This document shows, in pieces, positions 1 through 64,000 of a DNA stretch of 64,000 nt. The notes under the pieces are model-generated. The model made no database searches. It had not been told where the DNA came from and saw nothing but the letters and a program-made list of their open reading frames with translations. The position numbers and the translations under genes are program-made. Numbering within the stretch: position 1 is the first letter of the stretch; each line of letters opens with the position of its first letter. Where the stretch lies: positions 1,056,001 through 1,120,000 of the forward strand of contig CBDFGR010000002.1 in NCBI GenBank assembly GCA_965247115.1. The letters run 5' to 3'. The stretch comes from Myxococcota bacterium. GTDB lineage: Bacteria; Myxococcota_A; UBA9160; SZUA-336.

Positions 1-854
<854 letters not shown>

Positions 855-865
855 AGAAGCCTCGC

Positions 866-902
866 GCGACCTGCCCCGGGTACGAGACCCGGGGCGGGTC
901 GC
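866..902. terminator. GC-rich hairpin between convergent groEL and histone genes, likely terminator
   Basis: GCGACCTGCCCCGGGT-acgag-ACCCGGGGCGGGTCGC, a 16-bp stem with one G-U pair; no U tract. Confidence 0.55.
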
Positions 903-929
903 CTGGCTCCTGGCAATCCTCGGACGGGC

Positions 930-1145
930 TCAGCCCCCGAGGAGTTCCTTTGCCTTCTGGATGTCGCCATCCATGATTGTCTTGCGCCGGTCTTTTTCGG
1001 CCAGCGCACCGGCCTCTTGAGCAAGGCGTGCGATGTACTCCTCCGCTGCGGCAACCGCAAGATTGACCGCGGAGGTCGACGAGCGCAGCTCGCCACCGTG
1101 CTTGGCTAGAAGACGTTTGACTCCAGCCGCTGGAAGTTCGGCCAT
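930..1145 (-). CDS. Histone-fold protein, archaeal HMf-like single histone (71 aa)
   Basis: MAELP start, R11, R21, EE in helix 2, RKTIxxxDI loop2/helix 3 motif; purine-rich RBS (GGAGTGAGAGGGGG) upstream. Confidence 0.88.
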   Translation of the reverse strand: MAELPAAGVKRLLAKHGGELRSSTSAVNLAVAAAEEYIARLAQEAGALAEKDRRKTIMDGDIQKAKELLGG

Positions 1146-1224
1146 GTGCCCCCTCTCACTCCCCCTGGATGCGGGTGTTTGTTGGCCCTAGCATTCCCCA
1201 GGCGGACCTGACGCGTCAACTCTC

Positions 1225-1315
1225 CTTGTGGGGCCCGCCCGCGGGCGGCCGCGGGCACCCACCTTCGCTCAGGGCTACGCCCTTCGCTGCGCGCGCCGCG
1301 GTCCGCGGCGCTTGC
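1225..1315. repeat. Multi-hairpin palindromic repeat element, copy 1 (intergenic)
   Basis: Near-identical to 6994-7085; three internal hairpins; bounded by CTTG(T/C). Confidence 0.85.
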
Positions 1316-1398
1316 GGTTGCCAAGACCCGAGCGTCGGGTCCCAACGGTCGGTCTCAGCGGGGAGGGACTTCGCTCAAGGAGGCTCGCCCCTCCGGGA

Positions 1399-2175
1399 CT
1401 AGGGGTCCGTCTGCAGGAGGGGCTCGTGCGCTGTTTCCAGGCGGGTTATGAACTCCACCACCTCTGCGGCGACCAGCTCCCCCTCCCGATCTACAGGGAT
1501 CACGTGGCTCGAATTTTCGAGCACGCGGAGCTCCCGCTCTTCCGAGGACACTCCGGCCAGCACCTGCTCGGAGTTGGAAAGGGCTACCGAGGGATCCTGA
1601 CGGCTGTAGATCAGCTTGAGTGGTTGATCCACCCGGGCCAGATCCCGAGCCACCTCCCCTCCCAGCAGGACGAGCTGGTGCACAGCGTCGAGGGGCATGC
1701 GCTCGTAGCCAGGGTGGCGCTCCCGGGCCGCTCGGTCCAGGATGCCTGGCCGCCTGGGCACCCAGGGCAGAACCCGGCGCAGGATCGGCAGCGCGGTCCG
1801 GATCAGCCCCGAGAGCTCGAGAGGGGCCGCCATGACGATCGCCCCGGCGACCGCTCGCCGGGCCGCGAGAGCCAGCGCCAGCAGGCCTCCCATCGAGAGC
1901 CCCAGTACGTAGACCCGCTCGTGTGTGCTCGCGAGCTCGTCCCAGGTCTCGAGGCTGGCTTCGAGCCAGGCGCTGCGGTGCGTGCGCGCGAGCTCCCCGG
2001 GATCCGTGCCATGGCCCGGCAGCAACGGACCCAGACACGCGAAGCCGCGAGTCGCGAGCGCCTCGGCCGGTGGGCGGACCTCGTACGGTGTGCCGGTCAG
2101 GCCGTGCAGGCAGAGCACGGCCGGCCCGCGGCCGCCAAGCGCACCAAACCGAAACGGGCCAGCGTCGACCATCAC
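1399..2175 (-). CDS. Carboxylesterase, alpha/beta hydrolase
   Basis: LHGLTG oxyanion segment, GLSMG nucleophile elbow, D and H near the C-terminus. Confidence 0.88.
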   Translation of the reverse strand: MMVDAGPFRFGALGGRGPAVLCLHGLTGTPYEVRPPAEALATRGFACLGPLLPGHGTDPGELARTHRSAWLEASLETWDELASTHERVYVLGLSMGGLLALALAARRAVAGAIVMAAPLELSGLIRTALPILRRVLPWVPRRPGILDRAARERHPGYERMPLDAVHQLVLLGGEVARDLARVDQPLKLIYSRQDPSVALSNSEQVLAGVSSEERELRVLENSSHVIPVDREGELVAAEVVEFITRLETAHEPLLQTDP

Positions 2176-3449
2176 GCGCTCTCCACTTCGGCCGTCCGCT
2201 CGGCCTCGCGGTAGACCTCCTCGATCGGCACGCTGTGCTTGCGAGCGGCCCGCGCACAGTCCTCGTACTCCGCCGCCGCCGTGGCGGCCCCGCCCGGCGA
2301 GCTCGCGAGCTTCACCCGGATCCGACCGAACCGTGTCGCCACGCTGCGGGACTCGCGGGCCAGCTTCAGGCGCGGCATCTCGATGTAGCGCACGCCGATC
2401 GCACTGGACTCGAGCAGGATGCGTCGGGCGAGGGCGTCTCGATCACCCGGTCGAGCAATGACACGAAGCAGCTGGCCGGGCCGACCCTTCTTCATCGCGA
2501 GCGGTGACAGCGAGACGTCGAGAGCCCCATCCGCCAGCAGGCGCTCCATCAGGTAGGGCAGCTGCTCGGGATTCATGTCGTCCAGGTTGGTCTCGATCAC
2601 GCTGACGACATCGCGCTCGAGCGCCCCACTCACCTCGCCCAGCACCGCACGCACCACGTTCGGGAGCGGGCCTGGCCGGCGCTGTCCCGCCCCGAAGCCC
2701 TGGCCCCGAGGCACGAGAGCCGGCATGAGCCCGAAGTCGTCGCACAGCGCGGCCAGCAGCGCCGCTCCTGTCGGCGTAACGGTCTCCCACTCGACGTCGT
2801 AGGGGTACGTCGGGATCCCAATCAAGAGCTCGAGCGTGGCGGGCGCAGGCAGAGGGAGTCGGCCGTGCTCGGTCTCGACCTGTCCGCGACCGAGGGCCAC
2901 GGGCGAGCACGACAGCCGGTCCACGCCGAGGTGCTCGAGTGCGGCACAGACGCCGACGATGTCTCCGATCGCGTCCACGGCCCCCACCTCGTGAAAGTGG
3001 ACCTCGTCCGCCGCGATCGCGTGGACCTTGGCCTCCGCTTCCGCGAGCCGGCCGAAGACCCGTAGACTGCGCTCGCGAACGCGCGGCGCGAGCGCAGCTC
3101 CCGCGAGCAGGGAGCGGATCTCCGCCCAGCGCCTCTCCCGCGCGCTGCGGGCGGGCCCTCGGAAGCTGACCCAGCGTGCACCCAGTGCACCCCTCGTAAC
3201 GCGCGAGACCCGCATCGTGACGCCGCCGATCCCGAGAGACCGAACCGCGGCGCGCACGCCCCGGGCGGGAGCACCGAGATCGAGCAGCGCACCGAGGATC
3301 ATGTTGCCCGCTGCTCCGGAGAAACAGTCCAGGTGCAGAACCCTGGCAGGCTCGGACTTCGCGGCAGGCCTGCGCCCGTCGCTGCCGCGCTTGCGCCCGC
3401 TACTGGTTGATGAGCGAGGCGACGTAGGCCGCGCCGAATCCGTTGTCAA
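2172..3449 (-). CDS. larC: Nickel pincer cofactor biosynthesis protein LarC (start uncertain)
   Basis: DCFSGAAGNM, VHFHEVGAVDAIGDIVG, TPTGAA, IETNLDDMNPE, MKKGRPG and EYEDC motifs. Confidence 0.93.
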   Translation of the reverse strand: MTTDSARPTSPRSSTSSGRKRGSDGRRPAAKSEPARVLHLDCFSGAAGNMILGALLDLGAPARGVRAAVRSLGIGGVTMRVSRVTRGALGARWVSFRGPARSARERRWAEIRSLLAGAALAPRVRERSLRVFGRLAEAEAKVHAIAADEVHFHEVGAVDAIGDIVGVCAALEHLGVDRLSCSPVALGRGQVETEHGRLPLPAPATLELLIGIPTYPYDVEWETVTPTGAALLAALCDDFGLMPALVPRGQGFGAGQRRPGPLPNVVRAVLGEVSGALERDVVSVIETNLDDMNPEQLPYLMERLLADGALDVSLSPLAMKKGRPGQLLRVIARPGDRDALARRILLESSAIGVRYIEMPRLKLARESRSVATRFGRIRVKLASSPGGAATAAAEYEDCARAARKHSVPIEEVYREAERTAEVESA

Positions 3450-4146
3450 TGTTCACCACCGTCACGTTGGAGGCACACGAGTTCAGCATCCCGAGCAACG
3501 CAGTAACCCCGCCGAAAGACGCGCCGTACCCCACGCTGGTCGGGACGGCAATCACCGGCCGTCCGACGAGCCCCCCGATGACCGAGGGCAGGGCCCCCTC
3601 CATTCCCGCGATGGCGATCACGACCTGCGCCGAGCGGATCTGGTCGAGGTACGGGAGCAGCCGGTGCAGCCCGGCCACGCCCACGTCGTAGATGCGTTCG
3701 ACCTTGTTTCCGAACAGCTCGGCGGTCACCACGGCCTCCTCGGCAACCCGTTGATCCGAGGTCCCGGCGCTCACCACGACGATCGTCCCGCGTCCCGGGG
3801 GAGGCCCAGGTCCCTGCCGCAGCACAAGGACGTTGGCCGCGGAGTAATGCGTGAGCTGCGGAAGTCCGAGACGCACCTCGGTCGCGACCTCGGCTTCGAC
3901 GCGCGTGACGAGGACGTTGCCACCGGCCTCGATCAGCGTTTGCGCGATGCGAACGATCTGATCCGCGCTCTTGCCCAGTCCGAGCACGACCTCCGGGTAC
4001 CCGCTGCGCAGGGCCCGGTGCGTGTCGACACGCGCGTCTTCCAGCTGGCGGAAGGGCAGCTGAGCGAGCTGCTCGAGCACCTGATCGCGGGAGAGCTCGC
4101 CCCGCTCCAGGCGTTCCAGCAGGGCATGGAGTCGATCTCGATCCAT
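3400..4146 (-). CDS. larB: Nickel pincer cofactor biosynthesis protein LarB
   Basis: DTHRALRSGYPEVV, AGTSD, DVGVAGLHRL, AGMEGALPSV, PTSVGYG and VNIDNGFGAA motifs. Confidence 0.95.
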   Translation of the reverse strand: MDRDRLHALLERLERGELSRDQVLEQLAQLPFRQLEDARVDTHRALRSGYPEVVLGLGKSADQIVRIAQTLIEAGGNVLVTRVEAEVATEVRLGLPQLTHYSAANVLVLRQGPGPPPGRGTIVVVSAGTSDQRVAEEAVVTAELFGNKVERIYDVGVAGLHRLLPYLDQIRSAQVVIAIAGMEGALPSVIGGLVGRPVIAVPTSVGYGASFGGVTALLGMLNSCASNVTVVNIDNGFGAAYVASLINQ

Positions 4147-4173
4147 GCCCGGAGGATACCGCTTCGCCGCTTG

Positions 4174-4721
4174 TTACGGCTCTCGCGGCACCCAGAGGAA
4201 GCGGATGCGTAGGGGACCGTCCCGCTCGATCAGCTCCGTCTCGTACACGATGCCCGTCTCGAAGCCACCGACGCACGCATCTTCGAGCGGCATGGCTCCG
4301 CTCCCCTCGTGATAGGCCAGGCGCGGGACGGAAGGCAGAACGAGGCCTCCCTCCAGCATGCTGAAGGCTCCGGCCGCTGCCGAGATGGCGATGTTTCCGA
4401 GCTCCCGGAGCGCCGACTGCTCGCGCTCGTTGAAGGGAGCATCCGCGCAGGAGCCGATCAGGCAGGACAGCAGATGGTCCGATGCCTCGAAGGACAGGAG
4501 CAGGCCCGCCTGGCCGACCAGCGCGCCGTGGAGGTCGGAGAACACCGCCACGACGCGGTCCTCCGCCGGGAACAGGCTCGAGAACGCCTCGCCCTTCTTG
4601 ATCTTCCTGCAACGGGGGGCGCCATGAGCAGGGTCCGATCGAGGAGGACGGAGAGCGCATTCGCGGCATGCCCCGCTCCGATACTCGTCAGCTCAGCTAG
4701 TCGATCCTCGTTGTGGTTCAT
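4174..4721 (-). pseudogene. cheC: CheC-family phosphatase (DifG-like), split by a 1-nt frameshift at a C6 run
   Basis: N-part ELTSIGAGHAANALS (ORF 4458..4721) and C-part SALRELGNIAISA (ORF 4174..4551); one extra C at 4614-4619 restores MAPPRCRKIKKG. Confidence 0.8.
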
Positions 4722-6336
4722 ACGAAGCTCTCCACCAAAGACCCGGGTTCGAGCAAGAACACAGGCTGTCCATCGGGAAGGATGGCAACGCCTCCGAGCG
4801 CCTTGATACCCGCGAGGAGTGCGGGAACCTCGCGCACGAAGATTTCTAGATCCGAGACCGCGCGGTCGATCAGCAGGCCGAAGCCGAAGCCTCGCGTCTC
4901 GAAGACGAGCACGTTCGCGCTCGCTCGCGTGGGCGAGGGTCCGAGACCGATGTGCTCGGAAAGGTCGAGCAGGGGCAGCGGCTCGTCCTTGAAGACGAAG
5001 AAGGCATCAATGCCGTCGCGCTCGACCTGCGCCTCGGCCACGCTGAGCACCGACTGGAGCTGCCCGACCGGAACGACCACGCGCTCTGTCCCCACCTCGA
5101 GCACAAGCACGCGCTGCAGGGCGACCATGGTGGGAAGCTCGATCTCTGCGATCGTTCCGGCACCGGGGCGATTCACGAGCGTGACAGACCCACCGAGGCT
5201 CTCGAGGCCGCGCTTGACCGCGTCCATGCCGACGCCGCGGCCCGAGACCTCCGTAACCTCGTCGCGGGTGGAGATGCCCGGCTCGAAGATCAGCTCGCAG
5301 ATCCGCTCGGCGGGCAGGTCCTCCGCGACCATCTCGGCGACCAGCCCGCGCTCGACGGCGCGCTGCCGAACCTTCTCCAGATCGATGCCTCTGCCGTCCT
5401 CTTCGACGCGAACGTAGAGCCGTCCCGAGGACTGGGCGGCCGATAGGCGGATGGTCCCCACGGGGTCCTTTCCCACGCGTTCCCGCTCTTCGGGGGTCTC
5501 GATGCCGTGGTCCACGGAGTTCCTGACCAGGTGAAGGAGCGGCTCGTCCAGGTGATCGAGGATGGCGCGGTCCACCTCGACCTCTTCGCCGACGAGCTCG
5601 ACGCGGACGCGCTTGCCAAGCGCTCTGGCGAGGTCGTTGGCGGTGCGCGGGATCCGCTGCAGGACACGCCGCACGGAGGTGGTACGGATGTCGAGCGCCC
5701 TGCGCCGCAGCTCACGGACTACGTGTTCCATGCCGTCGAGCTCTTCGCAGAACTCTCTGTGCAGCTCCCAGACGGGAGCGTCGCGGTGGAGGGCTTCGAG
5801 GCGGGCCTGGCGCTGCATCAGCTCGCCCACCGAAGCCAGGAAGCGGTCAACAACCTCGGTCCGTACGCGGACCGATCGCGGGAGCGGAGGCGCCGATAGG
5901 TCCGTGCTTTTTTTCCGGAGTCCTCCGGGAGCGGGCACATGGGCGCAAGCGACGGCGGCTGGGCCAGCAGCTCGACCAGATCGGCGCGGGGCGGTGGCGC
6001 CTCTCCAGTGGCGTCGACCGCCGCCACCATCTGCTCGAGCCCGTGGAGGACCTTCGAGATCAGCGCGAGGGCGGAGTCATCGGGCTGGCCCCCACTCCCC
6101 CGCAGTGGCTCCATCCAGTCCTCGTAGCGATGGGAGAGCGAGGAGACGGAAGCGTAGTCGAGCGACGCAGCCATCCCCTTGATCGAGTGCGCCATGCGGA
6201 AGAGCGTATCGATCGCCTCGTCCGCTGCCTGGCGGGACGGGCCGCCCTCGAGCGCAGTCAGGGCTCCCGACATCTCGATCAAGTGATCGTTTGCCTCTTC
6301 GACGAACAGGCGTCTGTACTTCTCGAGGTCCATCAA
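4718..6336 (-). CDS. cheA: CheA histidine kinase (DifE-like), encoded in two frames joined by a -1 shift at A7 (5908-5914)
   Basis: Hpt domain LFRMAHSIKGMAA in 5818..6336; dimerisation, HATPase (HLVRNSVDHG, EDGRG, GRGVGMDAV) and CheW-like domains in 4718..5938. Confidence 0.92.
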
Positions 6337-6339
6337 CCT

Positions 6340-6717
6340 CTATCCTTCTCGAGACTTCTCCATTGCCTTCCCGACGACCTCGAGCACCTTGTCCGGCTTG
6401 AACGGCTTGACGATGAAGTCACGAGCGCCGGCCTCAAGCGCGTCCATGACCAGGGTCTCCTGGCCCAGGGCGCTACACATGACGATGCAGGCACTCGGGC
6501 TCATGCCCATGATCTCCTTCAACGCCTCCAGCCCGCTCTTGCGTGGCATCACGATGTCGAGCATCACGAGATCCGGCGTGTGCTCTTGGAAGAGCTCGAT
6601 GGCTTCGTTTCCGTCGATTGCTTCGGCCGCAATCTCGAAGCCGCCCTCCGTCAGGATGTCGCGCAACATCTCCCGCATGAAAGCGGCGTCGTCCGCGATC
6701 AGAACGCGCTTAAGCAT
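6340..6717 (-). CDS. cheY: CheY-like response regulator (DifD-like)
   Basis: IADD, LDIVMP, CSA and KPF receiver motifs; single domain. Confidence 0.93.
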   Translation of the reverse strand: MLKRVLIADDAAFMREMLRDILTEGGFEIAAEAIDGNEAIELFQEHTPDLVMLDIVMPRKSGLEALKEIMGMSPSACIVMCSALGQETLVMDALEAGARDFIVKPFKPDKVLEVVGKAMEKSREG

Positions 6718-7289
6718 GACTCCTGTCCTCCCTGATGAGCGCGCGACTGTGTCAGCAGCGCTGTCGCACGCTCGAGAAACCCGTCTAGATCCACGAGACC
6801 CAGCGTCCCGTTGGCCCGATGTACTTCCCGCACGAACGGGTACTCCTCGTTCACGTTCTCTTCTCTCCCCGTCCAGACCGCGCGGTCGCGATCAATCCGA
6901 GACACGTGCCCCACGCGGAGCCCAATCCTCGAGTCGCCGTGTTCCAACAGCAGAACATGGCTGTAGTGCAATCCCGCGTGACCCGGCGCCTGTCTTGCGG
7001 GTCCCGGCCCGCGGGCGGCCGCGGGCGACCCGCCTTCGCTCAGGCCTTCGGCCTTCGCTGCGCGCGCCGCTTCCGCGGCGCTTGCTTCTTGCGCCGGCTC
7101 CAGCCCGAATACGGCCCCGCCGTTCATCACGACGAGCGGCTCGCCTCGGATGTTCAGGACGCCTCCGACGTTGGGCGGCACGAGCGGGATCAGGCGGGGC
7201 TGTTGCGCCCACATCACCTCGGCGACCGCGTCCAGGGGAATCGCGAAGGATCGCTCCCCGAGATCGAACTGCAGCCAGGATGTCGCCAC
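6699..7289 (-). CDS. cheW: CheW coupling protein (DifC-like) with a 29-aa repeat-derived insertion
   Basis: FAIPLDAVAEV, IPLVPPNVGGVLNIRGE and IGLRV motifs. Confidence 0.88.
   Translation of the reverse strand: MATSWLQFDLGERSFAIPLDAVAEVMWAQQPRLIPLVPPNVGGVLNIRGEPLVVMNGGAVFGLEPAQEASAAEAARAAKAEGLSEGGSPAAARGPGPARQAPGHAGLHYSHVLLLEHGDSRIGLRVGHVSRIDRDRAVWTGREENVNEEYPFVREVHRANGTLGLVDLDGFLERATALLTQSRAHQGGQESCLSAF
6994..7085. repeat. Multi-hairpin palindromic repeat element, copy 2, in-frame inside cheW
   Basis: Matches 1225-1315; CTTGC direct repeats 87 bp apart. Confidence 0.85.
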
Positions 7290-7303
7290 TATCGTGTTGC
7301 CTT

Positions 7304-8587
7304 TCAGCGCGTGCGAAAGCGCAGCGCGACCTCGTTCAGCTCGTTTGACATGCTCGACAGGCGCGCTGCCTGTCGGACCATTTCGTCCATCGCCGCGCGC
7401 TGACCGCTGAGCCCGCCACGCATCTCGTCTGCGGCCTTGGCTCCGTTCGTCACCTCTTGCGAGATGCTCTCGATGTCGCGTACCAGGTGCTCGCCGTCAC
7501 TCGACTGGCGGGTGGCCTGGTCGAAGATGTCGTCGGCCCTGCGCGAGGCCTTCTCGATCGAGGCCTGCACCTGCTCGAGCGCTTGCAGGATCTCAGCCAG
7601 GTCGCTGCGGCGCTCGCTCACGTCCTCGCCCATGGAATGGGTGATGGCTGAGACGTTCGAGGAGCCTTCCTCCAGCTGGCGAATCAGCGTCTCGATCTGG
7701 CCCGCCGAGTCGCCCGCAGTCTCGGCGAGCTTGCGGATCTCGTCCGCCACCACGGAGAAGCCGCGCCCCGCGTCGCCCGCACGGGCCGCCTCGATCGAGG
7801 CGTTCAGCGACAACAGGTGGGTTTTCTCGACGACGCTCGAGATCATCTCGGTAACACGGTGGGCGGACTGGATCTTCTGCTCGAAGTCCTGCATCAAGCG
7901 CTCGGACTCTTCGATCTTCTCGAACAAGCTGCTCATCTTCGTGGCCGAGTTTCGCGACACCTCCACGCACGACGTCGTCTGCTCGCTGGCGTCGCTCGTC
8001 AGGCTCGACGCCTCGCTCGCAGCCTCGGCGTTCTCCTGCATTGCCGAGGAGATCTCGCGCATCCGCAGGGAGATGTGCTTGACATCCTCCTGCTCCTTGA
8101 GCGTGCTCTGCGCCACCGACTCCATGTTGTGGGAGATCTCCTGGCTCGCCCCGTTCACTTGCCGCGACGACTCCGAGAGGTCGAGCGAAGCCTGGGCAAC
8201 CTCGTCGGCGGCTCGCTGCAGGCGTTCGACGAGCTCCCGCAAGCTCTCGAGCATGGCCGCGACGGAGCGCGCAAGATCGACCGTCTCGTCGGGAAAGCGG
8301 CGTCCGCCGCGGGGGGAGAGCTCCGTCGTCAGGTCACCGCTGCTGATGCTCTCGGTGCAGTTGCGGAGCCAGCCGAGGTTCCTGGTGATCTGTCTCGAGT
8401 AGAGCGATCCGATTCCCGTGCCGACTCCGAGTGCGGCGAAGAAGGAGCCCCACGCAGGTACACCCGACGCCTCGAGAACGGCGGGCAGTCCCGCGGCTAC
8501 CGCCGCAACCACGACGAAGCCCAGCACGAACTTGTGCGAAAGATCCAGGCGCAAAGCGGACTCTCGATGCGCAACTCCAGCGCGCAA
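7304..8587 (-). CDS. Methyl-accepting chemotaxis protein lacking a periplasmic sensor domain (DifA-like)
   Basis: Two adjacent hydrophobic helices, HAMP ([10 protein letters not shown]), signalling hairpin [32 protein letters not shown]. Confidence 0.93.
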
Positions 8588-8593
8588 ACCTGT

Positions 8594-9619
8594 CTACTGT
8601 TCGGACGGTCTGCTTCGCGGCTTGAAGTGCTCGTAGCCCGAAAATCCGCCACGAATGCGCTTCCCGGCGCGCAGGAAACGAATGCCACGCCCATGCCTCA
8701 CGACACCGATTTCCGTCACGCGACAGCCGAGCCGCCTGGCGAGCACGCTGGACAGGGGGGCCCGGGAGCGCACGCTGAAGAGCAGCTCGTAATCCTCCCC
8801 GCCCGCCACCGCGAGGGATTCCGGGTCGAGCCCGCGCTCCCGGCTGAGGTCGCGAAGCCCGCGCGGCAATGGCAGCGCATCGAGCCAGATCTCTGCGCCC
8901 ACCCCGCTCTCCCGCAGGACGTGAGAAAGGTCCCGCTCCAGGCCGTCCGAGAGGTCCACCGCAGCGGTTGCCAGCCCGCTCCGCGCGAGCTTGGGCCCGA
9001 CACTGAGTGGCGGCTGGGGGCGCAGGTGACAGGCGGCGAAGCGGCGCTGGCCGGGCCCGCGAAGCGGCCCCGCCTCCAGGAGTTCGAGCCCGAGTGCTGC
9101 CGCTCCGAGCGTCCCGGTCACCAGAATCCGGTCCCCGGCCCGCGCTCCGCCGCGGCGTAGGGCGGCACCCCGGTGCACGCTTCCCACGGCGCTGACGGAC
9201 AGGGACCACAGCGGAGCAGAGACCGTGTCGCCTCCGACCAGCGGACAGCCGAATCTGCGCGCGCTCGCGAGCAGCCCGCGCAAGAAAGCGTCCAGCGCGG
9301 CGGGGTCTGTGGCGCCAGGGAGCCCAAGTGTCAGCAGGAAGCCCAGCGGCTTCGCCCCCATCGCGTTCAAGTCCGACAAGTTCACAGCTAGAGCCTTGTG
9401 ACCGAGAGAGCGTGCGTCCGTGGTCCGCCAGCGAAAGTGGACATCCTCCACCAGCGCATCGGCCGTCCACACCAGATCCGCGCCACTCGGAGGCCGCAGG
9501 ACGGCGGCGTCATCGCCAATGCCGCGAAGCCAGGCTCCGCCGGGCTCGCCAACCCGGCGCCTGATGGTCTCGATCAGTCCGAGCTCCCCGAGCGCGTCGA
9601 GGTCAATCCCGCTGGCCAC
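8594..9619 (-). CDS. thiL: Thiamine-monophosphate kinase
   Basis: GIGDDAA, DALVEDVHF, NLSDLNAMG, GGDT, DLSDGL and GGEDYELLF motifs. Confidence 0.95.
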   Translation of the reverse strand: MASGIDLDALGELGLIETIRRRVGEPGGAWLRGIGDDAAVLRPPSGADLVWTADALVEDVHFRWRTTDARSLGHKALAVNLSDLNAMGAKPLGFLLTLGLPGATDPAALDAFLRGLLASARRFGCPLVGGDTVSAPLWSLSVSAVGSVHRGAALRRGGARAGDRILVTGTLGAAALGLELLEAGPLRGPGQRRFAACHLRPQPPLSVGPKLARSGLATAAVDLSDGLERDLSHVLRESGVGAEIWLDALPLPRGLRDLSRERGLDPESLAVAGGEDYELLFSVRSRAPLSSVLARRLGCRVTEIGVVRHGRGIRFLRAGKRIRGGFSGYEHFKPRSRPSEQ

Positions 9620-9637
9620 CAGGGGAGTGTAGGGTAG

Positions 9638-12091
9638 TTACGAGCTGAGCGGCGCGGTCTCGACGCGGCCGCCACGACGTCGGGTCTTGGCCTTTGCCGA
9701 GAGCGGCTCGCTGAGCGCGATCTCGAGCACCTCTTCCATGGTGCGGACGAAGTTGAACTCCATGCGCCGCGCCAGCTCTGGTGGAATCTCCTCGAGATCG
9801 TTTCGGTTGGCGTGGGGGATGATCAGACGTCGGATGCCTCGGCGCAGGGCGGCCATCGCCTTCTCGCGCACGCCACCGACGGGAAGCACGCGTCCTCGCA
9901 GCGTGATTTCTCCGGTCATCGCCACGTCGGAGCGCACCGGGTTGTCTGTGAGCAGCGACAGGATGGCAGTAGCCATGGTCACTCCGGCGGAGGGACCATC
10001 CTTTGGCGTTGCCCCCGCCGGAACATGCACGTGGACCTCGTTTCGCTGCAGGGTCTCTGCGATGTCGAGCTCGGCGGCGCGCCAGCGCACGTACGAGAGC
10101 GCGGCCTGGCCCGACTCCTTCATCACATCTCCCAGCTGCCCGGTCAGAATGAGGCCGCGTCCGCGCACCATCGTGGCTTCGATCGCGAGCACCTCTCCAC
10201 CGGTCTCCGTCCACGCCAGACCGCGCGCCAGTCCCGGCTCGGCTCCTCTCGGAATGGCCTCGTTGATCACAGGAGCCGGTCCCAGGTGTGCCTGCAGGTT
10301 GCGCAGCGTGATCGAGACCCGATCGGCTTCACCCTCCGCGATGCGGCGCGCGACCTTGCGCAACATGCGGCTGATCTCGCGCTCCAGCGAGCGTACGCCT
10401 GCTTCCTGCGTATAGCCGGTGATCACCTCGCGAATTGCAGCGCGCGAGACCTTTACGTTCTCCGACTTGAGCCCGCACTCCTCGATCTGTCTCGGCACCA
10501 GGAAGCGCCGCGCGATCACCTCCTTCTCTTCCGGCGCATAGCCAGGAAGACGGATCACCTCCATGCGATCGAGCAGCGGGCGGGGAATCGGATCGACCAG
10601 GTTCGCGGTCGCGATGAACAGTGCGCGTGACAGGTCGTACGGTACGTTCAGGTAGTGATCCCGGAAGCTGGAGTTCTGCTCGGGATCCAGCACCTCGAGC
10701 ATCGCGGACGCAGGGTCCCCCCGGTAGTCGGCGCCGAGCTTGTCGATCTCGTCGAGCATGAACACGGGGTTGATCTTGCCGCCCTGCCGCATTCCCTGAA
10801 GGATGCGCCCCGGCATCGCTCCCACGTAGGTGCGACGGTGTCCCCGGATCTCTGCCTCGTCCCGCATCCCGCCGAGGGACATGCGCACGAAGCTGCGACC
10901 CATGGCCTGGGCGATCGAACGCCCGAGCGAGGTCTTGCCGACCCCAGGGGCGCCGACGAGACACAGGATGGGACCCTTGCCGCCGCCTCCCCCGCGCAGC
11001 TTGTGAACGGCCAGGAATTCGAGGATGCGCTCCTTGACCTTGTTCAGGTACGCGTGGTCGCGCTCAAGGACCTCTCGCGAGACCTTCAGGTCCAGGTTGT
11101 CCTCAGATGCTTCGCTCCACGGGAGCTCGACCATCCACTCCAGGTAGGTGCGCACGACCTGAGTCTCCGAGGAATCGGGATGCATGCGGGCCAGGCGCTC
11201 GAGCTGGCGCTGCGACTCAGCCTGCGCCTCTTCGTTCATCCCTGCTGCTTCGATGCGGGCGCGCAGCTCCTCGATCTCAGAGTTGCGGTCGTCTCCCTCG
11301 CCGAGCTCCTCCTGGATCTGGCGCATCTGCTCACGCAGGAGGATCTCGCGCTGCGTCCGGGTCATCTCCTCGCGCGCGGCCGACTGGAACTCGGCCTGCA
11401 TGGAGGATACGGCCAGCTCGCGGCGCAGAAGCGTCTCGACTCGCCGCAGCCTCCGCACCGGGTCGAGTATTTCGAGCGTCTCCTGCGCCTCATCGACACG
11501 CAGCCGTAGGTTCGCCGCAACGAGATCCGCCAGTCGGCCCGGGTCTTCCACGTTCGCTGTGATCGACAGCAGCTCCGGCGGCAGGTGTCGGAGCGGCAGA
11601 AGCTCGGAGATCTTCTCGCTTACGCTACGGATCAGCGCCTCGATCTCGACCGACCACTCCGGCGGCTCATCGGGACCCAACTCCTCGACCTCGACGTCGA
11701 TGTGGGGCTCGCAGCGCAGGAAGTTCTTGATCCGGACCTTCGATAGCCCCTGCACGAGCACCTTCAGCCGCTCGTCAGGAAGACGCATGAGGCGCATGAT
11801 CATCCCGACGGTACCAACGCTGTAGATGTCCTCCGGGCCGGGGTCTTCGACTTCCGGATCGCGCTGGGTGGCAAGCGCGAGCAATCGATCCCCCTCGAGA
11901 GCGGTCTCGATGGCGTGCACCGAAACGTCTCTGCCGACAAAGAGCGGCAGAATCATCGAGGGGAACACTACGGCGTCGCGAATCGGAAGCAGAGGGAGTG
12001 ACTCGGGAACCGTGAACGTATTGTCGGGGGAGTCTCTGTCCAAAGGCCGCTCCGCTGTCCTGGTCGACCGTGCGTGCCCTCCGAGCGGCAC
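9638..12091 (-). CDS. lon: ATP-dependent protease La (start uncertain)
   Basis: LPLLPIRD N-domain, GAPGVGKTS Walker A, RGHRRTYVGAMPG, PKDGPSAG catalytic Ser motif. Confidence 0.97.
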   Translation of the reverse strand: MPLGGHARSTRTAERPLDRDSPDNTFTVPESLPLLPIRDAVVFPSMILPLFVGRDVSVHAIETALEGDRLLALATQRDPEVEDPGPEDIYSVGTVGMIMRLMRLPDERLKVLVQGLSKVRIKNFLRCEPHIDVEVEELGPDEPPEWSVEIEALIRSVSEKISELLPLRHLPPELLSITANVEDPGRLADLVAANLRLRVDEAQETLEILDPVRRLRRVETLLRRELAVSSMQAEFQSAAREEMTRTQREILLREQMRQIQEELGEGDDRNSEIEELRARIEAAGMNEEAQAESQRQLERLARMHPDSSETQVVRTYLEWMVELPWSEASEDNLDLKVSREVLERDHAYLNKVKERILEFLAVHKLRGGGGGKGPILCLVGAPGVGKTSLGRSIAQAMGRSFVRMSLGGMRDEAEIRGHRRTYVGAMPGRILQGMRQGGKINPVFMLDEIDKLGADYRGDPASAMLEVLDPEQNSSFRDHYLNVPYDLSRALFIATANLVDPIPRPLLDRMEVIRLPGYAPEEKEVIARRFLVPRQIEECGLKSENVKVSRAAIREVITGYTQEAGVRSLEREISRMLRKVARRIAEGEADRVSITLRNLQAHLGPAPVINEAIPRGAEPGLARGLAWTETGGEVLAIEATMVRGRGLILTGQLGDVMKESGQAALSYVRWRAAELDIAETLQRNEVHVHVPAGATPKDGPSAGVTMATAILSLLTDNPVRSDVAMTGEITLRGRVLPVGGVREKAMAALRRGIRRLIIPHANRNDLEEIPPELARRMEFNFVRTMEEVLEIALSEPLSAKAKTRRRGGRVETAPLSS

Positions 12092-12141
12092 GGCCCTGTG
12101 ACCGCAAGAGAAAAATCGACCTGCGGAGCGGTGAACTTGAT

Positions 12142-14103
12142 TCAGGGCACCTCGTTTACGAGTCGGATGGCGCCTCTGTTCACCGTGAGCACGTTTGGCG
12201 ACTTGCGCGTTCCACCGCTCTCGTCGAACGAGGTCAGCCCAGTCAAGCCGGAGTAATCCTTCACCAGGAGTATGCGACGCCGCAGCTGCTCACGAGAGAT
12301 CGTTCCGTTGCTCTGGATCAGGCGCCGAAGCAGCATCGCCGCGTCGTATCCCTCCGCGGCGTACACATCGGGCTCCCGACCGTACGCGGCGTAGTAGCGC
12401 TGCACGAAGCGCTCCACTCCCGGCTGTGGGCTCCAGACGAAGAACGCATCGACGAAGATGGCGCGAACGGCCTCGCTTCCGCCACGCTCCACGAGCTCTG
12501 ACGAATTCCACTCGCTTCCGCCGAGATACGTCACGTCGCTAACGTCGTAGAAGCGCAGCTGTGGAAGGATCAGTCCGACCTTCTCGCCCACGTCCGGAAT
12601 GAAGAGTGCGTCGAAGTCCACGTACGGAGGCAGATCGGCAAGGCTCGGGTCTTCGAGCTGCGCTGCGTTCTCGACAGGATGCCGCAGCAGGCGATCTCGT
12701 AGCTTGAGCAGCTCCTTCTCTTCGTCCGTCAGGTAGTGGAGCCCGACGAGCTTCTTGATCTCTTCCTGCACGTCCACGGCGTCGGGGTCGTACCGCTCTA
12801 CGCCAACGATCCTCCCCCCGAGCGCCTCTACCTTTTCCCAGAACAGGTTCTTGAGCGCGAGCCCCTGGTCGTCGTCGGGGTAGAGGATGGCGAAGCTCCG
12901 GTACTCTCGGACCTCGACGGCATAGGACGCGAGCGTACTCACCTCGTCTTCAGGGGTCAGACCGAAGCGAAAGATGAAGTCTCCCAGCTCAGAGATGTCG
13001 TCACGTCTCGACAGCGTGAGCAAGGGCGTCCCGCCCGCCTCTGCAGACGGAGCGGCGGCTGCGGACACCGCCGAGCTGAGCGGGCCAATGATGGCGCTTA
13101 CGCCCTCTTCGACCAGCTCGCGCACGGCACGGGAGCCCGCATCGACCTGGCCCTCCGTGTCGCGTATGGCAATCCGGTAGGGGGTGCTCGGATCGTCAAA
13201 GAGATCGAGGGCCAGCACCACCCCTTGCAGCACGGCCTCGCCAAAAGGGGCAAACGGGCCGGACAGTGGCACCGCGACTCCGAGGGTCTCGACGACCGTC
13301 GCGGATCCTCGCCGGGTCCGGTCCAAGAGCTGCTGGCGTTCCGCCTCGTCAAGCCCACGCAGGCGCCGGGGCAAGCGCGCCAGCGCCAGCTCGGCAGCCT
13401 CGTAGTCCGAGCGGGCCAGCGCCCGGCTCGCGATCTCGAGGTTGACGCGGTCGTAGACGGGACCGCGTGGGAGTGTCGCCACGAGACTCTCGAGCGCCGC
13501 GTCCCTCAGCCTGTCCTCGATCAGCTCATCGAGCTCGAGGTCGATCTCGAGCAAGGCGTCGGGGCTGTCCGTGTCGCGACGGCTGAGCGCAAGGGCTCGT
13601 ACCGCGTCGGCGTAATCTCCGGACGCCCTGGCCAGGTCGGCCCGAAGCCTGTGGATGCGCGGGCGCAGGCGGTCATTTGCAAGACGCCACTCGGTGCGCT
13701 CCAGGACACGACGGCCATCCTCGGGCCGGCCGAGGTCGCGATAGACCTCGCCCGCGCGCAGGCCGGCCTCCGGGTTGAGCGGGCTGCGGCTCTCCTCCTC
13801 CACGAGGCGCCGCCACGTGGCGGCAGCCCCCTCACGCTCTCCCAACGCCAGCTGGACCTCTCCTAACAGGAAGAGGGCCTCGTCGATCCGGCCGCTCTCG
13901 ACCAGCTCACGCAAGAAGCGCTCGAGGACGCGCCGCGCCCCCTCGAGCTCACCGCTGGCAAGCTGCTCGCGCGCCAGCGCCAGATCCGCAGCGGCCGCCT
14001 CCTCGTATGGCACGGCGATGCCGTTCCGGATCACCGGCGGACGGGCGCAGGCGAGCAGCAGAACCGCTGCAACCGGCCAGATCCAGCGGATCGCGTCTCG
14101 CAT
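12142..14103 (-). CDS. Lipoprotein with TPR-like N-terminus and periplasmic-binding-type C-terminus (LpoA-like PBP activator)
   Basis: LLAC lipobox; LGVAVPLSGPFA, IIGPL, DFDALFIPD and YAAEGYDA motifs. Confidence 0.75.
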   Translation of the reverse strand: MRDAIRWIWPVAAVLLLACARPPVIRNGIAVPYEEAAAADLALAREQLASGELEGARRVLERFLRELVESGRIDEALFLLGEVQLALGEREGAAATWRRLVEEESRSPLNPEAGLRAGEVYRDLGRPEDGRRVLERTEWRLANDRLRPRIHRLRADLARASGDYADAVRALALSRRDTDSPDALLEIDLELDELIEDRLRDAALESLVATLPRGPVYDRVNLEIASRALARSDYEAAELALARLPRRLRGLDEAERQQLLDRTRRGSATVVETLGVAVPLSGPFAPFGEAVLQGVVLALDLFDDPSTPYRIAIRDTEGQVDAGSRAVRELVEEGVSAIIGPLSSAVSAAAAPSAEAGGTPLLTLSRRDDISELGDFIFRFGLTPEDEVSTLASYAVEVREYRSFAILYPDDDQGLALKNLFWEKVEALGGRIVGVERYDPDAVDVQEEIKKLVGLHYLTDEEKELLKLRDRLLRHPVENAAQLEDPSLADLPPYVDFDALFIPDVGEKVGLILPQLRFYDVSDVTYLGGSEWNSSELVERGGSEAVRAIFVDAFFVWSPQPGVERFVQRYYAAYGREPDVYAAEGYDAAMLLRRLIQSNGTISREQLRRRILLVKDYSGLTGLTSFDESGGTRKSPNVLTVNRGAIRLVNEVP

Positions 14104-15203
14104 CAGTCGAACAGGTCGCGCAACGCGTCGAGAAAACCGCGGCGACGTGGGCTGACGGTGTCGCCAGCCTCCTGCGCAAACTCCTCGAGGAGCTCCCGCT
14201 GGCGATCGGTCAGCTTGGTAGGAACCTCGACGAACAGCTCCACCAACAGATCTCCGCGCGGTCCGCCGCCAAGGCGCGGAAGGCCCTTGCCGCGCAGACG
14301 CAACAGCTGACCCGACTGCGATCCGGCAGCGATCTTGAGGGACTCCCTACCCTCCATGCTCGGGACCTCGATGTCGCAGCCCAGGCTCGCCTGGGAGATC
14401 GATAAGGGTAGCTCACAATAGAGGTCGGGCCCGTCGCGCTTGAACAGCGGGTGATCCTCTACGCGGACCACCACGAACAGGTCGCCCGGCGGCCCGCCTC
14501 CGTAGCCCGCCTCTCCCTCGCCGGATAGGCGCAGCCGGACTCCACTGTCGACACCGGGCGGGATGCGGACGCTCAGGCTCTGCACCGTCTCGACACGCCC
14601 CTGGCCCCGGCAGTCGCCACACGCGCGCTTCAAGCTCTGGCCCTGGCCACCGCAGCGGTCGCAGGTGCGACTGATCCGAAAGAAGCCCTGTTGCATGGCG
14701 ACCTGACCGTGGCCGCCGCAGCGAGGGCAGGTCTCGCGCTCGCCCCCCTGCCCCTCACAGGTCTCGCAGCTCCGATGCCTGGGCACCCGGATCGACTGGG
14801 TACCGCCGACCGCCGCCACCGAGAAGTCGAGCTCCAGGTCGTAGCGCAGATCGGCCCCACGGCGTCCGCCACGCCGTCCGCCCCTGCCGCGTCCAAAGAC
14901 ATCGCCGCCGAAGAACTCGCTGAACAGGTCGCCGAAGCTCGACAGGGGATCGGAGCCCTCGAAGGGATCCACCCCTGCGCCTCCGATGGCGCTATGTCCG
15001 AAGCGATCGTAGGACGCGCGCTTCTCGGGATCGGAGAGCACGGCGTACGCCTCTGACGCTTCCTTGAAGCGCTCTTCCGCGTCGGGGTCGTCGGGATTCT
15101 TGTCGGGATGGTACTGGTGCGCCAGCGTGCGATAGGCGCGCTTGAGCACGTCGGCGTCGGCGGAGCGATCGACGCCGAGAACCTCGTAGTAATCCCGTTT
15201 CAC
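14103..15203 (-). CDS. dnaJ: Chaperone DnaJ
   Basis: KRDYYEVLG, HPD motif, G/F-rich region, four CxxCxGxG repeats; GTG start at 15203. Confidence 0.96.
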   Translation of the reverse strand: MKRDYYEVLGVDRSADADVLKRAYRTLAHQYHPDKNPDDPDAEERFKEASEAYAVLSDPEKRASYDRFGHSAIGGAGVDPFEGSDPLSSFGDLFSEFFGGDVFGRGRGGRRGGRRGADLRYDLELDFSVAAVGGTQSIRVPRHRSCETCEGQGGERETCPRCGGHGQVAMQQGFFRISRTCDRCGGQGQSLKRACGDCRGQGRVETVQSLSVRIPPGVDSGVRLRLSGEGEAGYGGGPPGDLFVVVRVEDHPLFKRDGPDLYCELPLSISQASLGCDIEVPSMEGRESLKIAAGSQSGQLLRLRGKGLPRLGGGPRGDLLVELFVEVPTKLTDRQRELLEEFAQEAGDTVSPRRRGFLDALRDLFD

Positions 15204-15240
15204 GGTCGCGTAGGCTAGCAAACCCCCGCGCTGGCAGGCC

Positions 15241-17085
<1,845 letters not shown>

Positions 17086-17131
17086 CGTCTCCCTGCAGAC
17101 TGGCGGCCGGCGTTGCGTCGGAAGTTGGGGG

Positions 17132-17758
17132 CTAGTCCGAAGTCTCCTCAGGCCCACTCGACACCGCGACGAGTGCGGCGCGGATCAGACGGTCCTTGAG
17201 CAGATACCCCTTCTGGAAGACCTCGGCGACGACCCCCGACTCGTGCTCAGCGCTTGGCATTTGCCGGATTGCTTCGTGGATCTTGGGATCGAATCGCTCG
17301 CCCTCGGACTCGATCCCCTGTACGCCCAGCTTCTCCAGCGCCTGCATGAGGGATCGATACGTGAGCTCGATACCTTCCAAAAGACTCTTCGCGTCCCCGC
17401 CCTCCTCCTGTCGAGCATGGCCGACCGCTCGCTCCAGATTATCGACCACGGGCAGCAGCTGCTTGATCAGATTCTCGTGAGCGTAGTTGTGCAGGTCCTG
17501 GCGCTCTTTCAGCGCGCGACGCTTGAAGTTCTCGAACTCCGCTGCGATCCGAAGATACTTCTCGTTGAGCGCGCCAAGCTCGTCCTGGGCGTCGCCCTCG
17601 GAAGCCTCGGCGAGCTCGTCTTCTTCGGCATCGGGGTCGGGGACCGCGTCTTCGGCTGGCGCGGCTGTCTCATCCGCGACTTCGGGAGCGGGGGTCTGTT
17701 CCAGCTCCACGCGGAGCTCTTCGGGCAGACTGACCTTGGGCCCCTTGGAGTCCGACAC
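17132..17758 (-). CDS. grpE: Nucleotide exchange factor GrpE
   Basis: [28 protein letters not shown] and [14 protein letters not shown] motifs. Confidence 0.96.
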
Positions 17759-17781
17759 TTCGCTACCTCAGAAGCCTGAAC

Positions 17782-18819
17782 TCAAACGAGCGCCTCGCCG
17801 ACTCGCTCGGACACGTGGCGAACCAACGGAATCACGCGATCGTAGCGCATGCGAACCGGGCCGATCACGCCGAGCCCCCCAATCGACGTCGAGCCACCGA
17901 GCCGCGCCGTCACCACTGCACAGTGTTGCACGTCCGGGTCTTCGAGCTCGCTTCCGATCACGACCTGCAGGCCTTCGCCGCGCACGATCTTGTTGAGCAG
18001 GCGCAGCATGCGCTCCTTCTCTTCCAGCGCGGAGAGGAGGCGGAGCAGCTGGCCGTCGGCGAAGTCCGCCCGGTGCAGGAGCACGCTCCTGTCTGCCACA
18101 TAGAACTCCTCGGCATCGTTGGCACCGAGGCCTTCTGAAGACAGGACCACGAGTGCTTTCGACAGGGCGTCACTGCGCCGGCGCTCGCGGCGGATCTCCT
18201 CGTGCAGCTTCCGGCGCGCCTCCCCCAGCGAACGTCCCGCGACTAGCTCGGATACACGTGTGGAGATCTTGTCGAGGGCGCGCTGATCAGACTCCGCCTC
18301 TTCGATCAGACGACTGCGGACCAGGCCACCGTCGGACACCAGCAGCGCCATGACCCTGTCGCTCGATACCCGAACGAAGTGAACGCGTTGGAGCCGTTGC
18401 TGCTCGGGCTCGAGCCCGACGAAAAAGCCCAGCTGGCCGGTGGTCTCGGACAGCAGATCCGCCGCGCGCCGCAGATAGTCGTCGACGGCCCCCTCCGGCT
18501 CCCCCAGCGTCAACTCGACCGGGCTCCTGGAGCCGAGCTCCGCCTGAGACTCCCCCAGAAGAAAGTCCACCCAGAGGCGGAAGGCGGCATCTGTCGGCGT
18601 GCGCCCTGCGGACGGATGCGGTTGCGCCAGCAGGCCCACCTCCATCAGCTCGTTCATGGTGGCGCGAATGGTCGCCGCGGAGACGTCGAGATGGGACAGG
18701 AGCAGCGCCGACCTGGACCCGACTGCCTGGCCCGTGGTGATGTACTCCCCGATCACGCACAGGAGGACCTCGCGTGTTCGGGCAGAAAGATCTCGCAGCG
18801 CTCGGACTCGGTCGCCCAC
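17782..18819 (-). CDS. hrcA: Heat-inducible transcription repressor HrcA
   Basis: YITTGQAVGS, SAATIR, QPHPSAGRTPT and GVIGPVRMRY motifs. Confidence 0.94.
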   Translation of the reverse strand: MGDRVRALRDLSARTREVLLCVIGEYITTGQAVGSRSALLLSHLDVSAATIRATMNELMEVGLLAQPHPSAGRTPTDAAFRLWVDFLLGESQAELGSRSPVELTLGEPEGAVDDYLRRAADLLSETTGQLGFFVGLEPEQQRLQRVHFVRVSSDRVMALLVSDGGLVRSRLIEEAESDQRALDKISTRVSELVAGRSLGEARRKLHEEIRRERRRSDALSKALVVLSSEGLGANDAEEFYVADRSVLLHRADFADGQLLRLLSALEEKERMLRLLNKIVRGEGLQVVIGSELEDPDVQHCAVVTARLGGSTSIGGLGVIGPVRMRYDRVIPLVRHVSERVGEALV

Positions 18820-18871
18820 TGGCGTCTCCTCGGTCGGCTGATTCGAAGCCTAGCTGTGCAGCCAGCGCGCT

Positions 18872-20047
18872 TCAACGCCCCACAAAGCGCTGAAAGACCT
18901 CGTCCGCAAAGCGGATCCCCCGTTCCGTCAGGCGCAGGGCGCCCTCCTGCTCCCGAATCAGCCCGAGCTGCCACAGCTCCCCCAGCTCGGCGCCAAAGCA
19001 GGTCTCGAGCGGAGCGGCGAAGCGCCGACGAAACTCCTCCGGACGAATCCCGTCGAGGCAGCGGAAGCCGAGACCCACGAAGTCGCGCCGCGCCTCCTCG
19101 AGCGAGACCTGCCAGGACTCCGCGACCGCCGATCGGCCCTCGGTCACAGCGGCCTGCCATTCTGCCAAGTCCAGGGTGTTCTGAAAGCGGCGACCGGCCA
19201 GCAGGCTGGCCGCGGACACACCCAGGCCGAGGACGTCCAGGCATGCCCAGTAACGCTGGTTGTGGCGCGAGCGATGACCCGGACGACAGAAGCTCGAGAT
19301 CTCGTAGTGCTCGAAGCCCGCCTCGGCAAGGCGCGCCCGCACTCCCAGGCTCATGCGCAGCTCGGCGTCCTCGTCCGGGAGCACAAGCTCTCCGCGCTGC
19401 AGGGCCCTCGCGAAAGGCGTGCCCGGCTCGATGGTCAGCGCGTAGGCCGAGACGTGCGGCACTCCGAGCCCGATCACGCGCTCGAGGTCCGCGAGAAACT
19501 CCGCTTCCCGCTGCTCCGGGGCGCCGAAGATGAGATCCACCGAGAGCGAATCGAAGCCAGCGGCCAGGCAGCTCTCGAGGCCGTGCAGGGCCTCGGCCGC
19601 CCGCTGCGCCCGACCCAGGCGCTTGAGGGTCGTATCGTGGAGAGACTGGACACCGACGGACACGCGGGTCACTCCGACAGCCCGGAACGCGTCGACGCGC
19701 GCGGTCTCCAGGTTCCCGGGGTTGAGCTCGATGGTGACCTCCGGTGCCGTCCCGCCGAAGCGCGTCTCCAGGGCACGGAGCAGGCGCTCGACCGAGGCGG
19801 GGTGCAGTAGTGCGGGCGTCCCGCCCCCCAGGTAGATGGTGGCGAGCGGGCGGCCCGCGAGCTGGGCGCCGTGCCCCTCCCACAGCCACTCGAGCTCGCG
19901 CAGGAGCAGGTCCACGTAGCGGGCTTCCCGTTCCGGCTCGAGTCGCCCCACTCCGAGTACCGCGAAGTCGCAGTACGGGCAGACACGCTCACAAAACGGC
20001 ACGTGCACGTAGACACCGAGGTCCAGCTTGCTTGTCGCTGCGCTCAC
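18872..20047 (-). CDS. hemW: Radical SAM heme chaperone HemW
   Basis: YVHVPFCERVCPYCDF, GGGTP, YEISSF and HNQRYW motifs; position upstream of hrcA; GTG start at 20047 inferred. Confidence 0.9.
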   Translation of the reverse strand: MSAATSKLDLGVYVHVPFCERVCPYCDFAVLGVGRLEPEREARYVDLLLRELEWLWEGHGAQLAGRPLATIYLGGGTPALLHPASVERLLRALETRFGGTAPEVTIELNPGNLETARVDAFRAVGVTRVSVGVQSLHDTTLKRLGRAQRAAEALHGLESCLAAGFDSLSVDLIFGAPEQREAEFLADLERVIGLGVPHVSAYALTIEPGTPFARALQRGELVLPDEDAELRMSLGVRARLAEAGFEHYEISSFCRPGHRSRHNQRYWACLDVLGLGVSAASLLAGRRFQNTLDLAEWQAAVTEGRSAVAESWQVSLEEARRDFVGLGFRCLDGIRPEEFRRRFAAPLETCFGAELGELWQLGLIREQEGALRLTERGIRFADEVFQRFVGR

Positions 20048-20107
20048 ACCACCTATCCTATGCCGACTTTGCGCGACATCTGCAGACGCCGAACCCGAAG
20101 GAAGATC

Positions 20108-22750
20108 ATGCTCCGCCACCTGGGAGTAGCGCTTTGCGTAGCGCTGACCACGGCCTGTGGACAGCCTCCGCCCGGCGAACCCACACCGATCAGCGAGGAG
20201 GGCCTGGTGCGCACGACGCTCGAGAACGGTCTCAAGGTCATTCTGGTCGAGGACCACTCGGCCCCCGTGGTGGCCTTAAATGTATGGGTCCGGGTGGGGA
20301 GCGCGGACGAGCGCGAGGACGAGGCCGGGATGGCCCACGTCTTCGAGCACATGCTCTTCAAAGGCACGGAGAGACGGGCGGTCGGTGAGATCGCGACGAC
20401 CGTGGAGGCGGCCGGCGGCAACATCAACGCCTTCACCTCACACGACATGACCGTCTACCACATCACGATGGCAAGCCGCGACGTTGCGGTCGGCGTGGAT
20501 GTCCTGTCCGATGCCGTCCAGCACTCGACCTTCGATCCCGACGAGCTCGCTCGCGAAGAAGAGGTCGTCCTCGAGGAAATCAACCGCAGCCTGGATTCGC
20601 CGGGCAGTGTGATCTCGAAAGCCATCTTCGAGACTGCGTACGACGAGCATCCGTACCAGCTCCCCGTGATCGGTACGACGGAGAGCGTGAAGAGCTTCAC
20701 CCGCGAAGGACTGCTCGACTTCTTCGAGCGCTGGTACGTGCCGAACAACATGACTTTCATCGTGGTGGGCGACATCGAGTCCGAGGCGGTGCTGGCACAG
20801 ATCCGCGAGGGGTTTGCAAATGGCCGCGCTGTGGCGGAGCTGGACCATGGGCGGGCTCGAGAGGGCGCTCAAGCAGGCCCGCGCGCCCGCGTGCTACGCA
20901 CTCGCTTCGAGCGCAACCTGGTCGAGCTCGCCTATCCGATCACGGCCTTTCGCCAGCCGGACACGCCGTATATCGACCTGCTGTCGATGGTCCTCGGGGG
21001 AGGCGACAGCTCCCGGCTCTACCGCAACGTGAAGGACCGCCAGCAGCTCGTGCATTCGATCGGCGCCGGATCGTACACACCCCTGGACCCCGGCCTCTTC
21101 ATGATCGACGCAACACTCGAGCCGGAGCACATCGAGGCCGCGATTACGGGGATCGCTGCCGAGGTCCAGCGTCTGCGCGACTTTGGACCGACGCAGACGG
21201 AGCTCGAGCGCGCACGAGTCGTCCTGCTGTCCTCCCAGGTGTACGAGAAGGAGACCGTGCAGGGCCAGGCGCGCAAGCTCGGGTACTACGAAGCCCTTGC
21301 CGGAGGCCTGGAGTACGAAGACGAGTACCTATCTGCCGCTCGCGAGGCGACCCGCGAGGACCTGCAGCGGGTGGCGGCGGAGTACCTCGCGCCCTCACGC
21401 GCCAGCGTCGTCGTCGCGCTGACCGAGGACGCGCGGCCTGAGCTCGAAGCCTCCGGGCTCCTCGACGCGTTGGCGGCCGGCTCGAGCGAGCGGCTGGGGC
21501 GCCTCGAACGAGAGGAGCTGGCGGGTGGAATCTGGCGCTACGCCCTGCCGAACGGCCTCAGGGTCCTGGTGAAGCCGAACGAGGCGGTTCCCCTGGTCGC
21601 CCTACGGCTCTCGATGCTGGGCGGGCTCCTGGCCGAGACGGAAGCGACGCAGGGCATCACCTCGTTTCTGGCGGACATGCTCGACCGCGGCACAGAGCAA
21701 CGCAGCGCCGCCCAGATCGCGGCGGAGGTCGAGGACATCGCCGGTGAGCTATCGGGGTTCTCGGGGCGCAACAGCTTTGGAGTCGCAGGGGAGTTCCTGC
21801 TGGACTCTCTCGACAAGGGGCTGGAGCTGTTCGCGGACGTAGTCCTGCACCCGGCGTTCGACGAGAGCGAGGTCGAGAAGGTCCAGACCGAGCGTCTCGC
21901 CGCGCTCAAGCGACGCGAGGACAACCTGTTCGCGAAGGACTTCGAGCTCTTCCAGAACGAGATCTTCCCGGGTCATCCGTATCGCTTCTCGCTCATTGGC
22001 ACCGCTGAGTCGGTGGAGAAGATCGAATCCGAGGCACTGCGCGCGTACTACGGGACGTACGCGCATCCTTCGAACGCCGTGCTCTCGATCGTGGGGGACG
22101 TGGATCCCGATCAGATCGTCGAGGCCATCTCGCTCCAGCTGGGCGGCTGGACCGGACCAGAGACAATTGCCCTCCCCGAGCGAGAGATCTCGGTCCTGAG
22201 CAACGCGCCGCGGCTCGTCTCCCTGGAGAAGAACAAGAGCCAGGTGCACATCATCGTCGGCTTCCCTGGCGTCCGGATCTCGGACCCGGACGTCCCGGCT
22301 CTCGACGTGCTGACACAGATCCTGTCGGGGCAAGGAGGTCGGCTCTTCCTCGAGCTGCGCGATCGCCAGAGCCTCGCCTACAGCGTCACGGCGTTCTCGA
22401 TTGAGGGCGTCGACCCGGGTGCCGTTGGCGCATACATCGCAAGCGCCCCCGGCAAGCTGGAGCAATCGCTTGACGGTCTGCGCGAGGAGCTCCGCAAGCT
22501 GCTCGAGGGCCCCATCCGTAGCGACGAGCTCGAGCGGGCGCAGAACTACTTGATCGGGAGCCGCGCCGTGTCGCTCCAGCGCTACGGCGCGCAGGCCAAC
22601 CTGCTGTCGCTAGACGAGCTGTACGGCCTTGGAGCGACGCACCATCTGGACTACGCAAGCCGCATCGACGCGGTAACCGTCGACGACCTGGCGCGGGTCG
22701 CGAGGCGGATCATTCGCCTCGAGTCCGAAACCGTCGCCATCGTGCGCTAG
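20108..22750 (+). CDS. M16 family zinc peptidase, lipoprotein
   Basis: LTTAC lipobox, HVFEH inverted zinc motif, NAFTS, duplicated M16 halves. Confidence 0.92.
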   Translation: MLRHLGVALCVALTTACGQPPPGEPTPISEEGLVRTTLENGLKVILVEDHSAPVVALNVWVRVGSADEREDEAGMAHVFEHMLFKGTERRAVGEIATTVEAAGGNINAFTSHDMTVYHITMASRDVAVGVDVLSDAVQHSTFDPDELAREEEVVLEEINRSLDSPGSVISKAIFETAYDEHPYQLPVIGTTESVKSFTREGLLDFFERWYVPNNMTFIVVGDIESEAVLAQIREGFANGRAVAELDHGRAREGAQAGPRARVLRTRFERNLVELAYPITAFRQPDTPYIDLLSMVLGGGDSSRLYRNVKDRQQLVHSIGAGSYTPLDPGLFMIDATLEPEHIEAAITGIAAEVQRLRDFGPTQTELERARVVLLSSQVYEKETVQGQARKLGYYEALAGGLEYEDEYLSAAREATREDLQRVAAEYLAPSRASVVVALTEDARPELEASGLLDALAAGSSERLGRLEREELAGGIWRYALPNGLRVLVKPNEAVPLVALRLSMLGGLLAETEATQGITSFLADMLDRGTEQRSAAQIAAEVEDIAGELSGFSGRNSFGVAGEFLLDSLDKGLELFADVVLHPAFDESEVEKVQTERLAALKRREDNLFAKDFELFQNEIFPGHPYRFSLIGTAESVEKIESEALRAYYGTYAHPSNAVLSIVGDVDPDQIVEAISLQLGGWTGPETIALPEREISVLSNAPRLVSLEKNKSQVHIIVGFPGVRISDPDVPALDVLTQILSGQGGRLFLELRDRQSLAYSVTAFSIEGVDPGAVGAYIASAPGKLEQSLDGLREELRKLLEGPIRSDELERAQNYLIGSRAVSLQRYGAQANLLSLDELYGLGATHHLDYASRIDAVTVDDLARVARRIIRLESETVAIVR

Positions 22751-22795
22751 CCAGGCGCCTGCATGCTACCCTCCACGCCGACCAGGGGGAAGTCA

Positions 22796-23428
22796 ATGTC
22801 TCGGAGATTGGCTCTAGGCTCTCTCGCCGCACTCGCCCTCACCTTTGGCCTCGCGGCGTCTCACGGAAAACCCGAAGCAGCAGGAAAGGAACGCGAGGTG
22901 GCCGAGGCAGAAGACGTGCAGGAAGAGACCCCGCAGAACAACGAGGTCGCCGTGGTTCGCGTGAAAGACCTCGGCGTGATCACGCTCGAGTTCTACCCGG
23001 ACCGAGCGCCAAACCACGTCGAGAACTTCAAGAAGCTGGCACGTGCCGAGTTCTACGACGGCACCAGGTTTCACCGCGTCATTCCGGGCTTCATGATCCA
23101 GGGCGGAGACCCGAACACGAAGGAACCCGACACGAGCAAGTGGGGGACGGGCGGCCCGGGCTACCAGATCGACGCGGAGTTCAGCCAGGCCCCGCACCTG
23201 CGTGGGACCCTGTCGATGGCCCGCTCCCAGGACCCTGACTCCGCCGGCAGCCAGTTCTTCATCTGCGTCGACCGTTCCTCCTTCCTGGACGGTCAGTACA
23301 CCGTCTTTGGCAAGGTTGTCGACGGCATGGACGTTGCGGACAGGATCGTGAACGCCCCGCGAGATGGGAACGACCGGCCCAACGACGACGTGATCGTGGA
23401 GACGATTCGGATCGAGGAGCGCGGCTAG
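22796..23428 (+). CDS. Cyclophilin-type peptidyl-prolyl isomerase, exported
   Basis: FHRVIPGFMIQGGDP, LSMAR, SAGSQFFI and YTVFGKV motifs; signal peptide. Confidence 0.95.
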   Translation: MSRRLALGSLAALALTFGLAASHGKPEAAGKEREVAEAEDVQEETPQNNEVAVVRVKDLGVITLEFYPDRAPNHVENFKKLARAEFYDGTRFHRVIPGFMIQGGDPNTKEPDTSKWGTGGPGYQIDAEFSQAPHLRGTLSMARSQDPDSAGSQFFICVDRSSFLDGQYTVFGKVVDGMDVADRIVNAPRDGNDRPNDDVIVETIRIEERG

Positions 23429-23576
23429 GCGCCTAGCGGGGCTCACCGCTGGACGCGAGCGAGAGCCTTGGGCACAGTACCCCGTCCATGACGAAGACCG
23501 ATCCCTTGCGCCAGGCTCACGAGGGGCCGCTGGCAAGGTAGTGCGGATTCGCTAAGTCGTTGGACTTCCACATCCT

Positions 23577-23652
<76 letters not shown>

Positions 23653-23780
23653 GAAGAGCACTTTAGTTCCACGGGCTTAGATGCGACAGAACCGACACAG
23701 GCCCCGGTCCCTTGGCGACACTGCCTGATTCCTAATCAGCAGATCAGCGGTGCCAGGCCACGCTGATCGAGCGCCAGATC

Positions 23781-24135
23781 TCCGCCCCTTTCGACGATCC
23801 CGACTTCCTCTACGAGGTGAAGTTCCACGGGTTCCGAGAGCTGGCCTACGTCGACGACAGCCATTGCGAGCTCGTCTCCCGGAAAGACCACGTCGATCGG
23901 AGGTTCGCCGATCTCTGCCAGGGCATCGCAGCTGACCTGAAGGCCACCAGCGCGATCCTCGACGGGGAGATCGTGTGCCTCGACGACCAGGGCCGCTCGC
24001 GGTTCTACGACCTCATGTTCCACCGCGGGGGACCCTACTTCTACGCGTTCGATCTGCTCTGGGTGGATGGTGTCGATCTCCGAGATCTGCCCCTTGTGGA
24101 ACGGAAGGCGAAGCTCCGCAAGCTCATATCCCCCC
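23781..24135 (+). pseudogene. ATP-dependent DNA ligase (LigD ligase domain) fragment
   Basis: YEVKFHGFR (KxDGxR with D>H), ILDGEIV, YAFDLLW and LPLVERK motifs; lacks the start and the C-terminal OB domain. Confidence 0.8.
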
Positions 24136-24188
24136 CTTCGCGTTGCCCAGCTGGCTTCATTGTCCGCTTAACCGCAAGCGGCCAAGCA

Positions 24189-24758
24189 TCAGTCAGCTCC
24201 GGTGAGCTGCAACCACTGTCCTTCGTACCAGTACCACACCACCGACGCCTTCTCGACAAAAGCATCGTTGACTCCGTCGTGATCCAAGCGAGGCGGCTCG
24301 AGGCCACCAAACACCTCGTAATGCTCCTGAATGTATCGGGGACTTGCCACACCAAGAGCCCGGGAGAAACCGATTACCCCACCTCCAATGTCTTGGAGAT
24401 AATTGAGATCAGGCGCTGACGCCAACTCTGCGACCACGATCGTCGACTCCTTCGGAAAAATCAGAATTGAGGACACGCGTTCCAAAGAACACAGCACCGC
24501 GATATCGATTTGATCGGGTGCAGTGAACCGTCCTCGAACAATATTTCTGCGCTCTACGCCTGGATACACCTGAGGAATCGTGCACCCCCGCCGTTCCAGT
24601 TCTTCCCGGACGGAAGAGGGGAGATCATCAAACACGCCCGGTGCCAACCGTACTGTCTCCCTGTCAGCACGATCAAACTCTGGGAATGCCCTTTGCCCTG
24701 CCGCGGTTCCTGCAAGCAACTCTAGTGAGAGGCAGAGCTGAGTGACAGTTCGCATCAC
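24189..24758 (-). CDS. Hypothetical exported protein, visibly lower GC
   Basis: 189-aa ORF with signal-like N-terminus and RBS (AAGGAAGAAGG); protein-like composition. Confidence 0.65.
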   Translation of the reverse strand: MMRTVTQLCLSLELLAGTAAGQRAFPEFDRADRETVRLAPGVFDDLPSSVREELERRGCTIPQVYPGVERRNIVRGRFTAPDQIDIAVLCSLERVSSILIFPKESTIVVAELASAPDLNYLQDIGGGVIGFSRALGVASPRYIQEHYEVFGGLEPPRLDHDGVNDAFVEKASVVWYWYEGQWLQLTGAD

Positions 24759-25046
24759 CTTCTTCCTTGCGGTCTAACGAGCTGTGGCTAAACCGCTATC
24801 TACCTCAGCATACCGACGGGTCTCCGGAGAGCGGGAAGCGGGCCGAGCCAGAGCTTGCCGGAGCCAATGAGGGCGGTGTGCTGTGCCCGCCCACGAGGAG
24901 AGCCGTGCTGATGCCCGCGAGCAGGGGCCACGGATGTCGATGAAGCAGGCTCATAGACAGCCCGTGTACGCGATCGGGACACTGGAGGTTACGTCCTCCG
25001 ACCGGTCGGCATGAACCAGCCCCACCCTCACGGCTGCTGTATCTCG

Positions 25047-25130
25047 GGGGATAGGGAGCTTAAGAGGGTTTTTCGGGTTCTGACAATGGCCCTTCCCGTC
25101 CTATCGGTTCGTCTGAGGGCCGGGCCGCGG
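25047..25130. repeat. 84-bp dispersed repeat, copy 1 (candidate IS91/ISCR oriIS-like end)
   Basis: GGGGATAGGGAGCTTAAGAGGGTTTTTCGGG...CCCTTCCCGTCCTATC...; 5 mismatches versus copy 2. Confidence 0.85.
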
Positions 25131-25179
25131 CGGCGCCTCTACCCGGGCTGAGCCCCTCTGGGCCCTAGCCCTACCCGGC

Positions 25180-26070
25180 TCAGGTTCTAGCAGGCAGGTA
25201 CTCGCCGTACCACGCGATGGCCTCACGCATCGTCGCATCGAATGCGGGCGGCGTATACACCTCGTAGTGGCCGTAGCCCTCGAGCACCACGAGCCGCTTC
25301 GGCTCCCCCGCCTTCTCATAGAGGATCCGGGACTCCTCGGGCGGGACCAGCCGATCGTCGTCACTGGTGATGAACAGAATCGGGCGGGGCGCCACCTTGT
25401 CGACCACCCACTCAGCGTGATGGCACAGGGTCTCGTCCACGTACTCGAGCGGGATCGTGGAGACCGCAGCCGGGTTGGCCGCCCGGGCCACGGCAGCAAG
25501 CTCGGCGGACTGCCGATCCGGCAGCAGCACCTCCCCTCGCTCGACCTGCTCTGACTGCCCGCTCAGCACCCGCGCCTCGCGGTCGGCGCGCGAGCGCTCG
25601 AGCAGGTCGTGCCACTCGTCGGGGCGGCGGACGCTGCGCATCCAGCGCCGCCCGTCGCCAACCCCGACCACAGACACCACGCAGCGCACCCGCGGATCGA
25701 TGGCCGCAACCCAGACCACGGTTGTACCGCCGTAGCTCGTGCCGTAGATCCCGAGTTTCTCGGCGTCGACCCCGTCCTGCAGGCCGAGGAACGTGAGGGC
25801 CGCCTGCACGTCGGCGACCCGCGACCAAGGCGCAAGCCGGCTCCGCGCCCCCTCGCTCTCGCCCCAGCCCTTGTAGTCGAAGGTGAGCACGACGTAGCCG
25901 GCGTCGTTCAGCACCCGGGCGTTGTCGGGAAGGTATAGATCCTTTACCCCAGTGTAACCGTGACAGAGGACGATGCCCGCGCGCGCGTCCCCGGAGACGA
26001 GGCCCTCGGGAGCGTAGAGATCGCCGACTAGCTTCACACCTTCGCTGTAGAACGTGACGGGGGTCTTCAT
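25180..26070 (-). CDS. Alpha/beta hydrolase
   Basis: LCHGYTG, FDYKGWGESEG, GTSYGG nucleophile, GHYEVY; ATG at 26070. Confidence 0.88.
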   Translation of the reverse strand: MKTPVTFYSEGVKLVGDLYAPEGLVSGDARAGIVLCHGYTGVKDLYLPDNARVLNDAGYVVLTFDYKGWGESEGARSRLAPWSRVADVQAALTFLGLQDGVDAEKLGIYGTSYGGTTVVWVAAIDPRVRCVVSVVGVGDGRRWMRSVRRPDEWHDLLERSRADREARVLSGQSEQVERGEVLLPDRQSAELAAVARAANPAAVSTIPLEYVDETLCHHAEWVVDKVAPRPILFITSDDDRLVPPEESRILYEKAGEPKRLVVLEGYGHYEVYTPPAFDATMREAIAWYGEYLPART

Positions 26071-26558
26071 GGGCGGACTCCGGTGATGGACGGGGCGCCG
26101 GCGAGCTGCGCCGATGCTGTTCGCTCCGAGGCCAACACGTCGAGGGCCGAGGACCACGCGTCGAAGGCGTCACTCACATCCTGCTCCTATGTACGGTGGA
26201 AATGTAATTCTTGCCCGCACCCTTCAGGATCCCACGCTCCAACAACACCTCATTGAAGCGGTGCGCTAGCCCCACGTCGCCGCGACGATAGCCACGATAG
26301 TCTTCGATGGGGCCCGATGCGAATACCCCGTCGAAGCATGGCGGCACGCCCAAGACCTCGGCCTCGAAGCTGCGCACGCGCAGCCGCTCGGAGAGTCCGT
26401 CCATGAGCCGTTGGCCCGTGGCGAAGAGCTTCTCGTAGGTCCCGGGTTCTCGGAGCACCTCCAACGTCGCGAGACCCGCCGTGGCGGAGACCGGATTTCC
26501 CGACAGCGTGCCCATCTGAACCAAGTAGTGCTCCCGGTCGACGCGGCTCGCGTCAAAA
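26067..26558 (-). pseudogene. 3' fragment of a class-III aminotransferase (GSA aminomutase-like)
   Basis: FDASRVDREHYLVQMGTLSGNPVSATAGLATL; 5' end cut at repeat copy 2; 1-nt frameshift near 26187; original stop overlaps the hydrolase ATG (ATGA). Confidence 0.8.
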
Positions 26559-26642
26559 GGGGATAGGGAGCTTAAGAGGGTTTTTCGGGTTCTGACAATA
26601 GCCCTTCCCGTCCTATCGATTGGTCTGAGGTCCGGGGCGCGG
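26559..26642. repeat. 84-bp dispersed repeat, copy 2
   Basis: Direct repeat of 25047-25130. Confidence 0.85.
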
Positions 26643-26772
26643 GCGCTCGATTTTCGTGATGCCCGAACGGCGCGCCAGCATATTCGGAACTGGCGCCCAC
26701 GCTGATATGCTGTTGCTTGCGCTTACGACATGAGCGCGAACTACATAAAAAAGAGATACGGGGGAGGAGACC

Positions 26773-28569
26773 GTGGACGACATCAGGACGCAGGACGACC
26801 CGATCTTCCGTTCCGAAGTGCGCGACGGCATGCGGATCGACTGGGATGTGCCGATCGCCATGGATGACGGGGTGGTGCTGCGCGCCAATGTGTATCGGCC
26901 CAACGACGACGGCAGCTATCCCGCGATCATGAACTACGGCCCCTATTCGAAGGACCTGGCGTGGCAGGAAGGCTACGCGGCGGTCTGGGACATGTTCTCG
27001 CGCGACCATCCCGAGGCGGTTGCCGGATCGTCCAACATTCACCAGAGCTGGGAAGTGGTCGACCCGGAGAAATGGGTGCCCGACGGCTTCGCCTGCGTCC
27101 GGGTCGATTCGCGCGGCGCCGGGCGCTCACCGGGCGTGATCGATTGTTTCTCCCCCCGCGAAGCTCAAGACTTTGCCGCCTGCATCGATTGGGCCGGTAC
27201 CCAGGGCTGGTCGAACGGCAAAGTCGGCCTGTCGGGCATTTCCTACTACGCCATCAACCAATGGCACGTCGCCGGCCTGCAGCCCAAGCACCTAGCCGCC
27301 ATGTGTGTCTGGGAAGGCGCCGCCGACTTTTACCGCGATATGACCCATCACGGCGGCATCCTCATGCCGGCGCTGGGTATCTGGTACACGAACCAGGTCA
27401 AGTCGGTGCAGCACGGCGTCGGCGAAAACGGCGACCGCAGCCGGGTTCACGGCGAACTCGTCGCCGGCCCCGATACGCTGTCGGAGGCCGAGTTGGAGAA
27501 AAACCGTACCGATCTCGGCGCTGAGATCGCCAAATATCCCCTCGACGACAAATTCCACCGGGCACGCTCGGCCGATTGGTCCAAGGTCAAGGTGCCGTTC
27601 CTATCGGCGGCGAGCTGGGGCGGCCAGGGGCTGCACCCGCGCGGCAATTACATGGGGTTTGAGCACGCCGCCTCGAAGCAGAAGTGGCTGGAATGCCACG
27701 GCCTCGAACATTGGACCGAATTCTACACCCCATACGGTCTGGACCTGCAGAAACAGTTCTTTGGCCACTTCCTCAAAGGCGAGAAAAACGGTTGGAACAA
27801 GCGCCCGCCGGTGCTGCTCAAGGTGCGCCACGTCGGCGAGAAATTCGTCGAGCGGGCGGAGAAGGAGTGGCCGCTCAAACGCACCAAATGGACCAAGGTC
27901 TATCTCGACCCGGCGAACATGAACCTCGCGGCGGAGGCACCAAAAAAGGCAGCGAAGCTCAGCCATGACGGCATGGGCGACGGCGTGACGTTTTTCCTGC
28001 CGCCGGCCGACGAAGATGTCGAGATCACCGGCCCCATGGCCGCCAAGCTGTTCGTGTCGTCGGAAACCGAGGACGCCGACCTGTTCCTGGTCGTGCGCCT
28101 GTTTACGCCGGACATGAAGGAGGTCACGTTCAAGGGCACGATCGACCCAAATACGCCGATCGCCCAAGGCTGGCTGCGCGCCTCGCACCGCAAGCTCGAC
28201 AAGAAAATGACCAAGCGCTGGCAGCCCTGGCACAGCCACGATGAAAAGCAGCCGTTGAAGCCGGGCAAGGTCTACGAGCTCGACATCGAGATCTGGCCGA
28301 CTTGCATCGTCGTGCCGGCGAGCTATCGGCTGGCGTTGAGTGTGCGCGGTAAGGACTATGTCTATTCATGTGCCAACAACGCAGTCGTGTTACCGGGCTA
28401 TCCGCCGTTCAGCGGGTGCGGCTTTTTCATTCACACCGACCCCAAGGATCGGCCGAAGTCGGTGTTTGGCAAGCAGGTAACGCTGCACACCGGCCCCGAG
28501 TATAAGTCGCATCTTCTGCTTCCGGTGATCCCCGCCACGGGCAAGACTGGCAAGAAAAGGAAGCGGTAG
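26773..28569 (+). CDS. CocE/NonD family hydrolase
   Basis: DGVVLRANVYRP, DSRGAGRSPG, WSNGKVGLSGISY, GWLRASHR; GGAGG RBS. Confidence 0.92.
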   Translation: MDDIRTQDDPIFRSEVRDGMRIDWDVPIAMDDGVVLRANVYRPNDDGSYPAIMNYGPYSKDLAWQEGYAAVWDMFSRDHPEAVAGSSNIHQSWEVVDPEKWVPDGFACVRVDSRGAGRSPGVIDCFSPREAQDFAACIDWAGTQGWSNGKVGLSGISYYAINQWHVAGLQPKHLAAMCVWEGAADFYRDMTHHGGILMPALGIWYTNQVKSVQHGVGENGDRSRVHGELVAGPDTLSEAELEKNRTDLGAEIAKYPLDDKFHRARSADWSKVKVPFLSAASWGGQGLHPRGNYMGFEHAASKQKWLECHGLEHWTEFYTPYGLDLQKQFFGHFLKGEKNGWNKRPPVLLKVRHVGEKFVERAEKEWPLKRTKWTKVYLDPANMNLAAEAPKKAAKLSHDGMGDGVTFFLPPADEDVEITGPMAAKLFVSSETEDADLFLVVRLFTPDMKEVTFKGTIDPNTPIAQGWLRASHRKLDKKMTKRWQPWHSHDEKQPLKPGKVYELDIEIWPTCIVVPASYRLALSVRGKDYVYSCANNAVVLPGYPPFSGCGFFIHTDPKDRPKSVFGKQVTLHTGPEYKSHLLLPVIPATGKTGKKRKR

Positions 28570-29157
28570 GCGGATCGGGCGCGCCCGGCGCGCCGGGCCT
28601 AAAATTCTGGCCGCTTTGCCGGCGCGGACGGCACGCTCGCACTCGGTCACCGGCGCGTCCGCCAGAGTTGCCCGATGGCCGTAGAAGGGTGAACTTCGTT
28701 GTGCTGCCGCGCGGGCGCATTAACCTTGCCAGAACCGGGCAGCTCTAAAGGTCTTGCTGATTAATCCCGTATTCAAACCTGTCTCCGTCTGCCCGGCCAA
28801 CGTGCGAGGATCCGCCGCTGAGAGTTGGCCCGCCGCCACAGGTCTAAAGCTCGCCAGCTGCCTGGTTACAGGCAAGAGGGCTACGTCACCCCTCGATGAC
28901 CCCAAGCCTGCTGTACCGCTGCGCGCGCGAACTCCGAGCTGAGCGTCTGCTTTGCTGCTCCCGCGGCGCCGCAACCCGATCATCTCACCCTCTAGCTTGT
29001 CGATGACGTGCAGAGCGGTAACAAGCGCCAATCTCGGCTCGTCGCCCAACCCGAGATCGAGGAAGACCCCCGTCCCGGGAGAAACCGAGATGGGAATCGC
29101 TCAGGTTCCGGGTGTTGGGTCCAGCTGGCGACCGTCAGTGACACGTGTCGCGCGAGG

Positions 29158-30489
29158 TCAACGCGAAGGTCCTGCGAGCTCGTCCTTCGCCTTCATGTCC
29201 GCGTGCAGCGTGCGGGCAGCGAGCAGGAAGAGCGTGATCGCCAGGACCTTGGCGACGGCCACCGCCAGCAGCGAGTAGCGCACCGCCTCCGCGCCAACCG
29301 TCGGGTTCAGCAGGTCGTTCAAAATGCCCACGAACTGCGGGCCGGCGCCCATGCCGATGATGTTCAGCAGGAACAGCAGCACGGCCGAGGCGAGCGCCCG
29401 CATGCGCACCTTCACGAGCGAGTGCGTGAGAACGATGATCGGTCCGAGGGTCACGGACGAGACGAGGACCGAGGGGAAGTAGAAGATGAGGGCGAGCGTG
29501 GGGTCGTCGACGAGCAGGAATGGGATGACGAATGGCAGGTAGCAGGCCAGCCCCAGCGACGGGACCCAGAGGTACCAGCGCACGTCGCGGCGTCCCAGAC
29601 GATCGGCCAGTACTCCACCAAGCACCGCGCCAATCGCCCCGGCCACGCCCGTTTCGATGCCGATCCAGGTTCCTATTTCACCGGTGCCCATACCGTGGAC
29701 GCGACCCATGAACGCCGGCACCCAGGTGAGAAAGCCGTAGGCGCCGAAGGCGGTCAGGCCCATGCCGATCGAGTACAGCACGAAGCTGCGCAGGCGGATC
29801 AGGAAGCGGGCTACGTCCCGCAAGCTGTCGCTCGACGCGTCGACCGGTACGGTCTCCGACATGCCACGCGGGGGCTCCCTGATGGTGAAGCGGACCACGA
29901 GCGCGAAGAGCAGACCAGGCCCCCCCACGACGAAGAACGCGACACGCCAGCCAAAGAACTCGTTGACCCAGCCACCCGCCAGGAGCCCGAGCATGACCCC
30001 GACGGAGATTCCCGTGTTGTAGATCGAGATCGCGGTCGCTCGGCGCTCGAGCGGGAAGTAGTCCGAGATCAGCGAGTGGGCCGGGGGCGTCCCCGCAGCC
30101 TCGCCGACGCCGACACCGATCCGCGCCAGGGCCAGCTGGCCGAAGGTCTGGACGACCCCGCAGAGGGCTGTCATCACGCTCCAGCCAGCGAGACCCGCGG
30201 CGATGATCGACCGGCGAACGCCGCGATCGGCCAGGCGGGCGATCGGGATACCGGCGAACGTGTAGAAGACCGCGAACGCGAAGCCGGTCAGGAACCCCAT
30301 TGCCGTGTCGGAGGCGCCGAGCTCTTCCTTGATCGGGTCCAGCAGAATGGCCAGGATGTTGCGGTCGAGCAGGTTGAAGACGTAAACGAAGAAGAGGACG
30401 GTGAGGACGTAGTTCGAGTACCCGGGGGAGAACTTCTGGGCGCCCTCTCCGGTTGCGGCGTCGGAAGCTCTCGGACGTCTCTCCTGCAC
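29158..30489 (-). CDS. MFS transporter (spinster-like)
   Basis: NLLDRNIL, ARLADRGVRR, ARIGVGVGEA and SLISDYFP motifs; about 12 hydrophobic helices. Confidence 0.92.
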   Translation of the reverse strand: MQERRPRASDAATGEGAQKFSPGYSNYVLTVLFFVYVFNLLDRNILAILLDPIKEELGASDTAMGFLTGFAFAVFYTFAGIPIARLADRGVRRSIIAAGLAGWSVMTALCGVVQTFGQLALARIGVGVGEAAGTPPAHSLISDYFPLERRATAISIYNTGISVGVMLGLLAGGWVNEFFGWRVAFFVVGGPGLLFALVVRFTIREPPRGMSETVPVDASSDSLRDVARFLIRLRSFVLYSIGMGLTAFGAYGFLTWVPAFMGRVHGMGTGEIGTWIGIETGVAGAIGAVLGGVLADRLGRRDVRWYLWVPSLGLACYLPFVIPFLLVDDPTLALIFYFPSVLVSSVTLGPIIVLTHSLVKVRMRALASAVLLFLLNIIGMGAGPQFVGILNDLLNPTVGAEAVRYSLLAVAVAKVLAITLFLLAARTLHADMKAKDELAGPSR

Positions 30490-30580
30490 GGCTTGCCCTC
30501 GCGGCTGATCGCCTGAGCATACACGGGTCCACTTTGCTCGAGCCGCCTACCTCGATGATGGCGCTCCGTTCGGGCGAACG

Positions 30581-30930
30581 TCAGCCGAGCGCGGGGGTGG
30601 CCGAGTCGCGGCCGGAGCGCAGCACGATCCCGGGGCGGGCATCCGTGAACGTCCCGTCCCGCACGATCTCGACCCCGTTCACCAGCACGTGGTCGATGCC
30701 CCGAGCCTCGCCGTAGAGGCGGCTCGCCCCGGCCGGGAGGTCCGCCCGCGTGTGGACGGGGCCGGGTCCGATCGAGTCCAGGTCGAACACGACCAGATCG
30801 ACGCAGAAACCGGGCTCGATCCGGCCGCGTCCGCGCAGACCGTAGAGCTGTGCCTGGACGTCGGTCAGCAAGTGAACTGCTTCTTCGAGCGAGAGCAGGG
30901 CGCGCTTTCGCACGGCCCCTTCCAGCATCC
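30581..30930 (-). pseudogene. C-terminal fragment of an N-acyl-D-amino-acid deacylase family amidohydrolase
   Basis: LSLEEAVHLLT, RGRIEPG, DLVVFD, DLPAGASRL, VLVNG; only about 115 aa remain. Confidence 0.78.
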
Positions 30931-30976
30931 CCGCAGGTACCCGCGCGTGTGGGCGACGCGGGCCGTCGGTTTCGGG

Positions 30977-32050
30977 CTATAAGTTCCGGAGATGCGGCAT
31001 GACCTCCGCGGCGAACAGCTGTTGCGTCTGTCGCGCCACCGGCTCGGGAATCCCGCGCGTGCGCATGACCATGGCGATGCGCCGCGCGCCCGTCGCAAGC
31101 AGACCCTCGCTGAGTTCGTCCAGGACGGTCTGCGGGGGACCGGCCACGGCGCCTGAAAGAAACGGAAGGATCTCCTTGGCCTCTGGCTCGGGCAGTCCCC
31201 TGCGGAGCAAGGCGTCCCAGGCGATCTCTCTCGCGCGATCCTGTGCGTCCTTGGCCTCCGCCTCGGAGGGCGCGATGATGATGGACGTCGCGACCATGAA
31301 GTTGGCAACCGAGAGCTGATGACCCGCGGCCTGTCCCGCTTCCACGTAACGTTCGAGTGTTCCGTCGGCCTCGCGAGAGAAAACACCGTACAGGTTCTGA
31401 CCCAGCCTCCCGACTTGCTCCACGACCTCGGGCCGCGTCGCAGGGATCCAGATACGACGCGACGCAGCGTCAAAGGGCTTGGGGTAGACCGTGGAAGGCG
31501 CGCTGATCGTCGTGTACCGCCCGTCGAAGGTGATCGAGTGCTCATGCAGAGCCCGAGTGAGCAGCTCGAGGCCCTCGTCGAAGCGCGCCTGTAGCTCGCT
31601 CTCTGCAGGGGTGTAGCGGGTTCGCTCGATGGAGAAGTTGCCTTTTCCCACACCGATCTCGGCGCGGCCGTTGCTCAGCATGTCGAGCATGCCCATCTCC
31701 TCGGCGAGCCGCCAGGGGCTATGGATGCTGAGCACGTGGACGGCCTGGCCGAGACGGATCCTCGAGGTCTCCCTCGCCACGGCAGCGAGGTAGACGTTCG
31801 GCGAGGGCACCACGGTCCACGCGTCGAAGTGGTGCTCTGTCGTAGCCAGGCCATCAAAGCCGAGCTGCTCTGCCTCGATAGCGTCTTCGATCAAGCCCTC
31901 GAGGGTCGCGCGCGCAGCTGCTGGATCGTAAGCCTCCGGCTCCCACGCACCCTCATACGGAAGGCCGTCGAAGCGAATGAACTTCGTGATCTCCGGCTCC
32001 TCATCCCAGCGAGGGATTCGCGCCGTTCTACCGTTCGCTGCGTCCGTCAT
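30977..32050 (-). CDS. Luciferase-like (LLM class) flavin-dependent oxidoreductase
   Basis: AEQLGFD..TEHHF, PWRLAEEMGMLDMLSNGRAEIGVGKG and LFAAEVMPHL motifs. Confidence 0.92.
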   Translation of the reverse strand: MTDAANGRTARIPRWDEEPEITKFIRFDGLPYEGAWEPEAYDPAAARATLEGLIEDAIEAEQLGFDGLATTEHHFDAWTVVPSPNVYLAAVARETSRIRLGQAVHVLSIHSPWRLAEEMGMLDMLSNGRAEIGVGKGNFSIERTRYTPAESELQARFDEGLELLTRALHEHSITFDGRYTTISAPSTVYPKPFDAASRRIWIPATRPEVVEQVGRLGQNLYGVFSREADGTLERYVEAGQAAGHQLSVANFMVATSIIIAPSEAEAKDAQDRAREIAWDALLRRGLPEPEAKEILPFLSGAVAGPPQTVLDELSEGLLATGARRIAMVMRTRGIPEPVARQTQQLFAAEVMPHLRNL

Positions 32051-32309
32051 GCTCTCACTCCGCCGCTGCGATGTCTTACTGCTGGAAGCGGGGGTAGTAG
32101 TTCGCGGGGCCTAGCGCGTTCGCGTCCGTGACCCAGTCTCCGTCGTAAGCCCACTCGGATTCGCGGCCGGGAAGAGGCCCTTGCCAGAACCTTGCCAGCG
32201 GATGCCTCGGCTGTCGTCAACACGGCGCCGCCGAACGTGGCGGGTCCCAGCGCCGCCAGCGTGTCGGAGTGCCGCACCAGCGGCATCCCGAGCCGCTCCG
32301 CGATGCGAT

Positions 32310-32613
32310 CGGCCGACAGCCGCTTGTACGTGTGGAGCAGGTCGTCCAGGGAGGAGAACGTATAGGCCACGTGGTCGACACCGACCGACTGCTCCTCGGC
32401 AGGCTTGAAGTCCGAGTTCTGGATGATGGCGAGCCGGTGGTGCTCGCTGTCGAAGGTCATGAACGCGGCGATCGGATTCTCGAACACGGCCCGCGCGCCG
32501 AGCACCTTCTCGTACCAAGCCTTCAGCTTCTGGAGGTCGCGGGTGCGCAGGACGAAATGCGCCATGTACGCCGGCGGGATCGGTCTGTCCAGGCTATCTA
32601 GCTCTCTCGACAT
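32310..32613 (-). pseudogene. Truncated VOC/glyoxalase-family protein fused to unrelated sequence
   Basis: AHFVLRT, FMTFDSEHHRLAI, GVDHVAYT, LLHTYKRL; the C-terminal strands are missing. Confidence 0.7.
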
Positions 32614-32902
32614 GCGAGTCCTCTCTGGGAGCCGTCGCTGCGCAGTATCCTGTACACGAGCAGGGGCGCGGGTCAAGTCGCGCGCTAGTTTCTCTCCGAT
32701 GGCATAAGCCTCCGGAATTCCTGCGGTATTCACGGGCTTTTGATTCCTTGCCAGCGCATGCGGCACGAACCGCCACCGTCGGCAGTCAACGCAACTCCAG
32801 CGTACCAGCCGGTTCCTGTAGGGAGGCGGACAAGCGACTGCGGGCCGAGTCTCTCCGCCTGCAGTAGAATCCCAATTCTATGGCAGTGGTGATGTAGCCG
32901 AG

Positions 32903-33988
32903 ATGGCCCTGCTCGGCCTCTACGTCGTGCTGGCCGTCGGCGTGTCGTTTCTGTGCTCCATCATGGAGGCGGTGCTGTTGAGTGTCACCCCCGCCTACAT
33001 CGGAGTGCTGGAGAAGAACGCGCCTGGTTCCGCGCGGCAGCTGCGCGCGCTAAAGGACGACATCGATCGGCCGCTCGCCGCCATTCTCAGTCTCAACACG
33101 GTGGCCCACACCGTCGGGGCGGCGGGCGCAGGCGCGCAGGCCGCGGTCGTCTTTGGAAGCGCGGCTGTGGGCGTGTTTTCTGCGCTCCTGACGCTCGCCA
33201 TCTTGGTGGTGAGCGAGGTCGTCCCAAAGACGATCGGGGCGCTCCATTGGCGCGTGCTCGCGCCCGTCGTGGCGCAGACGCTGGGGCCGATGATCTGGGT
33301 CCTCAGCCCTCTGGTGTGGCTGTGCCAGCTCATCACCGGCTTGGTCTCGCGCTGGAAGGAGGACGAGCCAGCGGTCAGCCGGGAGGAGCTCATCGCGATG
33401 GCGGACATCGGGGAGCTGGAAGGAGTGATCGAGGCCGACGAAACCCGGATCGTCAAGAATCTGATGCGCTTTCGCGCACTGACCGCTAAGGACGTGATGA
33501 CGCCCCGCACGGTGCTCCTGGCGTTCCCGGAGTCTGCGACCGTTGCACGAGTCACCAAGCGAGGCATCCCCTTCTCGCGCATTCCCATTTACGACAAGAA
33601 CCCCGACCAGGTAACCGGCTACGTCCTCAAGGACCAGGTCCTTCAGGCGGTCGCGGAGGATCGCCACGACCAGCCCCTGACCGCCCTGCGCAGAGAGATC
33701 CTCGCGGTACCAGCGCGCTTCCCCCTCCCGCGGCTGTTCGACACGCTCGTCTCCCACCGCGAACACATGGCGCTCGTCGTCGAGCACGGCGGGACCGAGG
33801 GCATTGTCACGATGGAGGACGTGATCGAGACGCTGCTCGGCCTCGAGATCATGGACGAGGTGGACGAGACGCAGAGCATGCGGCAGCTCGCGCGGCGGCG
33901 CTGGGAGGAGCGGGCGGCGCGCCTGGGCCTACTCTCCGAGGAGTTCGTGGTGCCGCCGCCCGGCTCGAACAAACCGGAGCGCGACTGA
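32903..33988 (+). CDS. CNNM (DUF21)-CBS domain hemolysin-family membrane protein
   Basis: SFLCSIMEAVLLS, AILSLNTVAHT, SEVVPKTIG, VMTPR, FSRIPIY and GIVTMEDVIE motifs. Confidence 0.92.
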   Translation: MALLGLYVVLAVGVSFLCSIMEAVLLSVTPAYIGVLEKNAPGSARQLRALKDDIDRPLAAILSLNTVAHTVGAAGAGAQAAVVFGSAAVGVFSALLTLAILVVSEVVPKTIGALHWRVLAPVVAQTLGPMIWVLSPLVWLCQLITGLVSRWKEDEPAVSREELIAMADIGELEGVIEADETRIVKNLMRFRALTAKDVMTPRTVLLAFPESATVARVTKRGIPFSRIPIYDKNPDQVTGYVLKDQVLQAVAEDRHDQPLTALRREILAVPARFPLPRLFDTLVSHREHMALVVEHGGTEGIVTMEDVIETLLGLEIMDEVDETQSMRQLARRRWEERAARLGLLSEEFVVPPPGSNKPERD

Positions 33989-34012
33989 TCTGATGCGGCT
34001 GAGGAAAGAGGG

Positions 34013-34285
34013 TCAGTCGATGCCAGCTTCGCGGCGAAGGCGCGCCTTTCGTGACGCTGCGAGAGAGTCCCAGTGAACGTCACGAAGTGCGCCCTCCAAC
34101 GAATACAGGTAGTAGCAGACTGAGACGGTCTCTTCCGCGTGCCGTTCGCAGACGCGCCGAAAGACCCTCGCGGGACCGACGCGTTCCAGTTCGTCTCGGG
34201 TGCGTATTCCGACCGCGTGCAGACGACGGGCGATCGTCGGGCCGATGTTCCTCAGTGAGCGGATGGACTCATCGTTCTTCCTCAC
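34013..34285 (-). CDS. TfoX C-terminal domain protein
   Basis: LRNIGPTIARRLHAVGI and LYSLEGALRDVHW motifs; AGGAG RBS before GTG at 34285. Confidence 0.8.
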   Translation of the reverse strand: MRKNDESIRSLRNIGPTIARRLHAVGIRTRDELERVGPARVFRRVCERHAEETVSVCYYLYSLEGALRDVHWDSLAASRKARLRREAGID

Positions 34286-34354
34286 TCGGACTCCTGCCTG
34301 CAGGGCTTCCCGCGCGGCCGACACACCTTTTCGCACCGGCCCTGCGTCAAAGTA

Positions 34355-35194
34355 TCACCGCGACGAGCTCATCTCGAACTCACCTCGTTCCTTGAGCGGA
34401 AGCGCAACCTCCGTGACGAGCTCTTCTGCCGGTACGTCTGCGGGGTCGTTGGCATAGAACTCCCAGACGGGGCCGAGCGGTTCATGGCCATGCTCCTGCA
34501 CCCAGGCCAACAGGGCGTGGTAGGCGAGGCCCAGAGCTTCGTAGGGTCCCACGTGCGTGAGGCACGCGAAGGGGCCGCCCGGAAGGCGCGCGATCTTGGC
34601 TCTATGCAGCTCGCCGGGTTCCGTCGTGAGCCCAACGCAGGCGTGCACCGCGATTCGATCCTCTCCTTCGCTGAACTCATTGATCGCCAGCACTGGTTCG
34701 CGAACTTCGAGTCCGACGCTCCGCAGTTCATCCAACAGCGCGTATACGAGCTCCGTGGTGTCCGAAACGAGGCGGTCTGAATCCGTCGTTCCACTGATCC
34801 GAGCGACTTGTCGCTCAGGATGTTCCCGGATCGCGACTTCATAAGGCGCCAGCTCACCGACTTGCGCAATACGCCGCAGGGAGAGCAAGGTTCTCTGGCG
34901 CGCGACGACCTCAACTTCGATGCGCGCAGTCTCCGCATCGATCAACTCCTTCAGATCTGCTGGCTCGGCAGCGAGCGCTCTTCGGATCACCGCCAGAGGC
35001 AGATCCAGAGAGCGCAGCATGCCGATCATCAGCGCGTCGCGCGCCTGATCCCTGCTGTAATGGCGATACTTGGACTGCGGATCCACGAAGGCAGGCTTGA
35101 GCAGCCCGAGCTCGTCGTAGTGGCGCAGCGCTTTCACGCTCAGACGACAGCTGCGAGCGAAGCGCCCGATCGGCATTAGATTGCATTGGACCAC
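34355..35194 (-). CDS. MerR family regulator with GyrI-like effector domain
   Basis: IGRFARSCRLSVKALRHYDELGLL, YRHY and HVGPYE motifs. Confidence 0.92.
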   Translation of the reverse strand: MVQCNLMPIGRFARSCRLSVKALRHYDELGLLKPAFVDPQSKYRHYSRDQARDALMIGMLRSLDLPLAVIRRALAAEPADLKELIDAETARIEVEVVARQRTLLSLRRIAQVGELAPYEVAIREHPERQVARISGTTDSDRLVSDTTELVYALLDELRSVGLEVREPVLAINEFSEGEDRIAVHACVGLTTEPGELHRAKIARLPGGPFACLTHVGPYEALGLAYHALLAWVQEHGHEPLGPVWEFYANDPADVPAEELVTEVALPLKERGEFEMSSSR

Positions 35195-35204
35195 GAGTAG
35201 AAGC

Positions 35205-35612
35205 CTAGTCGATCTTGTAGCTGTCTGTATGGTCAGCCGCCGCGGGGATCATCTTGACGACGTCGAGCAGCAGCCCCGTCGGATCTCGGGTGATGAAGTG
35301 ACGCTGCCCCCAAGGTTCATCTCGCAGATTCAGCACGATCGGCAACTCAAGGCTGACAGCGCACGCATGGATGTGATCTACATCGTCCGATTCCAGTGTC
35401 ACGATCACTCCGTCTGGTGGATTCTGGTGCCCTTTTGGAACGCTCGGATGGGTTCGCTGCACGAAAGCGATCTCAACCGTTGGATCGCTCGGCGCTTGCA
35501 GCTGGACATACCAGTCGGTCTCGAACACTGGCTTGAGGCCAAGAAGTTGTTGGTAGAACTCACTGATTGCTGTGACGTCGTCGGTGCAGATGACCGGGAA
35601 TAAACTCTTCAT
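35205..35612 (-). CDS. VOC/glyoxalase/bleomycin-resistance family protein
   Basis: FYQQLLGL..VFETDWY and DEPWGQRHFITRDPTG motifs. Confidence 0.9.
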   Translation of the reverse strand: MKSLFPVICTDDVTAISEFYQQLLGLKPVFETDWYVQLQAPSDPTVEIAFVQRTHPSVPKGHQNPPDGVIVTLESDDVDHIHACAVSLELPIVLNLRDEPWGQRHFITRDPTGLLLDVVKMIPAAADHTDSYKID

Positions 35613-35653
35613 GAGAGACCCCCTTTATGCTCGCCTTCGTGGCGCCAGGACCT

Positions 35654-35684
35654 AGAATCGGGTCTCCCCCAACAGGAGAGTCAA
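35654..35684 (-). promoter_or_regulatory. MerR-type promoter/operator for the VOC-merR operon
   Basis: TTGACT, 19-bp spacer, GATTCT, with dyad TCTCC-N6-GGAGA overlapping the spacer. Confidence 0.7.
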
Positions 35685-35790
35685 GGCCCAGCCCGTGAAT
35701 GACTCCACCGAGGGCCCAGCCAGAACGGGAGCAGTCGCCAGGATCGAAGAATCTGTGGCGATCGGGGAAGTCTGTCTTGCGCTCCTACCC

Positions 35791-35875
35791 TATGGAAGGG
35801 AGTTTAAGAGGGTTTTTCGGGGTGTTGACAATGGCCCTTCCCGTCCTATCGATTGGTCTGAGGGCCGGGGCGCGG
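35791..35875. repeat. 84-bp dispersed repeat, copy 3 (left tip diverged)
   Basis: AGGGAGTTTAAGAGGGTTTTTCGGGGTGTTGACAATGGCCCTTCCCGTCCTATCGATTGGTCTGAGGGCCGGGGCGCGG. Confidence 0.85.
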
Positions 35876-35906
35876 CCCTTATCTAGCACAGCCATGCCGA
35901 GCTGGA

Positions 35907-36737
35907 CTATGCCGCGAGCTTGTTCCGCGCGCCGCGCAGGAATTTGATGGTCGACGCGATGGTTTTGTCCGGACACTCCACCAAGTCCGCGTGGCCGATG
36001 TCCTCGTAGACGATCACCTCGCAGCCCGGGACGTTGTCGACCACCCATTGCGCGCCGGCGCCGTCCGGGCCGGTGTGTATCGGGGTTAGCATGTCCTTGG
36101 CCGCGGTGATCACAAGCGTCGGATTCTTGATCTTCTTGCAGTCCTCGCGGAGGTCCATTTTCTCCATTGCGAGGCAGGCCTGTACCACCGTCTCGACCGA
36201 GTTGAGCCCGACCACCGTGCGCACCATCTCGATCAGGCCGGGCCCTTCCGGGCCATCGAGATAGTCGGCACCGACCGCCTGTGTCACGACATGATCGGCG
36301 AACTCCGGCCCGCACCCCCAGGTCTGGGCCATATGGCGCCAGGTGCGGAACATGATCCGCCGCATGGTGTCGCATTTCGCGAAAGCGCAATCGCTGACCA
36401 CGCCGATGCAGCGATCCGGATATTTCGCCGCGAATTTGAGCGCGATCATGCCGCCTGCGGAGGTGCCCATGACATGGGCCCGATCGATGTCGAGCGCATC
36501 GAGGAGTGCCGCCAGATCATCCGCCCAGAGATCGAGGTCATACTGCATGAGCGGGCGATCCGATTGACCGTAGCCCCGCTGATCGTAGCTAATCAGCTTG
36601 AACTCCTTGGCGAGCCCTTCCCAGACCAAGCCGAAATTCTGCCGCCCGAAGAGCGAGCCGCCGATCAGAGCGAGCGGCTCGCCCTCGCCCATGAACTCGT
36701 AATAGATGTTGATCCCGTTGGCCTCGACCTTGGGCAT
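35907..36737 (-). CDS. Alpha/beta hydrolase (enol-lactonase-like)
   Basis: MPKVEANGINIYYE, YDQRGYGQS, GTSAGG, GH near the C-terminus; GGAG RBS. Confidence 0.9.
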   Translation of the reverse strand: MPKVEANGINIYYEFMGEGEPLALIGGSLFGRQNFGLVWEGLAKEFKLISYDQRGYGQSDRPLMQYDLDLWADDLAALLDALDIDRAHVMGTSAGGMIALKFAAKYPDRCIGVVSDCAFAKCDTMRRIMFRTWRHMAQTWGCGPEFADHVVTQAVGADYLDGPEGPGLIEMVRTVVGLNSVETVVQACLAMEKMDLREDCKKIKNPTLVITAAKDMLTPIHTGPDGAGAQWVVDNVPGCEVIVYEDIGHADLVECPDKTIASTIKFLRGARNKLAA

Positions 36738-36802
36738 GATGCTCTCCTTCGTTTGGCGACACAGGGATAGGCCTCGCCGAGCGGCTCGTACTTGGGGGCT
36801 GT

Positions 36803-38248
36803 CTACTCGACAGGGATCTTGAATCGAGAACGCGAGATGATCCGACCTGAGCCCTTCTCGGCGTCGACTTCTCCTCCCTCGTAGACCACCTCGCCCCGCC
36901 GAATCGTGATCTGCGGCCACCCGGTGACCTCCGTCCCGGCGTAGATCGAGAACCCGGTCTTTGAGAGGACGTCCGAGTCGGCGATGGTTCTTCTCTCGTC
37001 CGGATCCCAAATCACGAGGTCGGCGTCGGAACCGGGCGCGATGGTGCCCTTGCGAGGGTATAGCCCGAAGAGCTTTGCCGCGTTGGTGGAGGACACCTCG
37101 ACGAAGCGTTGCAGCGAGATCTTTCCCCCGTGGACTCCTTCGGAGAAGAGCATGGGCAGCATCACCTGGAGATTGTTCACGCCGGGGCGAAATGAAGTGA
37201 TGGTCTGTTGCGGGTCGAGCTTTTCCTCGCGGGTCCAAGGAGCGTGGTCGGTGGCCAGCGTGGCGATTGCGCCGCTTGCGAGCCCCTCCCACATGGCCTC
37301 CCGATCGTCCGCTCCTCGAATCGGTGGCATTCCGACGAAGAGCGCTCCGTCGGCCCGGCGGTAGTTCGCCTCCGTGAAGTGGAGGTACAGGGGACGCGTC
37401 TCGACGAACACAGGAAACCGCGACTGCACCGCCTCGGCCGCCGCGAGGGCCCGGGCGGCCGACAGGTGGACGATGTAGATCGCCGCCCCCGTGATCTCCG
37501 CCATCGCCAGGGCACGTTCCGTCGCGACGACCTCGGAGATGATGGGGCGGCTCTCCGGGTAGTGTGCGAGCGAGGTCTTGCCGGCGTCCGTCAACTCCTG
37601 CGCCGCGAACTCGAGCGCGGCGGCGTCCTCGCAGTGGATCGCGACGAGGATTCCCGCGTCTCGCGCGCCACGCAGGAGTCGCAGGAAACCGGGCATTTCC
37701 GCGTCGAACGGCTCGAACGGCATGAAGACCTTGATCGACGGCTGGCCGGCGGCGGCGAGCTCCGGTAGCTCCCCGATCACCGCCTCCGTGGGCTCGAAGA
37801 TGGTCGTGTGGACGAAAACGTCGGCCATCGTCAGCTCTTCGATGGGAACGCTCTCCCGAGCCAGTGTCGCGAGCGGGCCCTCCCCAGGAGCTGGAAACGC
37901 CATGTGACCCACCGTGGTGATTCCCCCCGCGAGTGCCGCGCGGGTCCCGCTCTCGAAATCGTCGGCGAAGGCGAACTCCTCCGAGGACGTCAGGTGCACG
38001 TGGGGATCGACCCCTCCGGGCAGGATCAGGAGGCCGCTAGCGTCGAGGACCCGAGCATCCGTCTCAACTCGCTCGAGAGATCCGATCTCATCGATCGTTT
38101 CTCCCCGAATCCGGATGTCCGCCTTACGCTCCCCTTCGGCGGTTACAACGGTTCCACCCTGAATCAGCAGATCCGTTGCGCCCGCTGGTGGCGAGAGGGT
38201 CAAGATCGAGAGTACGGCCGTGGCTCCGGCTGTTCGGATATAGGTCAT
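36803..38248 (-). CDS. Dihydropyrimidinase/D-hydantoinase family amidohydrolase with signal-like N-terminus
   Basis: PGGVDPHVH, AALAGGITT, IHCED, VHLS, ATDHAPW and GSDADLVIWDP motifs. Confidence 0.9.
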   Translation of the reverse strand: MTYIRTAGATAVLSILTLSPPAGATDLLIQGGTVVTAEGERKADIRIRGETIDEIGSLERVETDARVLDASGLLILPGGVDPHVHLTSSEEFAFADDFESGTRAALAGGITTVGHMAFPAPGEGPLATLARESVPIEELTMADVFVHTTIFEPTEAVIGELPELAAAGQPSIKVFMPFEPFDAEMPGFLRLLRGARDAGILVAIHCEDAAALEFAAQELTDAGKTSLAHYPESRPIISEVVATERALAMAEITGAAIYIVHLSAARALAAAEAVQSRFPVFVETRPLYLHFTEANYRRADGALFVGMPPIRGADDREAMWEGLASGAIATLATDHAPWTREEKLDPQQTITSFRPGVNNLQVMLPMLFSEGVHGGKISLQRFVEVSSTNAAKLFGLYPRKGTIAPGSDADLVIWDPDERRTIADSDVLSKTGFSIYAGTEVTGWPQITIRRGEVVYEGGEVDAEKGSGRIISRSRFKIPVE

Positions 38249-38284
38249 TCTGCATTATCACTTCCGTGAACCCAGGATGCCAGC

Positions 38285-38541
38285 TGTAGGCCGTGAGCCG
38301 AGTTTGGACAGATGGGGTCGATGATCTAAGAGAGGGTTCCGGGCTCGCTGGAGCAAGGAGTTTCTGGAGGCGGGCAAGAAGCGCCTGCTGGGAGATACGC
38401 AGCGAGAGGCGAGCTCGAGTGAGGTCCACGATCTGCGCAAGGAGAACGCCCGGCTCAAGGAGCGGGTGGCCGAGACGGTGCTCGAGAACCGTCCGCTCAA
38501 AAAAAGCGGACCAACGGTCCCAGAAGATCTGACGACGTACA
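38285..38541 (+). mobile_element. Internally deleted miniature IS (IS3/IS481-like), 257 bp
   Basis: Imperfect terminal inverted repeats TGTAGGCCGTGAG.../...CTGACGACGTACA; orfA remnant WSKEFLEAGKKRLLGDT...LKKS. Confidence 0.8.
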
Positions 38542-38669
38542 TATAATTCCCCAAAAAAGGACTCTCCAACGTCGGGACCAGGATATCCGGGTCGTCGTTC
38601 ACCCTGGTGCTGACGGCGCGCCGCTCGTAGGGACCGGTACAGGGTTCACCCACTGCTCGGGATCAGCTC

Positions 38670-41600
38670 TCAGAAGGTGATCGACATTCGGCCCAGCACC
38701 GCTAGATCGGCCGGACCCGTTCTGTTCTTCCGCCTCATGACTTCCAATTCCAACATCAATGGCAGCGCCAGCTGCGAGCGTAGGGGCAGGCTCCACTGGG
38801 TGCCCATGGCCAGCTCCCGTCCATATCCTGTCCACCTTAACCGACTGTAGGGCGTCAGTGCACCCGGTAAGCCCAGCACCCTTAGGCCGCCGTAGGCCAC
38901 CTCGCTTTCCATCCGGCTCTGGGAACCCATTCCCATTGCTCCCATCCCCGGCGGGCGCGTGACCGTATTAGCGTTGTTCCATAGCGTCGTTCGGCCGCCT
39001 CCATCCTGGCCCCGCGTGGAGGTCACCGACGCCCTAAACCCGCGCTGTTTCTCGCCTGGGTCCCAGCTCGCTTGCACGCCCACTCCCCAGTCCCGGTAGT
39101 CGCTTTTATGCACCACCAGCACCCGGCCGAGTATGGCCACGTCTAGTCCACTGTTCGCATCCAGATACCCCAGACGGAATCCTGTTTCTGCGCCGCTGCC
39201 CCGTTCCGCATCGCCCCCATCGAAACGCCCGCCGGCCTCCACCTTCAGGCTCAGTGACCGCCCCGCTGACAGCTGCTTGGTGTGCACCCACTCCAGCATC
39301 AACCGCGCCCGGTGGGCCTCGCCTCGCACCTTCGCGATGTCTTCGGAGACTTCGGTCCCCAGTTGCGCCGTGAAGGCATCCGCCCGCAGCCCCATCTCAT
39401 TGCTGCCCCGCTTCCATAGCACCGCCCTCACTCCTCCCGAGAACATCCGGAAGTCGGCCTCGAAGTTGTGACTCCTCCCCGGCTCGTTGACGTCCACTCG
39501 CCCTCGTCCCAAGCCTCCCATGCCCCACACGCTCACCCGCTCCGTCGGCTGCCAGTACAGATAGGGATGAAACGTGTTCATGCGACTCCCCAACGTCCCA
39601 TCGATTCCATCGTCGCTGTAATCCATGTTCCCCCAGCTGCGCATGAACGACAGCCCGGCCAACACCTCGTCGTTGGCATAGAGGTCCAGCCCCACATGGG
39701 CGGCCTCGAGACCTCCTCGATAGCTCATCTCGTACCGCGTCAGGTTCCCGTTGAAGCGCTGCAGGTCCCCCTGCCCCCACAACGCCGGTACCCAGCTCCT
39801 GCTCGTCCCCTTCTGCTGTCCTGCCAAGGGCAGCTCGAAGGACACTCCCGCAAGGTTGAGCTCGCGATTCCTCCTCCCCGAGTACTCGCCCGATCCCGAT
39901 CTCAGCGACGAGTTCCTGGTCCCCGAACCCTGGAATCGATCCTGACCGTAACCTGGCTGTCCTCCCAACCCGACAGTCGGGCCGGTCCCACTCGGCCCCA
40001 TGCCGGAGCCGGTCGAGACGCCCGCATCGCCCTGGCCGTGGCCGAACAGGCCCGTCAATCCACCCAGTGAGGCGTTCTGCAGCCACGCTCCCTGCATGCC
40101 ACTTTCCCGATCTCCCGACTCCCCACTCGATCCCATCGTTGCTGTGGCCCCGGCCTCGCCTCCAGCGCTCTGCACCACCGGACCTTCGGCTCTTCTCCTG
40201 CCGGAACCCTCAAGGCTCTCGCTGCCTATCCGCTGGGATTCTCCCGGGCTCGCAGCCGCGGCACCGTTGTCGCTTCCCGGCTGCGCTGCTCCTGCTGCCC
40301 TCAGCCGACTCCACTGCCGATACCGCTCAAAGCGACCCTGAATGACCGTCTGTGCACTCTCCCCCATCGACCGCGCCATCACCGCCAGCGCCGCCTCCAG
40401 CGTTTGCGAGAACTGCTCCGCCGTGCGCTGCTGCCTGAAGTTCACTGTTGTCTGGGAGATCTCTCCTCCACTGACCGCCTCCGGCAACTCTCCAAAGCTC
40501 AACACAATCCCCTCCCCGGGATCGTTCACTTCATCCGCCAACACCTCCACGGAAATCGTCCCCTCGCTCGCGCCTTCCTCAAACACCACCTTCGCCGGCA
40601 CTCCACTGTAGTCCTCGTCAGTGGCTCCTCCTTTCGGCGCCACCACCAGCGGTACTTCCACCCGCCGGTCCGCCGTCGGCGCCACTTTCACCTCGATGTC
40701 GGCCTGCTCGCCTTCCCCGATCTCGTACTCCGCCTTCCTGAAGCTCACCTTCAGCTCCACCAGTCCTTTGTCCTTTAGCACCACTGTCGCCACGGCCGGC
40801 TGCCCCGCCATCACTATCTCCGGCAGTTCCCCAAATCCCAGCTCCACCGTTTCGTCGTCCTCATCCCCGTCATGGTTGGCCTCTATCGTGAACGTCTGCT
40901 CCGTTTCCTCGGCTGGGAACGTCAGCCTGCCGGTGCCCTCTTGGGCATCCCACTCCTCCAAACCATCTAGGGTATAGTCGGCGACTTCCGTCGCCTCCGG
41001 CCGCGTCACCCGGATCGGGATCGCCAGCTCCTCGTCCCAGCCCTGGCTCAGCTTCACCGTCACCGCCACCATCTCCCCACCTTCCCTCGCCGTGTAGCTC
41101 TCCTCCTGATAGCTCACCAGCAGATCCAGCTCCGCCTCGATCACCAGAAGCTCCGCCGCCTGGTTGCCGTTGCCGACCCCGTACTCGACCACATTCGCCC
41201 CAACCTCCACGATCACTTCACCGTTCTTCGAGGGAGTGATCTCTGCCTTATAGGTCGTCCCCGATCCACTGAAGTCGGTCACCGAACCATTCGTCACCGC
41301 GATCTCGCTCCGCTCAAAGCCTGTCACCGGCTCCGAGAAGGTGATTGTCACCTCGAACGCGCCGTCCACCGGAGCTGACACGTCCGTTTGAATCGCGACC
41401 GTCACTACCTTTTCGTTGTCGGCCTCGGTCGCCGTGACCGGATCGACATCAATTGGGTAATAGTCCTCGTCGTTGCTTGCCGTGGAGTGGCTGAAGATCG
41501 CGACGCCATCCACCTCGTCGGCGTCGTCCTCGGCCGCCGAGACCGTCACCGTCTGCTCCGCATTCCAGTTCGAGTTCGTGAAGGTCAACGTAACCGAATC

Positions 41601-43166
41601 TGTATACGTATCCATATCCGTATCCGAGCTCACCGTCAGGTCGTCGTCACTCCCATGGTCCGAGGTCGCCTCGACCGTGACATCGTACAGTGGCTTGGTG
41701 CCAAGCCTCACCGTGTAGGTCGCCGAGCCGCCTTCCGGCACCGACAGTGTCGTCGGCGAGACCGTCACCCCGATCGAGTCGTTGTCGTCCTCTATTGCCC
41801 TGACGCGGGGGGCCCCAATGCCGTCATAGGGGCTGTCGACGGAGCTGGTCACAGAATGCGAAAAGAAGCCATTGCCATCGCTCCCGTCCTCGTCCTCGGC
41901 CGCTGAGATTCTTACCGTCTGCGGCTCCGACCAGTCCGAGTCCGTGAAGGTCAACGTTACCGGGTCTGCCGTCAGATGCGGGTCGGAGTTTTCCATTGCC
42001 ATCACCGTGATCGTGACATTTTCCCCCGGCCGGGTGTCGAGCACCACCGTGTATTGCGCCGAGCCGCCCTCTCGCACCGTCAGTATCTGCGGCAAGATCC
42101 TCACCGTGGGGACCGGCTCCACCACCGGAAAGACGATCATCACGTTGGCGGTGTTGCCGAAGTCGTCGGTGACCGTCACGGTCGCCGTATGCGTGCTGTT
42201 GTTGATTTCCGCCGGGGCGCCGGTGATGAAACCCCCCTCCTGAGTTACCGCCAGTGGCAGCGGCAGAGAGTCGCTCTCGTAGAAAAAGATATCCGTATCG
42301 TCAGTGGTCGGACTCATCGTAGAGATCGGTTTGCCCACAAACAGACGCGATGGCGCCGTGTAACTCACCATTGGCGCCACCAAATCCACCGGCAGCGTCC
42401 GCGTAACCGTCTTATCCTCATAACCGCTCAAGGTTGCCTCCACCTCAAGCGACAGGCTCGTTCCGGTAATGTAGCTCTCATTGCTTTCCACAGTCACCGA
42501 CCACCGCGCGGTCGTCTCCCCGCCCGGGATCGCGGAGGTCGTGTTCCACGTCTGCGTGCCGAGGGTCACCTTGACAGCAACGCCGTCGATTATGTCGGTC
42601 TGCCCGCTGATGGTGAAGCCGCTCTTCTTCTCCTCAATATTGATCTTGTCGTCGCCCGCGATGTCGTCGTCCACGCTCAGCGGCAGCGTCAAATTCACGT
42701 CAAAGTTTGCTGTACCCGTCTCGTTTCCCCCGACGAAATTAGCCTCCACGGTTACGGTCTGGCCATTTCCGTCAGTAATGTAGTCCTGATCGGGCGGCAC
42801 GGTCACCGACCACTCCCCGTCGCTGTCCGATGTCTCGTTCAGCGATCCCGTGCCGATGGTCACCGTGACAGGTATGCCGGCTGCATCCATTTCAACTCCA
42901 CCTACAACCTGTTTAGTGGTGCCAGCGATGACGAACCCGGCCCACTTCTCCGAGGCGTCGACCTCGCCATCGGTCGCAATCGAGGTAATGGCCACTGTTT
43001 GCTGCGCGAAGGCCGCGGTCGGACAGGCCAGCCAGACCAAACAGGCAACGACGGCGAAAACGCCTGCACGCCCCCAGCCGCCACGGCGGTGCTTGGGGGG
43101 ATCCCAACCTTCCGGGATCTGTGCCGCCCATTCAGGCAGTTCATCACTGCGCGCGAAGTAACTCAT
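38670..43166 (-). CDS. Large surface adhesin with Ig-like/Calx-beta-like repeats and autotransporter-like beta-barrel
   Basis: Signal peptide ending AAFA-QQ; T/V/D/E-rich repeats (YTVxLxTxP...FTxSxW); C-terminal amphipathic strands ending in F. Confidence 0.82.
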   Translation of the reverse strand: MSYFARSDELPEWAAQIPEGWDPPKHRRGGWGRAGVFAVVACLVWLACPTAAFAQQTVAITSIATDGEVDASEKWAGFVIAGTTKQVVGGVEMDAAGIPVTVTIGTGSLNETSDSDGEWSVTVPPDQDYITDGNGQTVTVEANFVGGNETGTANFDVNLTLPLSVDDDIAGDDKINIEEKKSGFTISGQTDIIDGVAVKVTLGTQTWNTTSAIPGGETTARWSVTVESNESYITGTSLSLEVEATLSGYEDKTVTRTLPVDLVAPMVSYTAPSRLFVGKPISTMSPTTDDTDIFFYESDSLPLPLAVTQEGGFITGAPAEINNSTHTATVTVTDDFGNTANVMIVFPVVEPVPTVRILPQILTVREGGSAQYTVVLDTRPGENVTITVMAMENSDPHLTADPVTLTFTDSDWSEPQTVRISAAEDEDGSDGNGFFSHSVTSSVDSPYDGIGAPRVRAIEDDNDSIGVTVSPTTLSVPEGGSATYTVRLGTKPLYDVTVEATSDHGSDDDLTVSSDTDMDTYTDSVTLTFTNSNWNAEQTVTVSAAEDDADEVDGVAIFSHSTASNDEDYYPIDVDPVTATEADNEKVVTVAIQTDVSAPVDGAFEVTITFSEPVTGFERSEIAVTNGSVTDFSGSGTTYKAEITPSKNGEVIVEVGANVVEYGVGNGNQAAELLVIEAELDLLVSYQEESYTAREGGEMVAVTVKLSQGWDEELAIPIRVTRPEATEVADYTLDGLEEWDAQEGTGRLTFPAEETEQTFTIEANHDGDEDDETVELGFGELPEIVMAGQPAVATVVLKDKGLVELKVSFRKAEYEIGEGEQADIEVKVAPTADRRVEVPLVVAPKGGATDEDYSGVPAKVVFEEGASEGTISVEVLADEVNDPGEGIVLSFGELPEAVSGGEISQTTVNFRQQRTAEQFSQTLEAALAVMARSMGESAQTVIQGRFERYRQWSRLRAAGAAQPGSDNGAAAASPGESQRIGSESLEGSGRRRAEGPVVQSAGGEAGATATMGSSGESGDRESGMQGAWLQNASLGGLTGLFGHGQGDAGVSTGSGMGPSGTGPTVGLGGQPGYGQDRFQGSGTRNSSLRSGSGEYSGRRNRELNLAGVSFELPLAGQQKGTSRSWVPALWGQGDLQRFNGNLTRYEMSYRGGLEAAHVGLDLYANDEVLAGLSFMRSWGNMDYSDDGIDGTLGSRMNTFHPYLYWQPTERVSVWGMGGLGRGRVDVNEPGRSHNFEADFRMFSGGVRAVLWKRGSNEMGLRADAFTAQLGTEVSEDIAKVRGEAHRARLMLEWVHTKQLSAGRSLSLKVEAGGRFDGGDAERGSGAETGFRLGYLDANSGLDVAILGRVLVVHKSDYRDWGVGVQASWDPGEKQRGFRASVTSTRGQDGGGRTTLWNNANTVTRPPGMGAMGMGSQSRMESEVAYGGLRVLGLPGALTPYSRLRWTGYGRELAMGTQWSLPLRSQLALPLMLELEVMRRKNRTGPADLAVLGRMSITF

Positions 43167-43867
43167 GACAGTGGCGTCGGCCAGACCGTCACCCCGGCTT
43201 GGGTTCTGAGCTCCGGCGTGGCGTTCACGCTGGATGGCTCACTGATGTCCAGAGTGCCTTGCACCGCCACCACCGTGAAGGTGTATCCAGTGCCGTTGGT
43301 CAACCCTAGAATGGTAGTGGTCGTCTTCAGCCCCACCGTGGCCGAGATCAGCGAAGACTCAACGAACGTGTTGGGGCTGGTGACCTCAGTGTCGACCCGG
43401 TAAGTGGCAACCTCGGGATTCGTGTCCCACTCCAAGTCGACCCGGCTGAAGTTCGAGTAAGGCTTCAAATTGGTCGGCGCGGCAAACAGCGGCGTGAAGG
43501 TCTCTTCGGCTGGAGGGCTCTCTGTGTTAACGTTCACCGCACGCAACTGGAATTTGTATGTGATGCCGTAGGTCAGGCCGGTAAGGAGGAACGAGGTGGT
43601 GTTCGCGTCGCTACCGGGTATTACGGTCCAGTCCGGCTCCCACATGGCGCCGTCGTTGGTGGAGAGGCGGTATTGGTAATGCGTGATCTCGTTCTCTTCG
43701 GGCGCGAGGTTCCAGGTGAACGTTCTCGAGGCGCCCGAGTCCGCGTCGCCGTCGGTGGAGTCGAGGTTCGTGGGCGGGCCGAGCTGAACCAGTGCGATCC
43801 CGGGGAGCAGCACCAGGGTGGCGGAGAACGCCACGCTCGTCACCAATCGACTACAGCTTGAGGACAT
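43163..43867 (-). CDS. Fibronectin type III repeat protein, probably C-terminally truncated
   Basis: Two FN3-like units (ITHYQYR...LTGLTYGITYKFQLRAVN; GLTNGTGYTFTVVAV) after a signal-like segment. Confidence 0.75.
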   Translation of the reverse strand: MSSSCSRLVTSVAFSATLVLLPGIALVQLGPPTNLDSTDGDADSGASRTFTWNLAPEENEITHYQYRLSTNDGAMWEPDWTVIPGSDANTTSFLLTGLTYGITYKFQLRAVNVNTESPPAEETFTPLFAAPTNLKPYSNFSRVDLEWDTNPEVATYRVDTEVTSPNTFVESSLISATVGLKTTTTILGLTNGTGYTFTVVAVQGTLDISEPSSVNATPELRTQAGVTVWPTPLS

Positions 43868-44044
43868 TGATCAAATCTGGAGAGGGCTTTCGAGTTCGTG
43901 AAGGCAAACAGGGCCGTTCATTGAGGGGCTGCGATCTGCTGGTGTTCCCCCCGGGGAGTATTGTGCATCATTCGGGACTCCCTGTTCTCAGTTTCATTTT
44001 GCTCGGTGGGCTACCATCGGAGATCATCGTCGGCGGCCTTCACC

Positions 44045-44476
44045 TGTAGGCCGTGAGCCGAGTTTGGACAGATGGGGTCGATGATCTAAGAGAGGGTTCC
44101 GGGCTCGCTGGAGCAAGGAGTTTCTGGAGGCGGGCAAGAAGCGCCTGCTGGGAGATACGCAGCGAGAGGCGAGCTCGAGTGAGGTCCACGATCTGCGCAA
44201 GGAGAACGCCCGGCTCAAGGAGCGGGTGGCCGAGACGGTAATCGAGAACCGTCTGCTCAAAAAAAGCGGGACGGGCTCCGATTTGCCCGAGGACGAGGCG
44301 TGAGGGGGAGCGCCTCGGAGAAGCTCGAGCGGATCCGCCTGGTGGAGGGCTCTTCGCTTTCGATCCGGCGCACGCTGACCGAGATCGGGCTGCCGCACTC
44401 GACGTTTTCCGCCTGGTACAAGCGCTACCTGGAAGGCGGACCGGAGGCGCTCGAAGACCGCAAGCCACGCCTCTGG
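44045..44476 (+). mobile_element. Second relic of the same IS (left end, orfA 3' part, orfB start)
   Basis: First about 225 bp nearly identical to 38285-38509; continues SASEKLERIRLVEGSSLSIRRTL...WYKRYLEGG. Confidence 0.82.
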
Positions 44477-44721
44477 AGTTCGAAGCGCGACTTCCAGTTC
44501 ATCGCCGGTCTCCCCCGCGAGGCCCAAATCGTTAGAATGGCGACCCTGAAACGTCGTGGCAGCGGAGCGGCTGACCCCTCGCAGTTCCACGGCTGGCCGC
44601 TCTCAGCTGCAGCATGGCGGCTGGCGAAAGTAGTGTGACGTATGTGTGCCAGTCGGTCGGGCGAAGGTGCGGAATGCTCGGCCCCAAACCCACACATTCG
44701 CGGCCGTTCTAAGGTGCTGAT

Positions 44722-44773
44722 CGGATTGTGGTGGTTCCGGAAGTCGGGGGTTCAAATCCCCTCGCCCACCCCA
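44722..44773 (+). other. 3' half of tRNA-His(GTG), att-like remnant
   Basis: CGGATTGTGGTGGTTCCGG-AAGTC-GGGGGTTCAAATCCCCTC-GCCCACC-CCA; no D arm or 5' acceptor strand; 3 extra nt in the anticodon loop. Confidence 0.8.
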
Positions 44774-44798
44774 GCATCCCCTGCGTCTCCTTGTCGAG

Positions 44799-45332
44799 CT
44801 ACCGGATTTCGAGCGACTCGAACTCCTGATCTCTCATGCTCACGTGGACAGGCGGGAGTGGCCAGTCGATTCCAAAAGCCGGGGACGCGTAGTGGTAGCC
44901 ATGGGACGCCTCGGGAACGTAGGGAGTGGACATGTGGTAGAGGACCTCGCTCTCCGGCTTCAGGGTCTGAAAGCCGTGAGCGAATCCCCGTGGGATGTAC
45001 AACTGCCGGCGATTTTCCGCAGACAACTCGGTAGCATACGACTGGAAACGCGTACTTGAGCCCGCGCGCAGATCCACGATCACATCAAAAATCCGACCCT
45101 GTGTACAGCGAACCAACCGCGCCTCTTCGTAGGGGGCACTCTGAAAGTGCATTCCCCGGAGCGTTCCGCGCTCTCGGTTGAACGAGATGCTGCTCTGCAC
45201 GACTGCCGGCTCGAGTCCGTTCTTCACGAATTCCTCGGCGCAGAAGGTTCTCGCAAGGAAGCCTCGCTCATCGGTGTGCGCCTCAACCTCGAGCACGAAG
45301 GCCCCCGACAGCGAGGTCTGTTCGAACCGCAT
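44799..45332 (-). CDS. rfbC: dTDP-4-dehydrorhamnose 3,5-epimerase family protein
   Basis: DERGFLAR, GTLRGMHFQ, DVIVDLR and GFAHGFQTL motifs. Confidence 0.93.
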   Translation of the reverse strand: MRFEQTSLSGAFVLEVEAHTDERGFLARTFCAEEFVKNGLEPAVVQSSISFNRERGTLRGMHFQSAPYEEARLVRCTQGRIFDVIVDLRAGSSTRFQSYATELSAENRRQLYIPRGFAHGFQTLKPESEVLYHMSTPYVPEASHGYHYASPAFGIDWPLPPVHVSMRDQEFESLEIR

Positions 45333-45403
45333 CGATCCTCCCGGCTTGACGCCGATCTGCCGGGTGAATCATAACGTCTACTCGACTACTTGAGAGGAGC
45401 TGC

Positions 45404-46174
45404 ATGAAGGTCGTTGTACTTGCAGGAGGGCTGGGGACTCGGCTGTCGGAGGAGACGGGACGCCGCCCCAAGCCCTTGGTGGAGATCGGCGGCCGTCCCT
45501 TGCTCTGGCACCTGCTGAACTACTACGCCAGCTTCGGGCATGACGAGTTCTGTGTCGCCCTCGGCTACAAGGGCTGGATGATCAAGGAGTACTTCCTGAA
45601 TTACGCACTCTTGGCTGCGCCCGAGCTCAGCGTCGAGCTGGGATCAAAGAAGGTTTCGACACGGGGAGGGCACGGCGAGGACTGGAAGGTGCACCTGATC
45701 GACACAGGCGAAGAGACGATGACCGGTGGACGCTTGCGACGCCTGCGCTCGCGGCTCGAAGGCGAGACTTTCATGCTCACATACGGTGATGGCCTCTCAA
45801 ACGTAGACCTGGACGCGCTCCTTGAGTTTCACCGCTCACACGGGAAGCTCGCCACGGTCACGGCCGTTCGTCCGCCCGCCCGTTTCGGGGATCTCCTGAT
45901 CGACGGCGATCGAGTAGTGGAATTTGTCGAAAAGCCCACCGCGGGGGAGGGTTGGATCAACGGGGGCTTCTTCGTCTTCGAGCCACCGGTCATCGACTAC
46001 GTCGAGGGCGACGGCACTTCTCTGGAACAGGAGCCATTGAGGGCCCTTGCCCGCGACGGACAGCTCCATGCTTACCATCATCCCGGCTTCTGGCAGTGTG
46101 TTGACACGCTACGCGAGCTGCGCATCCTCGAGCAGCTCTGGGAGAAGGGCTCTCCCCCCTGGTCGGGCCGGTGA
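45404..46174 (+). CDS. rfbF: Glucose-1-phosphate cytidylyltransferase
   Basis: LAGGLGTRLSEET..PKP, TMTGGRL, LTYGDG, WINGGFF and FWQCVDTLRE motifs. Confidence 0.94.
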   Translation: MKVVVLAGGLGTRLSEETGRRPKPLVEIGGRPLLWHLLNYYASFGHDEFCVALGYKGWMIKEYFLNYALLAAPELSVELGSKKVSTRGGHGEDWKVHLIDTGEETMTGGRLRRLRSRLEGETFMLTYGDGLSNVDLDALLEFHRSHGKLATVTAVRPPARFGDLLIDGDRVVEFVEKPTAGEGWINGGFFVFEPPVIDYVEGDGTSLEQEPLRALARDGQLHAYHHPGFWQCVDTLRELRILEQLWEKGSPPWSGR

Positions 46175-46400
46175 ACTCGGACGAAAGGAGCGTTCTCGCC
46201 ACCGGGGCGACCGGCATGGTCGAGTCGTGGCTTTGCTAGTCCGAGGTGAGGACTTCAACTTCAGGCTCGTGTCGCGGTCAACAGAGATCGTGGATCAGAT
46301 CTCCTACGCGATGAAGCGCGATCTCCAGCCTGTGGTGCTCGATCAAGCGAAGCTCGAGCTCCGTAGTCAGTCGCTCAGCTCGGCCAAGGCCCCCTGGTAC
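46171..46400 (+). pseudogene. Heavily deleted NDP-sugar 4,6-dehydratase (RfbG-like) remnant
   Basis: VLATGATGMVESWL then stop (decayed Rossmann start), followed by GEDFNF and LQPVVLDQAKLELRSQSLSSAKA C-terminal-like pieces. Confidence 0.65.
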
Positions 46401-46414
46401 CGGAACTACCTGAC

Positions 46415-47644
46415 GTGAATCCCATCGAGATCTGCCGCTCCTGCGGCTCCCCCGATCTAGAGATAGTGCTGGCGCTCGGTCCGATGCCTTTGGCCAACGC
46501 GCTTCTTCCACCAGATCAACTCGACAGCCCCGAGCCCCGACCCGCATTGACCTTCGCGATCTGCTCCCGGTGCTCGCTCGCGCAGATCCTGGAGAACGTC
46601 TCCCCCGAGGAGTTGTTCTCCAACTATGTCTACTTCTCGAGCTACTCGGACACCATGCGGAAGCATGCGAAGGACAGCGCCGACGAGCTGATCGCTTCCC
46701 GTCGGCTCGGCTCCCGGAGCCTGGTCATCGAGGTCGCGAGCAACGATGGGTACCAACTCAGGCACTTCAAACAGGCGGGGGTGCCCGTGCTTGGCATCGA
46801 GCCCGCCAGGAACGTTGCAGAGGTGGCCGTTGGGAATGGAATCCCGACCCGAGTCGAGTTCTTCGGCGACGTCCTCGCAGGTGAGTTGGTGAAAGAAGGG
46901 ATCCGCGCCGACGTGCTGCTCGCCTACAACGTGCTCGCCCACGTGCCCGACCTGAACGGCTTCGTCTCCGGAATCCAGCGCGTGCTCAAGCCTGATGGTG
47001 TCGCCGTGATCGAGGTGCCCGACGTCAGCAACCTGCTCGGGAGCTGTGAATTCGACACGATCTACCACGAGCACATGTGCTACTTCTCATTGACTGCACT
47101 CGGTCCGCTCTTTGCCCGTCACGACCTCGAGGTCTACCGTGTGGACCAGATCCCCCTGCACGGAGGATCATTGCGCTTCTACTCGGCGAACAAGGGACGC
47201 AAGAGTCCGGAGAGCAGCGTGGCGCGCGTCCTCGCGTCGGAGTCGACGGCGGGGCTCGCGGACCTGAGCGCGTACACAGGCTTCGCAAAGCGCGTGGAGA
47301 CCCTTCGAGTCGAGCTCGTCGGCCAGATCGATGCTCTCATCGCTGAGGGAAAGACGCTTGCGGCCTACGGAGCGGCCGCCAAGGGCGCGACTCTGCTCAA
47401 TTACTTCGGCCTCGACTCTGGACGGATCGCATTCGCAGCAGACCGGAGCCCTCACAAACAGGGACTCTACATGCCCGGTGTTCAAATCCCGATCATCGCT
47501 GCAGAGGAGCTCGCCAAAAGGCGTCCCGACTACTGCTTGCTCCTGGCGTGGAACTTCGCAGAGGAAATTCTGGAGCAGCAAGCCTCATACAGGGCAGCTG
47601 GAGGTCGCTTCATCATTCCGCTTCCCCAGCTGCGGGTCGTCTAG
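46415..47644 (+). CDS. NDP-hexose C-methyltransferase family protein
   Basis: CRSCGS...CSRC zinc site, EVASNDG, FDTIYHEH, HGGSLR, YGAAAKG and LAWNF motifs. Confidence 0.92.
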   Translation: MNPIEICRSCGSPDLEIVLALGPMPLANALLPPDQLDSPEPRPALTFAICSRCSLAQILENVSPEELFSNYVYFSSYSDTMRKHAKDSADELIASRRLGSRSLVIEVASNDGYQLRHFKQAGVPVLGIEPARNVAEVAVGNGIPTRVEFFGDVLAGELVKEGIRADVLLAYNVLAHVPDLNGFVSGIQRVLKPDGVAVIEVPDVSNLLGSCEFDTIYHEHMCYFSLTALGPLFARHDLEVYRVDQIPLHGGSLRFYSANKGRKSPESSVARVLASESTAGLADLSAYTGFAKRVETLRVELVGQIDALIAEGKTLAAYGAAAKGATLLNYFGLDSGRIAFAADRSPHKQGLYMPGVQIPIIAAEELAKRRPDYCLLLAWNFAEEILEQQASYRAAGGRFIIPLPQLRVV

Positions 47645-48561
47645 CTCTCGAGGCTCTTGCGGAGCCACTCGACTGTATCTGCGAGCCCCGATTCCAGGCT
47701 GTGGGAGGGCTGCCAGCCAGTGCTTCGGAGCTTGCGAGCATTGGCGACGATCATCGGTGGCTCGTTCGGGTCCGTATCGACCGCGCCGAACTCCAGGTCG
47801 CGGGGGCCCCGACCCGTGAGAGTCGCCAGGGTCTCGATGACGCGCCGCAGACGTACTGGCTCACCGGTACCAACGTTCACAGTCCCAGACAGACCCGTGT
47901 CTCCGAGCGCGACAAGGGCTGAAGCGCAGTCGGCTACGTGGACGAAGTCCCGGATCTGGTTGCCGTGGGAGCACCGGGCGCGCTCGCCACGGAGCAGAGC
48001 GAGCACGACGGAGGGAATTAGGCGCGTGCGCGGCTCGCCGGGACCAAACGGAAAGAAGAACCGAGCCCAGGTGAAATTCGTGTCGACCACCTCGCCATAG
48101 GCCAAAATGGCCTCGCGGGCCGCGTTCTTCGTCGTGCCGTAGAAGCTGCTCGGCTCGGATGGCGTGCTGTCCTCACTGAGGAAGCCGTGCTGCCACGCAT
48201 ACTCCGCGCAGGTCCCCACAGCAACGACGTGCGCACAGCCGAGGTCGGCGAGGATTCGCGCCAAGTCGAGCGTCATGCTCACACAGCTCAGGTTCTCGGG
48301 CGCAGACCAAAAGCGCTGCGGCTCAACGTACCACGCCAGGTGGAACGCACGTTCCGGCCTCAGCTCGCGCAGCTGCGATTCGTACGTCTCTGGGTGCTCG
48401 AGATCAGCCTCGATCACCTTCACGCCCCCGAGGTAGTCATCCACCTTGAGCGTAGACTCTCCGGGGCGGATGATTGCAGAGACCTCCGCGCCTCTGGATA
48501 CGAGCAGCCGGCCGAGGTGAGAGCCGACGAAGCCCGTCATCCCTGTCAGGAGTATGCGCAT
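47641..48561 (-). CDS. NAD-dependent epimerase/reductase
   Basis: TGMTGFVG, HLAW, GTCAEY, YGTTK and RDFVHV motifs. Confidence 0.92.
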   Translation of the reverse strand: MRILLTGMTGFVGSHLGRLLVSRGAEVSAIIRPGESTLKVDDYLGGVKVIEADLEHPETYESQLRELRPERAFHLAWYVEPQRFWSAPENLSCVSMTLDLARILADLGCAHVVAVGTCAEYAWQHGFLSEDSTPSEPSSFYGTTKNAAREAILAYGEVVDTNFTWARFFFPFGPGEPRTRLIPSVVLALLRGERARCSHGNQIRDFVHVADCASALVALGDTGLSGTVNVGTGEPVRLRRVIETLATLTGRGPRDLEFGAVDTDPNEPPMIVANARKLRSTGWQPSHSLESGLADTVEWLRKSLES

Positions 48562-48564
48562 CGC

Positions 48565-49329
48565 TCATCCAACGCGACGCAGATACCCATCAGGCCAGTA
48601 GGTCACCCGCTTCTCGACATTGCCCTCGTTGAAGCGAAACGTCGGCTCCTCGCGCGCGAACTCGGGATGTCGCGAAAGGAAGTCCTGAATGGCCTCGAGT
48701 GGATTGTTCCAGCTCCAGTCCGAGGCGCTTCTCGGGGAGCCAGCGACCTGAGCCATACAACCGTCCTGAACAACGACGTACGAGCCGCTCGTAACCATTG
48801 GAGAGTAGGCGGCCAGCTCCGCCAGAACGTGCTCGCGCGTGTGCTTTGAGTCGAGGATGACGATGACCTTCTCCGCGTCCCCGACCTCGACGCGCACCCG
48901 ATCGACAACTTCGGGATCGATCGAGGAACCCTCGATCAGCGAAATCAGCGACGATAGTCTGTGCTCCTCGATCGCCCTTCGGTTGTGTGGGCGAATCTCG
49001 ACGTCGATGCCAACGACGCGGCCTCGGCCCAAGGCCTTGCAGAGCGAGGCGTAGAACACGAGCGAGCCCCCGTGAGCGACACCGGTCTCCACGATCACGT
49101 CCGGTTCTACCTCGCAGATCACCTCCTGGACGCGGAGGATATCCTCCGGCATCTGGATCAGGGGGCGTCCAAGCCAGGTGAAGCTGTAGACGTACTTGTT
49201 GTCCCAGCCCACGCGGAGCCAGGCGTCCGAGACGACCTCGAAGGCCTCGCTGGAGTCCATCGGATACGACCTGGTTCCACCCTCGCCCTCGACGGTAACC
49301 AGGCCTTTTTCGGGGTCGATGTGGATCAC
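48565..49329 (-). CDS. CmcI/cephalosporin hydroxylase family (sugar O-methyltransferase-like)
   Basis: YSFTWLGRPLIQMPED, VETGVAHGGS and ILDSKHTREHVLAEL motifs. Confidence 0.9.
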   Translation of the reverse strand: MIHIDPEKGLVTVEGEGGTRSYPMDSSEAFEVVSDAWLRVGWDNKYVYSFTWLGRPLIQMPEDILRVQEVICEVEPDVIVETGVAHGGSLVFYASLCKALGRGRVVGIDVEIRPHNRRAIEEHRLSSLISLIEGSSIDPEVVDRVRVEVGDAEKVIVILDSKHTREHVLAELAAYSPMVTSGSYVVVQDGCMAQVAGSPRSASDWSWNNPLEAIQDFLSRHPEFAREEPTFRFNEGNVEKRVTYWPDGYLRRVG

Positions 49330-49579
49330 GGACGAGCAGTATGGGCAACTCGGGCCGTTGCGTCGAGGAGCGCCGCGCGATCACCGGGAGCTGGTAAGAT
49401 CGGCGAGGTGCTCGATCGCTCCGGTTCAACGCCTCACTCTCGCGAAACGAAAGTAAGGTCTCGTGCTCGAGCCTTCCCCGACTTTCACTTCATGCCACTC
49501 GCGGACGGGCTAGCGGATGTGTACGCCCGGATGTCCAACGCTTACACCTAAGGACTGGCTTCACACCTAGGGACTGGCC

Positions 49580-50782
49580 TCACTCGTAGGCGCTCAGCTG
49601 ACGGATGGCGCTCTGAACATCTTCGTAGTTCAGGGTCCGGTCCTCCTGGAGAGCCGCCCCAACGATCCCCTCCGAGAGTCGGTACTTTCTGACTCGGCCA
49701 CGCGCCGTTCTGGCTCTCAGAGTGGCGCCACGCCTCTGCAGCAAGAGACTGAGCGATCCACGTAGTCGGAGGCCAGGCAGCCAGCGGTCTCGCAACCTCC
49801 GCAATCCGCGGCTTCGTCGCACCCCCTCGAGCAGGCTCGACCCGCTCGGCTCGAGACGGGGCCAGAGACCTTCCAATGTTTCGTCCTGGCTGGCTCCTCG
49901 ACTCAGCTGATCGCCTAGGTAGTCGAAGAGGTCTGGACGCAGGTACGGAGACAGGTACGACAGGTGGAGGTAGTCGATCAACTTGCTCAACTCGGGGGGA
50001 GGGAGGGAGCTTCCCCTCTCGATCACAGCATCGACGAGAAGCGCTCGGTACGTGACGTAACTCCTGAACAGATCATCCGGAGAGTCGACCAGCCACTCCA
50101 GGGGATGCCAGTGCTTGTAGCTCGCGGACGGACCGAGGCTCCGTCCGTAGTAGAGAAGAGGAAGGTGGGCGATCTTACCCTCCACGACGGTCAGGGCGCC
50201 CGAGAGCAACTCCTGGCCGAGCAAACTGTCTAGCGGCTGGACCTTCCCCAGAACCACCTGAAGGATCGAGCTCCGGTACACGCTGTAGGTAACTGCCTGG
50301 TAGTCATCAAAGAACGCCTGTAGGCGTTCGATCGTGCTGGGCTGGTCCATGGACACGCGGATCGGAAGGAGCGAAGTAATGTCGAGCTTTCGACCCTGAT
50401 GGAAGGTGAAGTACCCGCCCTGCGCGGCAGCGAAGTCGGGATGCGCCCCGAGATAGCCGACCAGACGTGGGAGGCCATCAAGAAGAACGACATCATCATC
50501 GCCGCACAGCGCGCAGAACTCGGTACGCACCTCGAGCGAGCCGCGCCAGAACTTCTCGAAAGGCGAGATCCCCCCAGGGAAGGTCAGATGCTCCACGTCC
50601 AGCTTCAAGCTGCCAACCAGATCGGCGCTTCGACTCCGGCTCCCTTCACTTCCTGAGTCCAGGACCAGGATGCGGAAGTCCACCGAGTGGAGCTCCAGGT
50701 AGGTCAGGAGTCGTCGAAGAGCGTCCGGGCGATCGCAGGTAGGGACGATCAACGTGAATTTCGCGTCTAGACCGTTCGCCAA
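49580..50782 (-). CDS. Glycosyltransferase (GT2-like)
   Basis: IVPTCDRP, VLDSG and LCGDDD motifs. Confidence 0.85.
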   Translation of the reverse strand: MANGLDAKFTLIVPTCDRPDALRRLLTYLELHSVDFRILVLDSGSEGSRSRSADLVGSLKLDVEHLTFPGGISPFEKFWRGSLEVRTEFCALCGDDDVVLLDGLPRLVGYLGAHPDFAAAQGGYFTFHQGRKLDITSLLPIRVSMDQPSTIERLQAFFDDYQAVTYSVYRSSILQVVLGKVQPLDSLLGQELLSGALTVVEGKIAHLPLLYYGRSLGPSASYKHWHPLEWLVDSPDDLFRSYVTYRALLVDAVIERGSSLPPPELSKLIDYLHLSYLSPYLRPDLFDYLGDQLSRGASQDETLEGLWPRLEPSGSSLLEGVRRSRGLRRLRDRWLPGLRLRGSLSLLLQRRGATLRARTARGRVRKYRLSEGIVGAALQEDRTLNYEDVQSAIRQLSAYE

Positions 50783-50968
50783 CGCCGCCCTCTTCCTGTA
50801 CCCGCGGTGGAGCGATTACGTCCCAGGCGGTGCACCGTGCCGTCGGTATGATCGCACAAATCGACGCCCGGGGTCCGCCGTACGGCGGCCTTGCCCGGGC
50901 TCTGGGATCTTCGGTATCGTCCGTGCGATACTGACTTACGTGCTGCAGAGACGCCCGCACAGACCAGT

Positions 50969-51949
50969 ATGACGATGAGTTTGGACCACGATCAACGAAT
51001 ACACTTATTTCGGGACATGCTGCGGGTCCGCAGGGTCGAGGAGCGTATCGTCGAGCTCTATCCCGAGCAGGAAATCCGCTGCCCTACCCATCTCAGTATC
51101 GGCCAGGAGGCGGTGGCCGCAGGCGTCTGCGCTCATCTCACGCGCGAAGACTACGCAATGAGCGCCCATCGCTCTCATGCTCACTATCTGTCGAAAGGCG
51201 GCGATCTCAACGCGATGTTCGCCGAGCTCTACGGCAAGGCGACTGGCTGCGCCAAGGGCAAGGGAGGGTCGATGCACCTGATCGACCGTTCCGTGGGCTT
51301 TCTCGGTTGTGTTCCAATCGTCGGGAGCACCATCCCCATCGGCGTTGGGGCCGCATTCGGCTCGATGTTACAGAATCACGATGGCCTCACGGTGATCTTC
51401 TTCGGGGATGGCGCTGCCGAGACTGGCGTGTTCCACGAGAGTCTCAACTTTGCCGCGCTGCACAAGCTGCCCGTCCTCTTCGTCTGCGAGAACAACCTCT
51501 ACTCCGTTAATACGCCGCTGTCAGCGCGTCAGCCTGACGGGCGAAAGATCACGCAGATCGCGGAGGGTCTCGGTCTCCACGCCATCCAAGGCGACGGGCA
51601 GGATGTAGAGAGCGTATACGAGGTCGCCGGCGAGATGATCTCCGTTGCCCGCCAAGGTGGCGGACCCGCCTTCGTCGAGTACGCAACGTACCGGTGGCTG
51701 GAGCACTGCGGACCCCTTACCGACACACATCTGGACTTCCGTCCCGAGGGGGAGTACGAAGCGTGGCTCGATCGCTGCCCCGTCTCGCTAGCTCGGGACC
51801 GTCTGACCTTGGAGCGGGTGCTCGATGACAGTGCGCTCGCCGCGATAGAGCTCGAGATCGCGGAGGAGATAGAAAAGGCGGTTGACCACGCCAAGACGAG
51901 CCCCTTTCCTCAGCGTGCCGAGCTAACGGCGAACGTGTGGGCCTCCTAG
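50969..51949 (+). CDS. TPP-dependent dehydrogenase E1 alpha-like subunit
   Basis: HLSIGQEA, HRSHAH, GKGGSMH, GDGA...ENN TPP motif, YRWLEH. Confidence 0.93.
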   Translation: MTMSLDHDQRIHLFRDMLRVRRVEERIVELYPEQEIRCPTHLSIGQEAVAAGVCAHLTREDYAMSAHRSHAHYLSKGGDLNAMFAELYGKATGCAKGKGGSMHLIDRSVGFLGCVPIVGSTIPIGVGAAFGSMLQNHDGLTVIFFGDGAAETGVFHESLNFAALHKLPVLFVCENNLYSVNTPLSARQPDGRKITQIAEGLGLHAIQGDGQDVESVYEVAGEMISVARQGGGPAFVEYATYRWLEHCGPLTDTHLDFRPEGEYEAWLDRCPVSLARDRLTLERVLDDSALAAIELEIAEEIEKAVDHAKTSPFPQRAELTANVWAS

Positions 51950-51962
51950 CGGCGAGGCCAGC

Positions 51963-53024
51963 ATGAACGACCGACAGCTCAAGTTCTCCGAGGCACTCAA
52001 CGAGGCAGTTGACCTCTGTATGGACAAGGACTCCCGCGTCTATCTAATGGGGCTGGGAGCTCCTGACCCGTTGGGTGTATTCGGAACGACGAAGGGACTC
52101 GCAGAAAAATACGGGCCTCGGCGAGTCCTGGACATGCCGATATCCGAGAGTGCCATGACGGGTGTCATGCTTGGCTCGGCTCTGGTAGGGATGCGGCCAG
52201 TCATGACCCACATCAGGCAAGAGTTCGCCATGCTCGCGATCGATCAGATCGTGAACCAGGCCGCGAAGTGGCACTACATGTTCGGCGGCCAATCTCGGGT
52301 TCCCATAGTGATCCGAGTGATCGTGGGCAGAGGCTGGGGCCAGGGGCCACAACACTCCCAGAGTCTCCACAGCTGGTTCTCCCACATCCCCGGCCTGAAG
52401 GTCGTCATGCCAACGACGCCTCGCGATGCCAAGGGCTTGCTGATTGCCAGCATCGAGGACGACAGCCCTGTCGTATTCATTGAGCACCGCTGGCTACACA
52501 ACATTCACGGGCCCGTACCTGACGGAGTCTACAGAGTTCCTCTCGGCCTCCCGAACATCCTGCGCCGCGGGAAAGACGTCACGATTGTGGCGTTGTCTTA
52601 CATGACTCTGGAGGCCGCAAAGGCGGCCGACGTTCTGGCTGACGCCGGAATCGAGGCCGAGTTGATCGACCTGCGCACACTCAACCCTCTCGACGATGAG
52701 CTCATCCTCGACTCGGTCCGCAAGACAGGACGCCTCGTCGTCTGCGATCACGCGACCCCGACAGCAGGTTTCGCTGCCGAGGTCGTAGCGAGAGTCACCG
52801 AGAAGATCTTCTCTTCGCTCAGGGCGCCTCCGGTACGCATCACACTTGCAGACTGCCCTACGCCGACGACACGGGCCCTGGCAAATTATCACTACCCCAC
52901 GCCCCGACATATCGTCGCAGCCGTTCAGAGAACGCTCGGTCTTCCGGCAACCGACCCCAGCGACGATGTCGAGGCGGCAGAGTTCTTGGACGTTCCCGAC
53001 CAGGCCTTTACGGGGCCCTTCTAG
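51963..53024 (+). CDS. TPP-dependent dehydrogenase E1 beta-like subunit
   Basis: DMPISE, DQIVNQAAK, GPQHSQ, PGLKVV and IDLRTLNPLD motifs. Confidence 0.93.
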   Translation: MNDRQLKFSEALNEAVDLCMDKDSRVYLMGLGAPDPLGVFGTTKGLAEKYGPRRVLDMPISESAMTGVMLGSALVGMRPVMTHIRQEFAMLAIDQIVNQAAKWHYMFGGQSRVPIVIRVIVGRGWGQGPQHSQSLHSWFSHIPGLKVVMPTTPRDAKGLLIASIEDDSPVVFIEHRWLHNIHGPVPDGVYRVPLGLPNILRRGKDVTIVALSYMTLEAAKAADVLADAGIEAELIDLRTLNPLDDELILDSVRKTGRLVVCDHATPTAGFAAEVVARVTEKIFSSLRAPPVRITLADCPTPTTRALANYHYPTPRHIVAAVQRTLGLPATDPSDDVEAAEFLDVPDQAFTGPF

Positions 53025-53054
53025 CGCACATCGGAGAGAGGAGGCAGGCCCAGG

Positions 53055-53660
53055 ATGAGCCCGAGTACATTCACCGAGAGATACGTCAGGGAGGCCACTG
53101 AGATCCTCGAGAAGATCGATCGAGGCGAGCTCGATCGGATCATCGGCATACTGGCGGAGTTGCGACCCACCCGCGGTCGCCTCTTCTTCCTCGGCGTGGG
53201 TGGCAGTGCGGCCAACGCTAGCCACGCAGTCAATGACTTTCGTAAGATCGCAGGGATCGAGGCATACACGCCCACCGACAACGTCGCCGAGCTCACCGCC
53301 AGAGTGAACGATGCGGGCTGGGAAACATCCTTCTCCGAATGGCTGGTGGCGAGCCATCTCGGGCCGGAAGACGTCATCTTCGTCCTCTCGGTTGGCGGCG
53401 GTAGTCTAGAGAAGAACGTCAGCCTCAACATCGTGCGCGCACTGGAACTCGCGAAGAAAGTGGGCGCCCGGATAGTCGGCGTCGTTGGTCGGGACGGAGG
53501 CTACACTGCGCGAGTGAGCGATGCTTGCGTCATCATTCCGACGGTAAACACCGAGACCGTCACCCCTCACACCGAGTCATTCCAGGCGGTCGTCTGGCAC
53601 CTCATCGTCTCACACCCGGAGCTCAAGCAGCATCAGACCAAGTGGGAGTCCGTCGTCTAG
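53055..53660 (+). CDS. SIS-domain phosphosugar isomerase (GmhA-like)
   Basis: GVGGSAANASHAVND, TARVND and TPHTESFQ...H motifs. Confidence 0.9.
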   Translation: MSPSTFTERYVREATEILEKIDRGELDRIIGILAELRPTRGRLFFLGVGGSAANASHAVNDFRKIAGIEAYTPTDNVAELTARVNDAGWETSFSEWLVASHLGPEDVIFVLSVGGGSLEKNVSLNIVRALELAKKVGARIVGVVGRDGGYTARVSDACVIIPTVNTETVTPHTESFQAVVWHLIVSHPELKQHQTKWESVV

Positions 53661-53670
53661 CGGATACCGC

Positions 53671-54372
53671 TCAGAGGATGGCGTAGCCCGCAGCACGGGC
53701 ATCGGAGTGGAACATCCGTACGGTCTCGAGCGAGAACTCGTCCAGGTCTTTTCCGATCACCTGGAGCTTGTTCAGCACGTCCACAGTTGCCGTGATGATA
53801 TGGCAGCCTGCCTGCTCTGCCTGCAAGACGTTCAACACTTCACGCGGACTCGCCCAGAGCAGCTCGGCCTTCGGTTTTTCCCCGATGATCTGACGTGCGC
53901 GCGCCATCATTGGAGTCGGATCTACTCCAGTGTCTGCGATTCTCCCGGCGAAAACCGAGACGATGCTGGGTGTGTCCGGATGCAGCGCCCTGGAAGCCAA
54001 CCCCACCTGCTCGAGCGTAAGAATGGCAGTCACGTTGAGAGATAGCCCCTCGCCGGAGAGCTTCTCGATCAAGGGAACCGCCGACTCGCCCTGAGTGTCG
54101 GTGATCGGGACCTTGATGTACGTATGGCCGCCCCAGCTCGCGATCTTGTGGGCCTCCTCTGCCATCGCCCCGAAGTCGTCAGAGAAAACTTCGAAAGAGA
54201 TAGGGAGGTCGGGAATCGCGGCAATCGCTTCACGGGCGAAGGACTCGTAGTCCCGAACGCCGGCCTTGCGCATCAGGGTAGGATTCGTCGTGAAACCGCC
54301 AACCAGACCTTCGCTGTACGCTTTCCTCATCCCGGCGAGGTCAGCACCATCCATGAACAGCTTGATCTTCAT
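53671..54372 (-). CDS. Transaldolase (short form)
   Basis: LFMDGA, GFTTNPTL, ISFEV, IKVP, NVTA, SVFAGRIAD and LLWASPRE motifs; ATG at 54372. Confidence 0.93.
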   Translation of the reverse strand: MKIKLFMDGADLAGMRKAYSEGLVGGFTTNPTLMRKAGVRDYESFAREAIAAIPDLPISFEVFSDDFGAMAEEAHKIASWGGHTYIKVPITDTQGESAVPLIEKLSGEGLSLNVTAILTLEQVGLASRALHPDTPSIVSVFAGRIADTGVDPTPMMARARQIIGEKPKAELLWASPREVLNVLQAEQAGCHIITATVDVLNKLQVIGKDLDEFSLETVRMFHSDARAAGYAIL

Positions 54373-54604
54373 CGCCCCTACCCCTTCCGACCCCTTATAG
54401 GGTAGAACTCGCGACAATAGCAACCCGAAAGTGGGCCTCGAGCGCCGGAGCGAAGGCTGAATTGACAGCGTCAGGAGCTGCGTACATAGTCACCTGCGCA
54501 GCCGGACGAGCTCGTCGGCTGGGAGGACGAACCAGAGGTACTACCGGCGCTCTCTTCGCCTCTGGGCTGGCAAAGATCCTCGTCCGAGCGACTCGAGCAA
54601 CGCA

Positions 54605-55198
54605 TTGGGAAACAACGATCTTGATCAGACCGGAGTCGGTGGAGGCGTCCGGGCCGTCTTCCTGGACCGAGATGGGGTCATCAACGATGTCGTTGTACGA
54701 GACGGGAAGCCCTACCCGCCCTCGTCCTTGAACGCACTCAGCATCCTACCAGGAGTTCCAGAAACGCTGGCCGCGCTGCATGTCGCTGGGCTTCGCCTGA
54801 TCGTCGTGACAAATCAACCCGACGTCGCCTCCGGCATCCAGCAACGCCATGTGGTAGAAGAGATCCACGACTGGCTTGCGAGGACTCTACCCATCGATGA
54901 GATCAAGGTCTGCTTTCACGTCGACTCCGACGGTTGTGGCTGTCGAAAGCCGCGACCCGGCATGTTGGAGACCGCCGCCACCGAGTGGGGCCTGAACCTC
55001 GAACAGAGCTTCTTGGTGGGTGATCGCTGGCGAGACATCGAGGCCGGGCACGCGGCGGGATGTCAAACACTCTGGATTGATCGTGGCTACGGAGAGCGAA
55101 AGCCAGAGGCTCCTGATCATGTAGTGTCCTGCCTCACCGACGCTGGTCGGATCATCCTCAACGCGCTGGGTGCTGATAGACGGGGGATCTCGACATGA
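54605..55198 (+). CDS. HAD-IIIA phosphatase (GmhB-like)
   Basis: FLDRDGVIN, VTNQ, CFH...CGCRKPRPGM and VGDRWRD motifs. Confidence 0.92.
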   Translation: MGNNDLDQTGVGGGVRAVFLDRDGVINDVVVRDGKPYPPSSLNALSILPGVPETLAALHVAGLRLIVVTNQPDVASGIQQRHVVEEIHDWLARTLPIDEIKVCFHVDSDGCGCRKPRPGMLETAATEWGLNLEQSFLVGDRWRDIEAGHAAGCQTLWIDRGYGERKPEAPDHVVSCLTDAGRIILNALGADRRGIST

Positions 55199-56193
55199 GA
55201 AAAGTACTGGTTACGGGAGGGGCGGGCTACGTGGGCAACGTCCTCACTCCCCAGCTCCTCGAGGCCGGCTACGAGGTAACGATCTACGACATTCTCTATT
55301 TTGGTCGAGACACGCTTCCAACCCATCCGAATCTCGCGGTCGTCGAGGGCGATATCCGAGATACCGATCGACTCCGAAAGACCCTTACAGGGGTCGACGC
55401 AGTCTTGCACCTCGCCTGCATCTCGAACGATCCCAGCTTCGAGCTCGACGAGCGTCTCAGCGAGAGCATCAACTACGACTGCTTCGAGCCGATGGTAGTC
55501 GCTGCCAAGGACGCCGGAGTCAAGCGCTTCGTCTACTGCTCGACGAGTTCCGTGTACGGAGTCAGCGAAGCGCGAGATATCCGCGAAGACCATCCGCTTG
55601 TACCCCTGACGCTGTACAACAAGTTCAAGGGCATGTGCGAACCGCTCTTGTGGAAACACATCTCGGAGGACTTCACCGGCGTGATCATCCGCCCCGCTAC
55701 GCTTTGCGGATACAGTCCTCGTATGCGTCTGGATCTATCCGTGAACATCCTGACAAACCATGCGGTTACAAACGGGAAGATCACCGTTTTTGGTGGTGAT
55801 CAGCTCCGACCCAATCTTCACATCAACGACATGGCGGACGCCTATCAGCTCCTGCTGCAGGTTCCTGCAGCGAAGATTCAAGGCGAGACCTTCAACATCG
55901 GCTATCAGAACCTGTCGATCACGGAGATCGCCAAACTCGTGGGTATGGTCGTGATGGAGGAGTATCCCGAGAAGGGAAAGATCGAGATCGTAACGACCTC
56001 GAGCGATGACCGCCGTTCGTATCACATCAACTCGGACAAAGTCCGAGAAGTTCTGGGCTTCACGCCCAAGCGGTCCATCGAAGACGCGGTCCGCGACATC
56101 TGCCGGGCCATGAAAGCCGGCAAGTTGCCCGGAAGCATCAACGATGATCGCTACTTCAATGTTCGGACCATGAAGGTTCTAGCGACCGTATGA
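55195..56193 (+). CDS. NAD-dependent epimerase/dehydratase
   Basis: TGGAGYVG, HLACISND, STSSVYG and YNKFK motifs. Confidence 0.93.
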   Translation: MRKVLVTGGAGYVGNVLTPQLLEAGYEVTIYDILYFGRDTLPTHPNLAVVEGDIRDTDRLRKTLTGVDAVLHLACISNDPSFELDERLSESINYDCFEPMVVAAKDAGVKRFVYCSTSSVYGVSEARDIREDHPLVPLTLYNKFKGMCEPLLWKHISEDFTGVIIRPATLCGYSPRMRLDLSVNILTNHAVTNGKITVFGGDQLRPNLHINDMADAYQLLLQVPAAKIQGETFNIGYQNLSITEIAKLVGMVVMEEYPEKGKIEIVTTSSDDRRSYHINSDKVREVLGFTPKRSIEDAVRDICRAMKAGKLPGSINDDRYFNVRTMKVLATV

Positions 56194-57197
56194 CGGCTGA
56201 GCAGCAAACCTTACCTGGGACCGCAGTCATCACCGGGGGTGCCGGCTTTCTCGGCAGCCACATGGTGGACCTGCTCCTCTCGAGCGGATTCGAAGTTCGG
56301 GTGATCGACAACTTCGTGGGAGGCCGGGAGTCCAACCTGGCGCACCACGAGGGGAACCACAGCCTCTCTGTCGAGAACGCGGACATTCGCAGCCTCCAGG
56401 TGGACAGTCCGATCTTCCGAGGAGCGCGTTTTGTGTTCCACTTTGCCGGCATCGGGGACATCGTCCCCTCGATTCAGCGTCCAACCGAGTACATGTCGGT
56501 AAACGTGCAAGGCACCGTCAACGTCCTGGAGTGCGCCCGCCAGGCCGGCGTCGAGAAGGTGGTCTATGCTGCGTCCTCTTCCTGCTACGGGTTGGCATCC
56601 GTGCCGACCAGGGAGGACCATTCGATCTCCCCTCAGTACCCGTATGCCTTGAGTAAGTGGCAGGGAGAAGAGACGCTTCTTCATTGGCACCAAGTCTATG
56701 GCTTGCCGGTGAACTCGATTCGTATCTTCAACGCATACGGCATTCGCTCACGAACGACAGGGGCGTACGGAGCGGTGTTTGGCGTATTCTTGAAGCAAAA
56801 GCTCTCGGGGAAGCCATTCACCGTTGTGGGGAGCGGCGAACAGACTCGGGACTTCGTCTACGCCACCGACGTCGCAAGGGCCTTCCTGCTTGCTGCTGAA
56901 ACTGGACGCGATGGAGAGGTTTACAACGTCGGCGCCGGACACCCACAATCGGTCAACACGCTGATCGGACTTCTCGGTGGCGATGTCGTGCACATCGAGA
57001 AGCGTCCGGGAGAGCCGGATTGCACCTGGGCGGACATCGACAAGATCGGAAATGAGCTGGGCTGGCATCCAAGAGTCTCCTTCCCGGAGGGGGTAGCCCG
57101 CATACTCGACCGGATCGAGGACTGGCGCGATGCGCCGCTCTGGGACCCGAACTCGATCGCGGCGGCCACCCGGGACTGGTTCACGGCGCTGTCCTGA
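56190..57197 (+). CDS. NAD-dependent epimerase/dehydratase
   Basis: TGGAGFLG, ASSSCYG, YALSK and QTRDFVY motifs. Confidence 0.93.
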   Translation: MTAEQQTLPGTAVITGGAGFLGSHMVDLLLSSGFEVRVIDNFVGGRESNLAHHEGNHSLSVENADIRSLQVDSPIFRGARFVFHFAGIGDIVPSIQRPTEYMSVNVQGTVNVLECARQAGVEKVVYAASSSCYGLASVPTREDHSISPQYPYALSKWQGEETLLHWHQVYGLPVNSIRIFNAYGIRSRTTGAYGAVFGVFLKQKLSGKPFTVVGSGEQTRDFVYATDVARAFLLAAETGRDGEVYNVGAGHPQSVNTLIGLLGGDVVHIEKRPGEPDCTWADIDKIGNELGWHPRVSFPEGVARILDRIEDWRDAPLWDPNSIAAATRDWFTALS

Positions 57198-57210
57198 GGA
57201 GGATGAACGG

Positions 57211-58752
57211 GTGATTGAGGGCCAGTACCGTCGAAAGATCAAGACGGCAGCCGAGCTGCGTAAGATCGTCGGCCCCCCACCGCGCACGAAGAAAGTGATC
57301 ATGTGCCACGGCACCTTCGACGTCGTGCACCCGGGCCACATCCGACACCTGATATACGCGGCGAGCAAGGCCGACGTCCTGGTGGCCAGCCTCACCACCG
57401 ACGCCCACATCGAGAAAGCGCACTTTCGCCCCTTCGTTCCCGAGGAGCTGCGGGCCATGAACCTCGCCGCTCTCGAGGTGGTGGACTACGTCGTGGTCGA
57501 TCCAAATCCGACGCCGATCGACAATCTCCGACTCATTCAGCCCGACTACTTCGCGAAGGGCTACGAGTACGTAGATGGGGGACTGCACCCCAAGACGGGA
57601 GAGGAGCTCGAGGTCCTCGAGACCTACGGCGGCGAGATCATCTTCACACCGGGGGATATCGTCTACTCGTCGTCACGCCTGATCGAAACCCACCCGCCAA
57701 ACATCGCCACGGACAAGCTCGTGGCCTTGATGGACGCGGAGGAGCTGAGCTTCGCCGATCTCCACGCCGCCCTCGAGAAGTTCGAGGGAATTCGCGTGCA
57801 TGTGGTAGGCGACACGATTGTTGACCGATACACCTACTCCTCACTGATAGGAAGCAACAGCAAGACTCCCACGTTTAGCGTTCGCTACGAGAGCCAGGCC
57901 GATTACGCGGGTGGCGCTGCCGTAGTCGCCCACCACCTCCGCGCAGCCGGGGCTGAAGTACGCTTCTCGACCGTGCTGGGCGACGATCCGCTCAAGGACT
58001 TTGTGCTCGCGGACCTGGAGAGCGCACAAGTGCAGTGCGATGCGATCATAGACCCCACGAGACCCACGACGCAAAAGAACGCGTTCATCGCAGGTGGTTA
58101 CCGCCTGCTCAAAGTCGACACTCTGGACAACCGTACGATTTCTGACCGGATACTGAATGCCCTTCAACAGCGGATCGCCGAGCATCCCGTAGACGCAGTC
58201 GTCTTCAGCGACTTCCGGCACGGGATCTTCGACCGTCAGACGGTACCGAAGCTGATCGAGAGCATACCCGGAGGGACGTATAGGGTCGCCGACAGCCAGG
58301 TTGCCAGCCGCTGGGGCAACATCCTGGACTTCCGGGGCTTCAATCTCATCACGCCAAACGAGCGGGAGGCGCGCTTCGCCTTGGGGGATCAGGACTCCGT
58401 TGTACGTCCTCTCGCGCTCCAGCTCTACGAACAGGCGAAGTGCGAGACACTCGTTCTGAAGCTGGGACCCCGCGGAATTCTGGTCTACCGTCGGCGCCCG
58501 ACCGATGACGTGCGGGCGTTCTTTGTGGTTGACAGCTTCGCGTCGAACGTCGTGGATGCCATGGGCTCCGGCGATGCACTGCTTGCTTACTCCACCCTGG
58601 GGATGGTCACTACCGGCAACGAGGTGATTGCAGGCGTACTGGGGACCTTCGCTGCCGCCATCGAGTGCGAGCGGGACGGCAACATCCCAGTCTCCCCGAA
58701 GGATCTCAGGGAGAAGCTGCAGCAGGTGGAGAGGCAGGCGCACTTTTGCTGA
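57211..58752 (+). CDS. Bifunctional nucleotidyltransferase-PfkB kinase (HldE-like, reversed domain order)
   Basis: N-terminal HGTFDVVHPGH and SSS; C-terminal GDTIVD, GGAA, TPNEREA and DAMGSGD. Confidence 0.9.
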   Translation: MIEGQYRRKIKTAAELRKIVGPPPRTKKVIMCHGTFDVVHPGHIRHLIYAASKADVLVASLTTDAHIEKAHFRPFVPEELRAMNLAALEVVDYVVVDPNPTPIDNLRLIQPDYFAKGYEYVDGGLHPKTGEELEVLETYGGEIIFTPGDIVYSSSRLIETHPPNIATDKLVALMDAEELSFADLHAALEKFEGIRVHVVGDTIVDRYTYSSLIGSNSKTPTFSVRYESQADYAGGAAVVAHHLRAAGAEVRFSTVLGDDPLKDFVLADLESAQVQCDAIIDPTRPTTQKNAFIAGGYRLLKVDTLDNRTISDRILNALQQRIAEHPVDAVVFSDFRHGIFDRQTVPKLIESIPGGTYRVADSQVASRWGNILDFRGFNLITPNEREARFALGDQDSVVRPLALQLYEQAKCETLVLKLGPRGILVYRRRPTDDVRAFFVVDSFASNVVDAMGSGDALLAYSTLGMVTTGNEVIAGVLGTFAAAIECERDGNIPVSPKDLREKLQQVERQAHFC

Positions 58753-58773
58753 GCTGGGGAAATTGAGCGAGTC

Positions 58774-59703
58774 GTGAGAGCGGTCGTAGTCGGCCTCGGT
58801 GTACAGGGGCAAAAACGCCTGCAGGTAGCCGGGCGAGATGTCGTGGCAACGGTAGATTCGGTCAGGGACGGGGTAGACTACCGCACGCTCAAGGACGTGC
58901 CGCTCGATCAGTACGATGCCGCGTTCGTGTGCGTGCCAGAGGCAGCGAAGATCGATCTGCTCGCCTACCTGCTCGGCCAGGGTAAGCACGCCCTCGTCGA
59001 GAAGCCCCTGATTTCAGAAGACGACAGCGAGCTGGTGCACTTGGATACGCTCGCTCGATCCCAGGGGGCGGTGTGCTATACGGCATACAATCATCGCTTC
59101 GAGCCTCACGTTCGACGGATGAAAGAGCTCCTCGAGTCCGGGCGGCTTGGGCGTGTGTACTTCGCTCGTCTGTTCTACGGAAACGGCACGGCACGCGACG
59201 TGCGAAACTCGCCATGGCGGGATCAAGGTTCGGGAGTACTGAGGGACCTCGGCTCGCATCTTCTCGACATCGTCCTAATGTGGTTTGGGCCTCCGAGTGC
59301 GCAGTTCCACGTTCGAGCCGCACACCGTTTCGAGAATCGCGCCCTGGATCACGTCATCGTGGGGATGGAAGGGGAGCCCGCCGTCGAGATCGAGGCCACT
59401 CTGCTCTCGTGGCGCAACCACTTCAGCGCCGACATCTACGCGGAGCGAGGAAGTGCACACATCGACTCGCTTTGTAAGTGGGGTCCGAGCACCCTTACCG
59501 TACGCACCCGGGTCCTGCCCAGCGGTCGACCCTCTGAAGAGGCCGTCGTGCTGACAGAGCCCGATCCCACCTGGGACCTCGAGTACGGCTACTTCAAGCA
59601 GCTGTGCCGGGAGGCAGAACCTGGGACGCTGGGAAGGGACGTCTCCCTCAACCGGATCTTGCGTCAGCTGAGCGAAGAAACTCTTGCGGAGGCGCGAGCG
59701 TGA
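58774..59703 (+). CDS. Gfo/Idh/MocA family oxidoreductase
   Basis: VGLGVQG, VEKP, YNHRF and GVLRDLGSHLLD motifs. Confidence 0.92.
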   Translation: MRAVVVGLGVQGQKRLQVAGRDVVATVDSVRDGVDYRTLKDVPLDQYDAAFVCVPEAAKIDLLAYLLGQGKHALVEKPLISEDDSELVHLDTLARSQGAVCYTAYNHRFEPHVRRMKELLESGRLGRVYFARLFYGNGTARDVRNSPWRDQGSGVLRDLGSHLLDIVLMWFGPPSAQFHVRAAHRFENRALDHVIVGMEGEPAVEIEATLLSWRNHFSADIYAERGSAHIDSLCKWGPSTLTVRTRVLPSGRPSEEAVVLTEPDPTWDLEYGYFKQLCREAEPGTLGRDVSLNRILRQLSEETLAEARA

Positions 59704-61019
59704 GCACTCCGCTCGTAGGCTTCGCCGGCATGACCCATCTGGGGCTCTGCTCCGCGGTGGCCGCCGCTGAGAGAGGCTTTCAGGTCGTCTGCTTCGACCC
59801 CGACGAGACTCGTATCGAAGAGCTAGAGGCAGGGAAGCTCCCCGTGGTCGAGCCCGATCTGGAGACGCTCCTGCAGGCAAACAGGAGGCGCGTGCGCTTT
59901 ACGGCCAAGGCGAGTGATCTCGCTGAATGCCCGTTGGTCTACGTGGCGCCCGACGTCCCGACCGATCAGACCGGAGAGAGCGACCTCAGCGCGATCGAAG
60001 GCTTGCTCTCCCTCGTGGAGAGGGAGCGCTCCGACGACTCCGTGGAAGTGATCCTGAGCCAGGTGCCTCCTGGCTTCACGCGGTGTCACCGTTCCTCGGG
60101 GGGAGAGCTCTACTACCAGGTCGAGACGCTCGTTTTCGGGCAGGCAATGCACAGAGCTCTCCATCCGGAGCGCTTCATTGTCGGCTCGCTCGACCCCGCT
60201 GGCCCCTTGCCTCAACCCTACACGTCGTTTCTCGAGGCCTTCGGCTGCCCGATTCTGATCATGCGCTACGAGAGCGCAGAGCTGTGCAAGATCGCAATCA
60301 ACGCCTGCCTGGTTGCCTCGATCAGCGCTGCGAACACTCTGGCCGAGCTCTGCGAAGGGATCGGAGCCGACTGGTCCGAGATAGCACCCGCTCTCCGTCT
60401 CGATCGCCGGATTGGGCCCCACGCCTATCTCACGCCAGGGTTGGGCATCGCTGGAGGTAATCTCGAACGCGACCTCGCCACGATCCAACGGCTCGCGGCT
60501 GAGTTCGGTAGCGACGCAGGAGTAGTACGTGCCTGGGTCGGTCGCAGCCGGCGCAGTCGGGACTGGGTCCTCCGAGTACTCCACCGAGAGGTATTGAGCC
60601 ACCAGCGCCAGCCTCGCATAGCAGTGTTGGGACTCGCCTACAAAGAGGACACCGCTTCGACGAAGAACTCGCCCGCCGTGGCCTTGATCGATCAGCTCGA
60701 GCCCTTCGAGCTCCGCGTCTATGACCCCGTTGTCCCGGCGGCCACACTCGGGCATCCGCGTGTCCAGGCAATGAAGTCAGCCCTCGACGCATGTGCCGGC
60801 GCCGACGTCGTGCTGATCATGACGCCCTGGCGAGAGTTCCGCGAGCTCGAGCCCGCGCTCATCGCGCAGAAACTCTCCGGCCACCAGATCGTCGACCCCT
60901 ACGGAGTCCTCGATAGCAACCGCTGTACAGCTGCAGGACTCGATTACTTCAGGCTGGGGTCGCCCCCAGCGCGAGCCCAGAAAGCCAGGAGAACGCATGC
61001 TCGAGCATCTGAGGACTGA
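59700..61019 (+). CDS. UDP-glucose/GDP-mannose dehydrogenase-like protein lacking the catalytic Cys
   Basis: ESAELCKIAINA, LRLDRRIG, LGLAYKEDT; GGNLERD where GGxCxxKD is expected. Confidence 0.88.
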   Translation: MSTPLVGFAGMTHLGLCSAVAAAERGFQVVCFDPDETRIEELEAGKLPVVEPDLETLLQANRRRVRFTAKASDLAECPLVYVAPDVPTDQTGESDLSAIEGLLSLVERERSDDSVEVILSQVPPGFTRCHRSSGGELYYQVETLVFGQAMHRALHPERFIVGSLDPAGPLPQPYTSFLEAFGCPILIMRYESAELCKIAINACLVASISAANTLAELCEGIGADWSEIAPALRLDRRIGPHAYLTPGLGIAGGNLERDLATIQRLAAEFGSDAGVVRAWVGRSRRSRDWVLRVLHREVLSHQRQPRIAVLGLAYKEDTASTKNSPAVALIDQLEPFELRVYDPVVPAATLGHPRVQAMKSALDACAGADVVLIMTPWREFRELEPALIAQKLSGHQIVDPYGVLDSNRCTAAGLDYFRLGSPPARAQKARRTHARASED

Positions 61020-61878
61020 GCCCGCTGTGCCAAAGCGCTGCGTGATCCTGGGAGCGGGCGGATTCGTGGGCGGAGCGATCGTCCAACGGCTGCAGAGCGC
61101 GGAGGCTCCACTGCTCGCCTTGACGCGGAAGCAGGTGGACCTGCTGGCGCCCGACGCCGCAGCCAGCCTGGCCGACCAGCTTCTTCCGGGTGACGCCCTC
61201 GTCCTGGTGTCAGCACTCGCCCCATGCAGGGACATTGAAACCCTGCTGAAGAACCTACGCATGGTCGAGGCCGTGTGTACCGTGCTCGAGAGCATCGATC
61301 TCGATCAGGTCGTCTACATCAGCTCCGACGCGGTCTACGCAGACATAGCCGATCCCATCACGGAGAGCTCCTGCCGCGACCCGGCGAGTCTGCACGGCAT
61401 GATGCACAGCGTCCGCGAGCTGATGTTGCAGACCGCGGCTCGTTCTGCACTCGCAATTCTGCGCCCCAGCATCCTCTATGGAGCAACGGATCCCCACAAC
61501 GGCTATGGCCCCAACCGCTTTCGCCGTACTGCGGCCGCAGAATCGAAGATCACGCTTTTCGGCAACGGAGAGGAGCAGAGAGACCATGTCGCTGTAGGGG
61601 ACCTCGCGGAGCTGGTGTCTCTGTGCCTGGCGCATCGGGCCCAGGGAGCCCTCAATGTCGCCACTGGCCAGTCCATCTCCTTCCTAGAAGTGGCGGAACT
61701 CGTCGCCGCGCAATTCGACAGAGACATCGAGATCATCCCTACGCCGAGGCAGAACCCCATCACCCATCGGCACTTCGACGCCACAGCGACGCTGAAGGCC
61801 TTTCCCAACTTCTTCCCCACGCCGCTCCCAGAGGGCCTCGCTCGCGTCCACCAAGAGGCAACGGCGAATGATGCATGA
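60997..61878 (+). CDS. NAD-dependent epimerase/dehydratase-like SDR
   Basis: GAGGFVG, ISSDAVY and RDHV motifs; HGMMH replaces YxxxK. Confidence 0.85.
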   Translation: MLEHLRTEPAVPKRCVILGAGGFVGGAIVQRLQSAEAPLLALTRKQVDLLAPDAAASLADQLLPGDALVLVSALAPCRDIETLLKNLRMVEAVCTVLESIDLDQVVYISSDAVYADIADPITESSCRDPASLHGMMHSVRELMLQTAARSALAILRPSILYGATDPHNGYGPNRFRRTAAAESKITLFGNGEEQRDHVAVGDLAELVSLCLAHRAQGALNVATGQSISFLEVAELVAAQFDRDIEIIPTPRQNPITHRHFDATATLKAFPNFFPTPLPEGLARVHQEATANDA

Positions 61879-62527
61879 GCTTGACCTCATGCAGAGCCTG
61901 CCCAGGACACGGCGCGACATCGGCGAACGAAGCGGTGCAAAGTCCCCAGAAGTCGTCGAGATAGCACGCCGTTTCGGCAGAGAGTACTTCGATGGGTCGC
62001 GCGACACGGGCTTTGGGGGTTACTACTACGACGGTCGGTGGATTCCGGTGGCGAAGGATATCGTCGACCACTTCGGCTTGAGCGCCGGAAGCCGCTTGCT
62101 CGACGTGGGCTGCGCAAAGGGTTTTCTGGTCAAGGACCTGATGCAGGTGTGCCCAGGCCTCGAAGCCTTCGGCTTCGATATCTCGCGCTACGCAGTGACC
62201 AGCTGCGAGCCCGAGTGTGTCGGTCGCCTCCATGTGGGGAGCTGCGACTCCGTGCCCTTTCCAGACAAGAGCTTCGACGTCGTCATTGCAAAAGACGTGA
62301 TTCACAACCTGGATCGAGAGGGGTGCCTTCGAGCAGTAAAGGAAGTAGAGCGCCTCGCGCCCGGACGCGGCTTCATACAGGTCGATTCCTACCGCACTCC
62401 TCGAGAGCGTGAGGCGTTTCTACGCTGGGTACTGACCGCTCAAACGCACTGTGATCCGGCCGGATGGCGGGCACTCTTCGAAGAGGCGGGCTATACGGGC
62501 GCCTACTGCTGGACGATCATCGAATAG
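61868..62527 (+). CDS. Class I SAM-dependent methyltransferase
   Basis: LLDVGCAKGF, DISRYA and PFPDKSFDVV motifs. Confidence 0.92.
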   Translation: MMHELDLMQSLPRTRRDIGERSGAKSPEVVEIARRFGREYFDGSRDTGFGGYYYDGRWIPVAKDIVDHFGLSAGSRLLDVGCAKGFLVKDLMQVCPGLEAFGFDISRYAVTSCEPECVGRLHVGSCDSVPFPDKSFDVVIAKDVIHNLDREGCLRAVKEVERLAPGRGFIQVDSYRTPREREAFLRWVLTAQTHCDPAGWRALFEEAGYTGAYCWTIIE

Positions 62528-62548
62528 GCCAGGCGCGCCTGAGGACTC

Positions 62549-63484
62549 ATGACTCCATCCGTCTCGATCGCGATCATCACACTTGATCGCCACGCCCAAC
62601 TCGAGCAGACACTAGATGCACTGCTCGGGATCGATCTCCAGCTCGTCTCAGAAGTCGTGGTCATCGACCAAACCGAACATCCGTTCGAAATAGAGCCTTG
62701 GCGAGCGCGCTTCCCTGTCCCGGTCCGATTTACTCACCTGCAGCAGAGAGGTCTCGGCCCAGCTCGCAACGAGGCCTTGAGGCACACCGAGGCCGAGATC
62801 GTGCTGTTCATCGACGACGACGTAGTTCCCGATCACGAACTCGCAAATGAGCACCTCCGCACCTATGCCGATCACCCGATGGCTGTCGGAGTGGCCGGAC
62901 ATGAGCGCCTGCCCACCGCCCGTGGGGTCGCGCGTCTACGCAAGTGGATCAGGCGCATCCTCATCGAGCTGCATCGACCGTACTTCCGCGCCAGCGAGCA
63001 CTATCGGCGGTTCCTTGATCCGCGGGGCTACCCGGTCGCCGTCATCACCAGGACGGGACTCTTCTTGTGCGAGTTCGCCAGTCCGGATGCCTGTCGTGTG
63101 AATACGGTGCGTGGGTGCAACATGTCGTTCCGTCGCAAGGCGTTACTCGCGATTGGCGGGTTTGATGAGGACTTCGTCGGGCCGCGGCGGGACGAGTCGG
63201 ATGTCAGTCTAAGCCTGCTAGCTCACTCGCCCGACGATGAGCTCTGGTTCAACCCGCGCGCGAAGCTCCTGCACCTGATGACTCCGACCGGCGGGTGTCG
63301 AAGTGACGGGACCCGTGAGCGGTGCGCGAAGCTACTCCGATGCGAGCTCCTCTTCGCACGCAAACACGTCACGCGCCTCGGCTACCTGCTGTGTCAGGCG
63401 CGCCTTACCGTGAGCCAGTTCGTGACCCTGGTGCGGTACCCCTCGTTGCTGAGGATTCTCCTCGAACCCGGAGTCTCAAAGTAG
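62549..63484 (+). CDS. GT2 family glycosyltransferase
   Basis: VIDQ, ARNEAL, LFIDDD and GCNMSFRR..GGFDE motifs. Confidence 0.92.
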   Translation: MTPSVSIAIITLDRHAQLEQTLDALLGIDLQLVSEVVVIDQTEHPFEIEPWRARFPVPVRFTHLQQRGLGPARNEALRHTEAEIVLFIDDDVVPDHELANEHLRTYADHPMAVGVAGHERLPTARGVARLRKWIRRILIELHRPYFRASEHYRRFLDPRGYPVAVITRTGLFLCEFASPDACRVNTVRGCNMSFRRKALLAIGGFDEDFVGPRRDESDVSLSLLAHSPDDELWFNPRAKLLHLMTPTGGCRSDGTRERCAKLLRCELLFARKHVTRLGYLLCQARLTVSQFVTLVRYPSLLRILLEPGVSK

Positions 63485-63497
63485 GAGGATCAGACCC

Positions 63498-64000
63498 TCA
63501 GCCGGACGTCCGCCAGCGGTACCGTAGATCCCAGAACGCTCTGCGGATCGGCATGGGGCCAACCCGGATCAGCAGGTTCTTCACCTCGCGCCACAGGATG
63601 CGCCAATACGGCAGGATACGAAGAGCGGGATGGTGATCAAGGACAGCTGCGCGCACTATCTGAAAGCCGAAGTTCGACAGCACACGCGAGGCATAGAAGG
63701 CGTGGGCCACGTCCGCCAGCTCGAGTGAGCGAAGGCGTGTCAAGAGCTCGTCCAGCACTTTGCGCTGCTCTCGCCAGCTCCGCGCTCCGTCCGAGTACGA
63801 CTTTGCCCGAATTCGAAAGGCGGTGAGAGGCTTCGGCACGTAGCACGCTCCGTAGCGAAACGCGATGACAAGCGTGAGGAACCAGTCGCTGTGCCAGCGG
63901 AGCTCATCGGGAAAGCAGCCAATCTCCATGAGTGTCTTGCGGTGGATCAAGGTGCCCGAGCTCCCGATGCTGTCCCCAATCCTGCGAAGGCTCTCGACCA
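63498..64000 (-). CDS. Glycosyltransferase, C-terminal part (5' end beyond the window)
   Basis: LMEIGCF...WHSDWFL...YVPKPLTAFR, a GT2-like C-terminal pattern. Confidence 0.7.
   Translation of the reverse strand, partial: VESLRRIGDSIGSSGTLIHRKTLMEIGCFPDELRWHSDWFLTLVIAFRYGACYVPKPLTAFRIRAKSYSDGARSWREQRKVLDELLTRLRSLELADVAHAFYASRVLSNFGFQIVRAAVLDHHPALRILPYWRILWREVKNLLIRVGPMPIRRAFWDLRYRWRTSG

Follow-up and report, generated by a model that had tools for sequence, protein, structure and literature searches.

A likely programmed -1 frameshift in cheA of a Myxococcota bacterium, predicted to yield a free Hpt protein beside a full-length kinase and recurrent in the class UBA9160

In this study, we found that cheA of a Myxococcota bacterium (class UBA9160) appears to be one gene laid out in two overlapping frames, which meet at an A_AAA_AAA heptamer in the linker between the Hpt and dimerisation domains. 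Conservation among relatives, the phase of substitutions and the alleles of other strains agree with each other, and this sequence evidence strongly supports what the initial annotation had proposed, namely programmed -1 recoding with a free Hpt protein and a full-length CheA as its products. The mechanism is probably tandem -1 ribosomal slippage: by default, translation would yield a free Hpt protein of 171 aa, and ribosomes that slip back one base on two lysine tRNAs at A_AAA_AAA would yield a kinase of 538 aa. An upstream Shine-Dalgarno (SD)-like site may help the slip. The full kinase would then phosphorylate the free Hpt in trans, the free Hpt would buffer phosphate or carry it towards CheY, and the slip rate would set the Hpt-to-kinase ratio.

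The gene lies on the minus strand of the window, i.e. the whole stretch of 64,000 nucleotides that was analysed, in an operon with the order chemoreceptor-cheW-cheY-cheA-cheC. The operon consists of a methyl-accepting chemoreceptor gene (7304..8587; PF00015), cheW (6699..7289; PF01584), cheY directly upstream of cheA (6340..6717; PF00072), cheA, and a cheC-like gene (4174..4721) with weak NF041093 matches on both of its halves. The position of cheY immediately 5' of cheA is shared by 143 of the 150 loci with enough flanking sequence. Upstream on the same strand (8594-17157) are genes that we take to be like thiL, lon, a gene for a periplasmic lipoprotein, dnaJ and dnaK, and two genes presumably resembling larC and larB follow cheC (2172-4146, minus strand); the window starts with what we assume to be the end of groEL (39-854, plus strand). 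No second cheA-like match was found in the genome, which makes cheA single. Elsewhere in the genome, two matches to flagellin exceed the cut-off, and there are three further Hpt domains (C3:428909-429954; C3:2296760-2296996), one of them in a 151-aa frame.

The first ORF of cheA (5818..6333) comprises an Hpt (P1) domain (PF01627, residues 6-108) with an HSIK motif that includes the conserved His, a linker and a 29-aa out-of-frame tail. At the heptamer this frame reads GGA AAA AAA GCA, and it closes at TGA 5820-5818. The H-kinase_dim, HATPase_c and CheW domains are found by Pfam in the -1 frame (4718..5908), which the slip would join to Hpt. Together, the two frames contain the complete CheA domain set, albeit with NCBIfam scores below the curated cut-offs, and no Pfam match to a P2 domain was obtained in either frame. 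The predicted products had been given as a 172-aa Hpt and a CheA of about 539 aa, and the computed lengths agree well with these values, being 171 aa from ATG 6333 or 172 aa from TTG 6336 for Hpt and 538 aa, counted from ATG 6333, for full-length CheA after the slip. The SD-like GGAGG (5922..5926), with a best anti-SD duplex of -9.5 kcal/mol, lies 7 nt 5' of the heptamer (5908..5914), and the arms of a potential stem (5868..5904), CGGACCTATCG / CGATCGGTCCG, begin 3 nt 3' of the A7 run; on the minus strand, the GGAGG, the run and both arms are exactly where the initial annotation had placed them.

The break in cheA is real. Contigs from eight sequencing runs were compared, seven of which cover the A-run (the X13 contigs do not cross it), and no indel was found at the A7 run in any of these seven. 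One run, X1, is a possible source of the assembly itself; without it, six other studies cover the site. In X7, X8 and X10, three of the seven covering runs, the heptamer reads A_AAA_AAG, with the difference at 5908, so that the homopolymer is down to six, and the frame is still split. The apparent frameshift in the adjoining cheC, on the other hand, is an assembly error, because four of four runs carry one more G at 4613, beside a G6 run at 4614-4619; in both congeners cheC is a single ORF of 182-183 aa. Thus, the concern about sequencing error that had been attached to this locus does not hold for cheA and does hold for cheC. The view that tandem AAA lysine codons are unusual in this genome is borne out: of the 638 Lys-Lys pairs counted in long high-GC3 frames, 13 are AAA-AAA, and runs of seven or more A/T number only 24 in the 5.17-Mb genome. 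An A7 run of an insertion sequence (IS), which had been used as an in-frame control, belongs to broken IS remnants, lies where an orfA-like frame ends and is weak in that role. There are two such near-identical IS-like remnants with an LKKS motif, with the A7 runs at 38499-38505 and 44259-44265, and both look truncated.

Comparison of orthologues, which had been suggested as a check for a conserved disruption, indicates that the split is widespread. A cheA orthologue is present in 185 of the 225 genomes of the class, and 155 loci from 154 genomes were scored among the matches listed. The gene is split by -1 in 125 of these 155 loci, spanning ten family labels, and every split is at an A7-A11 run (A7 in 60 loci, A8 in 14, A9 in 21, A10 in 29 and A11 in one). 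An in-phase A_AAA_AAA is present in 125 of 125, the A7 runs are phased as A_AAA_AAA in 60 of 60, and the run ends at a codon boundary in 122; no A6G heptamer was found among these 125 genome loci. The linker of split loci ranges from about 120 to 460 nt, and the run persists throughout. Outside the class, all six scored CheAs are continuous, the best matches there (E about 4e-71) being far weaker. Depending on the test, the number of loci was 155, 124 or 123: L193 (second copy in genome G251) was left out of the n=124 tests and L134 additionally out of the n=123 tests, and loci without Hpt in the stretch (L039, L117, L148 and L181), paralogues (L208-L211) and loci from outside the class (L197-L207) were dropped. 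L134 (G251:C31), a second orthologue in G251, has a site identical to that of G029, which belongs to another family, and probably reflects bin contamination.

A continuous cheA was found in 27 of the 155 loci, 22 of them without any run of five or more A and five with an A8-A10 run kept in frame. In all five of the latter a -1 stop lies within five codons. These loci (L082, L094, L099 and L166 of genus g177, and L098) show a reversed layout, in which the full-length protein is read in frame; E. coli dnaX also has this layout, in frame with a -1 stop. Four in-frame A10 loci show mixed phases. Three further loci, L139, L188 and L194, two of them with A7, need +1 or -2 and have a TGA one codon past the run, and because two of the three come from one genus, this split is likely to be inherited. 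The kinase tree requires a minimum of 11 changes between run and no run, with several continuous genes nested in split clades. Within the family of this genome, 12 of 30 loci are continuous without a run, and support in this part of the tree is too low to separate gains from losses.

Substitutions counted against two congeners locate the point where selection changes frame. In the part 5' of the run, 27 of 37 and 61 of 90 substitutions fall at third positions of the Hpt frame. From the run to the 0-frame stop, all eight and all eleven substitutions fall at third positions of the kinase frame and no kinase residue is altered, which indicates that this stretch is selected as kinase sequence. The out-of-frame tail of Hpt varies freely between the congeners.

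The position of the stop codon that would end the free Hpt differs between this family and the others. Outside the family of this genome, a 0-frame stop lies within six codons of the run in 86 of 106 loci, as compared to about 5% expected from the remainder of the linker. The stop is TAG at 76 of these 106 loci; off frame in the kinase body, TGA stops number 840 and TAG stops 74. Such early TAG stops suggest an Hpt that is deliberately ended, even if the count is inflated by shared ancestry. In the family of this genome, in contrast, the stop is 26-29 codons past the run, the tail shows no constraint, and where the stop falls looks incidental; moreover, the 12 continuous loci without a run imply that some lineages can do without a free Hpt. 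A serious alternative, which we nevertheless consider less likely than not, is that the slip is real but has no other purpose than to limit the amount of full-length CheA, free Hpt being a by-product that is broken down. This alternative overlaps with the preferred reading and concerns the purpose of the slip, not its mechanism. It would accommodate the unconstrained tail, the seemingly incidental stop of this family and the 22 continuous orthologues without a run, but not readily the early TAG stops of the other families, nor the in-frame genes that combine a run with a -1 stop close by, which would yield Hpt while hardly lowering the kinase. According to PMC10782961, an Hpt that has been liberated is functional; from this, we infer that the free Hpt here may be phosphorylated in trans and may buffer or carry phosphate.

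The initial annotation had described the site as an SD, heptamer and stem cassette of the dnaX/IS3 type, a description that is borne out for the heptamer and the SD core but not for the SD spacing or the stem. All three genomes of the genus share an unchanged GGAG core, with anti-SD energies of -6.6 and -10.0 kcal/mol in the two congeners. However, the SD spacing is 7 nt here, with a mode of 7-8 nt across loci, and the range given for -1 stimulation by an internal SD is 9-14 nt (PMC5009743). Against a synonymous-codon null, SD strength showed no excess (mean -5.28 vs -5.31), so the amino acids of the linker alone could explain it. The stem folds like shuffled sequences (z of -1.44, 0.03 and -0.07 for 43, 58 and 45 nt, respectively, i.e. 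not above chance), two of its pairs are lost without compensation in each congener, and a change at 5894 breaks its inner pair in six of the eight sequencing runs; as a stimulator, this stem is unsupported. Stem-loop stimulation has been reported for A_AAA_AAA and A_AAA_AAG in the IS3 family (PMC4066793).

Across the class, both signals vary with the length of the run, and the 3' stem-loop, unconserved in this genus, is over-represented at short runs in other families. For the 73 A7-A8 loci, best anti-SD energies run from -6.5 to -7.7 (control windows taken upstream give -3.4 to -3.7), with a hairpin z near -1.7. Taken by genus (29 genera), short runs have an SD of -6.7 against -3.8 in controls (p 6e-6) and a hairpin z of -1.4 against -0.2 (p 2e-4), p-values which overstate the significance because the genera are related. 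No hairpin excess was seen in the family of this genome. For the A9-A11 loci (51 loci in 25 groups), neither SD nor hairpin exceeded the control windows (p 0.73 and 0.81). In genus g29, a covarying 9-pair hairpin (L047:1438-1486 and 21 other loci) is 96.5% paired with eight two-sided changes in 22 sequences, although related sequences can beat shuffles; the alignment (A1) comprised 22 of the 23 loci, L167 being left out on account of an insertion. This hairpin starts just past the TAG, 13 nt beyond the run, which is farther than the 5-7 nt past the slip site that is typical of 3' stimulators.

The same two products could also arise, as in Thermus dnaX, if RNA polymerase adds one A or if ribosomes slide without direction on the run, and it is this route that the relatives with A9-A11 runs probably use. 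At the A7 locus of this genome it is less likely, and we regard it as an improbable explanation of the split. In its favour, no run shorter than A7 was found among the 125 -1 genome loci, and the long runs are without SD and hairpin. In addition, closure of the third frame within six codons is seen in 23 of the 50 loci with long runs and in 10 of the 73 with short runs, against a background of 4.5%, as expected if long runs slip both ways, and the three +1 loci and the four in-frame loci whose A10 runs are of mixed phase point in the same direction; the three +1/-2 loci, two of them at A7, fit slippage better than a ribosomal -1 shift. Slippage has been proposed even for A7 dnaX genes (PMC3711429), and sliding on consecutive AAA codons has been demonstrated in E. 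coli (PMC4363877). On the other side, the split persists in the A_AAA_AAG strains although their run is down to six A's, the A7 runs are in the ribosomal phase in all 60 of the -1 loci that have them, and an SD is of no use to a polymerase. Furthermore, transcriptional realignment is described as needing more than seven A's (PMC3711429), whereas this genome has seven and three of the sequencing runs have six; A8-A11 is found in 65 of the 125 -1 loci.

We favour the ribosomal route at this cheA on the basis of the short run, the fixed phase and direction, the A_AAA_AAG alleles and the kept SD core. A fixed direction of the shift is a criterion for ribosomal shifting (PMC3711429), and the direction is -1 in 125 loci with three +1 exceptions. 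Against this route, A_AAA_AAA shifts less readily in E. coli than A_AAA_AAG does (PMC5009743), and A6G is absent from the 125 -1 loci. The genome encodes both lysine tRNAs, which, by analogy with earlier work on dnaX, may explain why A_AAA_AAA and not A_AAA_AAG is the norm in the class. Extended to all lineages, the data allow a broader and more tentative interpretation, to which we give slightly less than even chances: the whole class might tune cheA by recoding, with a functional free phosphocarrier and a kinase made in a set ratio. Lineages would then have switched repeatedly among a ribosome-driven form (A7-A8, accompanied by an SD and a hairpin), one driven by slippage (A9-A11, no helpers, both off-frames closed), the reversed in-frame form and a plain fusion.

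A bipartite CheA, in which Hpt and kinase come from two genes with starts of their own and act in trans with no recoding, seems very improbable. Such an arrangement would have precedents in separate Hpt genes of the same operon, interpreted as bipartite (PMC10782961), and in this genome ATG 5818 could serve as a start, as it overlaps the TGA stop (5820-5816) and has an SD-like site of -6.2. Yet the 30 codons 5' of this ATG are under kinase-frame selection, the ATG cuts into the dimerisation domain (the Pfam match begins at residue 13 of the query and this Met is residue 33), the same Met is found in continuous relatives, and the A-run would have no explanation. The sole start before the run-to-stop stretch is GTG 5938, which is without an SD. 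In 28 of 124 loci there is no start codon between the opening of the kinase frame and the dimerisation motif, and a kinase-frame start with an SD of -6 or better exists in only 23 of 124; judged from these sequences, a start of its own for the kinase half can be rejected as a general explanation. Finally, assembly error, a pseudogene or DNA-level phase variation at cheA, to which the error in cheC and the possibility that the three +1 and some in-frame run loci are run-length variants might lend some colour, is hardly credible given the absence of indels in seven runs, the single direction in 125 loci, the retention of the His motif in 121 of 123 loci and of the N-box in 113 of 123, and substitutions mostly at wobble positions in both halves.

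The layout suggested for this gene, a free Hpt and a kinase produced from one cheA by a slip, was not found described for CheA. In the FSscan study, cheA reportedly comes up in a screen for +1 shifts in E. coli. Full-text searches brought up no account of cheA carrying a conserved frameshift, with subscription journals and bioRxiv supplements outside reach. The word cheA is absent from the first 300,000 of the 449,034 characters of PMC5009743 and from the main text and two of the three supplements of PMC3711429, the remaining supplement of which may bear on novelty; in the available text of PMC10782961 the word frameshift does not occur, and its supplements have no row for UBA9160. The best-known programmed frameshifts of bacteria are those of prfB, dnaX and IS elements (PMC3711429), and well-supported cases in chromosomal genes are rare. 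If programmed recoding of cheA is true, it would mean translation-level control of phosphate flow in chemosensing, and some annotations of an Hpt gene beside a kinase gene, read as bipartite, would represent single recoded genes. The roughly 130 natural sites, with their trade-off between run length and helper signals, would also provide a panel for the question of ribosome versus polymerase slippage on poly-A.

Two forms of CheA from one gene are known from E. coli, where internal initiation gives a second form, CheA-short, without the phosphorylated His. Here, too, two forms would come from one gene, but the extra product would be the His-bearing domain. The Dif system of Myxococcus xanthus, in which DifD is a phosphate sink within the pathway, has the same set of genes, i.e. 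chemoreceptor, CheW, CheY, CheA and CheC, a likeness confined to the gene set (PMC4671073). CheA3 and CheA4 of Cereibacter sphaeroides resemble the proposed arrangement in that Hpt is separate from the kinase, acting there in trans, but they are encoded by two genes with separate starts, and no fused product is described in the available text (PMC10782961). In mechanism, the nearest relative is dnaX with its tau and gamma products, especially the two-ORF Chlorobium type, where a short N-terminal and a full product likewise come from one gene. Both dnaX and cheA use an A-rich heptamer or an A7-A10 run, in both the ribosomal and transcriptional routes appear to interchange between lineages, and in both the split -1 and the in-frame layout with a -1 stop occur (PMC3711429). 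Unlike dnaX, however, cheA encodes a chemosensory histidine kinase with a phosphoacceptor domain as the short product, its SD spacing is 7-8 nt and not 10, and it has no conserved stem in this genus; because of this spacing and the lack of a conserved stem, we do not class it as a textbook dnaX/IS3 cassette. OrfA/OrfAB of the IS3 family share with cheA a short default product, a full enzyme made by a -1 slip and the same heptamers (PMC4066793). In contrast to these mobile elements, cheA is a chromosomal signalling gene kept across the class.

Follow-up and report, generated by a model that had tools for sequence, protein, structure and literature searches.

The window, a stretch of 64,000 nucleotides from the genome of an uncultured Myxococcota bacterium (5.17 Mb, referred to as G000, with G001 and G002 for two congeneric genomes), contains on the minus strand at 4174..8587 a che cluster coding for an MCP, CheW, CheY, CheA and a CheC-like ORF, the last being called by eye, without a Pfam hit. 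This is the same set of components as in the Dif pathway of Myxococcus xanthus (PMC4671073), the likeness being one of components alone. The cheW gene (6699..7289, minus strand) is an open frame of 196 codons with a PF01584 match (E 8.6e-15), and its predicted product has 196 aa against 156 aa in G001. It codes for the only stand-alone CheW found in the genome, the other of the 2 CheW-domain matches being located in CheA.

Within cheW lies a 92-bp repeat core (6994..7085, plus strand) bounded by CTTGY...CTTGC, the minus-strand reading of which corresponds to CheW residues 69-99. The presence of an element at this position, announced in the preliminary description, was confirmed, together with the in-frame peptide ASAAEAARAAKAEGLSEGGSPAAARGPGP, which represents residues 69-97. 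On the left, the core adjoins a partial restart of the element's own left end with a short spacer (6970..6993, plus strand), encoding approximately residues 100-107 and absent from G001 and G002; base 6979 of this restart is the family-like G in 4/4 runs. On the right it continues into an extension or filler (7086..7100, plus strand, with an inferred exact boundary) that resembles the GGTTGCC-type tail of the family and varies in length among G000, G002 and other strains. The net insertion relative to the empty site is 120 bp (40 aa), consisting of the core, the left-end partial restart and about 12-15 bp past the right end, and preservation of the frame has to be reckoned from these 40 codons instead of the 87 bp, or 29 codons, from which it had originally been argued. 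The intergenic copy used for comparison (1225..1315, plus strand) is situated between a groEL-like gene and a convergent alpha/beta hydrolase gene. It is indeed related, but at 89% identity (83/93 columns) it should be called similar and not nearly identical; likewise, the pentamer spacings of 87 bp (CTTGC at 6994 and 7081) and 86 bp (1225 and 1311) were correct, although the left pentamer of the intergenic copy reads CTTGT instead of CTTGC.

Of 41 genomes, 36 gave a CheW match, and 30 loci were aligned. The site is empty in G001 (156 aa), and the insert has 30 aa in G002 and 40 aa in G000, the remaining 27 aligned loci, two of which are partial, being without it. Loci that lack the DNA repeat also lack the peptide, which among the 29 others was found in G002 only. 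Loop insertions at two of the loci (L021 and L024) were considered as relatives of the repeat and rejected, their extensions being unrelated and without the repeat. It was also considered that the CTTGC pentamers might represent a target duplication; since tandem arrays hold both pentamers side by side and empty sites show loss of target bases, they are the element's own ends. Misassembly of the cheW copy could be rejected as well: in run X1, which may be the source sample, three overlapping contigs span the two junctions with 0 differences, run X4, from another study, covers the left junction with four differences, and G002 has its insert at the same site. The insertion in cheW is real.

The series of conspecific strains comprised eight runs from eight studies, out of 24 listed, and among these eight no clean empty cheW site was found. 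Run X6 extends to the left restart. A remnant allele of net -75 bp, equivalent to +15 aa in frame, was recovered in three runs of three studies (X8, X9 and X11), whose contigs across the site are 14.4, 9.4 and 4.5 kb long. X5 bridges the site with net -73 bp and is apparently frameshifted (contig depth 5.7). A second contig of X4, with 30 letters on its short side, deletes 6910-7123 (net -213 bp), by which core CheW strands are removed; the contigs of X7 end at 6909 and 7124, and this run was left out of the count. The 15-aa remnant, the apparent frameshift and the 213-bp deletion together indicate that the cheW site is unstable and, as far as the assembled sequences tell, the last two show that tolerance of the insert is not universal. 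Nevertheless, the lengths of 0, 15, 30 and 40 aa form a series of natural alleles at a single CheW loop, open to direct assay.

The element belongs to a large family. With a profile built from 115 full-length copies, nhmmer returned 196 hits in the genome, 162 of them near full length, and 0 hits in the reversed-genome control, therefore the repeat is not a product of chance. Full copies, nearly all of 86-94 bp and without coding capacity of their own, have direct ends and three hairpins, namely a bulged long hairpin 1 (outer stem GYGGG...CCCRC), a short hairpin 2 and hairpin 3. The fold z-scores of the cheW copy were -3.2 and -3.5, those of the intergenic copy at 1225-1315 were -1.9 and -3.1. 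In the four helices 97.4% of the cells were paired in 29 distinct copies and 10/26 pairs were changed on both sides; pairing reached this level in 0/500 shuffles, and slid controls were paired at 33-53%, where it has to be considered that the structure was derived from the same sequences and that kin share changes. Of 136 copies, the outer pair was T-A in 109, C-G in 21 and C-A in 6. The left end is sharp and is preceded by partial restarts in 48/135 intergenic copies, whereas the right end is ragged, many copies running on into a linker and a separate accessory module with GGGGACGG-type inverted repeats, an element of its own that the cheW copy does not have. DNA matches were obtained in 34/61 genomes including G000 (22/31 in the family and 11/29 elsewhere in the class), and relatives of the repeat were found within this class only among the genomes searched; of 49 GTDB pattern hits, the 18 that the HMM did not match were discarded as chance.

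According to our own Markov gene caller, 173 of the 196 hits fall between genes, 10 run over a gene end and 13 lie within genes. Eight of the latter make up six convincing in-frame insertions, and five are at termini or in doubtful ORFs. The left end is within 7 nt of an upstream stop codon in 65/83 cases and the right end in 2/83, a polarity that is partly definitional, since the extension modules inflate the right-end distances; the left end is as close to a start codon in 1/52. By comparison with empty sites, the stop codon adjoining the copies is ancestral. Dimers, head-to-tail arrays and convergent pairs also occur in the family.

In-frame copies in otherwise unrelated conserved genes with empty orthologues were found, besides cheW, in purD, dnaE2, imuB, addA and at the lpxI-Gfo junction. 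In purD (L041:1221-2795; G000:C2:1553720-1555294) three tandem in-frame copies and a partial one add 96 aa between the ATP-grasp and C domains, an insert absent from 4/4 aligned relatives. Three of the six internal coding insertions are gathered in a 13-kb DNA-repair region with addA-like, dnaE2 and imuB genes (L042, G000:C3:1783348-1796305; also L052, L140 and L141): the dnaE2 insert is present in G000 and G002 and absent from G001, which has two paralogues, and from G014; the AddA-like helicase has the insert in G000 and a mere remnant in G002; imuB received at least three independent insertions across the genus, one in opposite orientation. In G000 the minus strand of the element is the one read in each of the six internal coding insertions, and the GCGGG/CCCGC subtype accounts for 5/6 of them versus 23/149 other copies (Fisher p 7e-4, the copies being non-independent).

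The sixth case is a gene fusion within the lipid A gene cluster lpxA-lpxI-gfo-lpxB (L040:1273-3210, G000:C2:1436772-1438709; L058). The lpxI gene and gfo, the latter coding for a Gfo/Idh/MocA dehydrogenase which we take from its context to be GnnA-like, are separate in 28/30 matched genomes and form one frame in 2/30, namely G000 and G002, where the repeat stands in place of the GTGA stop/start overlap of G001. The net lengths of 154 and 157 bp differ between the two genomes, and both restore the frame. A single lpxI-gfo frame in G045 was rejected, as it belongs to an indel-ridden assembly with a stop and is without the element. The comparison shows cleanly, before and after, how a repeat has deleted a stop/start overlap and fused two conserved genes. 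A full-text search yielded no prior case of this kind, which is weak evidence of novelty.

The five coding comparisons of empty and filled sites (cheW, purD, dnaE2, addA and lpxI-gfo) showed target loss, from a few to about 15 bp, and no duplication, while 12 intergenic pairs were mostly too diverged for junction calls. Restart units within genes differ between G000 and G002 by multiples of 3. Among 83 distinct G001/G002 copies, which are part of the sets of these genomes, 45 are at sites filled in G000 (a number inflated by tandem neighbours), 36 at sites where the profile found nothing and 2 at the edge of a locus. In 21 clean orthologous filled pairs the partner was the best match among 157 copies in 0/21 cases and among the top five in 5/21; the mean identity of the pairs was 88.6% versus 86.4% for random copies, and their junctions differ. 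In the cheW cores of G000 and G002 the main difference is a compensatory switch between two common hairpin-1 subtypes, and the core region has a dS of 0.04 versus 0.31 in the flanks. Since orthologous partners are not best matches, junctions differ, the cheW subtype is switched and the core dS is low, resident copies were likely replaced or converted and not simply inherited, and the comparison suggests that copies at shared sites are overwritten in place.

The account that we favour, as probable though by no means certain, is that the cheW copy is a near-neutral passenger belonging to a 196-copy three-hairpin repeat, which is spread by nick- or break-primed copying from a fixed left end. A putative structure-recognising nuclease would cut a new target or a resident copy, and the free 3' end would anneal by microhomology to the left end of another copy and copy it. 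Copying would often abort and restart at the left end, and the far junction would be closed through microhomology joining, by which resident copies could be overwritten, extended, truncated or deleted in place. Selection would then retain only those events that leave stop codons and ribosome-binding regions untouched or, in genes, keep the frame within a tolerant loop or linker. As no enzyme was found, the cut-and-copy steps are deduced solely from the anatomy of the junctions. Gene conversion together with replication slippage at the hairpins could give part of the same pattern, and the alternatives considered below are not all mutually exclusive.

The family could be of the REP/BIME type and owe its mobility to a RAYT/Y1 HUH transposase, through single-strand peel-and-paste next to a CNNGY motif. 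GTGG/GCGG at the foot of the hairpin, the lack of target duplication, head-to-tail arrays, convergent pairs and stop-codon adjacency fit this possibility. Such traits, as well as dimers, compensatory stem subfamilies and intragenic REPs giving in-frame inserts of 20-30+ aa with enrichment in DNA repair genes (dnaE2, uvrD and recB, with UvrD/RecB-type helicases), have been reported for REPs (Di Nocera 2013, PMC3733652), and this repair-gene bias is echoed by the addA-like, dnaE2 and imuB insertions. However, REPs are units of 20-40 bp with an unpaired GTAG/GTRG tag and a RAYT gene flanked by REPs (PMC3733652), whereas in the Myxococcota repeat the tag at the hairpin foot is paired, GYGGG covarying with CCCRC, the unit has 92 bp and three hairpins, and the core lies on the flanks of 0/8 Y1 loci in G000 and G002. 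A search for the HUH/Y1 partner proposed in the preliminary description gave none that tracks the repeat: Y1_Tnp was detected in 9/32 family genomes and in 0/12 of genus g10, where the repeat is present in 11/12, many of these being fragmented MAGs. The core was not hit in the Y1 loci L142-L162 of other family genomes either, where fragmented MAGs could hide one. There is one frameshifted Y1/RAYT-like gene in G000 (L031:1005-1990; C3:2177077-2178062), lying between inverted repeats of about 30 bp that are GGGGWSAS-like and belong to the accessory module, not to the core; in this respect the module, present to the right of many intergenic copies, is similar to TIRtrons/TIRYT with their GGGGWSAS inverted repeats (PMC3733652). 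Altogether we consider mobilisation by a RAYT rather unlikely, with perhaps a minor chance of being correct.

Searches for Y1_Tnp, GIY-YIG and RVT_1 in 32 family genomes revealed no mobilising enzyme that tracks the repeat, and no recurrent mobile gene family was found among 272 genes beside copies; since most genomes are fragmented, this is to be read as not found in those searched. GIY-YIG was almost always a single-copy, long frame, UvrC-like by inference, with one extra hit in G013, and a motif regex in G000 gave 0 sites, a weak negative, as the UvrC-like gene was missed too. The largest multicopy gene family of G000 is a transposase, presumably IS5-like, with about 28 near-identical sites (e.g. 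C3:1246904-1247983) and CTAG-type targets; two of its copies are placed in the right extension of the repeat, at most about 200 bp away from it. Another family, which we assume to be DUF222-like, does not have the core at its flanks. Five further, mutually similar Y1/RAYT-like genes (L033 and L035-L038) have a GGRRxGAGRKP N-terminus, the repeat not flanking them, and a non-coding derivative of the element with the frameshifted Y1 gene, of about 150-170 bp, is common and often joined to the right of the 92-bp core.

It is also conceivable, at about the same modest level as the RAYT alternative, that the repeat is self-rewriting: an enzyme unrelated to RAYT, RT or GIY-YIG would re-cut resident copies and re-synthesise them from others with telomerase-like restarts, and this could even be the damage repair of the host. 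The host damage-repair machinery is a possibility here because of the repeated independent insertions in imuB, dnaE2 and addA. If this reading were true, copies would be ratcheted to stop codons, loops varied between strains and multidomain proteins built, as in LpxI::Gfo/Idh/MocA. The junction signatures, i.e. the fixed stuttering end, the target deletion and the overwriting in place, constrain the mechanism.

A SINE-like retroposon, whose structured RNA would be reverse-transcribed at a nick, leaving one end fixed and stuttering and the other truncated, is very doubtful. The fixed left end with restarts, a triple 9-mer among them, and the variable right end give a polarity that resembles target-primed reverse transcription. 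Retrotransposition of msd-derived repeats has been proposed in the myxobacterium Nannocystis (cited in PMC6868368). However, no cognate reverse transcriptase co-occurs with the repeat, RVT_1 being present in 4/32 family genomes, in none of the G002 sequence and in G000 as one truncated intron-type RT with no copy nearby; G-U pairs show no strand bias (176/4677 vs 197/4741), and an Rfam scan of 900-7400 gave 0 matches at E<=1.

Returning to the passenger character of the cheW copy, the CheW flanks have a dN/dS of 0.11 for G000-G002 and 0.16-0.17 versus G001, by which measure they are under purifying selection. In an AlphaFold2 model (27-row alignment) the CheW core has pLDDT >90 and the insert 48-75, the latter being modelled as a low-confidence helix (65-82) and disorder. 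The two-subdomain CheW fold is retained according to the PF01584 hit and the predicted model, which matches the solved CheW 2ch4_W (E 2.6e-8, TM 0.82 of target), and in E. coli CheW the equivalent of the insertion site is the loop formed by approximately residues 76-86. The structural mapping advised in the preliminary description places the insert in a variable loop with the predicted fold intact, and the insert is likely a surface loop, as predicted by the model, tolerated as a near-neutral passenger.

We find it hard to believe that the insert is adaptive, either as a new CheW loop or as an mRNA hairpin tuning the Dif-like pathway. The insert at the same site in two species at a synonymous divergence of 0.31, and the length variants retaining the CheW core, all of which but one are in frame, would agree with such a role. 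Against it, the peptide varies both in length (40, 30 and 15 aa) and in sequence, the inserted core has dN above dS between G000 and G002 (6 vs 1 changes), the insert is absent from 28 other CheW loci, and three quarters of the element is lost in strains of three studies, which argues against a role of mRNA structure in particular. Decay of cheW, i.e. an insertion tolerated since the gene no longer matters, is equally improbable: frameshift-like and 213-bp deletion alleles occur in 2/8 runs, but the flanks are constrained as described above, this CheW has no stand-alone substitute and its neighbouring genes are intact, and equivalent in-frame inserts are present in purD and the lipid A cluster.

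Palindromic inserts that keep the reading frame are in themselves well known. The preliminary description had likened the element to the Rickettsia palindromic elements (RPEs), and a mobile repeat family inserted in frame and adding a protein loop in their manner is supported. RPEs are long stem-loops of 105-146 bp with terminal inverted repeats, and almost half of the copies are situated in ORFs (Ogata 2000, 2002, via PMC10969869 and PMC2229807). Like these, the Myxococcota repeat is a non-coding palindromic sequence of about 100 bp, both intergenic and in frame in unrelated conserved genes, with no known dedicated enzyme and an apparently tolerated insert. Unlike these, it is not a single long stem-loop with terminal inverted repeats but a unit of 92 bp in which three hairpins are enclosed by direct CTTGY ends; about 8/196 hits are gene-internal, it is read in different frames, its left end stutters and it has produced a two-gene fusion. 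MITEs (Correia, ERIC, RUP) are also small, non-autonomous and structured, and ERIC-type ORF fusions have been described (PMC2229807); the Myxococcota repeat shares the first three properties but is GC-rich and without terminal inverted repeats, TA ends or target duplication. New here are the series of cheW alleles, the test for overwriting, the insertions in repair genes and the lpxI::gfo fusion. In two reviews that deal with such repeats (PMC2229807, PMC10969869), the questions of how RPE-like repeats move and whether the protein inserts matter are treated as open, and the cheW locus bears on both through its alleles and junctions.

One further feature of the cluster concerns cheA. Its reading frame shifts by -1 at a run of seven A (A7; 5908-5914, minus strand) in the linker between the Hpt and dimerisation domains, and the gene is thereby split. 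An earlier report of a cheA frameshift was not found in the literature searched, PMC3711429 included. A -1 shift at the same place with an A7-A10 run is present in 8/13 scorable cheA loci from three genera (21 given, 8 unscorable), whereas the five continuous cheA genes have no A run. Judged by this sequence pattern, the A run likely mediates programmed frameshifting or transcriptional slippage, which would yield a free Hpt protein in addition to the full CheA.

Follow-up and report, generated by a model that had tools for sequence, protein, structure and literature searches.

Transposase-less IS91/ISCR-type origin ends bound gene units that move or vanish whole in a Myxococcota genome

What are the three co-oriented 84-bp repeats in this 64,000-nt stretch of Myxococcota DNA (the window), and have they had a part in bringing together the genes around them? 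The initial annotation placed the repeats at 25047, 26559 and ~35791, each with a hydrolase gene on its right, and both observations were confirmed: by NCBIfam the three genes are UilS-like, CocE/NonD and PcaD-like, and CocE/NonD alone among them passes the cut-off. The source genome (G000, 5.17 Mb; C2 is a contig in it) is compared below with its sister genome, G002. The relevant features are the following.

23577..23652, plus strand: tRNA-Phe, left edge of the island; synteny with G002 stops at the tRNA 3' end
25047..25130, plus strand: solo oriIS copy 1, with the tip GGGGATAGG on the left side and the inner border on the right
25047..26558, plus strand: unit 1 (1,512 bp), origin, hydrolase and aminotransferase fragment; missing from one public contig
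25180..26070, minus strand: alpha/beta hydrolase, best NCBIfam match UilS-like lactonase (below cut-off)
26112..26558, minus strand: C-terminal third of a class-III aminotransferase, cut at the copy 2 tip; frameshift near 26187
26559..26642, plus strand: solo oriIS copy 2 (94%)
26773..28569, plus strand: CocE/NonD family hydrolase, first gene inside copy 2
28570..35713, no strand assigned: mosaic middle block, inner junctions without an origin
35714..35796, plus strand: IS110-family right-end remnant, inserted into the copy 3 tip
35797..35875, plus strand: solo oriIS copy 3 (repeat called from ~35791), tip interrupted by IS110
35797..36762, plus strand: unit 3, origin and PcaD-like hydrolase; 99% identical copy in G002
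35907..36740, minus strand: alpha/beta hydrolase (PcaD-like, below cut-off), start codon 23–26 nt from the next tip
36763..36771, plus strand: 9-bp tip remnant AGGGATAGG, marking a fourth site
36803..38248, minus strand: dihydropyrimidinase-like amidohydrolase
44300..44635: HTH_28 fragment, a scrap of a non-IS91 insertion sequence

The 84-bp repeat was confirmed to be the oriIS end of an IS91/ISCR-family HUH element. The only PF04986 match in the genome ends at C2:1293940, and one origin copy (C2:1294072-1294150, tip outward) lies 130–210 bp behind this truncated Y2 transposase; a second copy is found behind another transposase scrap (C2:822686-822973). The tip is in register with those of ISCR1, ISVsa3 (ISCR2) and a Pseudomonas IS91 end, with AGG and AA invariant in all 11 rows; the 22-bp ISCR1 oriIS is given in PMC13023784. 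The resemblance to an IS91/ISCR terminus noted in the initial annotation is thus borne out by both the transposase neighbour and the tip alignment. Of 60 related transposases, 19 have the motif CCTAT[CA] no more than 520 nt behind them (2/60 and 6/60 in the controls). With 18 copies scoring above 20 bits in the 5.17-Mb genome and none for a backwards control pattern, the repeat is not a product of chance. A DNA query did not detect the origin family in 59 of 60 relatives, another search gave a weak match in G001, and a scan of genome contigs placed the family in one genome only.

Other identities were considered and rejected. The end of a DDE insertion sequence or a MITE is at odds with a Y2 parent gene and the absence of inverted ends; none of the 25 longest inverted pairs provided inverted arms at the copies, and no target duplication between left and right flanks was apparent by eye. 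When known regulatory RNAs were checked with Rfam, a tRNA was the sole gathering-threshold match in the window. The GATAGG...CCTATC inverted repeat reported earlier does exist, but spans only 6 bp and is absent from copy 3 and from the CCGATC subtype. The copies folded no better than shuffled sequences (z = +1.5, +1.3 and +0.7), leaving a hairpin or RNA role unsupported. The genes had also been proposed to stack downstream of a tRNA. A role for the tRNA-Phe is not supported, since behind its counterpart in the sister genome 17 kb pass without an origin of this kind; we place it outside the origin mechanism.

Copies 1 and 2 have in common a private GAGCTTAAG variant found in these two only. Copy 3 reaches only 76% in an ungapped comparison, the result of a 1-nt indel and a tip unlike the others. 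It does not end in CTCCCTATCCCC, as had been claimed: its first bases are replaced by an IS110 right end, and its odd tip is an IS110 insertion scar. The first base of the tip remnant (36763) corresponds at other sites to the start of a full origin (in G002) or of an IS110 left end (at G000:C2:2199113). A 'Type B' tip, at one time taken for a terIS-oriIS circle junction, was dropped as the end of the IS110 element, and GGATAAGC, a candidate second origin family, as its other end. Compared with a uniform genome the G000 copies are clustered (6 gaps <15 kb, p = 5e-5, with accessory islands as a confounder). Co-orientation does not extend to origins in general (11/16 adjacent pairs, p = 0.11); for pairs <10 kb apart, a cut-off picked post hoc, it is 10/13 (p = 0.046). 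Adjacent copies are not generally more alike (p = 0.04 in G000 and 0.67 in G002).

The reading that we prefer, with a probability of roughly 0.6, is that these are orphan oriIS ends which were cut by their own HUH transposase at an inner site and then marked where the copying of neighbouring genes, as units, began and ended. The left tip is the sharp, constant boundary that had been proposed, with GGA in 20 of 20 distinct outside flanks and the two preceding G in 19 and 17 of them. The target motif envisaged beside it is not supported, as the 20 outside flanks have no consensus outward of GGGG; GGGG is missing from the compared donor alleles and so travels with the origin. Flank and donor-allele comparisons revealed no target tetranucleotide, and, unlike in IS91 and IS1294, no CTTG/GTTC-type target was found at these origins. 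IS801 miniatures end at a target-like tetranucleotide, beyond which their authors noted no common motif (PMC3189936). As first described, the left tip of copy 2 splits an aminotransferase gene: the fragment begins at F287 of a 436-aa homologue, residues 1–286 are missing, and no N-terminal part was found in G000. Rieske, MFS, LLM and glyoxalase genes are likewise severed exactly at tips. None of 26 copies (four family-X copies lie outside this set) has both flanks adjacent in any compared sequence.

At the inner end, 25 of 58 partial copies, 29 from the window-repeat family and 29 from six other origin families, stop within a 3-nt window at −8 to −6 from a conserved AAGC box. BLAST ends carry an uncertainty of ~2 nt, and the 25 include at least one pair that represents a single junction shared by two genomes. 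The best window in 20,000 uniform simulations held 13. Such endings occur in the window-repeat family (14/29) and in the others (11/29), and the border tracks the box in five unrelated origin families with solo lengths of ~74, 82, 84, 93 and 111 bp. The rule fails in G010 (0/2) and G043 (0/1), and the box is present in just 6 of 16 more distant origins. This concentration of endings suggests that the shared inner border is a second transposase cut built into the origin. The literature searched, which included few subscription papers, described neither a conserved inner cut nor arrays of solo origins across a genome.

The same border might instead stem from deletion bias and selection, through slippage at G-runs, with copies kept as outward promoters or minimal origins, which we regard as improbable. 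G-rich microhomology with the donor is seen at 3 or 4 inner junctions (GGGGCCGC, GCTC, GGGG) and could also have come from slippage or recombination. In 22 of 30 copies a TTGTCA-17/18-TAAACT-like pair (spacing 17–18) faces outward across the tip, ISCR1 origins contain working outward promoters (PMC6218425), and the unit 3 hydrolase starts 23–26 nt from the next tip. However, these promoter-like boxes stop ~40 nt from the tip, halfway to the border, a consensus scan of 24900–26800 returned 0 promoters, and the border follows the AAGC box at 74–111 bp in unrelated sequences.

The blocks between origins move or vanish as whole units. In run X18, a 2,355-nt contig passes from copy 1 to copy 2 with precisely the intervening 1,512 bp missing (joint 25119 to 26632); this allele, a single short-read contig of depth 6.5 in which a mis-join across the repeat is possible, switches from copy-1 to copy-2 letters at positions 74–78 and not at the tip. 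The left-flank match of another X18 contig ends at 25046, and public contigs diverge from the window sequence at 25046/25047. Unit 3 recurs at G002:C32:710542-711509 (968 bp) with 99% identity, an origin at both ends and a different outside flank, whereas the G002 backbone is merely 88–89% identical; G000 itself has two further partial copies at other places. All 4 of 4 runs, which consist of contigs and not reads, connect the end of unit 3 to an origin (joint 36768 to 35797). Either a circle or a tandem origin would give this joint; X2 continues past it into other sequence, so that a tandem origin is present there. The dihydropyrimidinase-like amidohydrolase block is multi-copy and is origin-bounded in G002 too. 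The complete genome G051 has a 92-bp solo origin, 100% identical, 2.0 kb behind a full element, and the enclosed block has gene fragments at both ends. As anticipated, then, cargo differs between genomes and moves with the origin (unit 3 in G002; unit 1 absent from the X18 contig). Because the origins bound units that are found elsewhere or missing whole, they are likely handles for capturing and swapping genes.

The copies have sharp borders on both sides. They mark just 3 (4 with the remnant) of about a dozen island junctions. The mosaic middle block contains an MFS transporter, an amidohydrolase fragment, an LLM monooxygenase, a glyoxalase fragment, CNNM/CBS, MerR-GyrI and a glyoxalase. The proposed preference for catabolic genes was not supported (14/22 origin sites vs 9/20 evenly spaced controls, Fisher p = 0.35). 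Origins missing from most junctions, an X18 switch away from the tip, the lack of a working transposase in G000 and its ~30 copies of another insertion sequence are all what one would expect if the origins, once made by the transposase, captured nothing and served as passive patches of homology, cargo turning over only through RecA recombination and other insertion sequences; Bardaji et al. (2011) held the same view for IS801 fragments (PMC3189936). We consider this unlikely. Recombination between copies exchanges flanks but cannot create new origin–cargo junctions, and 26 different inside flanks joined at one inner position call for a repeated site-specific step; the genes severed exactly at tips also speak against it.

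It is highly improbable that the cassettes were shuffled by a tip-targeting IS110 bridge recombinase. All 5 intact IS110 left ends are preceded by a G-run plus GGAT, 6 origin copies carry the right end, and in the IS110 non-coding region 10 nt match the origin target (17 of 5,000 shuffles). Yet the inner border and the copies with intact tips would stay unexplained, and none of the 19 listed G002 copies bears the right end, though G002 has the same units.

The absence of a transposase from the window, stated in the initial annotation, is correct for IS91, the genome's only PF04986 and PF14319 matches being outside, but scraps of other insertion sequences, such as the HTH_28 fragment, lie inside. 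Its term 'non-autonomous' agrees with the lack of an intact cognate transposase in G000, G001 and G002, at 80 metagenome loci (best 56%) and among 7,993 longer proteins that were scored (the best at ~60% along the full query). The G000 remnants cover only the equivalents of residues 1–96 and 281–505, with the HUH part absent. For the nearest full-length relative, NCBIfam ISCR clade Ia scores best, below cut-off. The two full transposases in G002 belong to another origin family.

If orphan oriIS ends were indeed cut at an inner site and reused, the transposase would nick the tip and peel off the strand beginning GGGGATAGG. It would frequently stop early at an inner tip-like site (consensus ~GCG/GGGATTCAAGC), yielding a minimal origin, much as IS801 stops at 229, 360 or 679 nt. 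That no Pfam family in 20 outside frames resumes the same gene on the inside counts against this step, since it predicts some such cases. The AAGC box beyond the cut would stay behind, so that copying from a solo origin would miss this stop and run on into the inside DNA (one-ended transposition). The round would finish exactly at a second co-oriented tip and yield a circle of origin plus cargo, which might re-enter at another tip or via recombination between 80-bp copies. The transposase would be supplied in trans; as it is now broken in G000, homologous recombination may account for most of today's gain and loss, and present shuffling could be driven by recombination between copies. IS110 insertion into a tip would switch the origin off.

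The IS801 miniature right-end derivatives of the three lengths given above arise by one-ended transposition, and full IS801 also carried neighbouring gene fragments (Bardaji et al., 2011; PMC3189936). Like these miniatures, which are moved in trans, the copies described here are fixed-length, transposase-less IS91-family origin ends; unlike them, they are close to the 82-bp minimal origin, number ~20 per genome, have an end that follows a box common to unrelated families and bound recurring gene units. The last 82 bp of IS91 are enough for transposition with tnpA in trans; in IS91 and IS1294 the origin lies downstream of tnpA, read-through captures neighbours and single-stranded circles insert (PMC13181058). 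A gene between two sequential origins resembles the two-origin 'sandwich' capture of ISCR28 (Yuan, 2024, cited in PMC12772301). The ISCR cases involve single resistance genes beside a transposase gene, whereas this uncultured Myxococcota lineage has many solo origins a long way from any transposase. As of 2018, no ISCR transposition had been shown experimentally (PMC6218425).

Site-plus-gene units are gained or lost here as wholes, as are integron cassettes. Integron cassette arrays consist of a short site with a gene or two, sometimes in tandem, gained or lost whole and possibly read from a neighbouring promoter. Here, unlike in integrons, cargo is often cut mid-gene and lies in either orientation, and the chemistry would be that of a single-strand HUH enzyme, not a tyrosine recombinase. 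An integron proper (intI/attC) was rejected, with no integrase family in 24 island frames, no attC-like hairpin and folding no better than shuffles. Non-autonomous Helitrons carry gene fragments captured by rolling-circle read-through; the 'Helitron-style' stacking proposed initially is valid as an analogy only; the transposase behind these origins is of the bacterial IS91-type Y2 kind.

Miniature origin ends are already known from IS801; the box-tracking inner border and the origin-bounded recurring units are added here. ISCR elements are credited with the capture of many resistance genes. If our reading is true, a conserved inner cut would be a single mutable site that explains both solo origins and two-origin 'sandwiches', with G002 and G051 as natural pairs of an intact transposase and a solo origin. 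The 80-bp sites encode nothing and escape annotation, so such gene traffic would be undercounted. More tentatively still, an IS91/ISCR clade with a programmed second cut may shed minimal origins that convert adjacent DNA into excisable, stackable cassettes, an integron-like HUH shuffling that would be common in this Myxococcota class and policed by a tip-aimed, RNA-guided IS110.

All three ~84-bp repeats of the initial annotation (copies 1, 2 and 3 at 25047, 26559 and ~35791) were located as first noted, with a hydrolase gene to the right of each, and the tip (left, outer end) of copy 2 indeed cuts a class-III aminotransferase gene, at F287 of a 436-aa homologue. In aminotransferase homologues the residue before the equivalent Phe is mostly His or Leu, and it is never Pro among the 12 most frequent pairs; the junctional CCCC was therefore assigned to the repeat. 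The repeat is genome-wide rather than local: profile searches gave 22 matches (18 above 20 bits) in G000, the genome holding the window, and the sister genome G002 carries 19 copies in the stretches fetched first plus two found later; a search of the remaining 59 relatives gave none. A separate GC-rich repeat of ~90 bp occurs twice in the window (1209–1299 and 6979–7070; spacing 5.77 kb).

The suspected resemblance to the oriIS of IS91/ISCR elements was borne out, and the window repeat is an oriIS. One copy lies 130–210 bp behind the sole Y2 transposase match in G000, a 5'-truncated half (C2:1293083–1293940), with its tip facing away. The tip can be aligned, in the same register, with the ends of ISCR1, ISVsa3 and a Pseudomonas member of the IS91 family. 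Full-length related transposases have a like layout, with a CCTATC-type tip ~190–370 nt past the stop; among 60 metagenome loci, 19 have such a tip behind the transposase, and the control counts were 2 and 6. No working parent transposase was found in G000, whose pieces amount to the first 96 and last 225 residues' worth, with the HUH part missing; the closest full-length relative is ~60% identical. At G000:C3:1212190–1213726, an origin tip, IS110 and an N-terminal transposase fragment lie side by side, with a tyrosine-recombinase-like frame (called by motif) upstream; on our reading of the sequence, this may be a collapsed full element.

Six G000 copies, copy 3 included, start with GCGCTCCTACCCTATG where GGGGAT is expected, a sequence identified as the right terminus of an IS110-family element 1.64 kb long. 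All five intact left ends of this element are preceded by a G-run and GGAT, and a 10-nt stretch of its non-coding region matches the origin target (17/5,000 shuffles). Guide-like segments can be read in its downstream non-coding region.

IS110-family element or remnant, by location
Window 35714–35796; G000:C2:1294148–1295790: aimed at the oriIS tip

The left tip is a sharp, constant boundary: 20 unrelated flanks join GGA at a single position, and public contigs diverge from the window sequence at 25046/25047. Unexpectedly, the inner (right) end of the window-repeat family is likewise fixed, at ~82 bp, with 26 different flanks past it. This border was tested across families with the origin native to each relative as query and a 300-nt reference. 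Family X, a second, unrelated origin family in G002, has two intact transposases and 20 origin matches; G044 has 12, G034 eight, G010 three, G051 one full and one solo copy (an origin lacking a transposase), and G043 ten, found with the G051 origin. Of 67 aligned copies, nine extend to the end of the reference and 58 are partial. Across all families, 25 of the 58, not all of them independent events, have their inner end 6–8 nt short of a conserved AAGC box (positions -8 to -6); a uniform null reached a maximum of 13.

Partial copies ending -8 to -6 from the AAGC box
Window-repeat family: 14/29
Family X: 5/12
G044: 4/8
G051: 1/1
G034: 1/5
G010: 0/2
G043: 0/1

Solo origins range from 74 to 111 bp among families, and the inner border therefore tracks a motif, not a distance. 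Bases beyond the inner border resemble a second tip (e.g. GGGGATTCAAGC in G043) and, judged by eye, a tiny GC hairpin terminates at the border in four families. In 22 of 30 copies (25047–25090 in the window, all copies considered), promoter-like boxes of the TTGTCA-17/18-TAAACT type face outward across the tip, and the unit 1 and unit 3 genes are read the same way from the next tip. Behind the solo origin tip in G051 (L245:13109–13150), the tip motif CCTATCCG recurs as several short repeats, which resemble scars left by repeated rounds of cutting and rejoining. In two G002 loci (L095 near 10343, L255 near 3695) a window-family origin is joined tip-first to a 134-bp family X origin; thus, different origin families nest in one another.

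The cargo differs between genomes and travels together with its origin as a unit. Unit 3 (35804–36771; origin 3 plus a PcaD-like hydrolase) is 99% identical to G002:C32:710542–711509 against backbones of 88–89%; in G002 the flank outside it differs and its far end carries a full origin. Two further copies lie elsewhere in G000, and 4/4 public sequencing runs show the unit's end fused to an origin. A single short-read contig of run X18 passes from the left flank through one origin to the CocE gene (the first gene inside copy 2), lacking exactly 1,512 bp, the copy 1–copy 2 spacing and the length of unit 1 (25047–26558; copy 1, hydrolase and aminotransferase fragment). Recombination between origin copies can account for such present gain and loss, and in this allele the change from copy-1 to copy-2 letters comes close to the inner end instead of at the tip. 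A private variant is common to copies 1 and 2 only. G051 has a solo origin identical to its parent's, 2.0 kb behind the parent element; the block between them holds an intact dinB-family gene flanked by two gene fragments. In G000, units of ~2 kb (84–89% alike, at least eight in a row) form tandem arrays at C2:2004148–2024087 and C3:1196000–1212000; each carries a ~635-aa frame with a signal-like N-terminus, and one copy stops exactly at an origin tip.

Other parts of the initial annotation found no support. No target motif was found beside the tip, no clean insertion among 26 copies searched, and no circle. Origins mark a minority of junctions in the island (the accessory stretch behind tRNA-Phe); the supposed catabolic preference (14/22 vs 9/20, manual classification) is no greater than in the genome at large, co-orientation is not significant, and in G002 no origin of this kind lies at the tRNA site. 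An ATP-dependent DNA ligase fragment lies directly behind tRNA-Phe (23817–24130), and an IS scrap of HTH_28 type, present as a 229-bp direct repeat (38281–38509 and 44041–44269; 98%), encloses genes for a 1,498-aa Ig/Calx-beta protein and an fn3 protein.

According to PMC13181058, the last 82 bp of IS91 suffice, its transposase acts in trans, the active circle consists of the strand read out from the origin, and neighbours are carried along when termination fails; for IS801, PMC3189936 describes fixed-length origin ends from early stops in 26% of insertions. This IS91/ISCR clade probably stops early at the inner tip-like site; the resulting solo origin, having no stop signal, would capture the DNA lying inside it, and a second tip would end the round, leaving a cassette.

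Origin-end miniatures (PMC3189936), two-origin capture (ISCR28, as cited in PMC12772301) and catabolic circles borne by IS91 (PMC5737581) are already published. Absent from the literature searched, which left most subscription papers outside its coverage, and added here are an inner border that tracks a motif in several families and an allele defined by the presence or absence of exactly one origin-to-origin stretch.
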